From Promethearchaeota archaeon (lineage in GTDB: Archaea; Asgardarchaeota; Lokiarchaeia; Sigyniarchaeales; SOKP01), in assembly GCA_048937405.1 (NCBI GenBank), contig JBHLNF010000008.1, positions 96,001 through 160,000 of the forward strand: 64,000 nucleotides of DNA, read 5' to 3'. Positions 1 through 64,000 of the stretch are shown in pieces. Numbering within the stretch: the stretch's first letter is position 1; every line of letters begins with the position of its first letter. Below the pieces are notes generated by a model, which ran no database searches, was not told the origin of the DNA, and saw only the letters and a list, made by a program, of their open reading frames with translations. Both the position numbers and the translations under genes were made by a program.

Positions 1-1056
1 ACGATCATAAGGGGGTGTTGCACCAGGCACGAAAAACCATGCTCCAATATTCATATTAAATCTAAATAGATCTATTCGATTAAAATAACCTTGTCCCCAG
101 GTTGGATCACAAGCAATCCATCCAATTTTAGGCACATAATATTCAACCCATGCATGACCGAGAATCTTTTTAGAAGAAAATGTAGACATAGTTAAACCAT
201 TAAAATTGATATCAAAACTATATTGATCACCTATTTTAGGTCTAAGTGAAGTGTTATTTGTTATTAAAAAACCAGTTACCTTCCTTGCGGGAATACTTTG
301 AATTCTCAAAAGTGTAATCATTAAGTCAGAAAAATCTGAGCAATCTCCTACTCCTTGATTATATGCTTCTAACGCCCCAATCTCTTCATCTTGTTTTTTA
401 TATTCAATATTATTAACAATCCAATTGAAAATACCTTGAGCTTTCTCTACAGGAGTATCCGTAGGATTAACAATACTATTTGAGAGTTCTACTAAGCTAG
501 GATTATCGCATTCATAGAATATTTCTGTGGTATTATATAGTGTAAAGATTTCATCTCCAAAATCATAAACTCCTATATCTTCACTTTGAATGTCATTAAA
601 TTTAATTTCATTAAGGGTAATATTATATTTTTGATTTAAAGTTAATCTTTCATATCTACTTAATGTTGTATTAAATATATCATAAGAATTATTGAATTTA
701 TCTAGAACTCCTTTATTTATTTCATCATACCCAGTAATATTATTAAATAAAATTTCACATTCTTGATAAGGAGGACAATATTTGGTTAAAATTGAGTTCG
801 GTTGACGATCATTCAATCTTGCTACTTTAAAGGTGTAAAACTGAGGTAAAATTCTATTGTGGATCATTGTAAAATTAATTACAACCTCATATTTCACATT
901 CTGTATTACATCGAATTTAGATACTCCATAGTCAAGTGTGGATAATTGGGGATATATATCTATGGTATTAAAATAATTTATTGAGATTATTCCCATAGGA
1001 TTTATTGAAGAAACAATGAATAAGCATAAGAAAATTACAGATGGTTTTGTCTTCAT
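1..1056 (-). CDS. Secreted transglutaminase-like cysteine protease-family protein (partial; runs off the left edge; not in the ORF track)
   Basis: Manual translation from ATG at 1056: MKTKPSVIFLCLFIVSSINPMG (signal-like), then GVGDCSDFSDLMITLLRIQSIPARKVTGF and GHAWVEYYVPKIGWIACDPTWG, the Cys-His-Asp transglutaminase-like triad motifs. Confidence 0.88.
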   Translation of the reverse strand, partial: MKTKPSVIFLCLFIVSSINPMGIISINYFNTIDIYPQLSTLDYGVSKFDVIQNVKYEVVINFTMIHNRILPQFYTFKVARLNDRQPNSILTKYCPPYQECEILFNNITGYDEINKGVLDKFNNSYDIFNTTLSRYERLTLNQKYNITLNEIKFNDIQSEDIGVYDFGDEIFTLYNTTEIFYECDNPSLVELSNSIVNPTDTPVEKAQGIFNWIVNNIEYKKQDEEIGALEAYNQGVGDCSDFSDLMITLLRIQSIPARKVTGFLITNNTSLRPKIGDQYSFDINFNGLTMSTFSSKKILGHAWVEYYVPKIGWIACDPTWGQGYFNRIDLFRFNMNIGAWFFVPGATPPYDR

Positions 1057-1153
1057 AATAAAATCATAGAACTTAGAAATTTTTATATTAGAAATATAAA
1101 TTTCTATTTTTAATTTTAACTATTTTAAAATAGTAAAGTAATGATTCATAAGC

Positions 1154-1840
1154 ATGAAGTTTTTTATTTTTTATATATATAAAAAATTCTATTTTTTCAG
1201 GAATTTGATTTATAAGATTTATTTAATTGATGCTGACAATGGAATATCACTTTATGAATCAACATTTAAAAAATTAGAAAGGATTCAAGATGAAATCCTA
1301 ACTGGTTTTTTTAAGGCAATAAATACGACTATAGATGTGATCCAAGAGTCTATGTCTAAAGGAAGAAGAGTAAATGAGATGAATAGGGTTTTACAATCAG
1401 AAGATTCTACGATATTTATTTACTACCACCCTTTATCAAGAATTCTTTTCTGCTCAATTTCTGATGCGGATGATGATACAGGAAAAATTGAAGAAATTAT
1501 TCACAAAATAGCAAATCGTTTTTGGAAAAAACATCAATCTGACCTTAAAAACTTCAGAACGACAACAGATAAAAGCAGATTTCATACATTAATCGTTGAT
1601 ATTGAAAATTTAACAATTGGAGGACGCATAGCAGAAGTATTTCCTAAATTAGTAATTGTTAAAAAAGTATTAGAAAAAGTGTTAACTATGGGAATGATAA
1701 ATGATTTTGATTTTAAGGTTGCTATACAATGCACAGGAAAAAACTCACCTCTAAAAATCTCTAGAAATTTAAGCAAAAAGCGTACAGAAATAAACGAAGT
1801 TCTGAAGAAATTAGAAGAATTAGATATTATTAAGATCTAA
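1154..1840 (+). CDS. Longin-like domain protein with C-terminal winged-helix; true start probably TTG at 1205
   Basis: IYKIYLIDADNGISLYE...EILTGFFKAIN...ILFCSISD...IANRFWKKH matches the Asgard longin-like pattern; C-terminal PLKISRNLSKKRTEINEVLKKLEELDII is wHTH-like. Confidence 0.55.
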   Translation: MKFFIFYIYKKFYFFRNLIYKIYLIDADNGISLYESTFKKLERIQDEILTGFFKAINTTIDVIQESMSKGRRVNEMNRVLQSEDSTIFIYYHPLSRILFCSISDADDDTGKIEEIIHKIANRFWKKHQSDLKNFRTTTDKSRFHTLIVDIENLTIGGRIAEVFPKLVIVKKVLEKVLTMGMINDFDFKVAIQCTGKNSPLKISRNLSKKRTEINEVLKKLEELDIIKI

Positions 1841-1987
1841 TTTAACTATTAATTTCAGTAAATTGATAGATATATGAAATGGTGATTTATTAATTTCAAG
1901 ACTGTGTAGTAAGAGAAATAGAAAAGAATAAAAATTTTGATATTTTTTCAAGATTAAATAAGATAATTTTAAAATCATTGAAAAATC

Positions 1988-2587
1988 ATGGAAAAAGAAC
2001 CTTCGCTTATAGCTTTAGTTAATAGTCCTGCCAAAGATGCTCATAAAAGAAATGGTTCAGGATTTTCTTTAAAAGAAATTAAAGATGCTGGAAAGAATGT
2101 TCAATCATTAATGAAGTTGAATATTAAAATTGATTACTTTCGAAAATCTGCATATGCTACAAATATTGAGACCTTAAAATCATTAAAAATACCAACTGAA
2201 AAAAGCAAGAAAAAGAAACCTTTTGTTATGAAAGAAAAGAAGAAAACTCCATTTAAACCTAAAGTAAAAAAGCCAAAAACAGTAACTAAAAAACCAATTG
2301 AAAAAAAGTCAAAAATAACTACAGCTAAGTTCACTACTAAACCCAAAATGAAAGAAGAGAAAAAACCTCCTAAATTAGAAAAAATTTCATCTGGACCAGT
2401 GGGGACTCCATTAACAGAATTATCTGGATTAGGTGGTGCAACAGCAAAAAAATTTATCGAACTTGGAGTTAATAATGTAGAAGATTTGTGTAAAGAAAAT
2501 CCTGAAGAATTAGCAACTTTAATTAAGGGAGTTTCTTTGGATAGATTAAAAAAATGGATTGATGAAGGAAATAAGCTGATAAAATAA
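1988..2587 (+). CDS. Ribosomal protein eL13 (L13e)-like domain fused through a Lys-rich linker to a helix-hairpin-helix domain
   Basis: RNGSGFSLKEIKDAG...IDYFRKSAYATNIETLK resembles the L13e RxGRGFSLxELKxAG...VDxRR motif; LTELSGLGGATAKKFIELGVNNVEDL is HhH-like. Confidence 0.65.
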   Translation: MEKEPSLIALVNSPAKDAHKRNGSGFSLKEIKDAGKNVQSLMKLNIKIDYFRKSAYATNIETLKSLKIPTEKSKKKKPFVMKEKKKTPFKPKVKKPKTVTKKPIEKKSKITTAKFTTKPKMKEEKKPPKLEKISSGPVGTPLTELSGLGGATAKKFIELGVNNVEDLCKENPEELATLIKGVSLDRLKKWIDEGNKLIK

Positions 2588-2732
2588 CAATCTTATATTT
2601 TTATATTTACCTTTTTAGTGAATTTGAAATTACCCTAATGCTATTTTATTATTACTCAAATTTTTTAAACTATTAATATATTTTAAAAGTAATTTTATTT
2701 TCTTAAATAAAAAAATATAAGAGAGAAAGTAT

Positions 2733-3227
2733 ATGGAATATAATTATTTCGTATATAACAAACCAGAATGTAGAATAATAATTAATAGAATGCCAAAATG
2801 GTTTACAGAGATAGAATATAACGGAGATGAGAATCAAGGTACCATTATATTATACTCTCAAAATGAATATGATGAAATCTGGGGTCCAGAATCTAAAATG
2901 GAGATAAATTGGGAAAAAAAAGATAGAATGAACTTATTTTATTACAAAGAAGTCCAAAATTCTATAGATGTTTATAATGCGATTGGAATTGTTGTTACAG
3001 AAAAAAATAGAGATTGGTTAAGGAGCCATGAGATAACATTTTGGTATGGGCATCGAAATAAAATGATTAGAAAAAGATTTTACCATGAAAATGGAATACA
3101 TTGTGTTTTTTATTGTGATATAACTGAAAGATTATTCAATTTTCATACAGCAATAATTGGGGATCTTTATGAGAATTATAAACCATATATTATAAACTCT
3201 TATAATTCTATAGTTTGCCATGATTAA
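2733..3227 (+). CDS. Hypothetical protein
   Basis: 164-aa ORF with protein-like composition; no recognised motif. Confidence 0.6.
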   Translation: MEYNYFVYNKPECRIIINRMPKWFTEIEYNGDENQGTIILYSQNEYDEIWGPESKMEINWEKKDRMNLFYYKEVQNSIDVYNAIGIVVTEKNRDWLRSHEITFWYGHRNKMIRKRFYHENGIHCVFYCDITERLFNFHTAIIGDLYENYKPYIINSYNSIVCHD

Positions 3228-3967
3228 ACAGATTTACGAGCTAAAATAAAGAAGTTATCTTTTTCTGTAGGCCCTCCTGTTAGTTTGAATTCAATAATAT
3301 TAAAAACCTTCAATAATTTTTTAAGTTCACGCTTAGAAAAGAAATGATAAAACCTATTATATTTTTCTTGTTCTTTTGAAAGAGTCCAAGGAATATATTT
3401 ATCACCAAATTCCTCCAAACCAATTATATTCTGCTGTTTTTTATAATTAATACTAAAGTTTCTTCTAAACCATTCTAAGAAAAAATAATTTCTAAATCTT
3501 TTTTGCCACTTACGCCAAACAGTTAGGATTAGATTACCATTTTTTTTTAATGAAGCATATATTTGAAAAATTGTATTTTTTCTTATATTATTCCTTTTTA
3601 TATGATGTAAGGAAGCTATTGAAAAAACATTGTGAATGGAATTATCTCTGAAAGGAAGATTTGTAATATCTCCTAACAAAAGCTGGATAAAATTTGCTTC
3701 ATATTGGGAATATTGATCAGAATTTTTTAAAATAAATTTAGCTATTTTTAAAAATTCAAGAGAGATATCCAATCCAATTAATTTATTGGGAGGTGTAATC
3801 ATTAATTTAAAATTTCTACCATGAGCACATCCCAAATCTAAAGAGAGTCCCTTAAAAACATATCCCTTATTTTTTAAGTGTCCGAGAAAAAAAATTAGTG
3901 GACGCCATGGTTTTTTTCGTTTTAAATGGTAATCTTGTGCTATTTTATTAAAAGGTAATTTCTCCAT
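3224..3967 (-). CDS. Class I SAM-dependent methyltransferase (Trm9/ALKBH8-like)
   Basis: LDLGCAHGRN motif I, GLDIS, GDITNLPF, SIASLHH, IPW...RFYHFF. Confidence 0.85.
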   Translation of the reverse strand: MEKLPFNKIAQDYHLKRKKPWRPLIFFLGHLKNKGYVFKGLSLDLGCAHGRNFKLMITPPNKLIGLDISLEFLKIAKFILKNSDQYSQYEANFIQLLLGDITNLPFRDNSIHNVFSIASLHHIKRNNIRKNTIFQIYASLKKNGNLILTVWRKWQKRFRNYFFLEWFRRNFSINYKKQQNIIGLEEFGDKYIPWTLSKEQEKYNRFYHFFSKRELKKLLKVFNIIEFKLTGGPTEKDNFFILARKSV

Positions 3968-4194
3968 AAAAAATTCAATTTAATAGATGGAATTTTTAAT
4001 TATGAATTTTCCATCCTGAAATATATCGTTGTTCTAATAAATAATCTAGATTATTATTAGAATTTATTAATGAATTAAATCACTTTCAAATAATAAAGAT
4101 TGTCAACAAGGAAAAACATAAATATATAAAAAAATAATTAATTAGAAAAATAATTTTCAATATATTTATTAGATTATTTCAAAGAAATTAATTT

Positions 4195-5835
4195 ATGAAG
4201 GATATCACGAACATTCTAACGGATTTTTTTAGAATAATGAGAGATGATATTTTAGAATACTATCATCGAAGTCATTCTTATTTAAAAGATCTAATAATGT
4301 ATAAAAAAATTGATTTAAATAAAACAACGGAAAACGAACGTGAAAAGAATTTAATTTCAAATTTAAGAAAAATGTTAAAAGCTATTAAAACTGGTTTAAA
4401 CACAATCGGTGTATCAATTGATAAGTTAAATGAGTGTCAAAATGATTTCATGGAATCTTTAAACGAGAATAGAGCAAAAATTCAAGATTATAATTCCTAT
4501 TTCGAAATGTATTTAATGAAATACGTGAATAAGATATTATTTGATATATTAATTGATTATCTTCTTGAAATGGATACTAAAAAATTGGAGAATGTAAATA
4601 TTTTTGATCTCTTACCTCCATTTTTTATTTCAAATCTAAATGAGTTCAAAAAGAAATGGTTTAATACTCCAGAGATAATTAATCTCTTTAAACAACAAAA
4701 TCTTGATAATTATATTAATTTTAAAGATTTAACTCTCAAATCTGAAGAATCTACAGAAATTGATATATTAAAGCAATTAAAACAAGCGAAACGAGATATT
4801 ATTGAGACTTTAAAAACACCTAAAACAGAATTAAATAAATTTTCAAAAGAACCTAGGGAAGAAAAGTTGATCTTTAAAGAGAAAACTTTTCCAAGTACAT
4901 TAAAAGTTCCCTCAAATCAAGATTTATATACAGATTTTATGAGTAATACATTTCTTGATTATTTTGGACAATTTTCACCAATCAATATTGACATTATTAA
5001 TCGTTTTAATATTAAAAAAGTCAATTTAATCAAATTTAGAGATTTTAGAAAAGAATATTTTGATCTAGAAAATTTATATCATTATATTTCAATTCTAAGA
5101 ATGCTAAATATCAGAGTTCCATTTACTGAGAGAGAAATAATAGAAATTGTTAAAAATTTTATAAATGAAAAGATTTTTAGTTCCTCAAAAGAAAATGTTC
5201 CAGATCCTAAAAATATATTTTATGGTTTAGCTCTATTTTTAGAATTAAATTTGCTAAGCAACACAGATCTTATAGATCTTCAAAAAATTGAAGAATTCCT
5301 GAAATTAGAATTAAGAAATTTTATTCCGGAAAAATTAGAATTAAATCTATATTCAGTATTATGCTTAAAACTCTTAGGAAAAAACCATAAAATTTCATTC
5401 AATAAAAATTCAATTCTAGAATTACTATTAAAAATAAATATAGTAACCCTTGAAAATTTTTTACCATGTTTAGACATTTATAATTATTTAGCTTTGCTTA
5501 GGTTGTTAGATAAAAATTTGAATCTAATACAATTCAAATCATTGTATACTAATGAAATAAAGAAGCTCTTAACTCCTAATGGTTCAATTAATGATTTGAT
5601 AACTGATTCAGCAAAAGCTTTACTAATATTTGATTTATTAAAACTAAAAGAAAAAGAAGTAGAAATATCTGGTAAATTATTAAATTACATATCAAAGACA
5701 ACAGATTTTTTTAATATCGAAAATCTTGATAAAAAATTTAATTGGACAAATGATAAATTAGGTTTTAAGGTTGAGTTAGAAATATTATATTGGGCTTTAT
5801 TGGGGTATTCACAATATATCTCGAAAACTAATTAA
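4195..5835 (+). CDS. Hypothetical all-helical protein; C-terminal half may be a degenerate prenyltransferase-type alpha/alpha barrel
   Basis: 546-aa ORF with repeated helical pattern; fold assignment weak. Confidence 0.55.
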   Translation: MKDITNILTDFFRIMRDDILEYYHRSHSYLKDLIMYKKIDLNKTTENEREKNLISNLRKMLKAIKTGLNTIGVSIDKLNECQNDFMESLNENRAKIQDYNSYFEMYLMKYVNKILFDILIDYLLEMDTKKLENVNIFDLLPPFFISNLNEFKKKWFNTPEIINLFKQQNLDNYINFKDLTLKSEESTEIDILKQLKQAKRDIIETLKTPKTELNKFSKEPREEKLIFKEKTFPSTLKVPSNQDLYTDFMSNTFLDYFGQFSPINIDIINRFNIKKVNLIKFRDFRKEYFDLENLYHYISILRMLNIRVPFTEREIIEIVKNFINEKIFSSSKENVPDPKNIFYGLALFLELNLLSNTDLIDLQKIEEFLKLELRNFIPEKLELNLYSVLCLKLLGKNHKISFNKNSILELLLKINIVTLENFLPCLDIYNYLALLRLLDKNLNLIQFKSLYTNEIKKLLTPNGSINDLITDSAKALLIFDLLKLKEKEVEISGKLLNYISKTTDFFNIENLDKKFNWTNDKLGFKVELEILYWALLGYSQYISKTN

Positions 5836-6443
5836 TAATCAGTTATTTTAGATATCATTTGTAGGAATTTTTTTACAGTTGGATGAAAATTCCCTTTTTT
5901 TTTCGAATTATTCCAATCTTGTATTATTTTATGATTCTTTTTTAGTTCTTGTAATGTCTTTTGACCTAAATCAGTCCAAAAATCTTTCTCAATAATAGGA
6001 GCATCTTCCTCAATACCGGGACAATATTCTTTTCCTTTTTCTGTATAAAAAATGTCTATAATATCATTATTTTTATTATTCCCTTTGTCTAAAAAACCAA
6101 ATGAAAATGGAAATGTTTGACAAAATCTTGGTCGTAAACTATATATTAAGCACTTTTTCTTCTTTACATTATAAAAATAACAATGTCCTAAACTATTTTT
6201 CAATAAACCTATAAATGCTAGTCCCTTCTCTGTTTCTATTGGTGTAATTATCATTCGCCGTTGATCTTCAATGCTCAATGGTTTATCAAATTTGTAAAAC
6301 CCTAAAGCGTTAAGTAGTTCATTTAAATCTAATCCTAAACCATTTTTTATCCTTAATATATCTAAATATGTAAGATTCACAATTGTATTTTTGTCAGTGC
6401 AACAATTACCACATCTGATACAAGAAAATCTTAAAGATATCAT
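5832..6443 (-). CDS. YkgJ-family cysteine-cluster (Zn/Fe-chelating) protein
   Basis: FSCIRCGNCC, CYFY...CLIYSLRPRFCQTFPF, CPG. Confidence 0.88.
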   Translation of the reverse strand: MISLRFSCIRCGNCCTDKNTIVNLTYLDILRIKNGLGLDLNELLNALGFYKFDKPLSIEDQRRMIITPIETEKGLAFIGLLKNSLGHCYFYNVKKKKCLIYSLRPRFCQTFPFSFGFLDKGNNKNNDIIDIFYTEKGKEYCPGIEEDAPIIEKDFWTDLGQKTLQELKKNHKIIQDWNNSKKKGNFHPTVKKFLQMISKITDY

Positions 6444-6485
6444 AAAAGACTAGGATCAAAAAAAGTGATATTGTATCTGATTATT

Positions 6486-9400
6486 CTAATTATTTAAGGG
6501 TATAATTATTTTTTGTTTAATCAGAGATTCAATTGCTTCGATAACTAAATTCTTGTTTTCTTCATGAATCATTTCTATTATATTATTCAAGTTAGTGATT
6601 ATATTATCTTTTGACATAGACGGAATTACATTTATTAATCGCATTTCCATTTTTGTCAGATTTCTCTCTTTTTTTATCTTTATTAGGTTGATATCACCAG
6701 CTAGCTTAAATGAATCTTTATAATATAATTCAAAATACTCGATCAATATTTCAGGAACTAAGATTTCAAATTGATCTAATGAACCATCCCAATTTTCCAA
6801 CTGTGTTGAAAGTTTCAGGTTTAAAGCTAACATAAGATGAGAAACTATACTTTTCATTCGTTCAGATGATCTCTCTTCAAGAATAAATACAGCTCTAAGA
6901 TCTTCAATATCTGCAATAAGGCAATAGAATTGTTTAAAATCTAATTCAATCATTTTTTCGACGCCATATGTCTCTTTGGATTCAATGGATTGAGACTCAA
7001 CAGTTTCTTTTTGATAAAATTCTTCAGCAACCATGGTGATAGCTTGAATAAATCCTGAAAAAAGTTCTTTTTTATGCTTCTCTAAGATTGAATAGCTTTT
7101 TGAATAGATTGGTATCCCACTTAACCTATGTATTATAACAATTGCTTGAATATTTTTGAGATCTTTAAATTTTTGAGTTCTTGCTAATAAATCCGCTTCT
7201 TTTCGTCTTTTTCTTGGTAATAATATATAAGATCTCAAACTTAAAACTGCGAAAATAGATGCTATACCAATGGATATAAATAAAATTGCCCATAGTAAAA
7301 AATTTGGCTCTTCTGGGATTTCTTTAGGATTAATTATTTCAAATTGATAAATATGTATTTGTGGTTCATATCCAATTGATATAAATTCAAAAATTAATCG
7401 ATACATACCAGTTTTGTTAAAAAATTCAGTACTGAATTCAATAGAATAAATTCCATTAGATTCATCTTGTATTGAAAAGTAATTAGAATTACTAATATTT
7501 ACTAAGACTTGAGCTCCGGTTATACCCTCCTCATCAAATTCTGAATAATAATAAAATCGTATTGTGCTATTTTCATTGATTACAATTTTTGAGTCGGAAT
7601 CTAATCTCTGCAAATTTGTATTTTCTCCTAAATTAATTGTCAAAGTTAAATTACTATTAATAAAACCAAGTTTACTTGAATTAATGAATATATTATACAA
7701 TCCAAATCCACCTAAATCTGATGTATCTAAGATAGTTTCATAAATCCCTAATGCAGCCTCAACAAAATACTTTATACCTGTCGTCCAATTATAAGTAATT
7801 GATGCATTCGAAATGTATAAATCATTTTCTGCATCTTTTAAATAAATCCTTATTGGTATAATATCACCAGCAACACTTTCCGCGCTTAAATCCAGTTTAG
7901 CATCATCAGGTTTTAATAATAAAATTGAACTCTGATGTTTAACTATAAAATCAGATTTAAAACCTCCTAGTACTGTACCATTACTCCAAAATAAAGTATA
8001 TTCATAAATTCCCCCAATTGTGTTTAATGCTCCAAATGTAATCTCTGAAAAAGTAACATTACCATTGTTAGGTGGTAAACTCTCTTCGTAGAAAATAGTT
8101 CCATCAGGATGATAAATTGTAAGATTAATTTGAGAAGTATCTTTGGGAATCTTACCCATATTGCTTAATTGTGTTGTTATTTGAGTAGATTCTCCTGTAG
8201 TAAAATTTGCTCTCTCAACCCATTGACCTTGTTTAAAGAATTTAGTATTAGAATCATTTAAATAATTTGGCGATGTTGCTTTGAAATGCCACCAACCAGG
8301 ATATAAAGCAAAAGTTTTGTTAATTTTTAGATATTGTTCATCTGATTTTCCCAATTCGAATGGAATATTTTTTAGAGTTGGATCTTTTACATTTAAAAAA
8401 TTCCATTCTCTTGGTTTTTCAATTATAAAACTATTGTCAGTATAATCCGTTGGTGTATATAAATTATGAAGAAATTCCCAATAAATAGTACCATTATTTA
8501 GAATTTGGTAAGATATACCTTCTGAACCTTGTTGATTAATTTTTGATGATCCATTTCTATATCCATAAATAGTAGTATTCATATCAAATGTTAAGTGCGG
8601 AGATGAGCTGCTTAATGAGAGTATTACAGGATTAGAATCCCAAAGTCCTATAATAGATTTATTCGAATAGCCCCATTTATCTAGGTCGTTTAAATTGTCT
8701 CCGTTTATTCTTAGATCTATAAAATTCTGTGTTGAATTTGCTTTTGATGTTACAGTAAGAGAAATATTATCAAAATAAATTATATTCGTTAAACCTTCAT
8801 CATACATACCTGTATAAAGGTAACCCGCTCCAATCTTAAATCCTAAAGAAATATTAAATGTTTGTTGATATAAATTTTCATTAAATATTTGAGTTTTGTT
8901 ATCCCAAGCATCTATATGTAGTTTACCTGAACTTAGCCACTTTCTTTTACCTAGATCCGATATATCTAACATACCTTTAGAAAATATTTTTTGATCATTC
9001 AATTTTACATAAATATAATGATCATTTGTGGGGAGAGCATATTGACAATAATAATCAAAACTTAGATATGCATCAACAAAAGGTCCACTTGGAATCACAA
9101 ATTCTTGGTAAATCTCTGAAAATGCTCCTGTATCATAATCAAATTGGTCTGTATCAACATACTCTCCAAGTAGGGCAATATACATTGCATTAGAACCATT
9201 AACATCCGCAACACCGTTATAATTAAACCCATTTTCTACTTCTTGGTACTTAAATTTCCAATCATTTGAATTTATATCAATATTTGAAGTTGAATTCACA
9301 TACTCGTAATAATCTACATAATATCCAAAAAATTCGTTATTATTATTAGAATAATAATATAGTCTAAAAATTTCGCCTCGAAGCCAAGGGGAATAAAAAT

Positions 9401-10028
9401 CTGTATCTCCACTAGAATTAACATAATAAATATTGGTTCCATTTGTAATATAAAGGAAATCATAATATGGTTCAAAAAATACTTCAGTAAAATGAACTCG
9501 GATATAAGTAGCACCACTTACTATTATTTCATGATCAGGATTACCCCAAATTATGTTATTGTTCTGTTGATAAGGATGAGTCGTATTCCATTCACCATAA
9601 ACACGATATATGGTAGGGGAAAGGAATCCAGAATTATTTATCCAATTTCTCTTATCCTGTATATTCTTTATAGTATTTTCAATTTTTGACGCTTTCCAGT
9701 CATGAACATCATCTAAATAATAAGACAAATTTAATTTTTCTTGATTAAGTATAGAGGTGTATTGATTTTTTTCATAAAGAACCCCATAGTCGGTAATATT
9801 TAACACTGGCTCTATTCCTTCGAATATAACCGAATTACTATTAGCAGATTCTGGGTTATAACTAATTTCCTCGAGATACTCATTAGTATTATTAACATTA
9901 GAATTAACATGTAAAATATGGTTGAAAAATGTTGAATTAAATAAGATAGTTGAAAAGAGAATAAATGAGATTAAAACTATTTTCTGTTTCCTTTTTTTAT
10001 AAATTAATGTTTTTATAAATTTTTGCAT
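6486..10028 (-). CDS. Large surface protein: N-terminal signal/TM, CUB-like and Ig-like beta domains, TM helix, cytoplasmic longin-like domain
   Basis: IRVHFTEVFFEPYYDFLYI...GYYVDY is CUB-like; many NxS/T sequons; TM LLWAILFISIGIASIFAVL followed by RKRRK; IQAIVIIHRLSGIPIYSKSY...ELFSGFIQAI is longin-like. Confidence 0.7.
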   Translation of the reverse strand: MQKFIKTLIYKKRKQKIVLISFILFSTILFNSTFFNHILHVNSNVNNTNEYLEEISYNPESANSNSVIFEGIEPVLNITDYGVLYEKNQYTSILNQEKLNLSYYLDDVHDWKASKIENTIKNIQDKRNWINNSGFLSPTIYRVYGEWNTTHPYQQNNNIIWGNPDHEIIVSGATYIRVHFTEVFFEPYYDFLYITNGTNIYYVNSSGDTDFYSPWLRGEIFRLYYYSNNNNEFFGYYVDYYEYVNSTSNIDINSNDWKFKYQEVENGFNYNGVADVNGSNAMYIALLGEYVDTDQFDYDTGAFSEIYQEFVIPSGPFVDAYLSFDYYCQYALPTNDHYIYVKLNDQKIFSKGMLDISDLGKRKWLSSGKLHIDAWDNKTQIFNENLYQQTFNISLGFKIGAGYLYTGMYDEGLTNIIYFDNISLTVTSKANSTQNFIDLRINGDNLNDLDKWGYSNKSIIGLWDSNPVILSLSSSSPHLTFDMNTTIYGYRNGSSKINQQGSEGISYQILNNGTIYWEFLHNLYTPTDYTDNSFIIEKPREWNFLNVKDPTLKNIPFELGKSDEQYLKINKTFALYPGWWHFKATSPNYLNDSNTKFFKQGQWVERANFTTGESTQITTQLSNMGKIPKDTSQINLTIYHPDGTIFYEESLPPNNGNVTFSEITFGALNTIGGIYEYTLFWSNGTVLGGFKSDFIVKHQSSILLLKPDDAKLDLSAESVAGDIIPIRIYLKDAENDLYISNASITYNWTTGIKYFVEAALGIYETILDTSDLGGFGLYNIFINSSKLGFINSNLTLTINLGENTNLQRLDSDSKIVINENSTIRFYYYSEFDEEGITGAQVLVNISNSNYFSIQDESNGIYSIEFSTEFFNKTGMYRLIFEFISIGYEPQIHIYQFEIINPKEIPEEPNFLLWAILFISIGIASIFAVLSLRSYILLPRKRRKEADLLARTQKFKDLKNIQAIVIIHRLSGIPIYSKSYSILEKHKKELFSGFIQAITMVAEEFYQKETVESQSIESKETYGVEKMIELDFKQFYCLIADIEDLRAVFILEERSSERMKSIVSHLMLALNLKLSTQLENWDGSLDQFEILVPEILIEYFELYYKDSFKLAGDINLIKIKKERNLTKMEMRLINVIPSMSKDNIITNLNNIIEMIHEENKNLVIEAIESLIKQKIIIPLNN

Positions 10029-10272
10029 AATAAAACCCTAATTATAAGAAAAACTTAGATAACTTTATGTAACAAAAATGAAGTTCTATAAATTTAAATA
10101 ATTGTGATGTAAAAATCTTGAAAAAATTACTTTTAAAGACTTGTTAAAAATTTTGATTTTTTATATTTTTAAGAAAAAGCTAAATTTCAATAAATTGAGA
10201 TTGTTAACTCTTTAAATCTCATATTCAATTAATTTTAGAAAAATAATTCCTAAATTGATAGTATTAAATAAT

Positions 10273-10587
10273 TCAATTAGGTAAGAACTCGTCTTTAAGT
10301 TCTGAAATTAAAAATTTTTTATCTTTCTTTGAAATATTATTGATATGATGCCCACGATTAGAATATAAATCAGTGGGCCTTTTCTCGAATAATGAAAGGA
10401 GTAAGATTATAGCATTTGCAACGAAATCCTTATTTCGAGTTTGTTTAAGTAATTTCATAAGTTCTATAATTGAATTACTTATCCAAATTTCTCTAGCTAC
10501 TGGATTAATATTTTTTTCTTGAAAATGGTCTACAATTTTCAAATAAAACTCCATTTCAAATTCATTGCTTATGTTACTAATTTTCAT
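10273..10587 (-). CDS. Hypothetical protein
   Basis: 104-aa ORF; no motif. Confidence 0.55.
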   Translation of the reverse strand: MKISNISNEFEMEFYLKIVDHFQEKNINPVAREIWISNSIIELMKLLKQTRNKDFVANAIILLLSLFEKRPTDLYSNRGHHINNISKKDKKFLISELKDEFLPN

Positions 10588-11138
10588 CTTTTTTTGCTAA
10601 TTGGTAATTTCCAATTATTTGAAGATAAAACTTATTTTTAAGTTCATATGTTTTCTTCAATTTATGTGATATTATTCCGCACAAATTAATTATGCATTAT
10701 ATTTATTCAAACCAATATTGCCTATATTTCAAAATTTTGTTTAATAATTTTTTCATTTACAAAATTTTATAATATCTTTATAATGAACCTATGATCTATT
10801 TTATTTGGTAATATAATATATGGATATCATCATAACTTTCAAAGAATAAATCATAGAAAAAAATTCATATATATTTTTTTGAATATTTATCTATAAGAAA
10901 ATTAGAGACAGTTAATTTCAGTAGAAATATAATTTAATGGTGTTATTTTTTATTCATTTAAAAGGGGGTTGTTTGATTAATTTTAAGAAAATTAAATCTG
11001 TTATATTCCTATTATAAATTACGATATAAATGATTTCTCCTTAGCTCTTATAAACATTCATTTAATCCAAGATAATTTTCTTTTAACAAATAATAAAAAT
11101 GCTTAATATTATTGAAAAAAAAAGATTTATTATCTAAT

Positions 11139-11426
11139 TTATACTATTGGAGCTTTTATATCTTTTTTGTATACCTTTTTTTCATAAATTTTTTCTTGAT
11201 ACCATAAGTAAATACCTAAACAGATCAAAAAGATTGAAAAACATAAATAGAAAATCCAGAAGACAAATCCAGCTATAAAAAATGCTGGTCTCCGTATTTC
11301 AGATTCTGACATATTAAATATTATCCCAACAAGTGCTAAAATTGATGATATTAGTCCACATATCAATTCAAAATAGATAGCTTGTCGTTCTTTTTTAATT
11401 CGTTTTTGATAAGGCGCTAATACCAT
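11139..11426 (-). CDS. Small two-TM membrane protein
   Basis: Two hydrophobic segments with charged termini. Confidence 0.6.
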   Translation of the reverse strand: MVLAPYQKRIKKERQAIYFELICGLISSILALVGIIFNMSESEIRRPAFFIAGFVFWIFYLCFSIFLICLGIYLWYQEKIYEKKVYKKDIKAPIV

Positions 11427-11473
11427 ATAATTCCTCTATTAAGAAAATATTATTAATCTTAGGATTTAAAAAT

Positions 11474-12664
11474 TCATTTTAAGAATTCTTCAAATTTATT
11501 ATATACTGTTTCTAAGATGTTTTTGTTTGGTAAAAAAGTAAGTCTTATATGATCTTTACCAAAATCTCCAAATCCTGAACCATAAACTCCACAAATTCCT
11601 GTTTCTTCAAGTAGATCAATCGTAAATTCTTTATCATCTTTCCATTTTCTAAATTCACTGAAATCAATCTTTGGAAATAGATAAAACGCTCCATTTGGTT
11701 TAATACATGAAATACCTTCAATTTTCCTTAATCTATTATAAGAATAATCTCTTCTTTCTTTTAATTTACTGACCATCTCTTTAGTATGCGTTCCCGGATT
11801 TTTCATTATTTCAATAGCTGCGTATTGGGCGACAGAACTAGCTGATAACCGAGCACGAGCAAGTTTTGAGATACAAGTTTTGACATCTTCCAATTTATTT
11901 TCAGGATCGTGATAATACAGATATCCTAAACGCCAACCTGTAGCGAGATGTGCTTTTGAAAAACCATTTAATCCAATTATAGGAACATCCTTGGAAAGGG
12001 TTGCTGTAGAAATAAAAGGTTTATCATATATAATTTGTTCGTAGATTTCATCAGATATTATTGGTATATTATATTCTCCAGCCAAACTAATAATTTCTTT
12101 AATTTTATGTTCACTATACATACTACCTGTAGGGTTATTTGGTGAGCTTATTAAAATTGCTTTTGTTTTTTCGTTAATCTTGCTTCTTAAATCCTCAATA
12201 TTGGGCTCCCAATCATTTGATTCATCTAATTCGTATTCTACAGGAACCCCATCAAAAAATCTAGCATAATTAATATAAAGCGGATAGCTGGGACCTGGTA
12301 TTAATATTTCATTCCTATTTTCCAATAAGGTAGCTAAAATAAAGAAAATTGCTTCTGTAACACCTGTAGTTACCAAAATATCTTCAGAAGGAATATCAAT
12401 ATTATATTTAGTTTTTAAAGATTTGCTTAATAGATCTCTAAGTTCCATGGCTCCTAATGAATCCGCATAATAGTTTTTTCCATTAAAAGAAGCATCGGCT
12501 AATGCTTGTGAGATATATTTTGGCATATTAAAATCATATATGACAGGATCTCCAATATTTAAATGATATATTTTTTTTCCACTCTCTGCAACTCTATTCG
12601 CTACTGCAGCTATTTCACGAATAGCATATGAAATTTCCTTTACTCTTTTAGAAACCATGATCAT
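11474..12664 (-). CDS. Class I/II PLP-dependent aminotransferase (AlaA/alanine aminotransferase-like)
   Basis: LNIGDP, SPNNPTG, ISDEIY, NGFSKAHLATGWRLG (PLP lysine), GAFYLFP. Confidence 0.92.
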   Translation of the reverse strand: MIMVSKRVKEISYAIREIAAVANRVAESGKKIYHLNIGDPVIYDFNMPKYISQALADASFNGKNYYADSLGAMELRDLLSKSLKTKYNIDIPSEDILVTTGVTEAIFFILATLLENRNEILIPGPSYPLYINYARFFDGVPVEYELDESNDWEPNIEDLRSKINEKTKAILISSPNNPTGSMYSEHKIKEIISLAGEYNIPIISDEIYEQIIYDKPFISTATLSKDVPIIGLNGFSKAHLATGWRLGYLYYHDPENKLEDVKTCISKLARARLSASSVAQYAAIEIMKNPGTHTKEMVSKLKERRDYSYNRLRKIEGISCIKPNGAFYLFPKIDFSEFRKWKDDKEFTIDLLEETGICGVYGSGFGDFGKDHIRLTFLPNKNILETVYNKFEEFLK

Positions 12665-12915
12665 TTCTGATAATTATAATCAGCATTAATAGAATAAATT
12701 AATTATTTTAAATCATGGTTTAATTCTATTTAAAATTACTATTTAAATAGTTAGTATGCAAAATAATAATCTTGAATATCAAATGAATAAATTCCTCAGA
12801 ATAAATATCTAAAAACAACATCTAACGATAATTTTTTTAGCAAAACAAAATAAAGATTTATATTGAATAACCATAAAAATAAGATATATCTTTTAAAAAT
12901 AATATTAAAATAAAA

Positions 12916-13197
12916 GTGCAAAAAATGGGTAACGGTTTCGGTGTATTAAGTTTTTTACTTGGTATAATTGGAATAGGAGCATTATTCCTAAAATTTGTTT
13001 TAAACTTACATGGTCATATAGCATTAATATTCGCCGTTCTTGCAATTATTTTTGGTATAATCGGAGTTGCAGTAGATGATTCAAAAGCCCTTGGAGTTAT
13101 AGGATTGATCATAGGGATTGTCGTGGTGATTATTTTGATTGCAGGGATCCCCTTGTTACGTGTTATCAGAAATTTTATACAAGATATAAAGCCTTAA
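12916..13197 (+). CDS. Small three-TM membrane protein (DUF4190-like)
   Basis: Gly-rich hydrophobic helices; AIIFGIIG...GLIIGIV. Confidence 0.6.
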   Translation: MQKMGNGFGVLSFLLGIIGIGALFLKFVLNLHGHIALIFAVLAIIFGIIGVAVDDSKALGVIGLIIGIVVVIILIAGIPLLRVIRNFIQDIKP

Positions 13198-13327
13198 AAA
13201 AAATTTACTTATATTTTTAAATTCAAATTTTTTTTATTTTAAAATATCATCATAAACATTGTCTAAAATATTGAAAACTATTAATTAATTTCAATAAAAT
13301 TGATAACTTGGTTAATAGAAAAAAATA

Positions 13328-14389
13328 TTACAATAATGAATCCCAATCAATTGCTTTTTCAATCAATTGTAGAACTTTTTCCATTTCATCTTTTTGAATA
13401 CCAGGTTTCAATCTTTCTAAATTCCTCATAGTAGTATAAGTATCAGAGGGACTTAAAATTATAGGAATTCTTTTTTCATTAGCAGCGGTAATTACTCCTA
13501 TATCCGGCTGTATAAAACCTGTTAGAATTAAAACAGAAACATTTTGAGCCAAAGCAGCCATAGCTAAATCAGTTCTGTCGCCTCCTGTAATGAATGCAAC
13601 TCTTTTAATCTGTCTTAGATATTTTAAAGCTGATTGTGCATTCATGGCGCCTATAAGATATGTTTCTACAAGATTAGCTAATCCTGATGAAGATTGTTCA
13701 TTTATTAATTCTCCTCCGATTTGTTCTTTTATTTCATCTACTCTAGGAGAAAATAATTCTAGACTTTTTTCTATAATTCCTAGGACAGGAATATTATATT
13801 TGTTAATGTGATCTTCAGTTAATTCCTTAATTCGTGCTATATAGTCGAAATTTATTTTATTAAATAAAATTCCTTTAATACTGATGTTGCGAAAATCATA
13901 ATAATTCTTTGTAAAAAAAAAATTGTCTATACATCGATCAGAGGATTCTGTTGAAACATAGATCAATTCATTAATTCCAAGAGTTTGTGCGATACTGACA
14001 TCATCCAGTCCTATTCTAATAAACTTTCTGATGCTAGGATTGCCCTCGATAATAATATAATCTGCATCTTTGGAGATTCTTTCATATGCTTTTTTGATCT
14101 TTTCCAGAAATTCTTCTTTTTTGTCAGCATCAACTAAATCTATATAATATGCATCAGGAATAGATACAGGAGATATAAAATCATATGGATAATCTGTTTT
14201 ATAAATCGTATTCAAGATAAAACCAACATCTGGATCAGCTTTATTTGAAAAGGCGCTTTTAGGAATCCCAATCGGTTTAAAATAGGCAAATTTTTTTCCT
14301 TCTTTTTTTAATTTTTGAATAAATCCTATAGAAAGAAAGCTTTTACCTGCATTTTCTTGTAATGAACTAAAATAAAAAATTTTAACCAT
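13328..14389 (-). CDS. Phosphotransacetylase N-terminal (BioD-like P-loop + DRTGG) family protein
   Basis: AGKS, YFKPIG, IIIEG, ITGGDRTD, LILTG; lies directly downstream of the acetate-CoA ligase. Confidence 0.88.
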   Translation of the reverse strand: MVKIFYFSSLQENAGKSFLSIGFIQKLKKEGKKFAYFKPIGIPKSAFSNKADPDVGFILNTIYKTDYPYDFISPVSIPDAYYIDLVDADKKEEFLEKIKKAYERISKDADYIIIEGNPSIRKFIRIGLDDVSIAQTLGINELIYVSTESSDRCIDNFFFTKNYYDFRNISIKGILFNKINFDYIARIKELTEDHINKYNIPVLGIIEKSLELFSPRVDEIKEQIGGELINEQSSSGLANLVETYLIGAMNAQSALKYLRQIKRVAFITGGDRTDLAMAALAQNVSVLILTGFIQPDIGVITAANEKRIPIILSPSDTYTTMRNLERLKPGIQKDEMEKVLQLIEKAIDWDSLL

Positions 14390-14450
14390 TTTCTTCCCTT
14401 TTTTTATTCTTTTGTTATTATTTTAATTTAAATTTATAATTATTTGCTTT

Positions 14451-16601
14451 TTACTTTTTTATTGTAATTTTTATATCTACAGCACTATATCCTTTCACAA
14501 ATGATAAAAGAGGATTAATATCTAATTCAACTATTTCTGGAAAGTCTGTTATAAGTTGTGAAAGTCTAAGCATTACTTCTATGATTGACTCAATGTCAGA
14601 TGGAGGTTCACCTCTTACGCCTTGTAAAAGACTATAGATTTTTGTATTTTCAATTTGCTGTTTAACATCTTCTCTTGTATATTTATACCCTAATGAAAAT
14701 GATACATCTTTCATAAAATTGGCATAAATTCCTCCCGTTCCGAACATCAATATATTTCCAAAACAAGGGTCTTGTGACATTCCGATTATTAACTCGTTAG
14801 TTTTCTCCTGTGATTTAAAATCAATCATCTCTTGTATTTCGACTCCATAAATCTTTGTATTCTGGGGACCAAATTTTTTAGCATTATTTATGATCTGTAT
14901 AAATGCTTCGAATGCATCTTGTTCTGATTGAATATTTAATAATATACCCCCTACATCTGTTTTATGAATTATTTGTGGACTTACTATTTTCATGACCGTC
15001 TTTCCAATTTCAGACTGTAATTTCATCGCTTGTCGAGGTGTTTGGGCCAGTCGTGATTTAGGGGATTTTATACCATAACAATCAAAAATCTCGCTAGTCT
15101 CATAACTTAATAAGACCATTCTGTTATCATCCCTTACCTTTTTAAGTATCTGTTTTACCCTAGATTTTTTTACTTTAAAAGAGGGAATCTCCAACATGTC
15201 TAATGGCGTACTATTCAAGTATTTACGTTGTTCAATTAATGTTTTTAAAGAATGAGCTGCTCGATCGGGGAAATGATAACATGGTATATGATTTTTTTTT
15301 AAATAATCTCGACCTTCTGAAATATTCTTTCCTCCTATGAAAGAACAAACAATAGGTTTATCATGTAAATAATGAGAAGAAATCTCATGAATAAGCTTAG
15401 CAACTTCAGTAGGATTTGTTTGAGCTTGAGGTGTTACTATTATTAAAGCCCCTTGGGTTGATATATCACCTAAATCTTTATTACTATTAATTCCAAATAC
15501 CGTTTTTATTGTAAATTCGTAACGATCTGGAGCAGCATCTCCAACAATATCAATTGGATTAAAAATTGCTGCCTCAACTGGCAATTTTTCTCTTAATGAG
15601 TGCAAAATTTGTTCTGAAAAATTTGAAAACTTCAAATTTTCTCGCTCAAATGCATCTGTAGCAACAATTCCAGGACCACCTGCATTTGTTATTATTGCAA
15701 AAGAATTTTTTTGAGGAATTGGTTGGTAAAGAAAAATTTCTCCATAATCAAATAGATCTTCTATTGTATTCGCTCTGATTACTCCACATTTTTTAAAAGC
15801 TAAATCATAAGCGATATCTGCTCCCGCTAATGCCCCAGTATGGCTAGAAGCCGCTCTAGCTCCAGCTTCACTTATTCCTGATTTTAAAATTACAATTGGC
15901 TTTTTTCTTGTTGCACTAGGCAAAATTTCTAAAAATCTATCTCCGTCTTTAATACTTTCTAAATAACATAAAATAACTTTTGTATTATCATCATTAGCGA
16001 GATACTCTATAAAGTCTACAGCACCTAGATCTGCTTTATTCCCTAAACTTATATTACATGAGAATCCAAATGTCTGTGTCATTGAATAATCCATCATTCC
16101 TGTAAGCATAGCCCCAGATTGCGAGATCATTGCTATCTCTCCCTTTTTAGGACTTTCTGCTGCAAATGAACCATTATAATTAAGACCAATAAATCCTAAA
16201 CAATTTGGACCTAATAGTCTCATATTATACTTTTTACCGATTTTAATGAGTTCTTCTTCTCGTTTAACTCCTTCGCCGCCAATTTCTTTAAATCCTGCTG
16301 AAATAATAATTAATCCTTTTACGCCCTTTTTACCGCACTCCTCTGCAGCTGAATTTACAAATTTTCCAGGTATAACAAAAATAGAAATATCAATATCTTC
16401 AGGAACATCTAATACACTTTTAAAGCAAGGAAGTTCACAAATTTCTTCCGCTCTAGGATTTATTGGGAATATTCTTCCTTTAAATCCAGAATTTATAATA
16501 TTTAATAAAACAGTATTTCCAACTTTTCCTTTAGTGGCACTTGCGCCAATTACAGCAATACTTTTTGGATTGAAGAAAAAAGAGATATCATTATTTACCA
16601 T
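14451..16601 (-). CDS. acdAB: ADP-forming acetate/acyl-CoA ligase, fused alpha-beta type
   Basis: FFNPKSIAVIGAS, LGPNCLG, ISQSGA, SHTGALAG (phospho-His), HKTDVGG, ELDINP; likely start ATG at 16601. Confidence 0.92.
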   Translation of the reverse strand: MVNNDISFFFNPKSIAVIGASATKGKVGNTVLLNIINSGFKGRIFPINPRAEEICELPCFKSVLDVPEDIDISIFVIPGKFVNSAAEECGKKGVKGLIIISAGFKEIGGEGVKREEELIKIGKKYNMRLLGPNCLGFIGLNYNGSFAAESPKKGEIAMISQSGAMLTGMMDYSMTQTFGFSCNISLGNKADLGAVDFIEYLANDDNTKVILCYLESIKDGDRFLEILPSATRKKPIVILKSGISEAGARAASSHTGALAGADIAYDLAFKKCGVIRANTIEDLFDYGEIFLYQPIPQKNSFAIITNAGGPGIVATDAFERENLKFSNFSEQILHSLREKLPVEAAIFNPIDIVGDAAPDRYEFTIKTVFGINSNKDLGDISTQGALIIVTPQAQTNPTEVAKLIHEISSHYLHDKPIVCSFIGGKNISEGRDYLKKNHIPCYHFPDRAAHSLKTLIEQRKYLNSTPLDMLEIPSFKVKKSRVKQILKKVRDDNRMVLLSYETSEIFDCYGIKSPKSRLAQTPRQAMKLQSEIGKTVMKIVSPQIIHKTDVGGILLNIQSEQDAFEAFIQIINNAKKFGPQNTKIYGVEIQEMIDFKSQEKTNELIIGMSQDPCFGNILMFGTGGIYANFMKDVSFSLGYKYTREDVKQQIENTKIYSLLQGVRGEPPSDIESIIEVMLRLSQLITDFPEIVELDINPLLSFVKGYSAVDIKITIKK

Positions 16602-16752
16602 TTTTGCATCTGATTTAAAATATATTCTAAAGTTTGTATAAAATTCTAATATTGTAATTATTTTTAAATTTTTCATTGATTAAAAATACAACCATACAAG
16701 AAAAAGTTCAAAATATAATCATTAAAAAGAGATCGATAATTCTTATTCTATA

Positions 16753-17229
16753 ATGACAGATATAGTTATGGTTACATCTAAAGGAAATATAAATTTAAGA
16801 TTATTTGATGAGGATGCTCCCATGACAGTGGCTTCTTTTATCCATTTAATTAATCAAAATTTCTATAATGGGATTATTTTTCATCGTGTGATTGCTGATT
16901 TTATGATACAGGTAGGCTGTCCTTTAGGACGGGGTACAGGTGGACCAAAAGATAAAGGAATTAATTCTTTTCCTTATCAAGGGCAACAAATCCGTTATCC
17001 TTTTGCAGATGAATTTCAAAGTGGTAGGGTTTTTGATAAACCAGGGATTTTAGCCATGGCGAATGCGGGATCGAATACAAATGGATCTCAAATCTTTATC
17101 ACTCATGTACCAACACCATGGTTAAATAATAAACATACAATTTTTGGAGAAGTAATAAGTCCAAAAGATCAATCTATAGTAGATTCCATTGTACAAGGAG
17201 ATAAAATCCTTGAAATCAAAATAAATTAG
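16753..17229 (+). CDS. Cyclophilin-type peptidyl-prolyl cis-trans isomerase
   Basis: FHRVIADFMIQ, LAMANAG, TNGSQIFI, WLNNKHTIFGEV. Confidence 0.95.
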   Translation: MTDIVMVTSKGNINLRLFDEDAPMTVASFIHLINQNFYNGIIFHRVIADFMIQVGCPLGRGTGGPKDKGINSFPYQGQQIRYPFADEFQSGRVFDKPGILAMANAGSNTNGSQIFITHVPTPWLNNKHTIFGEVISPKDQSIVDSIVQGDKILEIKIN

Positions 17230-17434
17230 AATTTTTAATTAATATTTTATTCTAGCTAATTTATTTTTTGTTTTAATCAAATATGTTTCAGTTTAAATTC
17301 AAAGAATGCTTTAAATGAATTTTAATCTTTATGAACTTTACTGAGAATACTAAAAATTTATAGATATAAACACTATTAATAATTTAGAGTCATTAATAAT
17401 TTCTTAAAAAATCATACGATTATATTTATTTAAC

Positions 17435-18715
17435 ATGAGTAAAGATTTGAAAGATAAAATCAACGTTATTGAGAAAGAGTCTAAAACAAATGCACAATTA
17501 GAAGAACAGATCCATTCTTTAAAAGAAAAGATGGAGTATCAGAAATTTACAATAAAAGAACAGAAATTATTAATTGAAAATCTTCAAAGTCATATGAATA
17601 GTGAAGATCATGAAAAAGTAAAATTACCAAGTGAAATAGATCTTTTAAAAGATATTATTATTTCACAAAGAACAGAAATAGATAAAAAAAATTCTATAAT
17701 TGATAAATTAAATGATAAAATATTTGAAATAAATTCAGGATTAGATAGTTTTGAAAATTCACCTAGACAATATATTAATTCTGAAGAATTTCTCGAAGCT
17801 CAAAGATTAATTGTGAATTTAACCGATGAAAATGAACATTATAAAAATGATATTGAACATTTGAGGTCTCAATTAGAAAAATTGCAATCTGAAAAGAGTG
17901 AAATTGAGGAAATTATTGAAGATAAGACTAAAAATAAAATAAATGATGAATTGAATAATTTTAAAAGATTAAACTTCCAATTGATGGAAGAAAATGGATT
18001 ATTACGAGCAGAAATTGAAAAATTAAAAAATAGATTAAATGAACAACCCAAAATAATAGCTTCAGATGATTTAGTAATAGCAAATAATAAAATTGCTATT
18101 CTTTCCTCGGAAATAGAAGATCTTGAAGCACAAATTAAATATCTTCAAGAAAATAGTGATAAAAAAGATGAACCTGTAATTGTTTCAACTGAGGATGCAT
18201 TAGAATTAACTAAATTAAGAGAGGATTTTGAAGTTTCGAAAAATGAATTATTAGAATTACAAAAGGAAAATCAAAACCTTATGCAAATTATAGATAAGTT
18301 GAAAGAGGAGAAAAAAATGGATATACAAAAAATCAAAATTGATTTTCCCGAGGTTAAAGGATTATCAAAAAATATGAAACAATCTCTTTTTTTTAGAATG
18401 TATAGGTTCCTTGATGAAAATAATAGGCATAAGGTAATTAATTCTCTAATTCAAGATTTAAAAACAGGTAATACTCATATTAAAAAAAAATCAATAAAAA
18501 TTTTAACTGTTCTAAAAAATAAAAAAATTTATGATACATTTCTTGAAATGAGAAATGATAAAGATTGGATCGTAAGATATTTTATCATTAAGGCACTAAG
18601 CAAATTTGAAGATAAGAATAATGAGTTAAAACAGATTTTCCAAAACTCCTTAAATGATGTAGATGTTGATGTTAGAGAATTAGCAATGAAAATTTTAGAA
18701 AATTTTCCCAAATGA
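17435..18715 (+). CDS. Coiled-coil protein with C-terminal HEAT repeats
   Basis: Long E/K/L heptad region; DKDWIVRYFIIKAL and LNDVDVDVRELA HEAT motifs. Confidence 0.75.
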   Translation: MSKDLKDKINVIEKESKTNAQLEEQIHSLKEKMEYQKFTIKEQKLLIENLQSHMNSEDHEKVKLPSEIDLLKDIIISQRTEIDKKNSIIDKLNDKIFEINSGLDSFENSPRQYINSEEFLEAQRLIVNLTDENEHYKNDIEHLRSQLEKLQSEKSEIEEIIEDKTKNKINDELNNFKRLNFQLMEENGLLRAEIEKLKNRLNEQPKIIASDDLVIANNKIAILSSEIEDLEAQIKYLQENSDKKDEPVIVSTEDALELTKLREDFEVSKNELLELQKENQNLMQIIDKLKEEKKMDIQKIKIDFPEVKGLSKNMKQSLFFRMYRFLDENNRHKVINSLIQDLKTGNTHIKKKSIKILTVLKNKKIYDTFLEMRNDKDWIVRYFIIKALSKFEDKNNELKQIFQNSLNDVDVDVRELAMKILENFPK

Positions 18716-18813
18716 AAAATAAAATTGACAGATCTGTAAAATTTTGCTAAACGTATTCATAAGTCATTATTCTTTGAATAAACTATAGAACTTCTCTAAA
18801 TTGATTATTAATA

Positions 18814-19077
18814 ATGGGACGAAGATTATTCACAGTCAATAGATGGAATTGGAGTCAAAAAGCAAAGAAATGGGTTTTTGTTGAAATAACTAAGACTGGT
18901 AAGAAAAAGTATCATTATCAAGTAGAACCACCTAAAGAATTTATTAAATTAACGATACAAATGAAAGAGTTAAATGAAAAATTATCAAAGATAACAGATC
19001 CAGAAGAAAATGCTAAAATTTTTGACGAATTGATGAAAATTTCTCAAAAAATGCAAGATATGGGAAAAATTGGTTAA
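18814..19077 (+). CDS. Hypothetical protein
   Basis: 87-aa ORF with Trp-rich N-terminus and helical C-terminus. Confidence 0.65.
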   Translation: MGRRLFTVNRWNWSQKAKKWVFVEITKTGKKKYHYQVEPPKEFIKLTIQMKELNEKLSKITDPEENAKIFDELMKISQKMQDMGKIG

Positions 19078-19814
19078 ATATAGTTTTTAAGTTCTTTTCT
19101 TGAAAATTTATCTGCTAAATAGAGAGGTTCAGGTTGTCTATGATTTTTTGTAGTTATCAAACAAATCTCTAAGGCTAAGTTAAGTGAAATTTTATATCCC
19201 TCACTAATAAATACAGGTTTACTACCATCATTTAAGCATACGGCATATCCTAAAAAATCATTTAATTTTTCTTTGCATAAGTCTTTAGGGATTTTAGCCC
19301 ATATTGGAGATTTATTTCCTTTAACCCTTTCTATTTTTTGCCAATCTGAAAATCCTATAAATGCATTTTTTGCAACTCCCATGCTAGGAATATCTAAAGC
19401 ATTACCTAAATGAACTGCTTCGCCGAATCTTCTAGGATGGATTTTTCCATGACCATCACACATTATTAAATTAGGTTTATTTGGAACTTTTGAAATTACT
19501 TTAGCTAATAATTTGCATTCTCTGAAACCTAAAAAACCTGGCTTATAAGGAAATTTAATAATATCTTTAGCAAAAAAAGTATTTTCCTGCAGATTTTCTT
19601 TTAAATTCCAAACTACGGCACAAGCTATACCATATTCATTATTTCTTTCTTTAAAATATGATATATCAACCCCAACAATAGTATTTATGAGATTTTTGTT
19701 AGTAATATATTTATGATCTGAGGCTTTTTTCATTAAGTTTTGATATTTAATTTGGATTGCTTCTGCTTGTTCAAATGAATAATTATCTTTCAATAGTTCT
19801 TGAATAATCGTCAT
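19074..19814 (-). CDS. nfi: Endonuclease V
   Basis: VGVDISY, FPYKPGFLGFRE, CDGHGKIHPRRFG, GVAK, PEPLYLAD. Confidence 0.93.
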   Translation of the reverse strand: MTIIQELLKDNYSFEQAEAIQIKYQNLMKKASDHKYITNKNLINTIVGVDISYFKERNNEYGIACAVVWNLKENLQENTFFAKDIIKFPYKPGFLGFRECKLLAKVISKVPNKPNLIMCDGHGKIHPRRFGEAVHLGNALDIPSMGVAKNAFIGFSDWQKIERVKGNKSPIWAKIPKDLCKEKLNDFLGYAVCLNDGSKPVFISEGYKISLNLALEICLITTKNHRQPEPLYLADKFSRKELKNYI

Positions 19815-19979
19815 TCTTGAAGAGAAATTTTATATGTCTTATTTATTATTAAATTTAGATGGTTTATTATTATTCTAATTTAAATATTTATTCTTATTTT
19901 TTTAAATTTATAAAAAAAAGATTTAACTTATCTTGATTTCTTATAAATTTATAATCTCAATTAATTTGGTGTTCTTTCT

Positions 19980-20783
19980 ATGAAAATAGCTGTATCAGGT
20001 AAGGGAGGAGTCGGAAAAACATTAGTTGCTGGGATTTTAGCGAGAATGTTTGCAAAAGATGGTTTTAAGGTTCTTGCAATCGATAATGATTCAGCAATGA
20101 ATCTGAGTTATACATTGGGTATTGATAAACAAACTAAAGAAAAAATCATCCCGATTAAAGAAATGAAATCAATGATTGAAGAAAGAACACTTGTGGATGG
20201 TGCAGGTCCAGGAGTTTATAATATAAATCCAGAAGTATCGGATATTCCTGATAAATATAAAGTATCAGGTCCAGATGGCTTACAATTATTGGTTTTAGGA
20301 GGAATAGAAGAACCAGCAACAGGTTGTTTGTGTCCTGAAAATGCTTTAATAAGAACTCTATTGTATAATCTATTTGTTAAAAGAAATGAAGTTATAATTG
20401 TAGATTTTGAAGCGGGAATTGAACATTTAGGACGAGGGACAGCAAAAGGAATTGATTTAATGGTAGTAATTACAGAACCTTCTCAAAAATCATTAGATCT
20501 CTGCAAGAAAATAATTGAACTTTCAAAAAAATTGGGAGTAATAAACATTTATTTAATAGCCAATAAAATAACTGATGAGAGCCAAAAAAATATAATAAAT
20601 CAAAAAATAAAAAACTGGGACGTTCCACTTTATCATTCAATTCCTTTTGACTCAGATATAGGAAAAGCTGATTTAGAAGGTAAATCTCCAATTGATTTTA
20701 ACTCAAATTCAAAAGCAATTTTATCAATTAATTCTCTTTACCAAAAATTGAAAAAACTAAAACAAGAATTATTTGATTTATAA
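19980..20783 (+). CDS. cooC: CooC-type nickel-insertion ATPase
   Basis: SGKGGVGKT, GCLCPEN, DFEAGIEHLGRGTA. Confidence 0.9.
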   Translation: MKIAVSGKGGVGKTLVAGILARMFAKDGFKVLAIDNDSAMNLSYTLGIDKQTKEKIIPIKEMKSMIEERTLVDGAGPGVYNINPEVSDIPDKYKVSGPDGLQLLVLGGIEEPATGCLCPENALIRTLLYNLFVKRNEVIIVDFEAGIEHLGRGTAKGIDLMVVITEPSQKSLDLCKKIIELSKKLGVINIYLIANKITDESQKNIINQKIKNWDVPLYHSIPFDSDIGKADLEGKSPIDFNSNSKAILSINSLYQKLKKLKQELFDL

Positions 20784-20788
20784 TAGCT

Positions 20789-21031
20789 TTAGATTATATC
20801 TGTAAGATCTAAATCTTGTTCTTCCGCAAGTTCCTTCCATTGTTCTATTGCAACTAATGCATCTTTTTCGTCCATCATCTCAATAGCATAACCAGCATGA
20901 ACAACTACATACTTTCCTATTTCAGGATTTTGTATTAATGCAATAATTACATTTTGTTTAATCCCATCAAAATCTACTAAGGCAGAATTCTGATCGATTT
21001 CTAAGATCTTTCCTGGAATTGCTAAACACAT
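20789..21031 (-). CDS. hypC: Hydrogenase maturation chaperone HypC
   Basis: MCLAIPG N-terminus; VVVHAGYAI. Confidence 0.96.
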   Translation of the reverse strand: MCLAIPGKILEIDQNSALVDFDGIKQNVIIALIQNPEIGKYVVVHAGYAIEMMDEKDALVAIEQWKELAEEQDLDLTDII

Positions 21032-21135
21032 ATGAAATCTCTAAATAGAACGTAATAAGTAATTTCAATAATTGTTTTAAATAATTAAAATTATTCCTTT
21101 TCAAAATTAAATATTTTATGATTTTTAAAAAATAA

Positions 21136-21942
21136 TTAATTTTTTGATGGTTTGCCTGAGTAAAAGTCGATTAAATCATCCAACCAATTGAAAATTTCCT
21201 CTTTATTCAAATTGTCAATATTAAACTTCAATCTCTCTAACTCTCTAACAATATTTTTGACATCTAAAGGAACTGATTTTTGACAGAGTTCAAACATAAA
21301 CTCATTACTTTTAGATACTATAGATTTTATTTCAGTATCCATAGGGTCAAACATTGGCGTGTTATCGATTTCATCCACGCTTCTATCAAAATCTACAAGA
21401 AGATTTATTAAATCAAAAAGTCTTCCTGTTTCATTTCCCTTAAATGCTTTGTTAAATTGAAAGTAGTATCCTTTGTAATCATCAATTGGGATTAATTCTG
21501 AATATTGATTAGCTATTTTAATTACAGATTTGAAATGTTTATAAAGATTTGATGGAGACCATGAATATATATCAAAACTCGTTTCTACTTCGTTACTTTG
21601 TATATCTAAATTAAATATATGTTCATCTTTAAAATAACCAAAGGGAATAATAACGAAATCTAATGAATTTGTAGGATTGTTTATCAAATTAAAAGTCAAA
21701 TCATTAATTGTATATGTCTGATCAATTGAATGTTTGTATAAATCAAACTTTACTTTTTTAATATCTGATTTGTACATATAGAATAACAATCCTTCAAATC
21801 CTTGAAGACTAAATTCTATTGAAAAATTGATTAGCTTTCTACTCTGCGTATTATTATTATTAAATCTTGCATTAAGAAACAGATGATAATAATTTTCAAG
21901 ATGTTGAAAAAACCATGGAGCATCTCGCTTTAAATTAAACAT
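21136..21942 (-). CDS. Hypothetical protein
   Basis: 268-aa ORF; no motif. Confidence 0.6.
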   Translation of the reverse strand: MFNLKRDAPWFFQHLENYYHLFLNARFNNNNTQSRKLINFSIEFSLQGFEGLLFYMYKSDIKKVKFDLYKHSIDQTYTINDLTFNLINNPTNSLDFVIIPFGYFKDEHIFNLDIQSNEVETSFDIYSWSPSNLYKHFKSVIKIANQYSELIPIDDYKGYYFQFNKAFKGNETGRLFDLINLLVDFDRSVDEIDNTPMFDPMDTEIKSIVSKSNEFMFELCQKSVPLDVKNIVRELERLKFNIDNLNKEEIFNWLDDLIDFYSGKPSKN

Positions 21943-22105
21943 AATTATTATAACTCCATTTTGTTTTTATTCTTTTAGTTAGATAATAAATTCTTAGATA
22001 AATACAAATAAAATATTCCAAATAATTTAATGACTCTTTATTATATAAATCTTATAGCTATGGTATACTAAAAGAAGAAATACTCAGAAAACTAAATTAA
22101 CTTAA

Positions 22106-22414
22106 TTAGTTAAAATATTCTTCATCATGTTTTTTTTCTTTTTTTTTTTTAGAAGAGTCAAAAAATAAAGATTTTTTGAAATCAAACTCAATTTTTCGAA
22201 GGGTATCTTGTAGCTCTAAGGTATCATAATCTTTCATAAGTAAATCTATCAGACCATTTTTTAAAGCCTCTAAATTATCGACTCCACATTTATAATAGAC
22301 GTTATCTGGGTCTAAACTAATATTCAAAACTTCAAATAACCCATAAAGGGCATCTTTCACTTTATCGTAATAATCCCAAGGATCCTCATTCGAATCATCG
22401 TCTGAATCACACAT
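22106..22414 (-). CDS. Hypothetical acidic protein
   Basis: 102-aa ORF; no motif. Confidence 0.6.
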   Translation of the reverse strand: MCDSDDDSNEDPWDYYDKVKDALYGLFEVLNISLDPDNVYYKCGVDNLEALKNGLIDLLMKDYDTLELQDTLRKIEFDFKKSLFFDSSKKKKEKKHDEEYFN

Positions 22415-22627
22415 ATTTTATCAATAAGGTTGAGTTGTAAATGCTATATAAAAATTTTTCGAAAATATTAAAAGATACATATTTAAATCCTTTTTGAAAA
22501 GAAATTTAAATTTACCTTAAATCAAATTAAAAGTGTAAATTCATGGCTTTTAAATTAAGAAAATTACCTAGATATCAAAATGAAAAGTATAAAATATAAA
22601 AAAATAAAAAAAATTTTAGATATTAGC

Positions 22628-23509
22628 TTAAAGATTTTCAATAGCTGTATTTCTTCTAGTTCGATGGTTTTTTAAACCAATTTCCTCAGAACTTACACCC
22701 ATTGCTAAAGCTAACAATTCAGTTACATATAATACTGGAATATTATATTCAGATTCAAATTTCTTTGAAAGATTTCGCTGTTCACCATCTAATCGTTGAA
22801 AACACGCTGGACAGTTTACAACAATACAATTAGCGCCAGCTTTTTTAATCGAATCAAGTTTTTGTTTCAATATTGCATCTCCATGTTCTGGATAAGGTCC
22901 AGCAACAGCATTTCCACAACAAAGTCCCAATTCTTCGTAATCAACCACATTAGCTCCCGAAGCAGCGACAATTTCTTTCAAATTTTTTGGACGTAGAGGA
23001 TCATCAGAATCCATCCATTCAACAGGTCTCATGTAATGACAACCTGGGTGACAAGCAACCTTTAGATTACTCATTTGCTTTGTAATTCCACCTTTTATTG
23101 CATCTAATTTTGATAATAAAACATCAACAAAATGCTTTACATCAATGGAACCTTTATATTCCTTTCCAATCTTAGCCAATTCTTTGTTAATGGCTTCTTT
23201 TTTATTGGAATCATGCTTTAATTGATGCTGTACTCCACGAAGTGTATTAGTACAACCATTGCAGAGTGAAATTATATCTTTACCTTCAGCTTCGGCCAAA
23301 CATAAATTTCGGGCACCTAAAGCTAACCAAGTGGTATTATCAAAACTTTTTACTCCAGTAGGATCTGGACAACATGCAAAAGGAGCTTGTGAAGTTTGAA
23401 CTCCAATTTTATCTAAAACTTTTCTAGAAGCTGCTTCAATAAATGGAATTCTGTTTCCAATAGTACAACCTTCAAACATTTTATATTCTGCCATTTTGTT
23501 TTCCTCCAT
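22628..23509 (-). CDS. hdrB: Heterodisulfide reductase subunit B (copy 1)
   Basis: Two CCG domains: GC...ACCPDP...CNGC and HPGCH...CCG...CPAC. Confidence 0.92.
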   Translation of the reverse strand: MEENKMAEYKMFEGCTIGNRIPFIEAASRKVLDKIGVQTSQAPFACCPDPTGVKSFDNTTWLALGARNLCLAEAEGKDIISLCNGCTNTLRGVQHQLKHDSNKKEAINKELAKIGKEYKGSIDVKHFVDVLLSKLDAIKGGITKQMSNLKVACHPGCHYMRPVEWMDSDDPLRPKNLKEIVAASGANVVDYEELGLCCGNAVAGPYPEHGDAILKQKLDSIKKAGANCIVVNCPACFQRLDGEQRNLSKKFESEYNIPVLYVTELLALAMGVSSEEIGLKNHRTRRNTAIENL

Positions 23510-24033
23510 TATAATTTTTTATCAGCACCTACTGCTTTTAATAAAGTTTGAATTTCATTAACATCTGGTTCAACAACACTTGGTAAGCCTAATTGCTCAC
23601 GTCTTCTCTCGATAGCTGGTTGAGATGGAATTGCTTTCCCACTTTCAAATACTGTTTTTGCTTGAGCTACAATATTATCAGGTGCCAATCCAGCTCCTGT
23701 TGTAACGTTTTTTGCTAATGTTATTATTTCCGTAACTTCAATCGCCTGAGGACAAACTGTATCACAAGTATCGCACACTGTACAACCCCATGGTATGATT
23801 GCAGATTTTGTACCTGCTAACATCATTACTACATCTTTATATCCTAAAAGAGTTCCTAAAACAATTAATCTAGGATCAAAAACATTTTCATAAAAAGGAT
23901 TAGCTACAGAAGCGACAGGACAGTTATCCGTACATCTATTACATTGATAGCAGTATTTGATTTTATCAGATCCAATATGAACATCCATTATTAATTTCCT
24001 AAATTCAAAATCTATACCTACCGGTAATGCCAT
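23509..24033 (-). CDS. hdrC: Heterodisulfide reductase subunit C (copy 1)
   Basis: CYQCNRCTDNCP and WGCTVCDTCDTVCP; RREQLGLP; adjacent to hdrB. Confidence 0.9.
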   Translation of the reverse strand: MALPVGIDFEFRKLIMDVHIGSDKIKYCYQCNRCTDNCPVASVANPFYENVFDPRLIVLGTLLGYKDVVMMLAGTKSAIIPWGCTVCDTCDTVCPQAIEVTEIITLAKNVTTGAGLAPDNIVAQAKTVFESGKAIPSQPAIERRREQLGLPSVVEPDVNEIQTLLKAVGADKKL

Positions 24034-24086
24034 TTTTTTCACGTTTTTTTTTGAGTTATTTTCATTTCATTTTTACTTAATTTTTA

Positions 24087-24157
24087 TTGGTTTTAACCCA
24101 TGCAAGGGCAGTCATATCCAATCTATTATTTTTATTGGATAGTTCATCCTAAACCAA
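24087..24157 (-). promoter_or_regulatory. Putative eukaryote-like SECIS element at the 3' end of vhuU
   Basis: Minus strand reads AUGA-AC-UAUCCAAU-(AAAAAUAAUAG)-AUUGGAUA-UGAC: an AUGA...GA core, a perfect 8-bp helix and an A-rich loop (core 24111-24147); possible lower pairing UUGGUUU/AAACCAA. Confidence 0.75.
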
Positions 24158-24293
24158 CATTTAGCTCACGAGAGTAAATTTCTTTACCCCTCTCATCAAC
24201 AACAGTGATGTGAGCGGCACATGATAGTCAACAATCATAACAACGAACTATCATTTCTAAGACATTTACTACTCCTTCTGGTATATCACTCAT
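24144..24293 (-). CDS. vhuU: Selenocysteine-containing hydrogenase subunit VhuU (split C-terminus of the [NiFeSe] large subunit); not in the ORF track
   Basis: MSDIPEGVVNVLEMIVRCYDC-U(TGA 24230-24228)-LSCAAHITVVDERGKEIYSRELNVGLG*; the TGA is at the Ni-ligand position of the L2 motif that the upstream MvhA lacks. Confidence 0.93.
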
Positions 24294-24330
24294 TTTTTTT
24301 ATTCACACTCTATATTAATTTTGAATTAGT

Positions 24331-25638
24331 CTATTTAATCCATGGATCTGGTAATTTTAATCCATCCAAAGCTTTATCTTCAAATACTTGTTTCGCGGAG
24401 TGCATTAAGGACTTTTCGATTCCTGCGATGTTATGATTAGTAGCTACTAAAAGATTCAGTTTCTTACAAATACCTTGAGCATCGGACCAAATGTTATATA
24501 GGAGAAGACCTCGTGGAGCTTCTGTAACTCCAACACCATTTCCTTCTCTTGGTTGGACATCGAGTGTTTTGCAGTCAGGATTCACAATATCAGGATCTTT
24601 GAGTAATGTAGCAATCATCTCAATTGATTCTACCATTTCAATTATTCTCGCCCAGTGATATGCAAAAGTATGATGAATTACATTTGTTCCTATCTTTTCT
24701 CTCATTGCCTTTAATGCTGCATCAGCTAATGGCGTAGCCATTTTATCAGCACAATTAATCATTGCTAAAGTATTCGCACGATAAATACCCTCAGGGTATC
24801 CTGCTGGCTTATAGTACATATGAGTAGCATAAGAATGCTTAGGAATGTGTTCTCCAAGTGCTTCCAGATAATTCTGAGGTTTATAATCAAATTTTTCTCC
24901 GGTTGGAGATACAATTCTGATATCACCGTCATAAATATCATGAACACCATTTTTAGTTAATCCTACATAATAAGTAGGTACCACAGCAACATTAGCTACA
25001 ACATCCCAATAATCCTCAACTACTTTTAAAGCTATCTCAACTGTTTTCTTTGTAAATTCTATTTGTTCATCAATTACTTTTAAGAATTTGTCACGCACAT
25101 CTTCATCTAAAGGCTTTTTCATCCCTCCAACTATAGCAGCTATTGGATGAACAGCTTTGCCACCAACTGCAGCACATAATTTCTGACCGAAATCCATCAT
25201 CTTTAATGCCATAGCTCCAACATCAGGCATTTTATTAATTACATGAACGACATTTCTTAAAGCTGGATCTGCAAAAGGTCCTAATAAGAAATCAGGAGCT
25301 GCAAGAGCATAGAAATGAATCACGTGCGATGAATATTGTTTTGCATTTATTAATAATTGACGCAATTTATATGCGGGAGTAGGAATCTGAACACCCCAAG
25401 CATCTTCTACAGCCTTAGTGGGTGTTAAATGATGTGGAATTGGACAAATACCACAAATTCTTGGAGTAATTCGAGGTACATGTTCGCAATAACGTCCCTC
25501 AACAAATTTCTCAAAAAATCTTGTTGACTGAATATTGAACTGAACATCCTTTACTGTACCATCATCCCCAAGTACTATTCTCAACCCACCATGACCTTCT
25601 AATCGAGTAACAGGTTCTACTTCTATTTCTTTCACCAT
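24331..25638 (-). CDS. mvhA: Group 3c [NiFe(Se)]-hydrogenase large subunit lacking the L2 motif (VhuA-type)
   Basis: EPVTRLEGH, RFFEKF, L1 motif RICGICPIPHH, EAPRG, ATNHN; ends without DPCxxC. Confidence 0.95.
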   Translation of the reverse strand: MVKEIEVEPVTRLEGHGGLRIVLGDDGTVKDVQFNIQSTRFFEKFVEGRYCEHVPRITPRICGICPIPHHLTPTKAVEDAWGVQIPTPAYKLRQLLINAKQYSSHVIHFYALAAPDFLLGPFADPALRNVVHVINKMPDVGAMALKMMDFGQKLCAAVGGKAVHPIAAIVGGMKKPLDEDVRDKFLKVIDEQIEFTKKTVEIALKVVEDYWDVVANVAVVPTYYVGLTKNGVHDIYDGDIRIVSPTGEKFDYKPQNYLEALGEHIPKHSYATHMYYKPAGYPEGIYRANTLAMINCADKMATPLADAALKAMREKIGTNVIHHTFAYHWARIIEMVESIEMIATLLKDPDIVNPDCKTLDVQPREGNGVGVTEAPRGLLLYNIWSDAQGICKKLNLLVATNHNIAGIEKSLMHSAKQVFEDKALDGLKLPDPWIK

Positions 25639-25640
25639 TA

Positions 25641-26966
25641 TTACATACCTCCTTTTCTTGATGCTAATGTAAATTTTTCAAACGTACCAACAGGATCTTT
25701 AACTTGGGAAAGTAATTCCTCTTTCGATAAACTTACGTTAAATCCCTTTAGTACTGTATCAGCAAACCTCTCTGCTTGATTAACACCCCATTTGGTTTGA
25801 CCATAACAGCCTGAACATGGAGCATTAACTTTAATGCATAAGGCACCACAGCCAGCTTGAGTTACAGGACCCATACAAATATAACCTTGTTCAAGTAAAC
25901 AATCTTCCATATTTGGTAGTCCTTCATAATCTCGTTTAACTCTTGTCATTGTAGATTTACTTCCAATGATTCTTGGACATGTATCACAGACATTTGATAT
26001 TTCATGGAAATCGGGATTATCTCTTAAAAAGCTCATTAAATTCGAAGCAATTTCCTCAGTTGTAGGGGGAAGATTTGCTAATTGTGTCTCTGGTGCACCA
26101 CGTTTCTTTATTTGTTTTATAATATCACCAGCAAGATCAAAACCAGCCATTAAAGGAAGATTTAAAAACAGGGGTAAAAATTCAAAAATACTCTTTTTAT
26201 CTCCTGAACTTATGGCTCCAAGATTTTTTGTCATACTATTTAATTTTTCAGCTCTGACACCCACAGTTTTAGCTGGTCCCATACAACCTAAACATGGAGA
26301 TCCATTATTTGGACATTTCATTGAACATCCCATGCTTGTAATTGGTCCAAAACACAATTTACCTGCATCTAATAGACATCCAGATTGATTTAACGCACAA
26401 TCATTACAAAATGCCAAATTATTCATAGGGAATGGCTTTTGCCCGAGTAAAAACCCAATTGCACTATATATTTGTTGTGATTTTGGAGGACAACCAGATA
26501 TATATGCATCCACTTTGATTACCCTATCTACGGGTACAATCTTAGATTCAAAACCAGGAACATGTTCCGTTGGTTCTCCACCACTTTCATCTGCAATACT
26601 CTCTACTTGTGAGAATTTCCTGTCAATTAATTCTTGTATATCCCATTGGTTAGCTAATCCATGCACATTTCCATAACATGAACAACTACCAAAAGCTACA
26701 ATAATAGCACATTTTTGACGCATTAGCTTTGTACCTTCAACATCTTGTTTAGTTCGAAGGCTTCCTTCTATGAATCCAACGACAATTTCACCGTCTTCTC
26801 TAGCTTCCAATGAATCATACTTGAAATCGACTACTGCTGGCCAATAGACAATCTCTAACGCGGGCAAGACTGGCAAAAGGGCTAAATGTAAGTCAACTAA
26901 ACTCTGATGACAGCCCCAACAGTCACTATTTTGCCAAAATGCGACCTTAACAGGTATAGAGATCAC
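25641..26966 (-). CDS. mvhG: Hydrogenase small subunit MvhG/VhuG (copy 1) with a duplicated C-terminal Fe-S domain
   Basis: DCWGCHQS, FIEG, FGSCSCYG, SGCPP, then two copies of CxxC...CLL..G..CxGPxTxxGCxxxC....PCxGCxG. Confidence 0.92.
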   Translation of the reverse strand: MISIPVKVAFWQNSDCWGCHQSLVDLHLALLPVLPALEIVYWPAVVDFKYDSLEAREDGEIVVGFIEGSLRTKQDVEGTKLMRQKCAIIVAFGSCSCYGNVHGLANQWDIQELIDRKFSQVESIADESGGEPTEHVPGFESKIVPVDRVIKVDAYISGCPPKSQQIYSAIGFLLGQKPFPMNNLAFCNDCALNQSGCLLDAGKLCFGPITSMGCSMKCPNNGSPCLGCMGPAKTVGVRAEKLNSMTKNLGAISSGDKKSIFEFLPLFLNLPLMAGFDLAGDIIKQIKKRGAPETQLANLPPTTEEIASNLMSFLRDNPDFHEISNVCDTCPRIIGSKSTMTRVKRDYEGLPNMEDCLLEQGYICMGPVTQAGCGALCIKVNAPCSGCYGQTKWGVNQAERFADTVLKGFNVSLSKEELLSQVKDPVGTFEKFTLASRKGGM

Positions 26967-27806
26967 CTCTTTTAATTTTAGCAGTTTTTACAGCCATTTT
27001 ATTTTTCACTTTTGTTGTTTTTTTTGATTTTAAACTAGCTAATTTGTAATAAAAATAATTAGTTGAGATAGTTTATTCATAACTTTATTAAAAATTTCTG
27101 ATTAAGTTTATATTTAGACAGATTTATTTAAATTCAAGTTTATGAATAAATATTCAAAATACTCAACACGTTAATTTGAATCATTTTTTTAAACACAAAA
27201 TTGATAGCAGGTTTTATTAAGAAAATAATGTTTTTCTGTTAAATTATGATAAAAATATCCACTAATTTTATTATTTTTTAAAAATATATTTCTTATTTTC
27301 ATTTAATATTGTTTAACTATCAAGAATTAGCAAAAAATACAGTAGCTTTTTATTATGAAAAGATTTCAAATTTAATTATTCAAAACAGAGATATCAAATT
27401 TAATAATAATGAATATTTTAAAACTCATTTAGGATTTTCATTTATATTTTAATATCGAATGATTATTCAGAAAACTAAAATATAAAAACAAGTTGGATAA
27501 ATGTTGTAGATATTATAAATACGTTGAATTGCTCCGATGATGTCTATCCATATCCAGATGTAAAAAGTAAAAGAAAAAAGATTCAAAATGTAATCCATTT
27601 GACATATAGAGCTGTTGTTGTTTTAAAAAAAGAATTAATCAAACTTATTATGATTAATATTTCTTTTGAAAACGTTGATAGCTGAAATAGCGTTGAAGAA
27701 TTGAATGATAATGCCACAAATCCTTTAATTATTAAGAATTAAAGGTTTGGATTCTGAAATTTTTAACATATGATTTAAGAATAAAGATTACTAATAAACT
27801 AGGGAC

Positions 27807-28370
27807 TTAAAATGAACCGCAACCTTTACACTTTCCATCTAAATATGCTGCACAATCATAACATATATTCCCACATTTTTCTTCTTGACTTTCTTGGCTG
27901 AATAAATTAATTGGTAAAAACTTAGGATTGATGAGATCCGATACAAATATTATTGCAGAGTGAAGTATTCCTTTTTTATTCGTAGGGCCGCAATAATTGA
28001 TATATCGATGTAAAACATCTACATTTTGCCCGATTATTCCTAATATCAAATTATATTGACCCGTAACTTGTGCCAGAAGAAAAACTCTTGGACATTCTGA
28101 ATAAGCTTCAATTATATTTTGTACTTCCTCATAGTTTTTCATTTCAATCAAGATAAAAAGAGCTTTAAATTTTAGCTTGTTAATATTTAAGTTAGCTTGA
28201 ACTTTGAGTACTTCAGATTCTTCTAATTTAGAAATTCGTTTAGCAATACCGGTATGACTCATAGTTTCATTACCAAATTTATAAATGACTTTTTCTAAAG
28301 TTGTTAGGCTTTGACGACCTTCTTTAAACAATTCAGCTATAATTTGTCTATCAACATTATCTATTAGCAT
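27807..28370 (-). CDS. Lrp/AsnC-family regulator with Cys-rich C-terminal tail (copy A)
   Basis: DNVDRQII...GRQS...IAKRISKLEE HTH; AsnC-type domain; CGNICYDCAAYLDGKCKGC. Confidence 0.88.
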   Translation of the reverse strand: MLIDNVDRQIIAELFKEGRQSLTTLEKVIYKFGNETMSHTGIAKRISKLEESEVLKVQANLNINKLKFKALFILIEMKNYEEVQNIIEAYSECPRVFLLAQVTGQYNLILGIIGQNVDVLHRYINYCGPTNKKGILHSAIIFVSDLINPKFLPINLFSQESQEEKCGNICYDCAAYLDGKCKGCGSF

Positions 28371-28775
28371 TTTTTCTAATTGATATTAATTTTTTTAATT
28401 ATAACGTTATTTCTAGTTTTTAAAATTTGTCGATTATAAAAATTCAGTTAACCTATATATCTAATAAAAAATTTTACATATTCCACTTTTATATTAACAT
28501 ATCCATCGCTTCTTAAACTTTCTTGAAATAACTCTGCAATATATTGTTTGTATTGATTACTATTAATGATTAATAATAATTTTCATAACTTCATCTAAAA
28601 ATTTTGTATTCCATTGTCAATTTCTATTTTCACACAAAATTTCAGCTTTCAATTTGAAATCTTTTATGGATTTTTGTTGTAGAATGAAACTGGAAAGTAA
28701 TAAACTGTTTAAACCTTCCTGAATCCTTATAAGGAATCAATTTCTATTTATATAATCATTTCTAATAATATAATT

Positions 28776-29339
28776 ATGCCTTTAGATCAAATTGATAAAC
28801 AGATTCTAAAATTGTTATTTGAAAATGGTCGAGAAAGCCTAAGCTCTTTGAGTATAAACGTTTTAAAATCAAACAAAGAATCAATGAGTCATGCAGGTAT
28901 TGCAAAACGAATTTCAAAATTGGAAGATGAACTTATACTTAAGATACAAGGTAATATTGGAATTAATAATTTAAACTATTTTGCTGCATTTATCTTGATT
29001 GAAATGAAAAATTATGAGGAACTACAAAATATAATTGAAGCATATTCAGAATGTCCAAGAGTTTTTCTGCTGGCTCAAGTTACGGGTCAATATAATTTGA
29101 TATTTGGAATTATCGGGCAAGATATGGATATTTTGCATCGATATATCAATTATTGCGGCCCTACGAATAAAAAAGGAATACTTCACTCTGCAATAATATT
29201 TGTATCGGATCTCATCAATCCTAAGTTTTTACCAATTAATTTATTCGGCCAAGAAAGTCAGGAAGAAAAATGTGGGAATATATGTTGTGATTGTGCAGCA
29301 TTTATCGATGGAAAGTGTAGAGGATGTGGTAACTTTTAA
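28776..29339 (+). CDS. Lrp/AsnC-family regulator with Cys-rich C-terminal tail (copy B)
   Basis: Paralogue of 27807..28370; CGNICCDCAAFIDGKCRGC. Confidence 0.88.
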   Translation: MPLDQIDKQILKLLFENGRESLSSLSINVLKSNKESMSHAGIAKRISKLEDELILKIQGNIGINNLNYFAAFILIEMKNYEELQNIIEAYSECPRVFLLAQVTGQYNLIFGIIGQDMDILHRYINYCGPTNKKGILHSAIIFVSDLINPKFLPINLFGQESQEEKCGNICCDCAAFIDGKCRGCGNF

Positions 29340-29663
29340 GGTCAAAACTATATATTAGTTAATATAACATCAACTAACTATATTTGGGTATTTCTTTCTT
29401 TAACCTCAATATAAGAATAAGAGTTAGGATTTTTGTATGTGAGTTCATACTCTTTAGGACAAATTTAATAATAATAAAATTGTGAAATCTTTGTTTCACA
29501 TTTAAACTTTATTTACTAGATTGTTATAATTTGAAACAAGACCTATTTCTGAAGTTTAAATTATCCAGTTTAAGTAATGCTTATAAGTAAGCTATTTTTT
29601 TTAAGTTTAAACTAATTTATTTAAAAAAAATAAATACCTTTAAATTTAAAAGTGATTTAGAAC

Positions 29664-30335
29664 ATGAACAAGAAAATTTTACGATTGTTCATTATATTCT
29701 TCTTTGTTTTTGCAACTATAGGAACTGTTAGTGCTTGGCCTGGTTATATGTCAGAATGGGAAGAAACTGATCATGGATCTTGTCATGCGGGAACCTATAC
29801 TGAGTCTACAGGTACACTATCTGCAACAATTACTCCTGTAAATACCACAACTGTTACACTCGATCCTGGAACTACCTTTAATGTTACCCTTGATATTACA
29901 GGATTTACTGCGGCAGCAAATATGAGCGTTTTAGTTGGTATATCCGCTAGAATTAGTGATAATCACGATTTCTTTTTTGGTGTTCATAATGATAGTGGAG
30001 AGCTTGGAGCAACTGCCTTTGCGGTTGAATTAGACGCCTCTGGAAATGCTGATAACACAGTAACTATTATTGCATTCGCTCCCACTACTGGTGGTTCTCA
30101 TACATTAACAATTGTAGCTGTTGAAGGAGGAGAATCATACGCTACATCTCATGAATTTAATTACATTAAAACTGAAATAACAGTTACAGTTAAATCTACG
30201 GGTGGAGGGAGTATTCCAGGATATAGTATATTCTTCATTAGTTCTATTGGAGTTATGACTACTATTCCTATAGTGTTAATTACCCTTCGTAAAAGAAAAA
30301 ATCATAAGGAGTTGAATTCAATTGAAGAAGAATAA
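29664..30335 (+). CDS. Exported, C-terminally anchored beta-rich protein with a single-Cys HGSCH motif; candidate atypical c-type cytochrome
   Basis: Signal peptide ...TVSA|WP; DHGSCHAG contains the only Cys; IPGY-TM-RKRK Loki-CTERM-like anchor; upstream of ccmC. Confidence 0.7.
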   Translation: MNKKILRLFIIFFFVFATIGTVSAWPGYMSEWEETDHGSCHAGTYTESTGTLSATITPVNTTTVTLDPGTTFNVTLDITGFTAAANMSVLVGISARISDNHDFFFGVHNDSGELGATAFAVELDASGNADNTVTIIAFAPTTGGSHTLTIVAVEGGESYATSHEFNYIKTEITVTVKSTGGGSIPGYSIFFISSIGVMTTIPIVLITLRKRKNHKELNSIEEE

Positions 30336-30996
30336 AATGATTGTGTTAGCTGTAATTACTACCATGATATTTGGTGTTGTAGGTTATGTAGTTGCTCATC
30401 CCTCAGAAATTGTAGATTATACGGGAGCAGATCATGTTTCAACTGGATGTCATGGTACAAATGGTGTTGCTTCTAGCGGAACTCTTCAAGTATCAACCTC
30501 AACTTCTGGTAAGTTGATTACCCTTACTGTTACAATACAAGGATTTACAGATGCACTTCCGACTAGTAATAATAGATCTGGGACATTTTCTATTGGAATT
30601 CCTTATAATCTTGGAGATAATAGGGAATTTGGGCTAGGTATGACGCAAAATACTGTTAATGGCGAGGCTAATTATTGGGGAATCGGTATATGGGACGTTG
30701 AATTAGATTCAAATGGAAATACAGTTAATCCCTTGAGATTTAGAGTGCTAGCTCCTGAAACTGATGGAACATATGATTTAATTGTTGCTGTTATAAATGG
30801 AGTAAATTCAGAGGGAGATTACGAAAGTATTATTTATATGCACAAAATAATATCTGTTGCAGTAACAGGTGGAAGCATAACAATAGCTTCTCTAACTATG
30901 ATCTTTCCTCTAAATAATATATTTCTTTATGCAACTTTTGGATTATTTAGTACTGGGATGATAATTTTCGTGTTTAAGCGTAGAAAAATTAGATAA
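30322..30996 (+). CDS. Exported, C-terminally anchored paralogue with a single-Cys HVSTGCH motif; candidate atypical c-type cytochrome
   Basis: Signal ...VVA|HP; DHVSTGCHG contains the only Cys; shares DNxxF, VELDxxGN and APxTxG motifs with 29664..30335; C-terminal TM + KRRK. Confidence 0.7.
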   Translation: MKKNKMIVLAVITTMIFGVVGYVVAHPSEIVDYTGADHVSTGCHGTNGVASSGTLQVSTSTSGKLITLTVTIQGFTDALPTSNNRSGTFSIGIPYNLGDNREFGLGMTQNTVNGEANYWGIGIWDVELDSNGNTVNPLRFRVLAPETDGTYDLIVAVINGVNSEGDYESIIYMHKIISVAVTGGSITIASLTMIFPLNNIFLYATFGLFSTGMIIFVFKRRKIR

Positions 30997-31075
30997 AATT
31001 AATTAAGTCCAACTATAACAATCAATTTTTTTTTTATAAACCTTAAAATTTTAAATGAAAAAACAAATTTTTTAA

Positions 31076-31882
31076 ATGTCTGTTAAAAAATTGCAGGAAC
31101 GATCTAATTCGAATTTAAAGAGCATAATGATACGAAATAAAAAAGATCAATTGGATCTATTGAAAATCGTTAAAGATCATTTATTATTAACAATTTCACT
31201 TATGATATTAATTATTAATTTATTATTAATTTTAATTTTAACATCAAATAATCTAATTATTTGGAGTTCACCTAATCGAATTGTCTATATTATTTTTTTT
31301 TACCATGTATCCGGAGCATGGCTTTCATATTTCTCCTTTGGAATTAGTTTGATTTTTCATATTCTATTCATAAAGTCTCGTAAAAATATTTGGTTTTACT
31401 TTGGTAAAAATAGCATACTAGTTGGAGTATTTTTTTCTGGATTTACTCTTATAACAGGTTCGCTCTGGTTCAATGCTACATCGGGAGATTATAATAATAT
31501 TTTTTGGGTATGGGGTGATGCTCGACAGACTACAACATTAATATTATTCCTTTCCTATTTATCTTATTTGGTATTTGCTAAAATGATTGAAGATAGGGAA
31601 AAAAAGGCTAAATTAACAGCACTATTAGGTATTGTGCTATTTCCAACAGTTCCATTAAGTTACATTTCAACAATAGTTTTTACAAGTTTACATCCTTTAA
31701 TTAACCCAACTCCTGGTGAACCTGGAAATATTTACTGGGATCCTCTGAAATTATTTATGTTATTTTTCAATTTAATTGCAATGACCATATTATTTGTGTA
31801 TATTATAAAAGAACTAACTTATTTAGATAAAAAAAAAGAGGAATTGGATAAAATTAGACAAATTCGTTTATTGAGGGATTAA
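31076..31882 (+). CDS. ccmC: Cytochrome c biogenesis haem-handling membrane protein CcmC
   Basis: IFFYHV (His), ITGSLW...IFWVWGDARQTT (WWD domain), SLHP (His). Confidence 0.9.
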   Translation: MSVKKLQERSNSNLKSIMIRNKKDQLDLLKIVKDHLLLTISLMILIINLLLILILTSNNLIIWSSPNRIVYIIFFYHVSGAWLSYFSFGISLIFHILFIKSRKNIWFYFGKNSILVGVFFSGFTLITGSLWFNATSGDYNNIFWVWGDARQTTTLILFLSYLSYLVFAKMIEDREKKAKLTALLGIVLFPTVPLSYISTIVFTSLHPLINPTPGEPGNIYWDPLKLFMLFFNLIAMTILFVYIIKELTYLDKKKEELDKIRQIRLLRD

Positions 31883-31888
31883 TTAAAG

Positions 31889-32035
31889 ATGTCAATAGAG
31901 TATCTGGACCAAGATTTACTAACAATAATTATAAGTTATTTGTTATTCTGGGCTATTTTAATCATCCTAATTTTATATCCAAAACTAAAGTTAAAAAAAG
32001 TTTTAAAAAGTATTAAAAGTTTAGAAAACTCATAA
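31889..32035 (+). CDS. Small single-TM CcmD-like protein; not in the ORF track
   Basis: MSIEYLDQDLLTIIISYLLFWAILIILILYPKLKLKKVLKSIKSLENS*, 48 aa: a TM with SY..W then a basic tail, located between ccmC and ccmE. Confidence 0.72.
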   Translation: MSIEYLDQDLLTIIISYLLFWAILIILILYPKLKLKKVLKSIKSLENS

Positions 32036-32049
32036 AATAGGTGTGAAAT

Positions 32050-32388
32050 GTGAAAAAATCTAGAATCATAGCAATTATAGGAGTTGTTGTTTCGATTGGT
32101 GTTATAATTGCATTATTATCTATAAATACACGTCCTTACCTCAAAGTATCTCAAGTTGTATCACATTCCACTCGTTATGATAATAAAGAAATTCAAGTTA
32201 TTGGTATAGTTGAAGGGTATGTTTCCAGTGATTTTAATTTAACTGAGGGTGAACATAGTATCTTTATTGATCTTAGTAGCATTTCTCCACCTAGTACACT
32301 AAAAAATGGTATTGAAGTTGTTGTAATTGGAATGTTTAGTTCTAACTTAATTTTAGTAGCTGAACAGATTCTTACTCAATGTAGTTAG
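32050..32388 (+). CDS. ccmE: Haem chaperone CcmE, Cys-type, C-terminally shortened
   Basis: N-terminal TM, PYLKVSQV, IQVIGIV, GIEVVVIG, AEQILTQCS*; ccm gene context. Confidence 0.85.
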   Translation: MKKSRIIAIIGVVVSIGVIIALLSINTRPYLKVSQVVSHSTRYDNKEIQVIGIVEGYVSSDFNLTEGEHSIFIDLSSISPPSTLKNGIEVVVIGMFSSNLILVAEQILTQCS

Positions 32389-32393
32389 AAAAT

Positions 32394-33119
32394 TTAGTCA
32401 TATAAAAGTAAATGAGAAATTAAAGTTAAGATTGAGATCATAAGAATTATATGAGCAAACAAAAATCCTATTTCATAAATTAGATCATGTACTAATACTC
32501 CTTGTAATAATTTTATATTTAATGAAATTATTGGAGTTGTTATAGGGATAATTAAAGGGAATAGTATAATTGGTAAGATAAATGACTTGTTTTTAGCATA
32601 CATTGATAAAGCTGAAACCAGACTTCCACTTATAGATAAATCAAAAGTAGGCAAAATGATTCCTAAAATGATGTAGGTCAATACTTGAATAGAACTTATT
32701 CTACCTATTAATGGTGCAGATAAAAAGAAACTAAAAAGATATAGAATAATCTCTATTAAAGTCATTAAAATTAAACAATATATAGTTTTACTGAAAAGAA
32801 TTATATTTGGAAAGATTGGAGATGAAATTAGACCATTTATCGTACCCGATTCCTTTTCTTTGATGAATAATTTTGCCATAATATAGATAAGAGTAAAAAA
32901 AATAATTAACCAAATTTGAATTACAAAAATCTCTAAAGGCATATTTTGATATTGAGTTCCAAAATTATAAACTGATGAGAATATGAATATTGAGATAATA
33001 TCAAAAAGAATTACAGCAAATAAATCATTCAATTGCCGAACTTCAGATTTAATATCTTTTATTAGTATTGTTTTAAATTGTTTTAATTTTAATTTTAATG
33101 ATATATCTTCTGTTTTCAA
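32394..33119 (-). CDS. ccmB: Haem exporter membrane subunit CcmB
   Basis: KDIKSEVR, FIKEKESGT, ILPIILFPLIIP; about six TM segments. Confidence 0.9.
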   Translation of the reverse strand: MKTEDISLKLKLKQFKTILIKDIKSEVRQLNDLFAVILFDIISIFIFSSVYNFGTQYQNMPLEIFVIQIWLIIFFTLIYIMAKLFIKEKESGTINGLISSPIFPNIILFSKTIYCLILMTLIEIILYLFSFFLSAPLIGRISSIQVLTYIILGIILPTFDLSISGSLVSALSMYAKNKSFILPIILFPLIIPITTPIISLNIKLLQGVLVHDLIYEIGFLFAHIILMISILTLISHLLLYD

Positions 33120-33131
33120 AAAAACACCCTT

Positions 33132-33839
33132 TTAAAATAATGATTCAATTTCATCAAATTCTTCATCTGTAATCCTTCTTTCGATTTTACCTTTTTTTAG
33201 AATAATCAAATCATTACATAATTGTTGAAATAAGTCTGTTTTATGGGTCGTAAGAATTATTGTAACATTATTTTTTTGATTCATTTCTCTGATAAATTTA
33301 ATTAGCCTATCTGTTGCTACATAATCTAAACCAGAAAAGGGTTCATCTAAAAATAATATTGAGGGACTATGGATGATAGATCTTATCAATTCTACCTTTT
33401 GTTTCATTCCATGGGATAGAGTTCTTACAGGTTCATTAATCCAATCTGTAAGATCAAATCTTTCGACTAATTTGTTAATTTTCCGCTTAATATTTCCTTT
33501 TTCAAAAATTAAATGTAAGTTACAATAGAATTTTAAATTCTCATAAACAGTTAATTCATCATATAGAAAAGATTCATCAGTAGTTATTCCAATATTCTGA
33601 TATATAATTCTTGAATGATCTTTATAATTCATTCCCCCTATTTCAACATTTCCAAAAGTAGGTTTAATCAATCCTGACAATATTTTAATAAGGGTTGTCT
33701 TACCCGCTCCATTCGCTCCAGCTATCCCAAATATTCTACAATTTTTAATATTAAAAGAATTATTTTTGAGGGCAAAAAAATATCCATATTGTTTTGAAAT
33801 GTTATTACAAATTATTAAATTATTATCGGATTCAACCAT
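33132..33839 (-). CDS. ccmA: ABC ATPase CcmA
   Basis: GANGAGKTT, LSHGMKQK, LFLDEPFSGLD; directly upstream of ccmB. Confidence 0.85.
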   Translation of the reverse strand: MVESDNNLIICNNISKQYGYFFALKNNSFNIKNCRIFGIAGANGAGKTTLIKILSGLIKPTFGNVEIGGMNYKDHSRIIYQNIGITTDESFLYDELTVYENLKFYCNLHLIFEKGNIKRKINKLVERFDLTDWINEPVRTLSHGMKQKVELIRSIIHSPSILFLDEPFSGLDYVATDRLIKFIREMNQKNNVTIILTTHKTDLFQQLCNDLIILKKGKIERRITDEEFDEIESLF

Positions 33840-34025
33840 AATCTGAATAATATATATTATGAAAATTAAAAATTACAATAATTTGAAGGAATTAAAAGAA
33901 AAAAATAATTGCTATTTAATTTATCTTATCGAATTTAATTTTCTTTTTATTAATTTAAATAGGATGGAAATTTCATTAGTTGTTATAATCTATAAACCAT
34001 CTAAATAAAATTTATGAATTTAAAC

Positions 34026-35717
34026 TCAATTTTTGTTGAAAAAGGTCGTTAATATTGAAGGAATTATCCCACTCAATAGAAAAATAAAGCCTGTGATAAA
34101 AAAAATATCTTGAAAAATCCAAAAATTCTTACTTATTAAAAATCCTATTAATATAAATGAGATTCCAGTATGAATTATTGTTTTAGAATTTACCTTGAAA
34201 AAATGTTTGATTCCTTTCTTAAACTTTAAATTTGTTATAATAGACCAAAAAGATACTATTACTGCTATATAAAATATTGCTATAGCTGGATTAATCCAAA
34301 TATCAAGAAAAATTAATCCTATGACTGAGAATATTGATTGAATAATAAAGACTATAATTATCAAAGATATTATTAATTTTATCTCAATTTTTTCATAAAT
34401 AATACAAAAGATTAATGATAAAGACAAACAAATAGCTAATATTAATGTAGTTAATATAAAATAATCTGTTCCTATATATATTATGTTTATGGGAAAAAAT
34501 TCTGATAGCAATATTGTTAAAGGTGTAACAAAAAGCCCGAATATGCATACAAAAGATAAGCTAAATAAAAATATGTAACTTAAGTAATTAAAGAGAAGCT
34601 TTATTGTTCTATAATCCTGTAATATATAATCAAGAATAATATATATTACGTAGAGAGAAAATATTATTAAAATTAATCCAATTATAGTCAACCAGATAAT
34701 TAATTCAGTTTCTCCAACATAAGAATGAAGTGGAGATATTCCTGCTCTTGTAATTAGTGTAGAAAAAATAATAGCAACAAAGATTAATCCTAGATTTATT
34801 TTCACTAGATTTGGATTTTTCTTTTGAAAAGTCATAGTATGAAAGTAAGCAGTAATGAAAAACCATGGAATGAGAGATACTGTTTCAACCTGATCCCAAC
34901 CCCAATATCTACCCCAGTTCAGTGCAATCTTAGCCCAATATGCACCCAATCCAATACCTAAAGTAAGAATTAACCAACCAAACTTTAAAGTAAATTTATA
35001 AAAATTTTGTTGAAATGATCCTAAAAGAGTTGTATTTTTTGTTAAAGTTTCTGCAATCACAATTGTAAATGGAATTAGAAAAATCGCATATGCAATAAAT
35101 GTAAAAAACGGATGCCAAATCATAAATGGAGATATTAAAAGTGGATTTAAGCCTAATCCATCAGAAGGAGACGATGATTGGAGTTCAAAAGGATTTAGAT
35201 AAAATAATATTATAAAAAAAATGGATGAAACTATTGATGATATTGTTACAGATCGAATGAAGACAATATCTTTTTTGTTTTTATTTCCCATTCTAAATAG
35301 AGTGATCATTATTGCATTAAATAACATCCATGTCATGATGGATCCTTCTTCACCGGCCCAAATAGCAACAATTTTATAAATTATAGGAAGTGAATTATTG
35401 CTAAAACTCCACACATATATAATTTTGTAGATGTTATTTAGAAAACTGTAAACCATAATTAAAAATAGAATCACCGATAAACTCATAGATAAAATTGATA
35501 AAAAATAAGTATTTTGTTTTTTAACAATTAATAGAATAAGATCCAGAATCATGATTATAATTAGAAAAATGATTAAAAAGTTGCCTAGAAAGGATATAAA
35601 AATAATTCTATAACTTAATTCTATTAAATCTAATACTAAAGGAATTATTAATATAAAGATAAGAATTAAGCTGAAATTAATAATAACCATCTTTTTTATC
35701 GACATATTAGTAGACAT
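34026..35717 (-). CDS. ccmF: Holocytochrome c synthase CcmF
   Basis: WAGEEGS, GLGLNPLL, WHP, LGAYWA, WGRYWGWDQVET, YFHT, LITRAG, LHSY, IIHTG. Confidence 0.93.
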   Translation of the reverse strand: MSTNMSIKKMVIINFSLILIFILIIPLVLDLIELSYRIIFISFLGNFLIIFLIIIMILDLILLIVKKQNTYFLSILSMSLSVILFLIMVYSFLNNIYKIIYVWSFSNNSLPIIYKIVAIWAGEEGSIMTWMLFNAIMITLFRMGNKNKKDIVFIRSVTISSIVSSIFFIILFYLNPFELQSSSPSDGLGLNPLLISPFMIWHPFFTFIAYAIFLIPFTIVIAETLTKNTTLLGSFQQNFYKFTLKFGWLILTLGIGLGAYWAKIALNWGRYWGWDQVETVSLIPWFFITAYFHTMTFQKKNPNLVKINLGLIFVAIIFSTLITRAGISPLHSYVGETELIIWLTIIGLILIIFSLYVIYIILDYILQDYRTIKLLFNYLSYIFLFSLSFVCIFGLFVTPLTILLSEFFPINIIYIGTDYFILTTLILAICLSLSLIFCIIYEKIEIKLIISLIIIVFIIQSIFSVIGLIFLDIWINPAIAIFYIAVIVSFWSIITNLKFKKGIKHFFKVNSKTIIHTGISFILIGFLISKNFWIFQDIFFITGFIFLLSGIIPSILTTFFNKN

Positions 35718-35909
35718 TAAAAAAACACCTAGAATGTATTATTTAAGAATTTTAATAAAGATTTTTAAAATTAAAACATAATTGCATAATTTAGGTGCAA
35801 TTTTTGCTATAATTCTTTAAAAAAATCTTTATTTTTAAAATATATAAACAAGATATAAAAAACAATGCTCATAGATTAATAATACTTTAGCTTGAGTAAA
35901 TGATAAATC

Positions 35910-36782
35910 ATGAAAAAGAAAATTTTTTACTTTTTTACTAGTATTATAGTGTTGATGACTTTCTCACTTTTTATCTTCGGAAGCGCGAGGCCTCCATTTG
36001 GAGATACTCATTCTGAGAGTGGATGTCATGGATCATCGGGGGGTTATACAATTTCGTATACTACTCCTGTAAGAAGTCTTATAAATAATACTCCTTATTT
36101 TATTTTTAACATTTCTGCTAGTGGACCTGATTTATTTGTACAAGCTTATCCTGGTGCGAAAGATAATGACAATTTTGGTATTATGCCTTCAAATAATAAA
36201 ATAGTAGACGATTCGGAAAATGATTTAAATCCAAATCACGATGCAATGAATATCATTTTCAATGTGACACCAACTGTAGAGCAAAAATCTTATACATTGT
36301 TCATAATTGCAGGTAATAATATAACTGGGGGTCGACAATTCGCTTATGTTGAAATTATAATTGGAATTCCACCTGGATTTGATTTATCTTCTGTGATGCT
36401 CGATCATTTAGGTTTATATTTAGGATTACCAGCCTTGTTATTAGTTTCGATTGCAACTATCCTAGTTTTGGTAAATGAAAATAAATTTGTAAAAGTTCAT
36501 GGAATACTCGCTGGTGGTGCATGGATTTTAACAATCATTAATGTTATTGTTGCTGTAATAAAAATACCTAGAGGAGCTTGGCTTGGGGGTTATAATTTAA
36601 TTTATCATCTTCCTCATATAATTCTTGGCTCGATTGGTTTGGTTACTGGTTTTTTAAGTATGTTATTTGGAATTGCGGCAGAGAGAAGACCAGCAAAAAT
36701 CACAGGATATATTACTTTACTCTGTTGGTGGGGTGCTTTCTTTTTAGGTTATTTTCTAAACTCTAATTTACTTTTAATTTGA
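35910..36782 (+). CDS. Exported single-Cys HSESGCH domain fused to a 4-TM His-containing cytochrome b-like domain
   Basis: Signal ...GSA|RP; THSESGCHG; DNDNF; four TM helices with LDHLG, KVHG and YHLPHIILG. Confidence 0.7.
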   Translation: MKKKIFYFFTSIIVLMTFSLFIFGSARPPFGDTHSESGCHGSSGGYTISYTTPVRSLINNTPYFIFNISASGPDLFVQAYPGAKDNDNFGIMPSNNKIVDDSENDLNPNHDAMNIIFNVTPTVEQKSYTLFIIAGNNITGGRQFAYVEIIIGIPPGFDLSSVMLDHLGLYLGLPALLLVSIATILVLVNENKFVKVHGILAGGAWILTIINVIVAVIKIPRGAWLGGYNLIYHLPHIILGSIGLVTGFLSMLFGIAAERRPAKITGYITLLCWWGAFFLGYFLNSNLLLI

Positions 36783-36804
36783 TAATATTAAGTGATATCT
36801 CAAG

Positions 36805-38298
36805 ATGGGTCAATCTAAAAATAATTCGAAAAATAATTATAGGAAAAGTGAAGAAAAGGATCTTGAAAATCAATTTTTAGAATTTATATCTCCTTATCAT
36901 GTAAGCACAAATCCTTTTGAACTTGAATCTGCTTCAGCAGATCTTACTTCTCTACCTGCCTACCATTATAAATTCAAAAAGAAATATTTAGCTAGTTATG
37001 TTATCCGTCCAGCCAACATTAATGAACTATCATTAGCTATAAAAAAGTGTAGAGATCTCCATATTCCCGTAACAATTCGAGCTGCTGGAACATCATGTTT
37101 TTCTTCAGCAACACCTTCAATGGGAGGTGTAATTATAGATATACGTAGATTAAACAAAGTCCATGAAATAAATCAAGAAAAAATGACGGTAAAAGTAGGA
37201 AGTGGAATATCTTGGCTAAATTTAATAGAAGCATTATCTGATTATGGACTTGAACCAAAAACTTTCCCAACTAGTTTTAAAACTTCATGTGTAGGAGGCT
37301 TTATTGCAACTCCAGGTAAAGCTGGTATTGGTGTATTGAAATATGGAACAATGGAATCCACAATTATTTCTGTAGATCTAGTTAAGCCAGATGGCACTGT
37401 AATCAAAATTTCGAGAGATTCTAATCAAGAAATAAGTATTAGTGATTTTGTAGGTACATATGGTATCTTTGGAGCAATAGCAAATGTTGAATTATCTATT
37501 ACTACCCTAAAAACTTCATTAGAGATAATAGGTTATGGATTTAACTCAATTGAGCAAGCAATAAATTTTTATTTATTAATAAAAGAGGATTTACCCAATA
37601 AACCATTATTTCTTTCAATTTCAGAAAGAAATTTTGAAAAATATTCACATGTTGCTTTTCCAAAAGAGGAATGGATCGTTTGGGCGGTATATTATGATGA
37701 ACCTGAACTAACTTCAAAAAGTATATCAGATGTTAAACACCAAGCATCCAAGTTAAATTGTGTAGAAATTGAGAGTTCTTATTTAAAAGAAAAGTGGCGT
37801 GATATTAGTGATGCTGAAGTATCGATAGGATCTTCGACAAGGAACCTCATTTTCCAAGAATATTGGATCTCTGATAAGAGATTAAAAAAGTTTATAGGAA
37901 TATATGTTAAAAAAGTTAAGAGTTATAAATTTCCTACAGCTTCATACGCAATTTCCGGAGAAAAAGGTTGGACAAGAGTGAAAATTTTTGGTTTAACAGA
38001 TATCGATAGAACTATAGAATTTTTCGCAGTTAAAGCTTTCTTACATGATTTAACTATTCAAGCCTTCAGTCAAGAAGATAGACTATATACTATTGGCATT
38101 GTCAATACATTTTACTTATTAAAGTATAAAGCAGAAGAAGTAAAGAAATGGAAGATTCTTAAGGAAAAATTAGATCCTAAACACTTATTCAATTCATATA
38201 GATTAACTAATGCGAGAATGAAATTTTGGAGAGTATCATTACTTTTTAACATGGCAAAGCTATTGTATAAGATATTTAAAATAAAACGCTCTAAATAA
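36805..38298 (+). CDS. FAD-binding oxidoreductase (GlcD/D-lactate dehydrogenase-like)
   Basis: VIRP, IRAAGTS, SCVGGFIAT, FVGTYGIFG, KEKLDPKHLFN. Confidence 0.85.
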   Translation: MGQSKNNSKNNYRKSEEKDLENQFLEFISPYHVSTNPFELESASADLTSLPAYHYKFKKKYLASYVIRPANINELSLAIKKCRDLHIPVTIRAAGTSCFSSATPSMGGVIIDIRRLNKVHEINQEKMTVKVGSGISWLNLIEALSDYGLEPKTFPTSFKTSCVGGFIATPGKAGIGVLKYGTMESTIISVDLVKPDGTVIKISRDSNQEISISDFVGTYGIFGAIANVELSITTLKTSLEIIGYGFNSIEQAINFYLLIKEDLPNKPLFLSISERNFEKYSHVAFPKEEWIVWAVYYDEPELTSKSISDVKHQASKLNCVEIESSYLKEKWRDISDAEVSIGSSTRNLIFQEYWISDKRLKKFIGIYVKKVKSYKFPTASYAISGEKGWTRVKIFGLTDIDRTIEFFAVKAFLHDLTIQAFSQEDRLYTIGIVNTFYLLKYKAEEVKKWKILKEKLDPKHLFNSYRLTNARMKFWRVSLLFNMAKLLYKIFKIKRSK

Positions 38299-38401
38299 TA
38301 AAACAAAATCAACATAAAAATGAATAATATATAACGATCATATTTAATAAAAATTAATTATATTTTCAATAAGAAAACAATTAAAAAAGAGATAATGCTG
38401 A

Positions 38402-39745
38402 ATGAGTGAAGGAAAAGAAAAAGTTGATTTAAAAAATATAGTAACTTCTGGTCCACCTGTAGCAGGTTTAGTTTCTCCATCAAGAGACAATTTAGTCGAA
38501 CCTTCAGATAAGTATAAAGATGAAAAATCTTTTGAACGATGTACTCATTGTGGTTATTGCCGTCATGTTTGTAAAGTTTATAATACCTCTTGGTGTGAAA
38601 CTGACTATGCTGGAGGTCGGAATAGAATTATCAAAGCATTGGATCGAAAGGATATTAAATTCGATAAGGAGCAAATAATACCTTCGGTTTTTCGTTGTAT
38701 GTTATGTGGTAATTGTAAAGTTGTGTGTCCAGTTCAAGTAGATACGCTAAGTGTTTTCCAGAATTTTAGGAAAAAAGTAGTAAAAAAAGGAGCAATGCCT
38801 GAAAAATTAAAAATCCTTAAAAGTTCGATTATAGAAAATAATAATCCATTTCTAGAAAAACATGGTGATAGATTTAATTGGATAAATGCTTGTGAAGAGG
38901 GAGCTGAAGCTTATGAAAGGAGTTCTCAGAGACTGGAGACCTTAGTAGAAGAGAAAGGAGATTATTCTGTAGGGTATTTTGTCGGGTGTACATCGTCATA
39001 TCGAAATAAAGAACTTGTATCGGCTACTAGTCGTGTTTTAAAGAAATTAGGCATTGAGTTCACACTTTTTCCAGAGGAAAGATGTTGTGGTTCTGTGTTG
39101 TTTCGAACTGGATTAGAAGATGAAGCTATTGAACTTATAAAGCATAATTATGAAATAATTCGTAAGAGTGGAGTAAAAGAAGTTGTTTTTTCATGTTCGG
39201 GTTGTTTTTCAACGTTTTCACTTGAATATTCCAAATTTGCTAATTATAATCTTGGATTTGATTTGTATCATATTACTCAATATGCTTTAAAAATTGTAAA
39301 GGAAAAAAATCTTAAAATTAGATATACAAAACGCACAAAGGATGATCCTTTACTCATAACTTATCATGATCCATGTCATTTAGGCAGATATTGCAACGTT
39401 TTTGAAGAACCTAGAGAACTCATTCGAAGAATTGAAGGAGTTAAATTATTTGAAATGAAACACAATAGAGAAATGTCTTGGTGTTGCGGTGCAGGAGGTG
39501 GTGTGAAAGCTCTATATGGGGATATGGCACTTGAAGTTGGAAGGGACAGAATTTCGGAAACACGTGCTTGTATGGTTCGAATGCGAGAAGACCGTTTAAA
39601 AGAAGCAATTGAGACATCAGCAGAAGTTCTTGTAAGTTCCTGTGTCTTCTGTAAGAATAATTTATTTCAAGTCGCTACTGAAGATAATTCTCCAATAAAA
39701 GTTATGGATATTTCACAACTTTTAGCTGATTGTGAGTATTATTAA
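38402..39745 (+). CDS. Fe-S oxidoreductase (GlcF/HdrD-like: two 4Fe-4S motifs plus two CCG domains)
   Basis: CTHCGYCRHVC, CMLCGNCKVVCP, YFVGC, ERCCG, TYHDPCHLGR, CCGAGGG. Confidence 0.9.
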   Translation: MSEGKEKVDLKNIVTSGPPVAGLVSPSRDNLVEPSDKYKDEKSFERCTHCGYCRHVCKVYNTSWCETDYAGGRNRIIKALDRKDIKFDKEQIIPSVFRCMLCGNCKVVCPVQVDTLSVFQNFRKKVVKKGAMPEKLKILKSSIIENNNPFLEKHGDRFNWINACEEGAEAYERSSQRLETLVEEKGDYSVGYFVGCTSSYRNKELVSATSRVLKKLGIEFTLFPEERCCGSVLFRTGLEDEAIELIKHNYEIIRKSGVKEVVFSCSGCFSTFSLEYSKFANYNLGFDLYHITQYALKIVKEKNLKIRYTKRTKDDPLLITYHDPCHLGRYCNVFEEPRELIRRIEGVKLFEMKHNREMSWCCGAGGGVKALYGDMALEVGRDRISETRACMVRMREDRLKEAIETSAEVLVSSCVFCKNNLFQVATEDNSPIKVMDISQLLADCEYY

Positions 39746-39822
39746 CTAGATACAGAGTAAGAAATCTCTAAAATATTTTTCCTATTTTTATAACTTTATT
39801 GAAAACTGTAGATTAAGTAATA

Positions 39823-41961
39823 TTAATTTTTTAGAGAATCTGGAAAATCATCAGCATTTTCTAAATTATTCCAATTTAGGGATATTTCTTCTAAAGAAGG
39901 TATACTACTCAGATTTTTTGGTAATTTCGTAAGGTGGTTATCATTTAGCTTTAATTTTTTAAGAGATTTTAAATTTATAAAAGAATTAGGTAATTTTTTT
40001 AATTTATTTCCAATTAACCAAATCTCTTTAAGAAAACTTAATAATCCTATCGATTCTGGTAGGAATTCAATATTGTTATCAATTAAATACAGCCTTTCCA
40101 GTGAATTAAGTGAACCAATTGAATCAGGAAGAATTTTAATCTGATTGTCTGTTAATTTTAGCACCTTTAATAGATTAAGTTTACCAAAATCTTCTGGTAA
40201 AACAACAAGTTTATTATATGATAAATCTAAAAATTCTAAAGATTTAATCAAACAAATTGAACTTGATAATTTATGTAAATTGTTATTATTTAAATAGAAA
40301 TATTTAAGAGATTTTAAGGTTCCCAGAGAATCTGGAATACTTTCTAATTTATTCCAACCTAATTTTAAAACTTCAAGAGAATTTAGTATCATTATTGATT
40401 CAGGGAGGAAGGAGAGATTATTATCTTCTAGGTTAAGAAATCTAAGTGATGACATTGAATTCAATGAGTCTGGAAGTTTTTCTAAATTATTACTACTTAA
40501 ATTAAGGTATTCGAGTGAATAGAGTAACCCAATAGAGCCAGGTAAATTTACTAATTTATTTTGAATTAGATTTAGAGTTTGAAGAGATTTTAGCTTCCCT
40601 ATAGAAGATGGGATTTCTAATAGTCTATTTCCACTAACATTCAAAAATTTTAATGACGATAGATTTCCGATTGATTTTGGAAGATAAGTTAGACAGTTCA
40701 TTTCTAAATTTAAATGAAGTAACGATGAAAGCTTACCTATTGAATCTGGGAGTTTCTCTATTTTGTTTTTACTTAAATTTAATAATTTTAAAGATGTAAG
40801 TGATAAAATTGATTTATTAATATCTTTAAGATTATTTCCTTCTAGATCTAAAGCTTTTAAGTTTTTTAAGGAAGCTATTGATTTGTTAATTTTATAGAGA
40901 TTGCATTTTTTTAATAGAAGTGATCTTAGTGAACGAAAATACTTTATATAACATGGAAATTTAACAAGAGGTACTTTTTCAATATGAATTGAAATAAGTT
41001 CCCCCATTGATACTTTATAATTTATGATTGGATATTTTTTTATTAAATATGAGATAGTTAAATAATTTCTAAATATATCTGATAATTTCGAGAGTGATAA
41101 ATCTTCAAAAGTTCTTGAAAGGTGTTTAAATGATAATTTAAATTTTTTATCATCAATACTCCTTATTTGATCTATTAATACCTCTCTCGCTGCTTCATTG
41201 TTTAATCTTTCTAATGCTATTGTCAGTGCGATTGAGTTTTTAAAATTGAACTCATCTTTAATTGACCATTCAGTTGAGAAGAATTTAATTTTTTTTAGTC
41301 GTTCTAGATTTTCAATACCAAGAATTTCAGAATGATCCTGAAAAGCATCTCTATCTCGCCAATAAATAGCTTGGTTATCAACTTCAGAAAAATCTAAATA
41401 AGTTATAAATCCCTTTTTTTCTAAAAATTTAAGTCTATGAAACTTCTTTTTTAGATTTTTAATGGTGAGTTGATTTATGAGTATATTTCCTAATTCATTA
41501 CTTGAAAATGACGTAGAATTATTATTATTAAAGAAAAAATGCTTCTTATCCTCGAAAATTTCAGAACTTATTCTATTCAGTTCATCGATTAATGCTTTTA
41601 TGATTTCATCATCATTATAATCTTTTAAAGCTTTAACTATTGTTATTAAACAGTTATAAGAATATTCATGCTTTAGAGCCCAGAGAAATGGAGATATCGC
41701 TTTCTTTGGATATTTATCTTTTAAAACATTTGCTGCAAAATATCTCAAATCATCATTTATTTCAGATATAAGTATATATTCTAAAATTTTGAAAACATTT
41801 TTATGTTTTAAATCAATTTTATTTAAGATTTTAATACAATCTTTTTTAATGATATCATCATTTATGTTTTCGATGAAATCTAGCAATAATCTAACTGTTT
41901 CACATTCATTAAATGCTTGACTTCTAAAATTTTCATAAATTCTACTTGGTGTTAACTCCAT
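39823..41961 (-). CDS. Leucine-rich-repeat protein with N-terminal HEAT-like region
   Basis: Many tandem 23-aa LPxSIGxLxSLxxLxLxxNxL repeats in the C-terminal half. Confidence 0.92.
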   Translation of the reverse strand: MELTPSRIYENFRSQAFNECETVRLLLDFIENINDDIIKKDCIKILNKIDLKHKNVFKILEYILISEINDDLRYFAANVLKDKYPKKAISPFLWALKHEYSYNCLITIVKALKDYNDDEIIKALIDELNRISSEIFEDKKHFFFNNNNSTSFSSNELGNILINQLTIKNLKKKFHRLKFLEKKGFITYLDFSEVDNQAIYWRDRDAFQDHSEILGIENLERLKKIKFFSTEWSIKDEFNFKNSIALTIALERLNNEAAREVLIDQIRSIDDKKFKLSFKHLSRTFEDLSLSKLSDIFRNYLTISYLIKKYPIINYKVSMGELISIHIEKVPLVKFPCYIKYFRSLRSLLLKKCNLYKINKSIASLKNLKALDLEGNNLKDINKSILSLTSLKLLNLSKNKIEKLPDSIGKLSSLLHLNLEMNCLTYLPKSIGNLSSLKFLNVSGNRLLEIPSSIGKLKSLQTLNLIQNKLVNLPGSIGLLYSLEYLNLSSNNLEKLPDSLNSMSSLRFLNLEDNNLSFLPESIMILNSLEVLKLGWNKLESIPDSLGTLKSLKYFYLNNNNLHKLSSSICLIKSLEFLDLSYNKLVVLPEDFGKLNLLKVLKLTDNQIKILPDSIGSLNSLERLYLIDNNIEFLPESIGLLSFLKEIWLIGNKLKKLPNSFINLKSLKKLKLNDNHLTKLPKNLSSIPSLEEISLNWNNLENADDFPDSLKN

Positions 41962-42132
41962 ATTAAAATATATTCTTTTCCATGTTTTTTTAAGAATTTC
42001 CTAGCTACATTAAATTTAATAAATCTTTTAGGAACAATAAAGAATTTTTTAAAAAAAATTTTTAGAGACTTGAATTTATAATTCAACTCTAAATTTTGAA
42101 TAACTAAATCCTAAATAATCAATATAAAATAT

Positions 42133-42327
42133 TTAACGTATTTCGACATTTAATATATTTGAATAAAGAACTTTTCTTTTCTTATCAGTAATTGAAAAGT
42201 TTAAACGTGGCGTACAAGCTAACAGCAATTTAAAATATTGATCAATGTTCTCTTTACCATTCATATCTTGTTCAGGAATAGCTACTCTATCTTTAAACTC
42301 TATTTCTTTTTGTATTGCTTCAACCAT
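42133..42327 (-). CDS. Small protein; C-terminus resembles VhuU but lacks the Ni-binding motif
   Basis: FSITDKKRKVLYSNILNV aligns without gaps to VhuU ITVVDERGKEIYSRELNV (7 of 18 identical). Confidence 0.55.
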   Translation of the reverse strand: MVEAIQKEIEFKDRVAIPEQDMNGKENIDQYFKLLLACTPRLNFSITDKKRKVLYSNILNVEIR

Positions 42328-42659
42328 AATTTTAATTTCTCCAATTTTTCTTTTTTTATTAAATCTTTTTGCCTAAATATAGATTCTGAATATTAGTATA
42401 TAAATATATCGGTTATAGATTAATTTAAACAACGCAGTGAGTTATAGTTTCAATTTCTTATAATGTTTGCTAAAAAAGTTTCAAATTGAAAATTTTTTTT
42501 TTCAATCATTTCTCTTTTCATTCATAATGGCTAGAGAATGTGATCGATCCCGATCAAAAGTAAAGTTTCTATGATCATTTGTGAAAATCTTAAAAATAAA
42601 GTTTATTATATTTTTATAAAAAATAAATCTAAAAATTGATTTTAAAATTAGGTTTTGAT

Positions 42660-43331
42660 TTATTTTTTTATACGATCTAATAGGGAATCCCAAAAAATCG
42701 CTTTATAATCCCCTGAATAATGAATATTACTAATTTTTAAACTTATGACCTTTTTTGAACATGCATTTACGCATGTTCCACAACTTATACATTTATCTTG
42801 ATTGAATGATACTTTTTTATTTTTTGAATGAACTGATTTTAGATTTTTTTTAAGTTTAAAGAAAGCACCAGAAGGACACACTTCGGTACATGACATACAT
42901 GAAATACATTTATCCCAATCTACATAGATTTTTCCATCAAAAAATACTTTTATTTCTTTTTGATTGCTATTGACTAAGTGATATTCTAAATCTGGTACAA
43001 CTCTTTTTCTTATAATCCCCATTTCTTTAGTGGGCATTTTTTCTCCATTATACTTCAATGATATTGCTGATAATGGGCAAATATAGGCACAAGTTCCGCA
43101 AAAAGAGCATTTAAGAATATCTGGAGTATCTGGTATTAAATCTTCTGTTTTTATTCTTATTTTACCTTCTAATCTTGGATGAGGGATTGCATTATTTGGA
43201 CAAGCTTTAATACATAATCCACAACCAATACATTTTTCTTTATCTATTTTTATGGAATAATCTTCTGTATAAAAACTAAAATTTATTTCATTAAATTCAT
43301 AGGTGTTAACTTTGTTTACTCTAGGATACAC
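42660..43331 (-). CDS. Polyferredoxin with four 4Fe-4S motifs (MvhB/FwdF-like)
   Basis: CIGCGLCIKACP, CSFCGTCAYICP, CISCMSCTEVCP, CISCGTCVNAC. Confidence 0.88.
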   Translation of the reverse strand: MYPRVNKVNTYEFNEINFSFYTEDYSIKIDKEKCIGCGLCIKACPNNAIPHPRLEGKIRIKTEDLIPDTPDILKCSFCGTCAYICPLSAISLKYNGEKMPTKEMGIIRKRVVPDLEYHLVNSNQKEIKVFFDGKIYVDWDKCISCMSCTEVCPSGAFFKLKKNLKSVHSKNKKVSFNQDKCISCGTCVNACSKKVISLKISNIHYSGDYKAIFWDSLLDRIKK

Positions 43332-43368
43332 TTCTCAATCATACTCTAAAATTGATTTTAGAAAGTTA

Positions 43369-43959
43369 TTATAAATTAACTGTTAATATCTTAGATTCTA
43401 TATTTCGTTCTTTTAGTCGGCTATTTATTCCTTTAAACGTACTTTTTTTACCAAAATGTATGAGATTCCAATCTTTAGATTCAGATCCTTTAGTGATGTT
43501 TATGATTTTTTTGACAGCTAAATCAATTCTTATTTTTTGGTTTATATAAGACTTTAATTCTTTAATTTCATTTGAATAATAATTCATTAAATAACTAAGT
43601 TCCCGTGCAGCAGGACTATTCTTATTAGTTAAAACATTTAAAGTAGATTTTATTTCATTATTTTTATGTTTTAAGTCAATGATTTGATTAACCAAATGTC
43701 CTTTTACATAATAAGGTAATTCTATAGTAAAATAAGGAATTTCATATTCTTTTAAAACTTCTGATAAAAATGTTTCATTAAATTCCTGTAGATTCATGTA
43801 TCCTAAATCTATTGTTGCTAAGTCGACTGAATTTCTCTCTAAAAATTTAAATAAATCTTCAAAATTCTTAACTAATGTTTTTGAATTTTTATCGTTTCTT
43901 AATTCCGTAAATATTTTGGAATTTGCTAAAGTTTCAGAGATTAATGTTTTTATTTTCAA
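43369..43959 (-). CDS. Hypothetical protein within the hdr-mvhD operon
   Basis: 196-aa ORF with TTG start preceded by GGAGG; no Cys. Confidence 0.65.
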   Translation of the reverse strand: MKIKTLISETLANSKIFTELRNDKNSKTLVKNFEDLFKFLERNSVDLATIDLGYMNLQEFNETFLSEVLKEYEIPYFTIELPYYVKGHLVNQIIDLKHKNNEIKSTLNVLTNKNSPAARELSYLMNYYSNEIKELKSYINQKIRIDLAVKKIINITKGSESKDWNLIHFGKKSTFKGINSRLKERNIESKILTVNL

Positions 43960-43969
43960 CCCCTCCTTT

Positions 43970-44443
43970 TTATATTATTTTTACTTTATTTTGTAAACTT
44001 TTTTCAATAAAATTTGAATTTTGATTTTTTATTGGACTAGGTCCTAATATTTTTAATTCTTCGACAAATTTGTTAACAATATTTGTTAATTTTGCTCCCT
44101 CAGAAGCAGATACAAAAATATATTTAACTCTTTTAGGATTAATACCAAATTGCTTTAAATAGAATAAAAACAGTGGTATTCTTCTAATTGTCTTAAGATT
44201 TCCGGACACATAATGGCAATCACCTGGATGGCAATGTGAAATTAAAATTCCATCAATACCATCTTTTAAGGCAGTAGTTATAAATTCGGGAGTAATTCTA
44301 CCACCACACATTACTCTTATGATTCTCAGGTTGGCAGATCGCTGCATTCTGGAAGTCCCAGCCTGATCAGCTCCAGCATAAGAACACCAATGGCAGAAAA
44401 TTCCTAAAATTGATGGATTAAAATTTAACACATTTGTTTCCAT
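43970..44443 (-). CDS. mvhD: [2Fe-2S] subunit MvhD (all-Cys form)
   Basis: FCHWCSYAGAD, IRVMCGGR, CHPGDCHY, SASEG. Confidence 0.95.
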   Translation of the reverse strand: METNVLNFNPSILGIFCHWCSYAGADQAGTSRMQRSANLRIIRVMCGGRITPEFITTALKDGIDGILISHCHPGDCHYVSGNLKTIRRIPLFLFYLKQFGINPKRVKYIFVSASEGAKLTNIVNKFVEELKILGPSPIKNQNSNFIEKSLQNKVKII

Positions 44444-44445
44444 TA

Positions 44446-46428
44446 TTATCCTCCTACTTTTTCTGATTTTTGAACTGCATTATGTATCATTGGTAATAAT
44501 TGTGCATTACCAAATTGATTCTGGATAATTGCTGAAGTAGGGCATGCAGCAACACAAGTTCCACATCCTTTACAAAGAATCTTATTAATTTCAGCAACTT
44601 TTTGAAATTCATTAAAAGATATTGCATTGAAAGGGCAAACACTAATACAACTTTTACAACCGGCACACCTATGATTTAATACTATTGAAAAAATTGGATC
44701 AATTTCCACTTTTCCTTTGGCAATTAATAATGCTGATTGCAATGCTGCAGCTTTTGCTTGAGCAATAGCATCAGGAATATCTTTAGGGCCTTGAACTGCT
44801 CCCGCTATAAAGATGCCATCAGTTAATGTTTCTACTGGACGTAATTTAGGATGTGCTTCCATTAAAAACCCATCTTCAGACCGTTGTACATTAAATAGCC
44901 TAGTTATCTTATTAGAATCTTGTCTTGGTTCCAATCCAACGGCTAAAACTAATAAATCGGCCTTAATTCTAATTAGTTTTTGCAAAAGAGTATCTTCCCC
45001 ACGAACTATGATATTATGGTCTACATCCTCTACTACTTCTGAAATTCTTCCTCTTATAAATTTGATATTAAATTCCCTTCCGGTAGAGTCATAAAATTCT
45101 TCATATCCTTTTCCAAATGCCCTTATATCTATATAAAAGATAAAAATGTTTGCATTAGGATGTTTTTCTTTAAAAAGTCTAGCCTGTTTCGCTGAATACA
45201 TACAGCAGACTCTAGAACAATATTTATTTCCTTTTTCAGTAAAATCTCGACTACCTACGCATTGAAGAAATACTATCGTAGAGGGTTCTTTTAAGTCTGA
45301 TCTTCTTTTTACTTTACCTTCTGTTGGACCAAATGAACTCATTAATCGTTCCATTTCTAGCCCAGTAATAACATTTGGATATCTTCCATAGCCATATTGC
45401 CTTAAAATTGTTGGATCATAAAGGTCATATCCAGTTGATAAAATAATAGTTCCAACCTTAATATCTACAAATGTTGGTTTGTCATCATATTTAACAGCAT
45501 CAACAGGACAAATTTCAGCACAAATTCCACACTTGATACAATGGTTCATATCAATCGTATATTTTCCAGGAACGGCTTGAGGAAAAGGAATATATACTGC
45601 TTTTCTCTTTTTCATTCCTAAATCAAATTCGTTAGCAGCAATAACAAAGCATTCCTGAGCACAAGTTCCACATCCGGTGCAAATTTCTTGATCTATATAA
45701 TGAGGTTTTTTTTTAATAGTAACATTAAAATTCCCAACATAACCAGAAATATTTGTAATTTCACTATAAGTCATTAATTCTATATTTTTAGCCTTCATAA
45801 CTTCAGACATTTTTGGAGTTATTACGCAAGAAGAACAATCTAATGTAGGGAAAGTTTTATCAAGTTGAGCCATATGACCTCCAATAGTGGTTGTTTTTTC
45901 TACAAGATAGACTTTATATCCAAAATTGGAAAGATCTAAAGCAGCATTCATTCCAGCAATTCCTGCACCAACAATTAAACAAGCAGGTTCAACATCTACA
46001 TTAAATTTTTCCAAAGCTTCTAACTTACTAGCTTTTGCTACAGCCATCCTGACATGTGATTTTGCAATTTCATAGGCTCCTTTAGTATCTTGTATGTTTA
46101 CCCAACTACAATGTTCTCTTATATTTGCTGTTTCAAACAAAAATTGGTTTAAACCAGCTTCTTTACAAGCTTTTCTAAAAGTAGTTTCATGCATTCGTGG
46201 TGAACATGCAGCCACTACAACCCTATTGATTTCACCATTTCGAATCTTTTCCTTTATTAATTCTTGCCCAATTTCAGAACACATAAATTTATAATTATAA
46301 GCTTCAGTTACATTTGGAAGAGTTTTTGCATATTTTGTTAAATTTTCAACATCGATAACACCAGCTATATTATTACCACAGTGACAAATAAATACTCCAA
46401 TTTTTGGTTTATCCTTCAAGTTTTTCAC
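44446..46428 (-). CDS. hdrA: Heterodisulfide reductase flavoprotein subunit A (Cys form)
   Basis: VFICHCGNNI, AACSP, NIREHCSWV, GAGIAG, DKTFPTLDCSSC, QCVGSRD, YCSRVCC, GPKDIP. Confidence 0.97.
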   Translation of the reverse strand: MKNLKDKPKIGVFICHCGNNIAGVIDVENLTKYAKTLPNVTEAYNYKFMCSEIGQELIKEKIRNGEINRVVVAACSPRMHETTFRKACKEAGLNQFLFETANIREHCSWVNIQDTKGAYEIAKSHVRMAVAKASKLEALEKFNVDVEPACLIVGAGIAGMNAALDLSNFGYKVYLVEKTTTIGGHMAQLDKTFPTLDCSSCVITPKMSEVMKAKNIELMTYSEITNISGYVGNFNVTIKKKPHYIDQEICTGCGTCAQECFVIAANEFDLGMKKRKAVYIPFPQAVPGKYTIDMNHCIKCGICAEICPVDAVKYDDKPTFVDIKVGTIILSTGYDLYDPTILRQYGYGRYPNVITGLEMERLMSSFGPTEGKVKRRSDLKEPSTIVFLQCVGSRDFTEKGNKYCSRVCCMYSAKQARLFKEKHPNANIFIFYIDIRAFGKGYEEFYDSTGREFNIKFIRGRISEVVEDVDHNIIVRGEDTLLQKLIRIKADLLVLAVGLEPRQDSNKITRLFNVQRSEDGFLMEAHPKLRPVETLTDGIFIAGAVQGPKDIPDAIAQAKAAALQSALLIAKGKVEIDPIFSIVLNHRCAGCKSCISVCPFNAISFNEFQKVAEINKILCKGCGTCVAACPTSAIIQNQFGNAQLLPMIHNAVQKSEKVGG

Positions 46429-47365
46429 CTATCTTTGTTAAAAAAGGTTCTATTGAAATAAATGGTGGAACACCAGATAATTCTTTATCTTTAATTAAGC
46501 CAACTTCTTCAGGGTTCATACCAAGAGCAAGTCCTAATAATTGTGTATAATATATTACAGGAATATTAAAAGGAGTTCCAATACTATCTTTAAAAATATT
46601 GTTTATTTCTATTTGTCCTAGATCGAACTGAAGATGACAAAAAGGACATACTGTAATAATAGCTTCAGCGCCAGCAGCTCTTATATTTGTGAGTTTCTCT
46701 CTTGTAAAATCTAATGAAATTTCTTTAAAAGCACTTCTCACTGCTCCTGCCGCACCACAGCATCTATATTTATCCAGATAATCTATACTTTTACACCCTG
46801 TTACTTCAACTAAATCATCTAAAAAGTGTGGTGTTTCAGAATCATTGCCCCATGGTCTTATTTCAGATGGTTTTAAAAGATGACATCCATAATGTACAGC
46901 CACTTGTAGGTCTAATTTATTCTTTCGCCCATATTTTACACGATTTTTTATTTTCTCTAATCCGATATCTTTGTATAAGACTTCTATAATATGTTTAACT
47001 TTAATACTTCCTTTATACGATCTATTTATTTTTTTAAGATGATAATTTACCATCTTTCGCTTTTCTGTGTCAGATTTTAATTGATGATTAGCTTCAAGTA
47101 GACTTCCATAACATCCATTGCACATGGTAACTATATTATAATTATTATTCTCCGCAATTGTCAAATTTCTAGCCCCAATGATTAACCATGTATCAATATC
47201 AAAACCGCGAAAAACTCCTGGTGCTGGACAGCATGAAGCCCCCTCCATTTCGATTAGATCAATACCTAATTTTTGAAATACTTTTTTAGTAGCAGCTTCG
47301 ATAAAAGGATATCTGTTTGGTATTACACATCCAAGGAACAATGAATATTTTTTATCTTGTACCAT
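46409..47365 (-). CDS. hdrB: Heterodisulfide reductase subunit B (copy 2)
   Basis: FLGCVIP, SCCPAPG, CNGC, HYGCH, CCGA, CPFCHLQFD. Confidence 0.95.
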   Translation of the reverse strand: MVQDKKYSLFLGCVIPNRYPFIEAATKKVFQKLGIDLIEMEGASCCPAPGVFRGFDIDTWLIIGARNLTIAENNNYNIVTMCNGCYGSLLEANHQLKSDTEKRKMVNYHLKKINRSYKGSIKVKHIIEVLYKDIGLEKIKNRVKYGRKNKLDLQVAVHYGCHLLKPSEIRPWGNDSETPHFLDDLVEVTGCKSIDYLDKYRCCGAAGAVRSAFKEISLDFTREKLTNIRAAGAEAIITVCPFCHLQFDLGQIEINNIFKDSIGTPFNIPVIYYTQLLGLALGMNPEEVGLIKDKELSGVPPFISIEPFLTKIGEKLEG

Positions 47366-47425
47366 TTTTAATTAAACCGTTAAATCTTATTGAGAATTAC
47401 TAAAAATTTATTTATTTTATACTTC

Positions 47426-48052
47426 TTATATTTTTGAGATCTTTAACTTTTCTTCTTCTGTAATATATTTCTCAAGTGTTTCCTCAACTAGAGAGACTTT
47501 AACTTTCTTTTTAATTCCCAACTCCTCGGAATCAATATTAATTAACTCATTGAATTTGGAGCTTATTAAGAGCTTTTTTACCTCATCCAAATCTTTTTTA
47601 TTGGAATGAACAGTAGGAGGAATTTTTTTTAATCCATAGAATTCTCGTAATACATTCCATTTTTTGTCATCGATTGGAACACCATGTCCAGAAAAACAAA
47701 ATTTTTTACATAAATCGAGGTGACTTTTTAACATGAATCCTTTTTGAACAGCCAAATTTCGTAAAAATATTAACATATCAGTAATAGGTAATTTACGAGG
47801 GCATCTTTCAAGACATGTATAACAAGTTGAACAATACCAAATATCATTTTCTGAAAGAATATCTTCAACCCCTAACTGAACTTTCCTTATAATTGTCCTT
47901 ACTTTCAAAGCTGTTCTTTCTCCTGAGGGACAACCTCCGGAGCATGTTCCACATTGAATACAAGCATCAACTTCAGAATAACCTGCTTCTTTTAAAGAAT
48001 CTACTAATGTATTTGTACAATTAGTTATAATATCTGGTTCATAATCTAACAT
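47426..48052 (-). CDS. hdrC: Heterodisulfide reductase subunit C (copy 2)
   Basis: CIQCGTCSGGCP, WYCSTCYTCLERCPR, GHGVP, PPTVH. Confidence 0.95.
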   Translation of the reverse strand: MLDYEPDIITNCTNTLVDSLKEAGYSEVDACIQCGTCSGGCPSGERTALKVRTIIRKVQLGVEDILSENDIWYCSTCYTCLERCPRKLPITDMLIFLRNLAVQKGFMLKSHLDLCKKFCFSGHGVPIDDKKWNVLREFYGLKKIPPTVHSNKKDLDEVKKLLISSKFNELINIDSEELGIKKKVKVSLVEETLEKYITEEEKLKISKI

Positions 48053-48402
48053 TTTGTTTCTTTCCTTATCTATTATCTATATAAAAGTCATTTTAACCGA
48101 TTTAGTCCAAACTTTTTTTTAAAGAATGATTAAAACAGCTAAAAGGTTATTAAGCCTTAGGAGAATAAATGTGAATTTAATATATAAGTTTTCCCTTTAC
48201 ATTTAATAGAATTAGAGATCCTCTACTATTTTTCATTAAAGGGTTTCAATTTGCAACAATTACTTTCAAAAAATTTCAATTTTAAAATTCATTATAAATA
48301 ACCCTCGCTAATTTAAGATTTATAAGTAGCATTCTTTAATAACTTACATTCATTTAATTATCATACTATTTAAAATAACAAAACTATTTGAGATTTAATA
48401 AA

Positions 48403-49806
48403 ATGCCAGTACCAGTAGTTTTTATGCAACTTAGTTCTTGCTGGGGTTGTCATCAGAGTCTATTAAATGCACATTTTGAACTGCTTCCTTTTCTTTCAGA
48501 ATTAGAAATTGTTAATTGGTCTACTATTTTCGATATAAAAGATGAAACTTTAATAGAGAAAGAAGCAGGATCAATAAAAGTTGGGTTCATTGAAGGCGTT
48601 GTGAGAACAGAAGTAGATACTTTAAAAGTTAAATTAATAAGGCAAAAATGTGATATTATTATAGCATTTGGGGCATGTGCAAGTTATGGAAGTATACCAG
48701 GGTTAGCTAATTTATATGAGATAGATAAGTTAGTAGAAAGAAAATTCAAAGATGTTAAATCTATTTTTGAAACTGACTTAGAGGAAACGAAGTTTAACTT
48801 GCCAAAATTTGAGGATTTTATTTATAATGTTAAGGATTTAATCCATGTAGATTTATTTATCCCTGGATGTCCGCCTAAAACAGAAAATATTACAGCATTG
48901 CTATTATATTTGATAACTCAATTAAATAATAGTTCTAAAAATCGTAATAGTGCTAAAACTGTATGCGACAACTGTAATCTTTATTCTAATGGTTGCCTTT
49001 TAGATCAGGGTAGACTCTGTTTTGGATCCATAACTGCTTCTGGTTGTGAGTTAATGTGCCCTCATAATTCAAATACTTGCTTTGGCTGTTTCAAATGTAC
49101 ACTTAACCCTAATAGAAAAGTTTCAGAATTGCAAAAATTAATCATAGATATAGATGATTTAAATGATGAATTAATGAAAGTTTTTCAACATTTTTTGATT
49201 TCTTACTTAGGGTTATCTAATCTTACAAATTTTTATTTCCGTAAGGACTTATTGCAAAGACTTGCTTACGAACCAGAAAGCTTTACTCAAATAGAAAAAG
49301 AAACTAAAAATGGTTTATTACAAATGTTAAATGTCAAGCCATCAGGAATTCCTATTATTGATGAAATTATTGGTGCAATTTTATTTCTTTTAAAAAATAG
49401 TTCAAGGTTTAAATTTAGCACTAAAACTGTTTGTAGTCATTGCAATAGAATTATAGTAGATAAAGTTCCCACGAGTTTAAAAAGAGATTATGAAGGACTA
49501 CCTACTCAAGATAAATGCTTTTTAGAACAAGGATATCTCTGTTTCGGACTTGTTACTCATGCCGGCTGCGGAACCATATGTCCTAATAAAGCGAATGCTC
49601 CATGCTTAGGATGTTATGGTCCGCCGGTGGGAATCAAAGATCAAGGTCCAAAATTCATAAGTACTTTAGGATCTTTATGTGTAGATCTTGATCCTGAAGA
49701 AATCATCAACTCTATTAAGGATCCAGTAGGTTTATTCAATAGATTTACCCTCGCGGATAGTATTTTAAAACATAAATATTCTGATAAGATATATGAATTA
49801 CAATAA
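48403..49806 (+). CDS. mvhG: Hydrogenase small subunit MvhG (copy 2) with a duplicated C-terminal Fe-S domain
   Basis: MPVPVVFMQLSSCWGCHQS, FIEG, GACASYG, PGCPP, two C-terminal Cys domains; ATG at 48403. Confidence 0.9.
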   Translation: MPVPVVFMQLSSCWGCHQSLLNAHFELLPFLSELEIVNWSTIFDIKDETLIEKEAGSIKVGFIEGVVRTEVDTLKVKLIRQKCDIIIAFGACASYGSIPGLANLYEIDKLVERKFKDVKSIFETDLEETKFNLPKFEDFIYNVKDLIHVDLFIPGCPPKTENITALLLYLITQLNNSSKNRNSAKTVCDNCNLYSNGCLLDQGRLCFGSITASGCELMCPHNSNTCFGCFKCTLNPNRKVSELQKLIIDIDDLNDELMKVFQHFLISYLGLSNLTNFYFRKDLLQRLAYEPESFTQIEKETKNGLLQMLNVKPSGIPIIDEIIGAILFLLKNSSRFKFSTKTVCSHCNRIIVDKVPTSLKRDYEGLPTQDKCFLEQGYLCFGLVTHAGCGTICPNKANAPCLGCYGPPVGIKDQGPKFISTLGSLCVDLDPEEIINSIKDPVGLFNRFTLADSILKHKYSDKIYELQ

Positions 49807-49826
49807 AGCCGTTGTATAATGTTTTT

Positions 49827-50159
49827 TTAGTTATAATTATCAGATTTTCCAAATTTTGTAAAAAAATGCCGAAATTCCATAATTGTGTGAGTATATATCA
49901 TTCTAAGGTTAGAGTTTTGCATAACGCTCCCTACTTTTTCTCTCATTTCTGATTTATAACAATGAATAGAGCATTTCTCGCATGTGGGCTTATTTTCACT
50001 ATAATGGCAATATTCTAATCTTTTATTAGTATATTCGAAAAGTTTTAAACAATCATCATAAAATTGTTTATTAGAATATTGAAGATTTTTAAAGTATATC
50101 CTAATCATTGTTAATACAGTTTTTCTTTCTTTCTCAAAGTTATTATTAAAAGGTCTCAT
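49827..50159 (-). CDS. YgbA-like (nitrous-oxide-stimulated promoter family) protein, possibly degenerate
   Basis: ERKTVLTMIRIY...KRLEYC...KPTCEKCSIHCYK.EMREK; the first conserved Cys positions are missing. Confidence 0.7.
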   Translation of the reverse strand: MRPFNNNFEKERKTVLTMIRIYFKNLQYSNKQFYDDCLKLFEYTNKRLEYCHYSENKPTCEKCSIHCYKSEMREKVGSVMQNSNLRMIYTHTIMEFRHFFTKFGKSDNYN

Positions 50160-50268
50160 AACAATAACATCAATACTTAAGTAGATTTTGTATTTTGGTT
50201 ATAATTGAATTTATGAATTTTTCTTTTATAACCTAAATTCTTATAATTTTTGTTTCTAATTGAGAATT

Positions 50269-51321
50269 ATGAGTGTAAAGAATGAGAGTTCAAATATCAT
50301 CCGTTTGGCACATGGAGCTGGTGGTGTTTTACAAGAAGAATTAATAAAATTTATTACAAAAAATATTCCTTTTAAAAAGGTTAATAATGGAATTGGTGTT
50401 GAGGAATTAGATGATGGTGCTACAATTCCTTTAATTAACTATGAAAAAGAAATAGTTATTACGGCAGATGGTCACACGATTTATCCTCTATTTTTTCCAG
50501 GAGGAGATTTGGGATCTTTAAGTGTATGTGGAACAGTTAATGATCTTTTAATGATGGGAGCAGAACCAATAGCTTTAACATCAATAATAACTATTGAGGA
50601 GGGATTTGAATTTGATACCCTCGAAAAAATTGTTAATTCAATGAATAAAAGCGCAAAAGAAGCGAATATAGCGATTATTGCCGGAGATACAAAAGTAATG
50701 CCAAGAGGTAGTTTGAATGAAATGATTATAGCAACAACGGGTATTGGGTTTAAAGATAAAACTATTCAAATTTTAGATAATAATTTAAAGCCAGGTGACG
50801 AGATTATTCTAACTGGGAGTATTGGAGATCATGGTACAGCATTAATGGCTTCTCGAGAAGGCTTAAATATATCTACTGATTTAGAATCTGATATTTCACT
50901 CTTACTTGATATTTATAATGTATTAACATTAGATATTAAAAATAATTATATTCATGCTATGAAGGATCCCACACGTGGAGGTTTAGCAGCTGCTTTAAAT
51001 GATTGGGCAAATAAATCAAATGTTAGTATTTGGATTAATGAGGAAGATATTCCTATCAAAAAACAAGTTAATGCGATATGTGATATGCTAGGGCTAGATC
51101 CCTATAATATAGCTTGCGAGGGTAGAGCTCTGTTATCAGTTGATAGTAAATATTCGCAAAATATCTTGGAGAAAATAAAATCAACTCGAAATGGAAAAGA
51201 TGCCAAAATTATTGGAAAAGTCAAAGTAAAGGAGTCTAAAAAAGTGTTTTTAAAAACAATTGTAGGCGGGACCAGATTTCTAGATATGCCTTTAGGTGAA
51301 CCAATTCCTCGGATTTGTTGA
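50269..51321 (+). CDS. hypE: Hydrogenase maturation protein HypE
   Basis: LAHGAGG, PLFFPGGDLG, GDTKV, KDPTRGG, C-terminal PRIC. Confidence 0.97.
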   Translation: MSVKNESSNIIRLAHGAGGVLQEELIKFITKNIPFKKVNNGIGVEELDDGATIPLINYEKEIVITADGHTIYPLFFPGGDLGSLSVCGTVNDLLMMGAEPIALTSIITIEEGFEFDTLEKIVNSMNKSAKEANIAIIAGDTKVMPRGSLNEMIIATTGIGFKDKTIQILDNNLKPGDEIILTGSIGDHGTALMASREGLNISTDLESDISLLLDIYNVLTLDIKNNYIHAMKDPTRGGLAAALNDWANKSNVSIWINEEDIPIKKQVNAICDMLGLDPYNIACEGRALLSVDSKYSQNILEKIKSTRNGKDAKIIGKVKVKESKKVFLKTIVGGTRFLDMPLGEPIPRIC

Positions 51322-51334
51322 TGGGTGGAAAAAA

Positions 51335-52429
51335 ATGGATATACCAGGATTAGAAATATTGAGAAGTAAGAATTTCACAGATAGAGTTTTAAAATCAATA
51401 AGAAATGTATTTAAAGAAATTGGAAAATCCGTTAAATTTATGCATGTTTGTGGAACACATGAACATACTATTTCCAAATATGGACTCAGAACTCTTTTAC
51501 CAAAGGATATTGAAATATTATCAGGTCCAGGGTGCCCAGTGTGCATATGTCCCGCTGCTGATATTGATAAAGCAGTTGAACTTGGAAAACGAAATGATAC
51601 TATAATCGTAACTTTCGGTGATATGATACGAGTTCCTGCATCAAATATATCATTAGCCGAACTTAAGGCAAAAGGTGCCGATATAAGGATTGTATATGGT
51701 CCTCATGATGCCATTAAAATTGCCAGAGAAAATCCAGAAAAGCAAACAATTTTTTTCGCAATTGGATTTGAAACTACTGTTCCATTGATTGGTTATGAAT
51801 TACAATCAGGACCTCCTTCAAATTTCTCAATAATTTGTGCTCATAAATTAATACCTGCTGCTTTAGAACTTTTAATGAGTCAATCTAAATTAAATATCGA
51901 TGGTTTTATTTCTCCTGGTCATGTATCAGCTATAATAGGAAAAAAACCTTATGAAATTTTTTCCCAAGGTTATAAAATTCCCAATGTGATATCCGGGTTT
52001 GAGCCAAATGATGTATTACTCTCAATTTTAATGCTTTTGATACAAGTGCGAGACAAAAAATATGACACTTTAAATGAATATTCTAGAGTCGTAAAACCCG
52101 AAGGTAATCTAATTGCTCAAAACATAATACATGATGTTTTTAGACCTGTTTCATCACCATGGAGAGGAATCGGGAGAGTTAATGAGGGTGGTTTGGTTAT
52201 CAGAGAAAAATATAGCGATTTTGATGCTGATAAAAAGTTTGATATAAAAATTGAAAAGTCTCAAGATATTCCTCCAGGATGTTCTTGTCATCTTATTATG
52301 GTTGGAAAATTATATCCTTATGAATGTAAATTATTCAGAAAAGAGTGTACTCCTATCAATCCAATAGGACCATGTATGGTTTCAATGGAAGGGACTTGTA
52401 GTATCTATTACAAGTATCATGAGAAATAG
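51335..52429 (+). CDS. hypD: Hydrogenase maturation protein HypD
   Basis: MHVCGTHEH, GPGCPVC, GFETT, PGHVS, GPCMVSMEGTC; likely start ATG at 51335. Confidence 0.97.
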   Translation: MDIPGLEILRSKNFTDRVLKSIRNVFKEIGKSVKFMHVCGTHEHTISKYGLRTLLPKDIEILSGPGCPVCICPAADIDKAVELGKRNDTIIVTFGDMIRVPASNISLAELKAKGADIRIVYGPHDAIKIARENPEKQTIFFAIGFETTVPLIGYELQSGPPSNFSIICAHKLIPAALELLMSQSKLNIDGFISPGHVSAIIGKKPYEIFSQGYKIPNVISGFEPNDVLLSILMLLIQVRDKKYDTLNEYSRVVKPEGNLIAQNIIHDVFRPVSSPWRGIGRVNEGGLVIREKYSDFDADKKFDIKIEKSQDIPPGCSCHLIMVGKLYPYECKLFRKECTPINPIGPCMVSMEGTCSIYYKYHEK

Positions 52430-52625
52430 TTCTAATATCTCATAATAATATCATTTAATTTTTAATTATTTCTTGAATTATTGAATAAAGGCTTATTGGT
52501 TTATAATTGTATATATCCACAATAATTAGATAAAAAACATGAAATTTATGCCTTTTTCAATTTTTTTCAATCTTTAATTTAAAAATCAGTTGATTTAAAT
52601 TTCTTTCAAATTTTAATTTATTTGA

Positions 52626-55016
52626 ATGGCTGAAAAAACTGTTGAAATTAATATTGATGGTATTGTTCAAGGAGTAGGATTCCGTCCATTTTTATTTAAT
52701 TTAGCAAGATATTTAGAATTAAAAGGTTTTATTTTAAACCGAGGAAATGCAGGAGTTCGCCTTATACTTCAAGGAAATGAGGATATATTAAATGAATTTA
52801 TTGAAAATATAAATAAAAAAGCTCCTAAAATATCTTATATTGAGAATATAAGCACTAGAGATATAGAAAATCAAAGCAAATATAATGATTTAATAATTAA
52901 ACCAAGTGAACAAGGCAGGGGTATAAGTCTTACATTACCACCAGATGTTGCTATTTGTGATAATTGTTTAAATGAAATGATAAATCAAGATAAAAAAAGA
53001 TTCTATAGATATCCTTTTATAGCATGTGCTCAATGTGGTCCACGTTTTACAACTGTAAACGAATTACCTTATGATAGAGAAAGGACTACAATGAAAAGTT
53101 TTCCATTTTGTAATTCATGTCAAAGTGATTATTCAGACTTTAATAATAGAAGATTTCATGCCCAGACTTTTGCATGTTCTGTTTGCGGTCCAAATTATCA
53201 ATTATATGACAAGAATAAAACGAAAATTATAAAATCATCAATACAAGATATTTTGATAGAAGTTACAGATAGAATAAATAATGGTGAAGTAATTGCTATT
53301 AAAGGAATTGGTGGCGTTCACTTGGTATGTCTGGCAAATAACGATGATATAATTTTAGAACTTAGGTCAAGGAAAGGTGGAAGAAAATATAAACCGTTTG
53401 CATTAATGATTCCAAATTTGAGACTAATCGAAAAAGAATTCAATATCTCTCAAGAAGAGAAAGAAATACTATTATCATTTCGTAGACCAATTGTATTATT
53501 GGAACGTAAGGAGAAGATAGAAACTTCCATAATAAGTGATTGGGTAGCTCCTGGACTAAACAATGTAGGGTTCATGCTTCCATATACGGGGATTCATTAT
53601 TTATTATTTGATTTAATCGGGAATAAACCCTTGGTTTACACAAGTGGTAATAGATCAAATATTCCAATGGGAATTGATAATAATACAATTTTTGAGCAAC
53701 TAAAAGAACTAGCTGATGTATTTTTATTGCACAATCGAGAGATTTATCAAAGAGCTGATGATAGTGTTTTAAGAGTTCATGATAATAAGATAAAATTAAT
53801 TAGAAGATCAAGAGGTTTTGTTCCAGAATATTTACCTTTACCATTTGAAGTAGATCTAACTGGAGCATTAGCTGTGGGGCCTGAACTAGCAGTTACCGGA
53901 GCAATTTTACGCAAAAATCGAATATTTCCTACTCAACATATTGGAAATGTTACTCACTTAGAAACTTATAATTTTCTAAAAGATGCTCTGTTTCATATGA
54001 AGGATCTCTTACAAGTTAAGAATTCTGAATTAGAATTTATTGTCTGTGATGCTCATCCTGCTTTTATAACAACAAAATTAGGTAAAGATTTAGCAAGTCA
54101 ATTTAAAATTCCTTTATACTCAGTACAGCATCATTACGCCCATATTTTAAGTCTTATGGTAGAAAATGAAATTGAATTAGATGAAAAAATTATAGGTATA
54201 AGTACTGATGGTGTTGGGTATGGAGATGATGGTAATATTTGGGGTGGAGAAATTTTGCTTTCTTCATATAATGATTATAAACGTCTAGGATCATTACAAT
54301 ATCAACCGATGGTAGGAGGAGATCGTTGTACAAAATATCCTGCTAGGATGGCAGCTTCTATCATACTTAATACTTTAAGTGTGGATGAATCTTTAAGAAT
54401 CTTCAAAAAAATAGCGTTGCAAAATGATTTAGAATATAAAGGAAAAGAATTGAAAACTTTAGTTTCTCAATTCAATAATGCCAATAAAAAATTTCCATCA
54501 GAAAATATTCCTTTATCGAGTTCAACGGGGAGAATATTTGATACAGTGTCTTATCTTTTAGGAGCATCGAAAATTAAAACATATAGAGGAGAACCCGCAA
54601 TGAGACTCGAAAGTTTAGCTTCAAAAGGAACTCCAAATAATATAAATTTTAAAATTGAATCTTATAAAAAAAATGGATTACATATAATTGATACATCAAA
54701 AATAATATTTGATATCCTTACTTTGCTTGAAAATTCAAAAAATGAACGAAGGGATATTGCAGCAAAATTTCAAATTGAAATAGGAAATGCATTTACAGAA
54801 GTTGCCATCGAAGTTGCTAAAGAAAACCAAATAGAGTATATAGGATTAACTGGCGGTGTAGCATATAATTACTCGTTTTCCGAAATTATTAAAGAAAAAG
54901 TGAATAGTGAAGGTTTTATTTTTTTAGAACATAATTTAATTGCGCCTGGAGATGCTGGTATAAGTACAGGACAATTAATTGGTGGATTATTTCAACATTT
55001 CAAGAATGATTATTAA
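52626..55016 (+). CDS. hypF: Carbamoyltransferase HypF
   Basis: GIVQGVGFRPF, zinc-finger CxxC pairs, KGIGG, QHHYAH, DGVGYG, GDAGISTGQ. Confidence 0.97.
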   Translation: MAEKTVEINIDGIVQGVGFRPFLFNLARYLELKGFILNRGNAGVRLILQGNEDILNEFIENINKKAPKISYIENISTRDIENQSKYNDLIIKPSEQGRGISLTLPPDVAICDNCLNEMINQDKKRFYRYPFIACAQCGPRFTTVNELPYDRERTTMKSFPFCNSCQSDYSDFNNRRFHAQTFACSVCGPNYQLYDKNKTKIIKSSIQDILIEVTDRINNGEVIAIKGIGGVHLVCLANNDDIILELRSRKGGRKYKPFALMIPNLRLIEKEFNISQEEKEILLSFRRPIVLLERKEKIETSIISDWVAPGLNNVGFMLPYTGIHYLLFDLIGNKPLVYTSGNRSNIPMGIDNNTIFEQLKELADVFLLHNREIYQRADDSVLRVHDNKIKLIRRSRGFVPEYLPLPFEVDLTGALAVGPELAVTGAILRKNRIFPTQHIGNVTHLETYNFLKDALFHMKDLLQVKNSELEFIVCDAHPAFITTKLGKDLASQFKIPLYSVQHHYAHILSLMVENEIELDEKIIGISTDGVGYGDDGNIWGGEILLSSYNDYKRLGSLQYQPMVGGDRCTKYPARMAASIILNTLSVDESLRIFKKIALQNDLEYKGKELKTLVSQFNNANKKFPSENIPLSSSTGRIFDTVSYLLGASKIKTYRGEPAMRLESLASKGTPNNINFKIESYKKNGLHIIDTSKIIFDILTLLENSKNERRDIAAKFQIEIGNAFTEVAIEVAKENQIEYIGLTGGVAYNYSFSEIIKEKVNSEGFIFLEHNLIAPGDAGISTGQLIGGLFQHFKNDY

Positions 55017-55204
55017 TCTTACTATAAATAAACAAATAAAAAGCCTTTTATCATCTTGATAAAACCATAGAAATCAATAATACATATTTTTGCATTGATT
55101 TTGAAATATACTAGAAATTCTAAGATCTAATTAAAGCTATTAAATTATCTAAAGAATAATTTTTCTCTTATTGCTGGGTTGGGTTAGAATAGAATGTAAA
55201 AAAA

Positions 55205-56728
55205 TTAATTTCTGCTTTTTACAATAGAATCTTCTAATTCTGCTAATTTTTGAATAGATTTGAGGGGATATTTACCTGTCAAACATGCTAGGCATAATTC
55301 ATTTTTAGTTTTTCTAATAGCTTGAGTTAAATTATCTATTGTTTGATATACCAATGAATCTGATCCGATAACTTGTTGAATCGCTTTTATATAATTATCG
55401 CCATGCTGAAATTGAAGCCTTCCCGCAATTAATTCATTCGTTGTAGGAAAGTCAATTCCCATATAGCATGGGCTAATAATTGGAGGGCAACTTACTCTTA
55501 AATGTACATGTTTTGCTCCTCCTTTTTCTCTTAATAATGATACTATTTGCTGAGTTGTCGTTCCTCTCACAATCGAATCATCTAATAAAATAACGTCTTT
55601 ATCTTTAACAATATTCTTTATAGGATTTAATTTCTCTTTTACTGCAATTTTGCGTCTTGATTGACTAGGCATAATAAATGTTCTATGTACATATCGATTT
55701 TTCATTAATCCTTCAATATAAGGAAGTTTTGCTTCTTTAGCATAACCTACAGCAACACTTCGACCCGAATCCGGAACTGGAACCACAATTGCATTTTTAT
55801 ATATCTCAGGATTTTTCAAAATAGGATCATTCTTAGCTAAATTCATACCTAATTGTAATCTCGCTTCTGCTACTGAAATTCCATCAATAATAGAATCAGG
55901 TCTTGCGAAGTAGACATATTCAAATTGACATATAGCTGTTCTGTTAATTTTTATTTCATATTCGGAATGAATATCTTTCTGATGACTCAAATGTACAATT
56001 TCTCCTGGTTTTACATCTCTTAAAAAGAAACCTCCAACCGTATCAATCGCACAAGATTCAGATGCAACAAAGTAGAGATTTCTTTGTTCAGTTTTTAATT
56101 CTCCTATACATAAAGGTTTAAATCCTAATGGATCTCTAATAGCATAAATATCACCCTCTGATGTCATCAATATTAAAGAATAAGAACCATCCAATAATTT
56201 ACTAGCTAGTTTAAGGACTTCGGGCCAATTTTCAGTTCCTAATGCAATTGATCCAATTAATTGAGCCAAAACTTCAGTATCAGTATTAGTGATAAAAACA
56301 CGTCCCATCTCATCCATTTTCTTTTTAATTTCATCAAAATTAGCTATTGTTCCATTAAAAGCCATAGAAAATTCAATTTCATTGTTTTTAAAATGAAATG
56401 GTTGCATATAGAGAGACGATTTAAATCCTACAGCACCAGTTGTCGCATATCTGGTATGTCCAATACCTACATTTCCCCAATATTGTGAAATAATTTTTTC
56501 ATTTAATACCTTAGAAACTAAACCATTCTTTTTATACGTAAATATTCTTCCACCAGTTTTTAAGAGAGAGATTCCTGTAGATTCTTGTCCCCGATGCTGT
56601 AAGGCGATTAATCCTCTATATAAATAATTTGAGACTGAATATCCAAGATCATCACATGTTACACCAAAAATGGCACAATACTCTCTTGGTTTTTCTCTAA
56701 TTTGTTTTATTCTTTTTTTAAATTGCAT
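55205..56728 (-). CDS. purF: Amidophosphoribosyltransferase
   Basis: PREYCAIFG, LQHRGQES, GHTRYATTG, FEYVYFARPDS, LDDSIVRGTT, CLACLTGKYP. Confidence 0.97.
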   Translation of the reverse strand: MQFKKRIKQIREKPREYCAIFGVTCDDLGYSVSNYLYRGLIALQHRGQESTGISLLKTGGRIFTYKKNGLVSKVLNEKIISQYWGNVGIGHTRYATTGAVGFKSSLYMQPFHFKNNEIEFSMAFNGTIANFDEIKKKMDEMGRVFITNTDTEVLAQLIGSIALGTENWPEVLKLASKLLDGSYSLILMTSEGDIYAIRDPLGFKPLCIGELKTEQRNLYFVASESCAIDTVGGFFLRDVKPGEIVHLSHQKDIHSEYEIKINRTAICQFEYVYFARPDSIIDGISVAEARLQLGMNLAKNDPILKNPEIYKNAIVVPVPDSGRSVAVGYAKEAKLPYIEGLMKNRYVHRTFIMPSQSRRKIAVKEKLNPIKNIVKDKDVILLDDSIVRGTTTQQIVSLLREKGGAKHVHLRVSCPPIISPCYMGIDFPTTNELIAGRLQFQHGDNYIKAIQQVIGSDSLVYQTIDNLTQAIRKTKNELCLACLTGKYPLKSIQKLAELEDSIVKSRN

Positions 56729-56836
56729 AATTTTAGATATATTTAGAGAATCAGTTTTAATATCTTCAATTAATTTAAATCATATAAAATTTTTAATTAT
56801 TAGTTTAATAGTACATTAATTTTTTTACTGAATAAA

Positions 56837-57505
56837 GTGTCAAAAATAAGTAATTATTCTAAGTCTATAGCAATAACTATTTTAATTGGAGGTAAGAGTA
56901 CTCGATTTGGGAATGATAAAGGACTATTCGAATTTAATAATAAATCTTTAATATCATATCAATTAGACACATTGAAACAAGGGAATTTTGATATTTTTCT
57001 GGTTGCTCATTCATCAAAACAAGTTCAAAATTATATTGATAATATTGATATATCTCAAATTATGGCATTTATTATTGATACTGATTTTTTTATCGCAGAT
57101 TCAAGTAAGCGAACTCCATTATTAGGAATTTATTCTGGATTTAAAGAATTACTTAATCTTGGATATCAAAAATCTCTTGTATTACCATGTGATATACCTC
57201 TAATTAATCTTGATTTTGTTAAGTTATTAATAACAGAATCTTTAGAATATGATTGTTGTATTCCTATTTGGGAAAATAATCTTTTAGAGCCATTAATTGC
57301 AGTATATTCTATTGAAAAAACCTTGATAAAAGCAGAAAAGAATCTTAAAGAAGAAAATTTCAAATTGATTAATTTATTGGATGATGAATGGAATATCAAA
57401 TATCTTTCTATTGAGAGAGTTATCTCAAGAATAGATAAGGGATTATTCTCATTTATTAATATAAATGAACAATCTGATTTAATAAAATTAAAAAAAAATT
57501 TTTAA
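56837..57505 (+). CDS. mobA: Molybdenum/tungsten cofactor guanylyltransferase
   Basis: LIGGKSTRFGNDKG, PLLGI, PCDIP, EPLIAVY, FININ. Confidence 0.9.
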   Translation: MSKISNYSKSIAITILIGGKSTRFGNDKGLFEFNNKSLISYQLDTLKQGNFDIFLVAHSSKQVQNYIDNIDISQIMAFIIDTDFFIADSSKRTPLLGIYSGFKELLNLGYQKSLVLPCDIPLINLDFVKLLITESLEYDCCIPIWENNLLEPLIAVYSIEKTLIKAEKNLKEENFKLINLLDDEWNIKYLSIERVISRIDKGLFSFININEQSDLIKLKKNF

Positions 57506-57536
57506 AAAAATATATAAAAATTTTTGAATAACGCTT

Positions 57537-58028
57537 TTAAAATCCTTCTGGACCCATTATTCCTCCAATTAGACCTAAGACTCCACCACCTAGCATAAGA
57601 TAAGTTCCAAGTGAAATCTCAATAAAATCTCCACCACCAAGAGGGAGATCAAAAGGAATAATGTTCTCCACTAACGCTTCATCATACGCAAATACTCCAA
57701 CATATTTGCCAATTTCTGTTATGTCTAAGATATCAAAGCCAACAAGGATAAAGTATACCGCAAATACAATTGCTAATATACCTCCAATTATACTAGGTAC
57801 TCGACTCTTTACCCCTAATATAATCAAAACTCCTGAAAGCATAACAACAATGAAAACAATTGTTAATATAATAACGTCCATATCAGCATTTTCAAAAATG
57901 TCTCCTATATTTTGGAATAATCCAATATAATAATAGTAATATATTGCATCCGAGGCAAATGATAGTAGAAATGTGGTTGCAAGTGTTATTATACCTCCAA
58001 TGATACATAAGATTTTTCCAGCACCCAT
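57537..58028 (-). CDS. Gly-rich multi-pass membrane protein
   Basis: Four hydrophobic segments; GGGVLGLIGGIMG C-terminus. Confidence 0.7.
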   Translation of the reverse strand: MGAGKILCIIGGIITLATTFLLSFASDAIYYYYYIGLFQNIGDIFENADMDVIILTIVFIVVMLSGVLIILGVKSRVPSIIGGILAIVFAVYFILVGFDILDITEIGKYVGVFAYDEALVENIIPFDLPLGGGDFIEISLGTYLMLGGGVLGLIGGIMGPEGF

Positions 58029-58181
58029 AATTTTACACTTTTCTTTTATTTTTTTTTTTATTTTTTATTTTTAAATTTTAATTTTTAATAATAAATAGAT
58101 TAATTTATATATATAATCTTATTCAGTTTTTTGACATTTCAAGAGTAAAATATAAAGTCATGATTTAATGATTCATTTAAG

Positions 58182-58675
58182 TTAGTACTTAAATGATGTA
58201 ATTATTCCACCTATAAACCCCATTATTCCACCATTCAACATAAAATATATCCCATTAGAAACTTTAATATCAGAAGTTTCCCCCCTAATTGATACATCTA
58301 AAGGAATAATATCATCTATTAATGACTCTTTAGCAAAAACATTAATATATTGACCAAAATTACTTGATACTATATTATATATAGAAAATATAAAATAAAT
58401 CGTAAAAGTAATTGCTAAGATTGATCCTACTATACAAGCTGTTTGATTTTTTACTCCCATTAGAATTAGAATCCCTGAGAGCATGATTATTATGAAGATT
58501 AATATCAAGATTATCAGAAACAAATCATCAGATTGAAAAACTAAAGCTAAATCTGAGAATAAAACTAAATAATAAAAATTGAGTGCCACATCATAGCATA
58601 GGCAAAGGAGAATAAAAACGTTGCTGTTATTGCTAGTATTCATCCTAAAACACATAAAATTTTCCCAGTTCCCAT
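58182..58675 (-). pseudogene. Disrupted tandem paralogue of 57537..58028
   Basis: ATG at 58675 gives MGTGKILCVLG*ILAITATFLFSFA (paralogue MGAGKILCIIGGIITLATTFLLSFA): a TGA at a Gly position (58642-58640), then a frameshift into the frame of the tracked ORF. Confidence 0.82.
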
Positions 58676-58897
58676 GCATTATCATTATAATAGGATTTTT
58701 ATTAAACTGAGATTATAATAAGAAACATAAATATAAATGAAATTTTCCTATTTTATGAATTATCTGATATATGAATAGCTAAATGAAGGATTGCATTATA
58801 AATTTAAAAATTTCAATATTGTATAAAAAAGTTAAAAATACAAACCGTTCTAGTTAGGAATTTAAGGCAATTATTAATTAATCCAAAAAATAATTCA

Positions 58898-59275
58898 TTA
58901 CGACTTAATAACCAACTGATTAACAATATTCTGAATAATAATTAATAAATTCTGCATTTTGAAGGGTTTTTCTAGAAATTCACTTGCTCCAAGCGATAAA
59001 GCTTTTTGTTTTATAGTTATATCGGCACTCGCAAAAATTATTTTCTCAGTATTATTAATTTCCAAAATTTCTACCATTGCATCTAATCCATTTTTTATTG
59101 GCATTCTATGATCCATTAAAATTAAATCAGGTTTTATATCAAGTTTCTTGTATTTCTTAATAGCATCTTCTCCATTAATTGCTACATCAATAATCTCAAA
59201 ACCAGCTTCTTTTAATATGAGAGCATATAATCTCTGAAGTGACTGATCATCATCAACAATAAAAATTTTGACCAT
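58898..59275 (-). CDS. Single-domain response regulator (CheY-like receiver)
   Basis: IVDDD, PDLILMDHRMP, ASA, EKPF. Confidence 0.93.
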   Translation of the reverse strand: MVKIFIVDDDQSLQRLYALILKEAGFEIIDVAINGEDAIKKYKKLDIKPDLILMDHRMPIKNGLDAMVEILEINNTEKIIFASADITIKQKALSLGASEFLEKPFKMQNLLIIIQNIVNQLVIKS

Positions 59276-59563
59276 TAATTTATACCTATTTATGATTAGA
59301 GGTAATCTAGATACTTAATTTCTTATCGTGAACCCTTTACGTAATTATGCTATGAGTTAAAATATTCAAAGAAAAACTTTTATTTAAGTTTAGACATATA
59401 CAAAAAAGTAGTGAATTTTATAGCAAATGAACTACCATTATCCCTTAAAATTTATAATAAATCTTTATAAAAATAATAGATTCTTTAAATTATTGGAATT
59501 ATTTCGAATATTATTAATTGCAAAATTGTAAAATACTAATAGATATTAACTAGATGAATTACG

Positions 59564-61285
59564 ATGAAAGATTTAATAATTAAAAATGGCTTAGTATATG
59601 ATCCACTAAATAATATTGACGGTGAAAAAAAAGAAATTCATATAAAAAATGGTGTTATAGTGGAAAGTGTTAATGGAGATGCAAAAGTATTAGATGCCTC
59701 TGGTATGATCGTTATGCCTGGAGGGGTTGATATTCATGCGCATATAGCAGGTACTAAAGTTAATGCAGGTCGCTCATTTCGACCAGATGATAAACTCGAA
59801 GAATTCAATGAGAAGAGAACGAAAATAACTCGAAGTGGAACAGGTTGGTCTGTCCCATCAACATGGACAACAGGATATAGATATGCCAGGATGGGATATA
59901 CTACAGTTGTAGAACCTGCAATGCCATTATTGAAAGCACGACATACTCATGAAGAGTTTCTCGATACTCCAATAATAGATACTTGTGCATTTCCATTATT
60001 TGGGAATAATTGGTTCGTGATGGAATATATAAAAAAAAAAGATTATGAAAAACTCGCAGCTTATATCGCTTGGATTTTAAAAGTAACCAAAGGGTATGCT
60101 GTAAAAATAGTAAATCCAGGGGGTGTTGAAAATTGGGCATGGGGTCAAAATGTAGCATCTCTAGACGACCATGTCTTTCATTTTGAAGTTACACCAAGAG
60201 AAATCTTAGAAAGCTTAGCAAAAGTTAATGAAATCCTTAAATTACCACATACTATTCATGTACATGCTAATAATTTGGGACATCCCGGTAATAAAGAACA
60301 TACACTTGAAACTTTTAAAGCTGTTGAGAAGATTAAACCAAAGGATGGAAGAAAATCCGCTTTTCATTTGACTCATTGCCAATTTAATGCATATGGAGGT
60401 ACTAGTTGGACAGATTTCGAATCTGGAGCTGCTGATATTGCTGAATATTTGAATTCACATGAGCATTTAACTATTGACGTGGGTCAAGTAATTTTTGGTA
60501 AAGCAGCAACAACTACAATGACCGCGGACGGTCCCTGGGAGTTTGCTTTACATCATATCGGCGGAACAAGTAACTGGGGTTGCCGTCCAGGAATAAAATG
60601 GATCAACGGGCAAGTAGAGGGAGAATCTGGGTCAGGCATTGTACCTTATCAATTTAGTCCAAAAGTTGCTGTTAACGCCATTCAATGGGCTGTTGGTCTT
60701 GAACTCATGCTTCTAACTAAGAATCCTTGGCAAGTTTTCATGACTACCGATCATCCAAATGGAGGGCCATTTACATCATATCCTCAAATTATTCGTTGGT
60801 TAATGGATAAAAAATCGAGAGATGATGTTCTCTTGAATCAATGTTCTAAAAGAGCATCCGAGAGAACAGAATTAAAAGATATAGATCGTGAATTGAATTT
60901 ATATGAAATTTGTACTATTTCACGAGCAGGAACTGCTAAATGTTTGGGCATGACTGATAGAGGTCATTTAAGTATTGGAGCAATAGGTGATATTGCTATT
61001 TATAATTTGGATCCAAAAAAGATGGATGGGCATGCTATAGAAAAAGCATTCACATCAGCAGCGTATACGATAAAAGATGGTCAAATTGTTGTTAAAAACG
61101 GAGAAATAACGGCAACACCAATGGGTACTACTCTCTGTGCTGAAGGAAAAATTGAAGAAAATGAGATTGAAGCTTTAATAGCTGATGTTAAAACACACTG
61201 GCGCAATCATTATAGTATTAACTTTAATAATTATGCAATTGGGGACTACTATACTCCAAAAATGAAAATTATAAACAGTACTTAA
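59564..61285 (+). CDS. fwdA: Formylmethanofuran dehydrogenase subunit A
   Basis: PGGVDIHAH, YARMGYTT, KIVNPGG, HVHANNLGHPGN, TTDHPNG. Confidence 0.95.
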   Translation: MKDLIIKNGLVYDPLNNIDGEKKEIHIKNGVIVESVNGDAKVLDASGMIVMPGGVDIHAHIAGTKVNAGRSFRPDDKLEEFNEKRTKITRSGTGWSVPSTWTTGYRYARMGYTTVVEPAMPLLKARHTHEEFLDTPIIDTCAFPLFGNNWFVMEYIKKKDYEKLAAYIAWILKVTKGYAVKIVNPGGVENWAWGQNVASLDDHVFHFEVTPREILESLAKVNEILKLPHTIHVHANNLGHPGNKEHTLETFKAVEKIKPKDGRKSAFHLTHCQFNAYGGTSWTDFESGAADIAEYLNSHEHLTIDVGQVIFGKAATTTMTADGPWEFALHHIGGTSNWGCRPGIKWINGQVEGESGSGIVPYQFSPKVAVNAIQWAVGLELMLLTKNPWQVFMTTDHPNGGPFTSYPQIIRWLMDKKSRDDVLLNQCSKRASERTELKDIDRELNLYEICTISRAGTAKCLGMTDRGHLSIGAIGDIAIYNLDPKKMDGHAIEKAFTSAAYTIKDGQIVVKNGEITATPMGTTLCAEGKIEENEIEALIADVKTHWRNHYSINFNNYAIGDYYTPKMKIINST

Positions 61286-61410
61286 TTTTTCATTTTAATC
61301 AAAAGGAAAAATTAATTCCTAATTAAAATAATACTCTTTAATTTACTTGAAATTAACCTTATTGAAGGAATAAACTAATTTAAAAAATCAAAGAATTTTC
61401 GTTTTAAAAT

Positions 61411-61510
61411 TTATTAAATTTTTAAAGAATTTTGCATTTTTTTGAAATAATGAGCGATATCTTTTCACTTGAGACTTTATGAGTATCCATTTCTTTAGTA
61501 GTATGAATAT
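61411..61510 (-). pseudogene. Frameshifted remnant of the 3' end of the 62361..62612 gene
   Basis: IHTTKEMDTHKVSSEK/(frameshift)/IAHYFKKMQNSLKI* versus IYITEKEDIDKISSDKNIHHYFKKMQNSSKI*; shared DNA aagaattttgcatttttttgaaataatga. Confidence 0.72.
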
Positions 61511-61554
61511 ATAAAAGATTATTTTTTTAAATTTAACACATAGGAGTTAAACAA

Positions 61555-62346
61555 ATGAGAAGAATATTAAGGAATGAAGAAAAGAAAGCTATTTCAGAAT
61601 CCAATACGAATGAAATTTTCCACTATTTTGATGATTTTCTAAAACAAATTAACTACGACGGTTATTTTGGTATTGCCAAGTTCTCAAATGTATATAATGA
61701 ATTAATACCTATACAACAGGAAAAATTGAATCAATTATTAGATAATCAAATCAATGAATTTAAACAAACAGGTTCTATAATATCAATAGGAATTTGTTAT
61801 AAACCTGAAATTATTGAATTTATAAATTTAAAGAATTCTGATGGAATTATGGATAAAAATAAATGGAATATATATGCTCAAGAATATAATAATATTAATA
61901 ATCTTTTAATTAAAGTTGGGAAAAAAATAGCAGAAAATTATAATGGTATTTTTATTCAACCCATAACAGGTATTCCAGATGAACAAATTAAGAATGTTCA
62001 TGATTATTACCCACATACAATATCACATAGAGTTGTAGCTGAGCACGCAGGTATTGGTTGGAGAGGTAAAAATGAATTAATAATTACAGAAAAAGATGGT
62101 CCTGCATTACGTTTTGCATCAATCTTAATAAATATTCCATTAATTCAAAATCAAAAACAGATAAGTAAATGCGTTGATTGTACAGATTGCTTGGATGTAT
62201 GTTCAATTCTTAAGAATAAAGAAAAGTTATCTGATTATCGTAATTCATGTCGAAAATATATATTATCTTTAGGATTAATAACTGATGTATGTGGAAAATG
62301 TATTAAAGTGTGTTTAAAAAAATGGCAAAAAATACATAATCATTAA
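61555..62346 (+). CDS. Epoxyqueuosine reductase (QueG)-like Fe-S protein
   Basis: SHRVVAEHAGIGWRGKNELII, GPALRFASIL, CVDCTDCLDVC, CGKCIKVC. Confidence 0.8.
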   Translation: MRRILRNEEKKAISESNTNEIFHYFDDFLKQINYDGYFGIAKFSNVYNELIPIQQEKLNQLLDNQINEFKQTGSIISIGICYKPEIIEFINLKNSDGIMDKNKWNIYAQEYNNINNLLIKVGKKIAENYNGIFIQPITGIPDEQIKNVHDYYPHTISHRVVAEHAGIGWRGKNELIITEKDGPALRFASILINIPLIQNQKQISKCVDCTDCLDVCSILKNKEKLSDYRNSCRKYILSLGLITDVCGKCIKVCLKKWQKIHNH

Positions 62347-62360
62347 GATTTTAGTTATTA

Positions 62361-62612
62361 CTAAATTTTTGAAGAATTTTGCATTTTTTTGAAATAATGA
62401 TGTATATTTTTATCACTTGAGATTTTATCAATATCTTCTTTCTCAGTGATATAAATGTTTGAAATATTGATTTTTTGTCTTAAATTTTGACTAACTTCTC
62501 TTACAACTTGAGAATATAATCTTATATATGAATCTAATGGATTTTTATCTTTTTTATCGTAAATTTGGTTTATTTTTTCTTTCTCTTTTTTAAAATCTTT
62601 TTTTTTTGTCAT
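62361..62612 (-). CDS. Hypothetical protein
   Basis: 83-aa ORF; its 3' end has a diverged copy at about 61411-61510. Confidence 0.5.
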   Translation of the reverse strand: MTKKKDFKKEKEKINQIYDKKDKNPLDSYIRLYSQVVREVSQNLRQKINISNIYITEKEDIDKISSDKNIHHYFKKMQNSSKI

Positions 62613-62934
62613 AATATCTAATTGTGTTTAAATACTCTTATGATATGAAAAAATAATTTAGAATTGTCTAAGTAACTAATTCTCTGAATCATCTTATTAA
62701 GGAATCTGGTAAATTTTTGAAATACTAATCTTCCACAATTGATTTCTAATGAAAAATATTCATTTTTAAAGATAAAAGGAGCAAAATCCAATTATTTTTT
62801 GATTAATATGTGAATGGCATTTTTTTTTTCCTTATTTACTATTGAAATATATATTAAATTTCCTAAAAATAATTGTTATAATAATTGAGGATGTAAGTCA
62901 TTTTAATTTAACAGAGAAAATATATAATTCTCTA

Positions 62935-63591
62935 TTATATTTCAACAAAATCTTCACTTAGAAAATATAATGACCTTTTAGATACTCTTTTCTCAAAAAT
63001 AATATGTAATTGTATAAACATTTCAATATATTTAGTTATAGTACTTATATGCATTTTTAAATCTTTAGATAGTTGAGTTTTTGTAATTCCATAATCAAAT
63101 TTTCTTAAATAATCGATAATTTTTCTACTTTTTTCTTTTGAAGTCAAATATCTTATTTTTTTATCTTTGAGATTATATTTTGAGTCAAAATAAATATCAT
63201 GGTGTTCAATTTTTTCTTTTTTAATAAAATTAAATTTTAATAAAATATTAAGATGCCAAACAACGACATGATTGCTTAATTTAAGTTCACGGACGATTCT
63301 ACTAAAATAGACACCAGGATTATATATTATAAAATCATAAATAAGTTTTCTTTTTTGATTTTTTAAAATATCATCTATAGATAATTTTGAACCTTCAACG
63401 AGTATATTCTTATTAACTAATGACTTTAGAATTTCTTCGATGCCACTAATATTTATATTTTTTGAGGTACTTCTAAAACGAGCAATGATAAAAGGTATTA
63501 TTTCATTTACATTAAAATATCTATTTTTATTTAGATATTCTTTAACAACATCGAAAACCAGCTTTTCTTCTTCTAATAATTCTATAAGCAT
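62935..63591 (-). CDS. Winged-helix DNA-binding protein (multiple wHTH domains)
   Basis: RKLIYDFIIYNPGVYFSRIVRELKLSNHVVVWHLNIL and TKTQLSKDLKMHISTITKYI. Confidence 0.8.
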   Translation of the reverse strand: MLIELLEEEKLVFDVVKEYLNKNRYFNVNEIIPFIIARFRSTSKNINISGIEEILKSLVNKNILVEGSKLSIDDILKNQKRKLIYDFIIYNPGVYFSRIVRELKLSNHVVVWHLNILLKFNFIKKEKIEHHDIYFDSKYNLKDKKIRYLTSKEKSRKIIDYLRKFDYGITKTQLSKDLKMHISTITKYIEMFIQLHIIFEKRVSKRSLYFLSEDFVEI

Positions 63592-63623
63592 ATCTTAGAA
63601 ATCCTCGATTAGTTTCACCAATT

Positions 63624-64000
63624 CTATTCAAAACTTAAAGCTGATTTTTTAATCATTTCATCTAAAATAGATTGTCTCTCTTTGGGAGATAAAGCTAGCA
63701 TTTCCATAATAAATTCACTTTTATCAAAACTCTCCCAATCAAATTGATTCAATTTTTCAAAAAATTCTTCCGAAATCACGGTAATATTTATATCGTTCAT
63801 CAAACTAAGTTTCTCAATAGAATTATTTCCCACAAGTATCTGAAGAGCCGATTTACCATCAAATGGTTCCTCATCAAGACCATTTTCAAATATCTCATTA
63901 AAATATGCATCTCTATCTCTACCTAACTTTTTTGCTACTCCTCTATGTTTTACAAAATATCGCACAGCATAAGCGGAGCTAGCTACAACAGCGCCAATTA
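63624..64000 (-). CDS. C-terminal part of a membrane-anchored protein (partial; starts beyond the right edge)
   Basis: Frame stays open to the window edge: IGAVVASSAYAVRYFVKHRG..., the end of a TM helix followed by a cytoplasmic tail. Confidence 0.65.
   Translation of the reverse strand, partial: IGAVVASSAYAVRYFVKHRGVAKKLGRDRDAYFNEIFENGLDEEPFDGKSALQILVGNNSIEKLSLMNDINITVISEEFFEKLNQFDWESFDKSEFIMEMLALSPKERQSILDEMIKKSALSFE

Follow-up and report, generated by a model that had tools for sequence, protein, structure and literature searches.

A predicted family of single-thioether c-type cytochromes beside a streamlined System I in a Lokiarchaeia archaeon

What does a cytochrome c maturation system act on where no exported protein carries CxxCH? 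The question is raised by a locus in the window, as we call the 64,000-nucleotide stretch of Lokiarchaeia DNA analysed here. It holds a complete ccm set (ccmC, a ccmD-like ORF, ccmE, ccmB, ccmA and ccmF), whose catalytic residues are all intact, flanked by three paralogous exported beta-sandwich proteins, A, B and C. A preliminary description of this DNA had read the locus as a Ccm variant dedicated to single-thioether haem attachment. The ORFs that it named are all present where it placed them, its observation recurs in all relatives analysed, and the arrangement is borne out by Pfam assignments and by 28-33% identity among the homologous A, B and C:

27807-28370, minus strand: Lrp/AsnC-like regulator 1, 187 aa, with a Cys-rich C-terminal tail (weak Pfam HTH_AsnC/AsnC_trans_reg matches)
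28776-29339, plus strand: Lrp/AsnC-like regulator 2, 187 aa, divergent twin of regulator 1 (Pfam; conserved synteny)
29664-30335, plus strand: protein A, with signal peptide, motif H37-G-S-C40-H41 (nt 29772-29786), beta-sandwich and C-terminal tail
30322-30996, plus strand: protein B, with signal peptide, motif H38-VSTG-C43-H44 (nt 30433-30453), beta-sandwich and C-terminal membrane anchor
31076-31882, plus strand: ccmC, haem-handling WWD protein (Pfam PF01578, E 7e-15)
31889-32035, plus strand: ccmD-like small membrane protein, 48 aa (weak matches to PF04995, E 1.4e-4, and TIGR03141, E 1.6e-3, both scores below curated cut-offs)
32050-32388, plus strand: ccmE variant, ending ...LTQCS-stop (Pfam PF03100, E 1e-7)
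32394-33119, minus strand: ccmB, ABC permease (Pfam PF03379, E 6e-11)
33132-33839, minus strand: ccmA, ABC ATPase (ABC_tran PF00005, E 5e-30)
34026-35717, minus strand: ccmF, haem lyase, 563 aa (Pfam PF01578, E 8e-24)
35910-36782, plus strand: protein C, with signal peptide, motif H34-SESG-C39-H40 (nt 36009-36029), beta-sandwich and four-helix membrane bundle
36805-38298, plus strand: FAD-binding oxidase, GlcD-like (PF01565, E 7e-32)
38402-39745, plus strand: Fe-S/CCG protein, GlcF/HdrD-like (PF02754, E 7e-32; Fer4_8; synteny; partner of the FAD oxidase)

The three motifs read as first reported (DHGSCHAG, DHVSTGCHG and THSESGCHG), and their Cys is the only one in the exported domain: A and B have one Cys per whole precursor, and the second Cys of C lies only in the last membrane helix. 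Residues C40, H41, D99, N100, F103, P140, L148 and Y167 (A numbering) are invariant in A, B and C. The putative haem site lies about 10-17 residues past the signal peptide and reads (C/H)-x(1-4)-C-H; the residue after the predicted signal cleavage shows no family-wide conservation. Among 456 ORFs with a signal-like N-terminus in the whole genome, only A, B and C carry H-x(2-4)-C-H after it. Orthologues of protein B read HTGCH, HADCH and HSGCH in loci L001, L002 and L006, respectively. No Pfam family was assigned to A, B or C. In AF2 models of A (pLDDT 73, beta-sandwich at residues 45-176) and C (pLDDT 77.5, helices at 172-188, 195-218, 230-252 and 260-283) the motif falls in a disordered stretch with pLDDT<50, and only a generic Ig/MG-like sandwich is seen, with no visible haem pocket. 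As a distal ligand, no Met or second His besides the motif His is conserved, only the invariant Tyr. Both points count against a cytochrome. Protein A ends in a PGF/Loki-CTERM-like tail (IPGY, a hydrophobic helix, then RKRK), its match to Loki-CTERM NF033507 (E 0.012) being below the cut-off.

The retained residues of CcmF, CcmC and CcmE give a Ccm machine that looks active. In alignments with E. coli, CcmC keeps H60, H184 and the WWD motif, and H173, H261, H303, H491 and the WWD block of CcmF are invariant; the C-terminal periplasmic domain of E. coli CcmF is missing from the window protein. CcmE has a Cys at the haem-binding position, aligned with E. coli H130, and no Tyr ligand, with no residue aligned to E. 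coli Y134. Its QCS-stop tail is identical in nine related loci, and a ccmD-like ORF separates ccmC from ccmE in L001-L004, L006, L010 and L011 as well. The Methanosarcina acetivorans CcmABCEF system likewise lacks CcmH/I, has Cys instead of His as the haem-binding residue of CcmE, and retains in CcmC and CcmF both the WWD motifs and the His ligands (PMC9084895). Archaeal CcmE is described as universally CXXXY and CcmD as missing from archaea (PMC9084895), whereas the window CcmE ends C-S-stop without Tyr and a CcmD-like ORF follows ccmC; the window also differs from M. acetivorans in its single-gene ccmF and the lack of a CxxCH substrate. We propose that the window system has adapted: its CcmE retains the haem-binding Cys, ends one residue later and has no Tyr ligand.

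The lack of an exported CxxCH protein, first reported for the window, extends to the whole genome (4.47 Mb, 100% complete), in which we found no credible exported cytochrome among 54 CxxCH ORFs and 232 Cx2-4C[HK] ORFs; these encode Fe-S proteins, zinc ribbons, HNH-like proteins and a CheC-like protein. The streamlined System I next to A, B and C has no other plausible substrate. The linkage holds across 160 genomes of the class: each of the 29 genomes with a match to the A/B/C family (E<=1e-8) carries ccm genes clustered with it, the other 131 lack both, and no genome has ccm without the family. One seeming exception is G110, in which ccmC, E, B and A reach the contig end. Gene order is kept in L001-L011, and the family has grown by paralogues and, in relatives, by giant forms. 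The motif Cys is the sole Cys of giant members of 958, 1513 and 1513 aa, which favours a cofactor role over a disulfide. Conservation of Cys-His, another expectation of the preliminary description, is complete in 21 aligned homologues (25-88% identity) and extends to 99 of 102 family clusters defined at 50% identity.

Across these 102 clusters the motif is Hx2-6CH in 72, CxxCH in 7, CxCH in 12, Cx4CH in 2 and CH alone in 6, with no CH in 3; the upstream position is accordingly His in 72 and Cys in 21. To our knowledge, CxCH is not among the known haem-binding spacings. The single-Cys character first described thus holds for A, B and C in the window and not for the whole family, because about a fifth of the clusters have two Cys. 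The proposal that the upstream His replaces the first Cys is upheld by the protein C orthologue of L015 and L020, which carries CNSCH, has ccmF on one side and the FAD oxidase on the other, and aligns position by position. Further members read CSTCH, CLSCH, CGGCH and similar, and in another Asgard family a C-like CSTCH member, followed by the same FAD and CCG genes, lies beside ccmABCE. On the tree, Cys and His were swapped at least four times (nine by parsimony), with Cys-His constant throughout. The first Cys of CxxCH and the upstream His occupy homologous positions.

That related archaea have CxxCH at this position points to A, B and C as one-thioether c-type cytochromes, since the His at the first-Cys position in all three would allow haem to be fixed by one thioether only. 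Probably, A, B and C represent a family of monohaem c-type cytochromes with a beta-sandwich fold that sit on the cell surface and receive their haem, by a single thioether, from a variant of System I. The streamlined System I (CcmA, B, C, D-like, E and F) would attach haem to the lone Cys, and the His that follows would serve as proximal iron ligand; a role of the upstream His as haem ligand is geometrically doubtful. The Cys/His interchange also raises the bare possibility of a His-vinyl link. Such covalent links to haem occur in CcmE (His130) and in the cyanobacterial haemoglobin GlbN, where the His, like the motif His here, is placed so that haem-vinyl addition is possible; we know of none in a mature cytochrome c.

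Euglenozoan mitochondrial cytochromes c/c1 (A/FxxCH, one thioether) similarly retain just the His and the Cys before it. They have a class I helical fold, Ala or Phe in place of the first Cys and a divergent, non-Ccm maturation (PMC8262978), whereas the A/B/C family combines a beta-sandwich, replacement by His, a spacing of x2-x6 and a System I partner. For E. coli System I, single-Cys cytochromes are very poor substrates that stall as CcmE-haem-cytochrome adducts (PMC3268396), which weighs against our reading. Unlike the engineered XXXCH cytochrome c-b562/c552 variants of that study, which offer System I the same type of site, A, B and C are apparently natural and sole substrates, and their CcmE is altered. 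Cytochrome f shares the beta-sandwich, the haem motif near the mature N-terminus and the C-terminal membrane anchor; it has no sequence similarity to the family, and its fold match is merely generic (2jxm_B, Z 6.1, rank 50).

CcmE co-varies with the motif class. The QCS-stop tail occurs in 10 gene clusters, the window included, whose members are exclusively His-type, and CPSKY occurs in L018 and L024 alongside Cys-type members and multihaem cytochromes. L026 has a CPSKY CcmE with one 7-motif cytochrome; here the genome's Cys-type member is found on a separate contig, L025.

Alternatively, the (H/C)-x-x-C-H loop might bind Cu, Fe or Zn, or its lone Cys might be a redox-active or sulfane-carrying thiol, the ccm linkage being mere shared regulation in an extracytoplasmic redox island. 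His and Cys can replace each other in metal coordination, metal sites show CxCH and variable spacings more commonly than haem c does, and the fold search includes SoxYZ (Z 6.3) and the AmoB cupredoxin domain (Z 6.5), among many generic matches. However, searches of Pfam, NCBIfam and PDB sequences matched the family to no metal-binding family, and a non-haem site would leave unexplained the perfect co-occurrence with ccm, the missing alternative Ccm substrate, the co-variation of the CcmE tail and the haem-synthesis operons adjoining the cluster in relatives. We regard it as very improbable. It is extremely improbable that the locus is a decaying relic, a functionless ccm cluster and former cytochromes with the first Cys mutated away, in a lineage that lost haem synthesis. 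The truncated CcmE, the missing first Cys and the absence of haem synthesis would fit decay, but the cluster genes are all intact in about 30 genomes at 50-90% protein identity, neither Cys-His nor the catalytic residues of Ccm vary, the first Cys has given way to His in particular and not to random residues, the QCS-stop tail is itself conserved, and the family has expanded.

The organism cannot synthesise haem. HemB is absent from its genome, as in 158 of the 160 genomes of the class, and so are HemC and every tetrapyrrole methylase. Haem would therefore be taken from the surroundings or from partners, and the cytochrome model requires haem uptake; no haem-uptake gene was identified. In G104, the cluster boundary is about 5 kb away from a full Ahb haem operon (hemA, hemL, hemB, hemC, SUMT-hemD, ahbA, ahbB-sirC and two radical-SAM genes), and in L020 part of such an operon directly adjoins ccmBA-ccmF-C. 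For an organism without haem synthesis, A, B and C could instead be NEAT-type or haemophore-like receptors, surface sandwiches that bind exogenous haem non-covalently through Cys, His or Tyr and pass it on to the Ccm proteins or other importers, and so not end-point cytochromes. Their surface-anchored Ig-like sandwiches, the invariant Y167, the Cys-His and the fusion of C to a membrane bundle all suit a receptor. Yet this would leave the Ccm system without any substrate in the genome; canonical CxxCH, which marks covalent attachment, is present in orthologues, the module of C, FAD oxidase and CCG protein indicates redox chemistry, and the same cluster is kept in the haem-making relatives (G104, L020). 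Scavenging receptors are thus unlikely. Returning to the cytochrome reading, we infer covalent attachment, its single thioether and the scavenging of the haem from comparative genomics. The single-thioether interpretation came through all the computable refutation tests named in the preliminary description and is supported by them, covalent haem binding being putative.

The neighbouring genes suggest what such cytochromes would do. The FAD oxidase lies directly 3' of protein C in all loci, including that of the other Asgard family (L024). The membrane bundle of C carries conserved His residues, and among membrane-protein folds it matches cytochrome b561 and Dcytb best (Z 12.0 over 149 residues), likewise helical bundles with conserved His; the match is not specific, since designed helical bundles score equally (Z 12.2), and b561/Dcytb have six helices, four His and two haems b, whereas C has four helices and three largely conserved His. 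Upstream, regulator 1 forms the boundary of the conserved cluster, with orthologues of 64-76% identity at the same place in L001-L007 and L010 (truncated at the locus end in L004); regulator 2 has an NCBIfam LysM/Lrp-like match (E 5e-10) below the cut-off. We infer from this neighbourhood the direction of electron flow and its partners: the cytoplasmic FAD/Fe-S dehydrogenase (GlcD/GlcF-like) would exchange electrons with the four-helix domain of C, and the outer haem domain of C would relay them to A and B, anchored at the surface, and in relatives to the giant family members. An extracytoplasmic electron path, as the gene neighbourhood indicates, is the likely physiological role. We found no literature match for the A/B/C family, which as a cytochrome family would be previously undescribed; if this reading is true, standard CxxCH screens miss such cytochromes.

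The Ccm (System I) genes lie in a compact island at 27.8-39.7 kb of the window, which has a G+C content of ~27-30% and belongs to a source genome of 4.47 Mb in 29 contigs (G000; completeness 100%, contamination 5.7%). The close homologues all derive from metagenome bins of Asgard/Promethearchaeota. The island runs from two divergent Lrp/AsnC-like regulators through the genes for exported proteins A and B, ccmC, a 48-aa ccmD-like ORF, ccmE, ccmB, ccmA and ccmF to the genes for exported protein C, a FAD-binding oxidase and a CCG/Fe-S protein. The cluster also has a conserved neighbour in a [NiFe]-hydrogenase/Hdr-like operon.

27807-28370, minus strand: Lrp/AsnC-like regulator, 187 aa
28776-29339, plus strand: Lrp/AsnC-like regulator, 187 aa
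29664-30335: protein A, motif HGSCH
30322-30996: protein B, motif HVSTGCH
31889-32035, plus strand: CcmD-like 48-aa membrane ORF (PF04995, E 1.4e-4; TIGR03141, E 1.6e-3; both below curated cut-offs)
minus strand: ccmB, ccmA and ccmF, with Pfam matches for CcmA and CcmB
35910-36782: protein C, motif HSESGCH
39823-41961, minus strand: 712-aa leucine-rich-repeat (LRR) protein, immediately downstream of the island

Each twin regulator carries a Cys-rich C-terminal tail (CGNIC.DCAA..DGKC.GCG), and the pair forms the cluster boundary in nearly every relative at 64-76% identity; it may act as a redox- or metal-sensing pair governing the island. Assignment of the twins to AhbA/B was rejected because they lack AsnC_trans_reg2 or NirDL-HTH matches, unlike the true AhbA/B of the related genome G104. 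In two relatives' loci (L002 and L003), a 757-aa LRR protein lies within the island, with the regulators on one side and protein A on the other.

A, B and C are paralogous (28-33% identity) and have in common an invariant Tyr, DNxxF and a P...(S/T)(H/Y)xL strand. A and B contain no Cys besides that of the motif, and C has one further Cys, located in the final membrane helix. With a single Cys in each exported part, none of the three contains a two-Cys CxxCH (or CxnCH/CxxCK) motif; the motifs, shared residues and Cys content given in the preliminary description proved accurate in every detail. As judged by hydropathy heuristics, all three are predicted to be exported to the extracytoplasmic side: each begins with a basic N-terminus and a hydrophobic stretch, then has a cleavage-like site of small residues ahead of the motif, and carries a C-terminal anchor or Loki-CTERM-like tail. 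In protein A this tail is conserved as IPG[FY], a hydrophobic helix and RKRK, and it matches the Loki-CTERM sorting signal (NF033507) at E 0.012 and 15.9 bits, below the 19.9 cut-off. An archaeosortase-like match, also below cut-off, lies on the window's contig (G000:C26:79479-79856).

Pfam and NCBIfam contain no family for A, B or C, and a profile search of PDB sequences returned nothing below E 0.5. In the AF2 model of A (pLDDT 73), residues 45-176 form a sandwich of seven to nine strands followed by a C-terminal helix, with the motif in a low-confidence N-terminal arm; that of C (pLDDT 77.5) shows the same sandwich plus four membrane helices. Fold searches with the A model (Foldseek, VIA) recovered only generic Ig/macroglobulin-like (MG) sandwiches, at a best Z of 8.9. 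A likeness to cytochrome f with an N-terminal amino ligand was dropped as a claim, as 2jxm_B ranked 50 (Z 6.1) and conservation across the family is lacking at the first mature residues. The membrane helices of C match cytochrome b561 and Dcytb (4o6y_A, 5zlg_A) at Z 12.0, versus Z 12.2 for a designed bundle; three His positions in this domain are largely conserved in the alignment, and Pfam gave no match for it. The predicted fold of A and C is thus uninformative about the cofactor. The ESM Atlas offered Reeler-like and Big_7 surface proteins as weak leads for the sandwich (scores <=0.87); the membrane domain of C had no match there. Relatives' islands also encode EB_dh/DOMON-type (CbsA-like, haem b) surface proteins with Loki-CTERM-like tails (L001:7204-8394; L011:67-858 and 2486-3733; L019:193-1170, the last with CDLCH near its N-terminus); a genome search of G000 found no EB_dh. 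The Reeler-like sandwich, EB_dh/DOMON neighbours and b561-like bundle recall the eukaryotic Reeler-DOMON-cytochrome b561 architecture, which we take to be a weak lead.

An exhaustive profile search produced 105 family clusters at 50% identity, three of which were left out as non-members that match via internal Ig-like repeats only. Homologues failing to conserve the CH motif would have spoken against the preliminary description, and the Cys-His pair is present in 99 of the 102 remaining clusters. The dyad is likewise invariant in sets of 21 and 19 aligned homologues.

Motif at the Cys-His site in the 102 family clusters
Hx2CH: 41
Hx3CH: 19
Hx4CH: 9
Hx5-6CH: 3
CxCH: 12
CxxCH: 7
Cx4CH: 2
CH with neither His nor Cys upstream: 6
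no CH: 3

Homologues read CxxCH at the same alignment column as the motif of A, B and C, and three observations give most weight to the reading that His occupies the position of the first Cys. At two relatives' loci (L015 and L020), the protein C orthologue between ccmF and the same FAD oxidase reads CNSCH, aligning column for column with HSESGCH/HSGCH. In another Asgard family, one contig that carries ccmABCE encodes a C-like protein reading CSTCH ahead of the same FAD and CCG genes. Finally, in a FastTree phylogeny of 131 members the upstream Cys and His states swap at least four times on well-supported branches (nine times by parsimony) around a fixed Cys-His. Relatives also encode giant family members of 958, 1513 and 1513 aa between ccmA and ccmF (L004:4911-9452, minus strand; L005:9887-14428, plus strand; L006:7976-10852, plus strand), in which the motif Cys is the sole Cys of the whole protein, an arrangement that is hard to explain other than by a cofactor role. 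The giants, none of which occurs in the window, combine an N-terminal HxxCH domain with Ig-like repeats (Big_7) and a C-terminal anchor.

The CxCH members (P0098, P0099, P0100, P0113, P0114, P0118, P0123, P0124, P0130 and P0135-P0137; loci L025 and L027) include several proteins fused to LanC-like or glycosyl-hydrolase-like domains; we know of no haem c with a C-x-C-H spacing. At locus L024 (G350:C148:21000-40000), the FAD oxidase and CCG pair occurs three times beside family members, ccmABCE and a six-haem cytochrome.

The absence of exported CxxCH proteins, first noticed within the window, extends to the whole genome. G000 contains 54 ORFs with CxxCH and 232 with Cx2-4C[HK]; every one with any hydrophobic segment was inspected individually, and these proved to be Fe-S proteins, zinc ribbons, HNH-type proteins, a CheC-like protein and spurious short ORFs. 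Among the 456 ORFs with a signal-like N-terminus there is no credible Cx2-4CH, and H-x(2-4)-C-H follows that N-terminus in A, B and C alone; the genome holds no further family member. Four candidate ORFs for exported CxxCH proteins were rejected: C7:237-1376 (a zinc-ribbon membrane protein), C16:40069 (CheC-like), C28:61235 (MvhD-like) and C7:575641 (on inspection).

The Ccm genes look functional, though in modified form. In alignments with the E. coli proteins, CcmF keeps P-His1, TM-His1, P-His2 and TM-His2 (H173, H261, H303, H491) and the whole WWD block (W236-W253), and CcmC keeps H60, H184 and the WWD motif. CcmE has a Cys aligned with the haem-binding H130 of E. coli, like archaeal CxxxY forms, and ends LTQCS-stop, one residue past that Cys, so that the Tyr ligand of xxxY is absent. 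This tail is the same in nine related loci and is not an assembly accident. The CcmD-like ORF keeps its place between ccmC and ccmE in related loci. A Methanosarcina study describes archaeal CcmE as universally of the CXXXY form and archaea as being without CcmD (PMC9084895); the window cluster departs on both points. An ORF and Pfam search found none of the thiol-redox components CcmH, CcmI and CcmG within the window's ccm cluster, and archaeal systems generally have no CcmH/I (PMC9084895). A CcdA-like gene is present elsewhere in G000. The closed 3.3 Mb genome G066 (L009, G066:C1:3289000-3308000) has two tandem full-length ccmF genes, a third type of CcmE tail (YCCDRSTGV) and a C-type member reading ATLGCH, with neither His nor Cys upstream.

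The CcmE tail co-varies with the type of family member. The window cluster and the nine related loci, where CcmE ends QCS-stop, contain only His-type members (His at the upstream position). In contrast, three loci of the other Asgard family (L018, L024 and L026; G+C ~0.43) encode a CcmE with the canonical archaeal CPSKY and a longer tail. Two of these, L018 and L024, combine Cys-type members with multihaem cytochromes of 9 and 6 motifs, and L026 has a 7-motif cytochrome, with the Cys-type member of the same genome on another contig (L025). This pattern, which amounts to only two or three independent contrasts, supports the earlier idea of a Ccm machine adapted to one-Cys substrates.

We ran the family profile over the 160 genomes of the class Lokiarchaeia and 399 of the phylum. 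At E<=1e-8, it matched 29 genomes of one Lokiarchaeia family (two genera) and three of another Asgard family. CcmF occurs in 28 of these 29 genomes and in no other genome of the class; in the 29th (G110), ccmC, ccmE, ccmB and ccmA run into a contig end and protein C lies at the end of another contig. A CcmE search adds G121, with weaker family matches on the same contigs. Homologues without ccm genes would have spoken against the link drawn in the preliminary description, and all 29 family-positive genomes of the class carry ccm, in one cluster with the family wherever contigs allow; these genomes are kin and not independent, and we make no statistical claim on co-occurrence. The conserved order is regulators, A/B-type genes, ccmCDE, ccmBA, ccmF, C, FAD oxidase and CCG protein, and the co-occurrence is also seen in the distant Asgard family (L018, L019, L024). 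Weak matches in 18 further genomes (E ~1e-4) were discarded, as only the C-terminal sorting tail matched.

A genome search of G000 found no HemB, no HemC and no tetrapyrrole methylase (Dph5-type included), so that haem for A, B and C as cytochromes would have to come from outside. Across the class, just 2 of 160 genomes have HemB, and its members appear in general to be auxotrophic for tetrapyrroles. G104, one of the two genomes with HemB, is also ccm-positive and carries a complete Ahb (sirohaem-dependent) haem operon on the same contig, ~5 kb from the cluster boundary marked by the twin regulators (L012:9914-19583, equivalent to G104:C2:45913-55582). This operon comprises hemB, hemL, two radical-SAM/SPASM genes, ahbA, an ahbB-sirC fusion, hemA, hemC and a SUMT-hemD fusion. 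It adjoins a sulfite-reductase-like gene, and the G104 island holds ccdA, a thioredoxin-like gene and two EB_dh proteins. On metagenomic contig L020, ahbB-sirC, hemA, hemC and SUMT-hemD lie directly beside ccmB, ccmA, ccmF and C. The physical link between haem synthesis and the island in these two lineages supports a haem function and further suggests that most relatives lost haem synthesis and kept attachment.

Haem is probably bound covalently via the single Cys of A, B and C. The sequences show the basis for this reading: an intact but modified System I, a linked family with a site homologous to CxxCH, and no alternative substrate. CcmABC(D) would load scavenged haem onto the CcmE Cys; from there, CcmF would hand the haem on to A, B and C, where it would be fixed to their one exported Cys and the neighbouring His would serve as proximal ligand. 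For the upstream His, possible roles are placing the haem edge, aiding recognition or bonding the other vinyl group. A cytoplasmic 2-hydroxyacid-type dehydrogenase could exchange electrons with the exterior of the cell, as suggested by the constant set of C, FAD oxidase and CCG module and by the surface anchoring of A and B.

The more radical option is a chemically active upstream His. His130 of CcmE bonds a haem vinyl group, and a modified System I that made a similar bond in its substrates would yield a mixed double link of His-vinyl and Cys-thioether. This would explain why the upstream position toggles almost exclusively between two nucleophiles, Cys and His (93/102 clusters), the spacing variation like that of CxnCH motifs and the loss of the C-terminal Tyr of CcmE in exactly these lineages. 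We regard it as unlikely; if true, a mature cytochrome would here carry haem attached by a new covalent chemistry.

System I is held to require both Cys of CxxCH. Euglenozoa have natural one-thioether cytochromes c, which read A/FxxCH and depend on a non-Ccm maturase (PMC8262978), and E. coli System I processes single-Cys cytochromes very poorly (PMC3268396). Reviews of archaeal cytochromes c describe two-Cys motifs only (PMC4429474), and a recent Promethearchaeota survey sought cytochrome c by class I domain homology (IPR009056; bioRxiv 10.1101/2025.02.26.640444). Our search of the full-text literature found nothing on HxxCH haem sites, Ccm in Lokiarchaeia or this protein family, and we rate the putative cytochrome family, the motif variant and the CcmE variant as new. 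A natural Ccm lineage with one-Cys-only substrates and a Tyr-less CcmE, if true, would offer a direct handle on formation of the two thioethers and haem exit from CcmE.

The A/B/C family would escape Asgard cytochrome screens based on CxxCH or the class I domain. Retention of a haem-attachment machine by ~30 haem-auxotrophic genomes implies haem exchange with partners. The Lokiarchaeia hosts are syntrophic archaea related to the eukaryotic ancestor, and together with the predicted cell-surface place of the family and its adjoining membrane-spanning module and dehydrogenase, this makes the family a concrete candidate for electron transfer outside the cell or between species in Lokiarchaeia.
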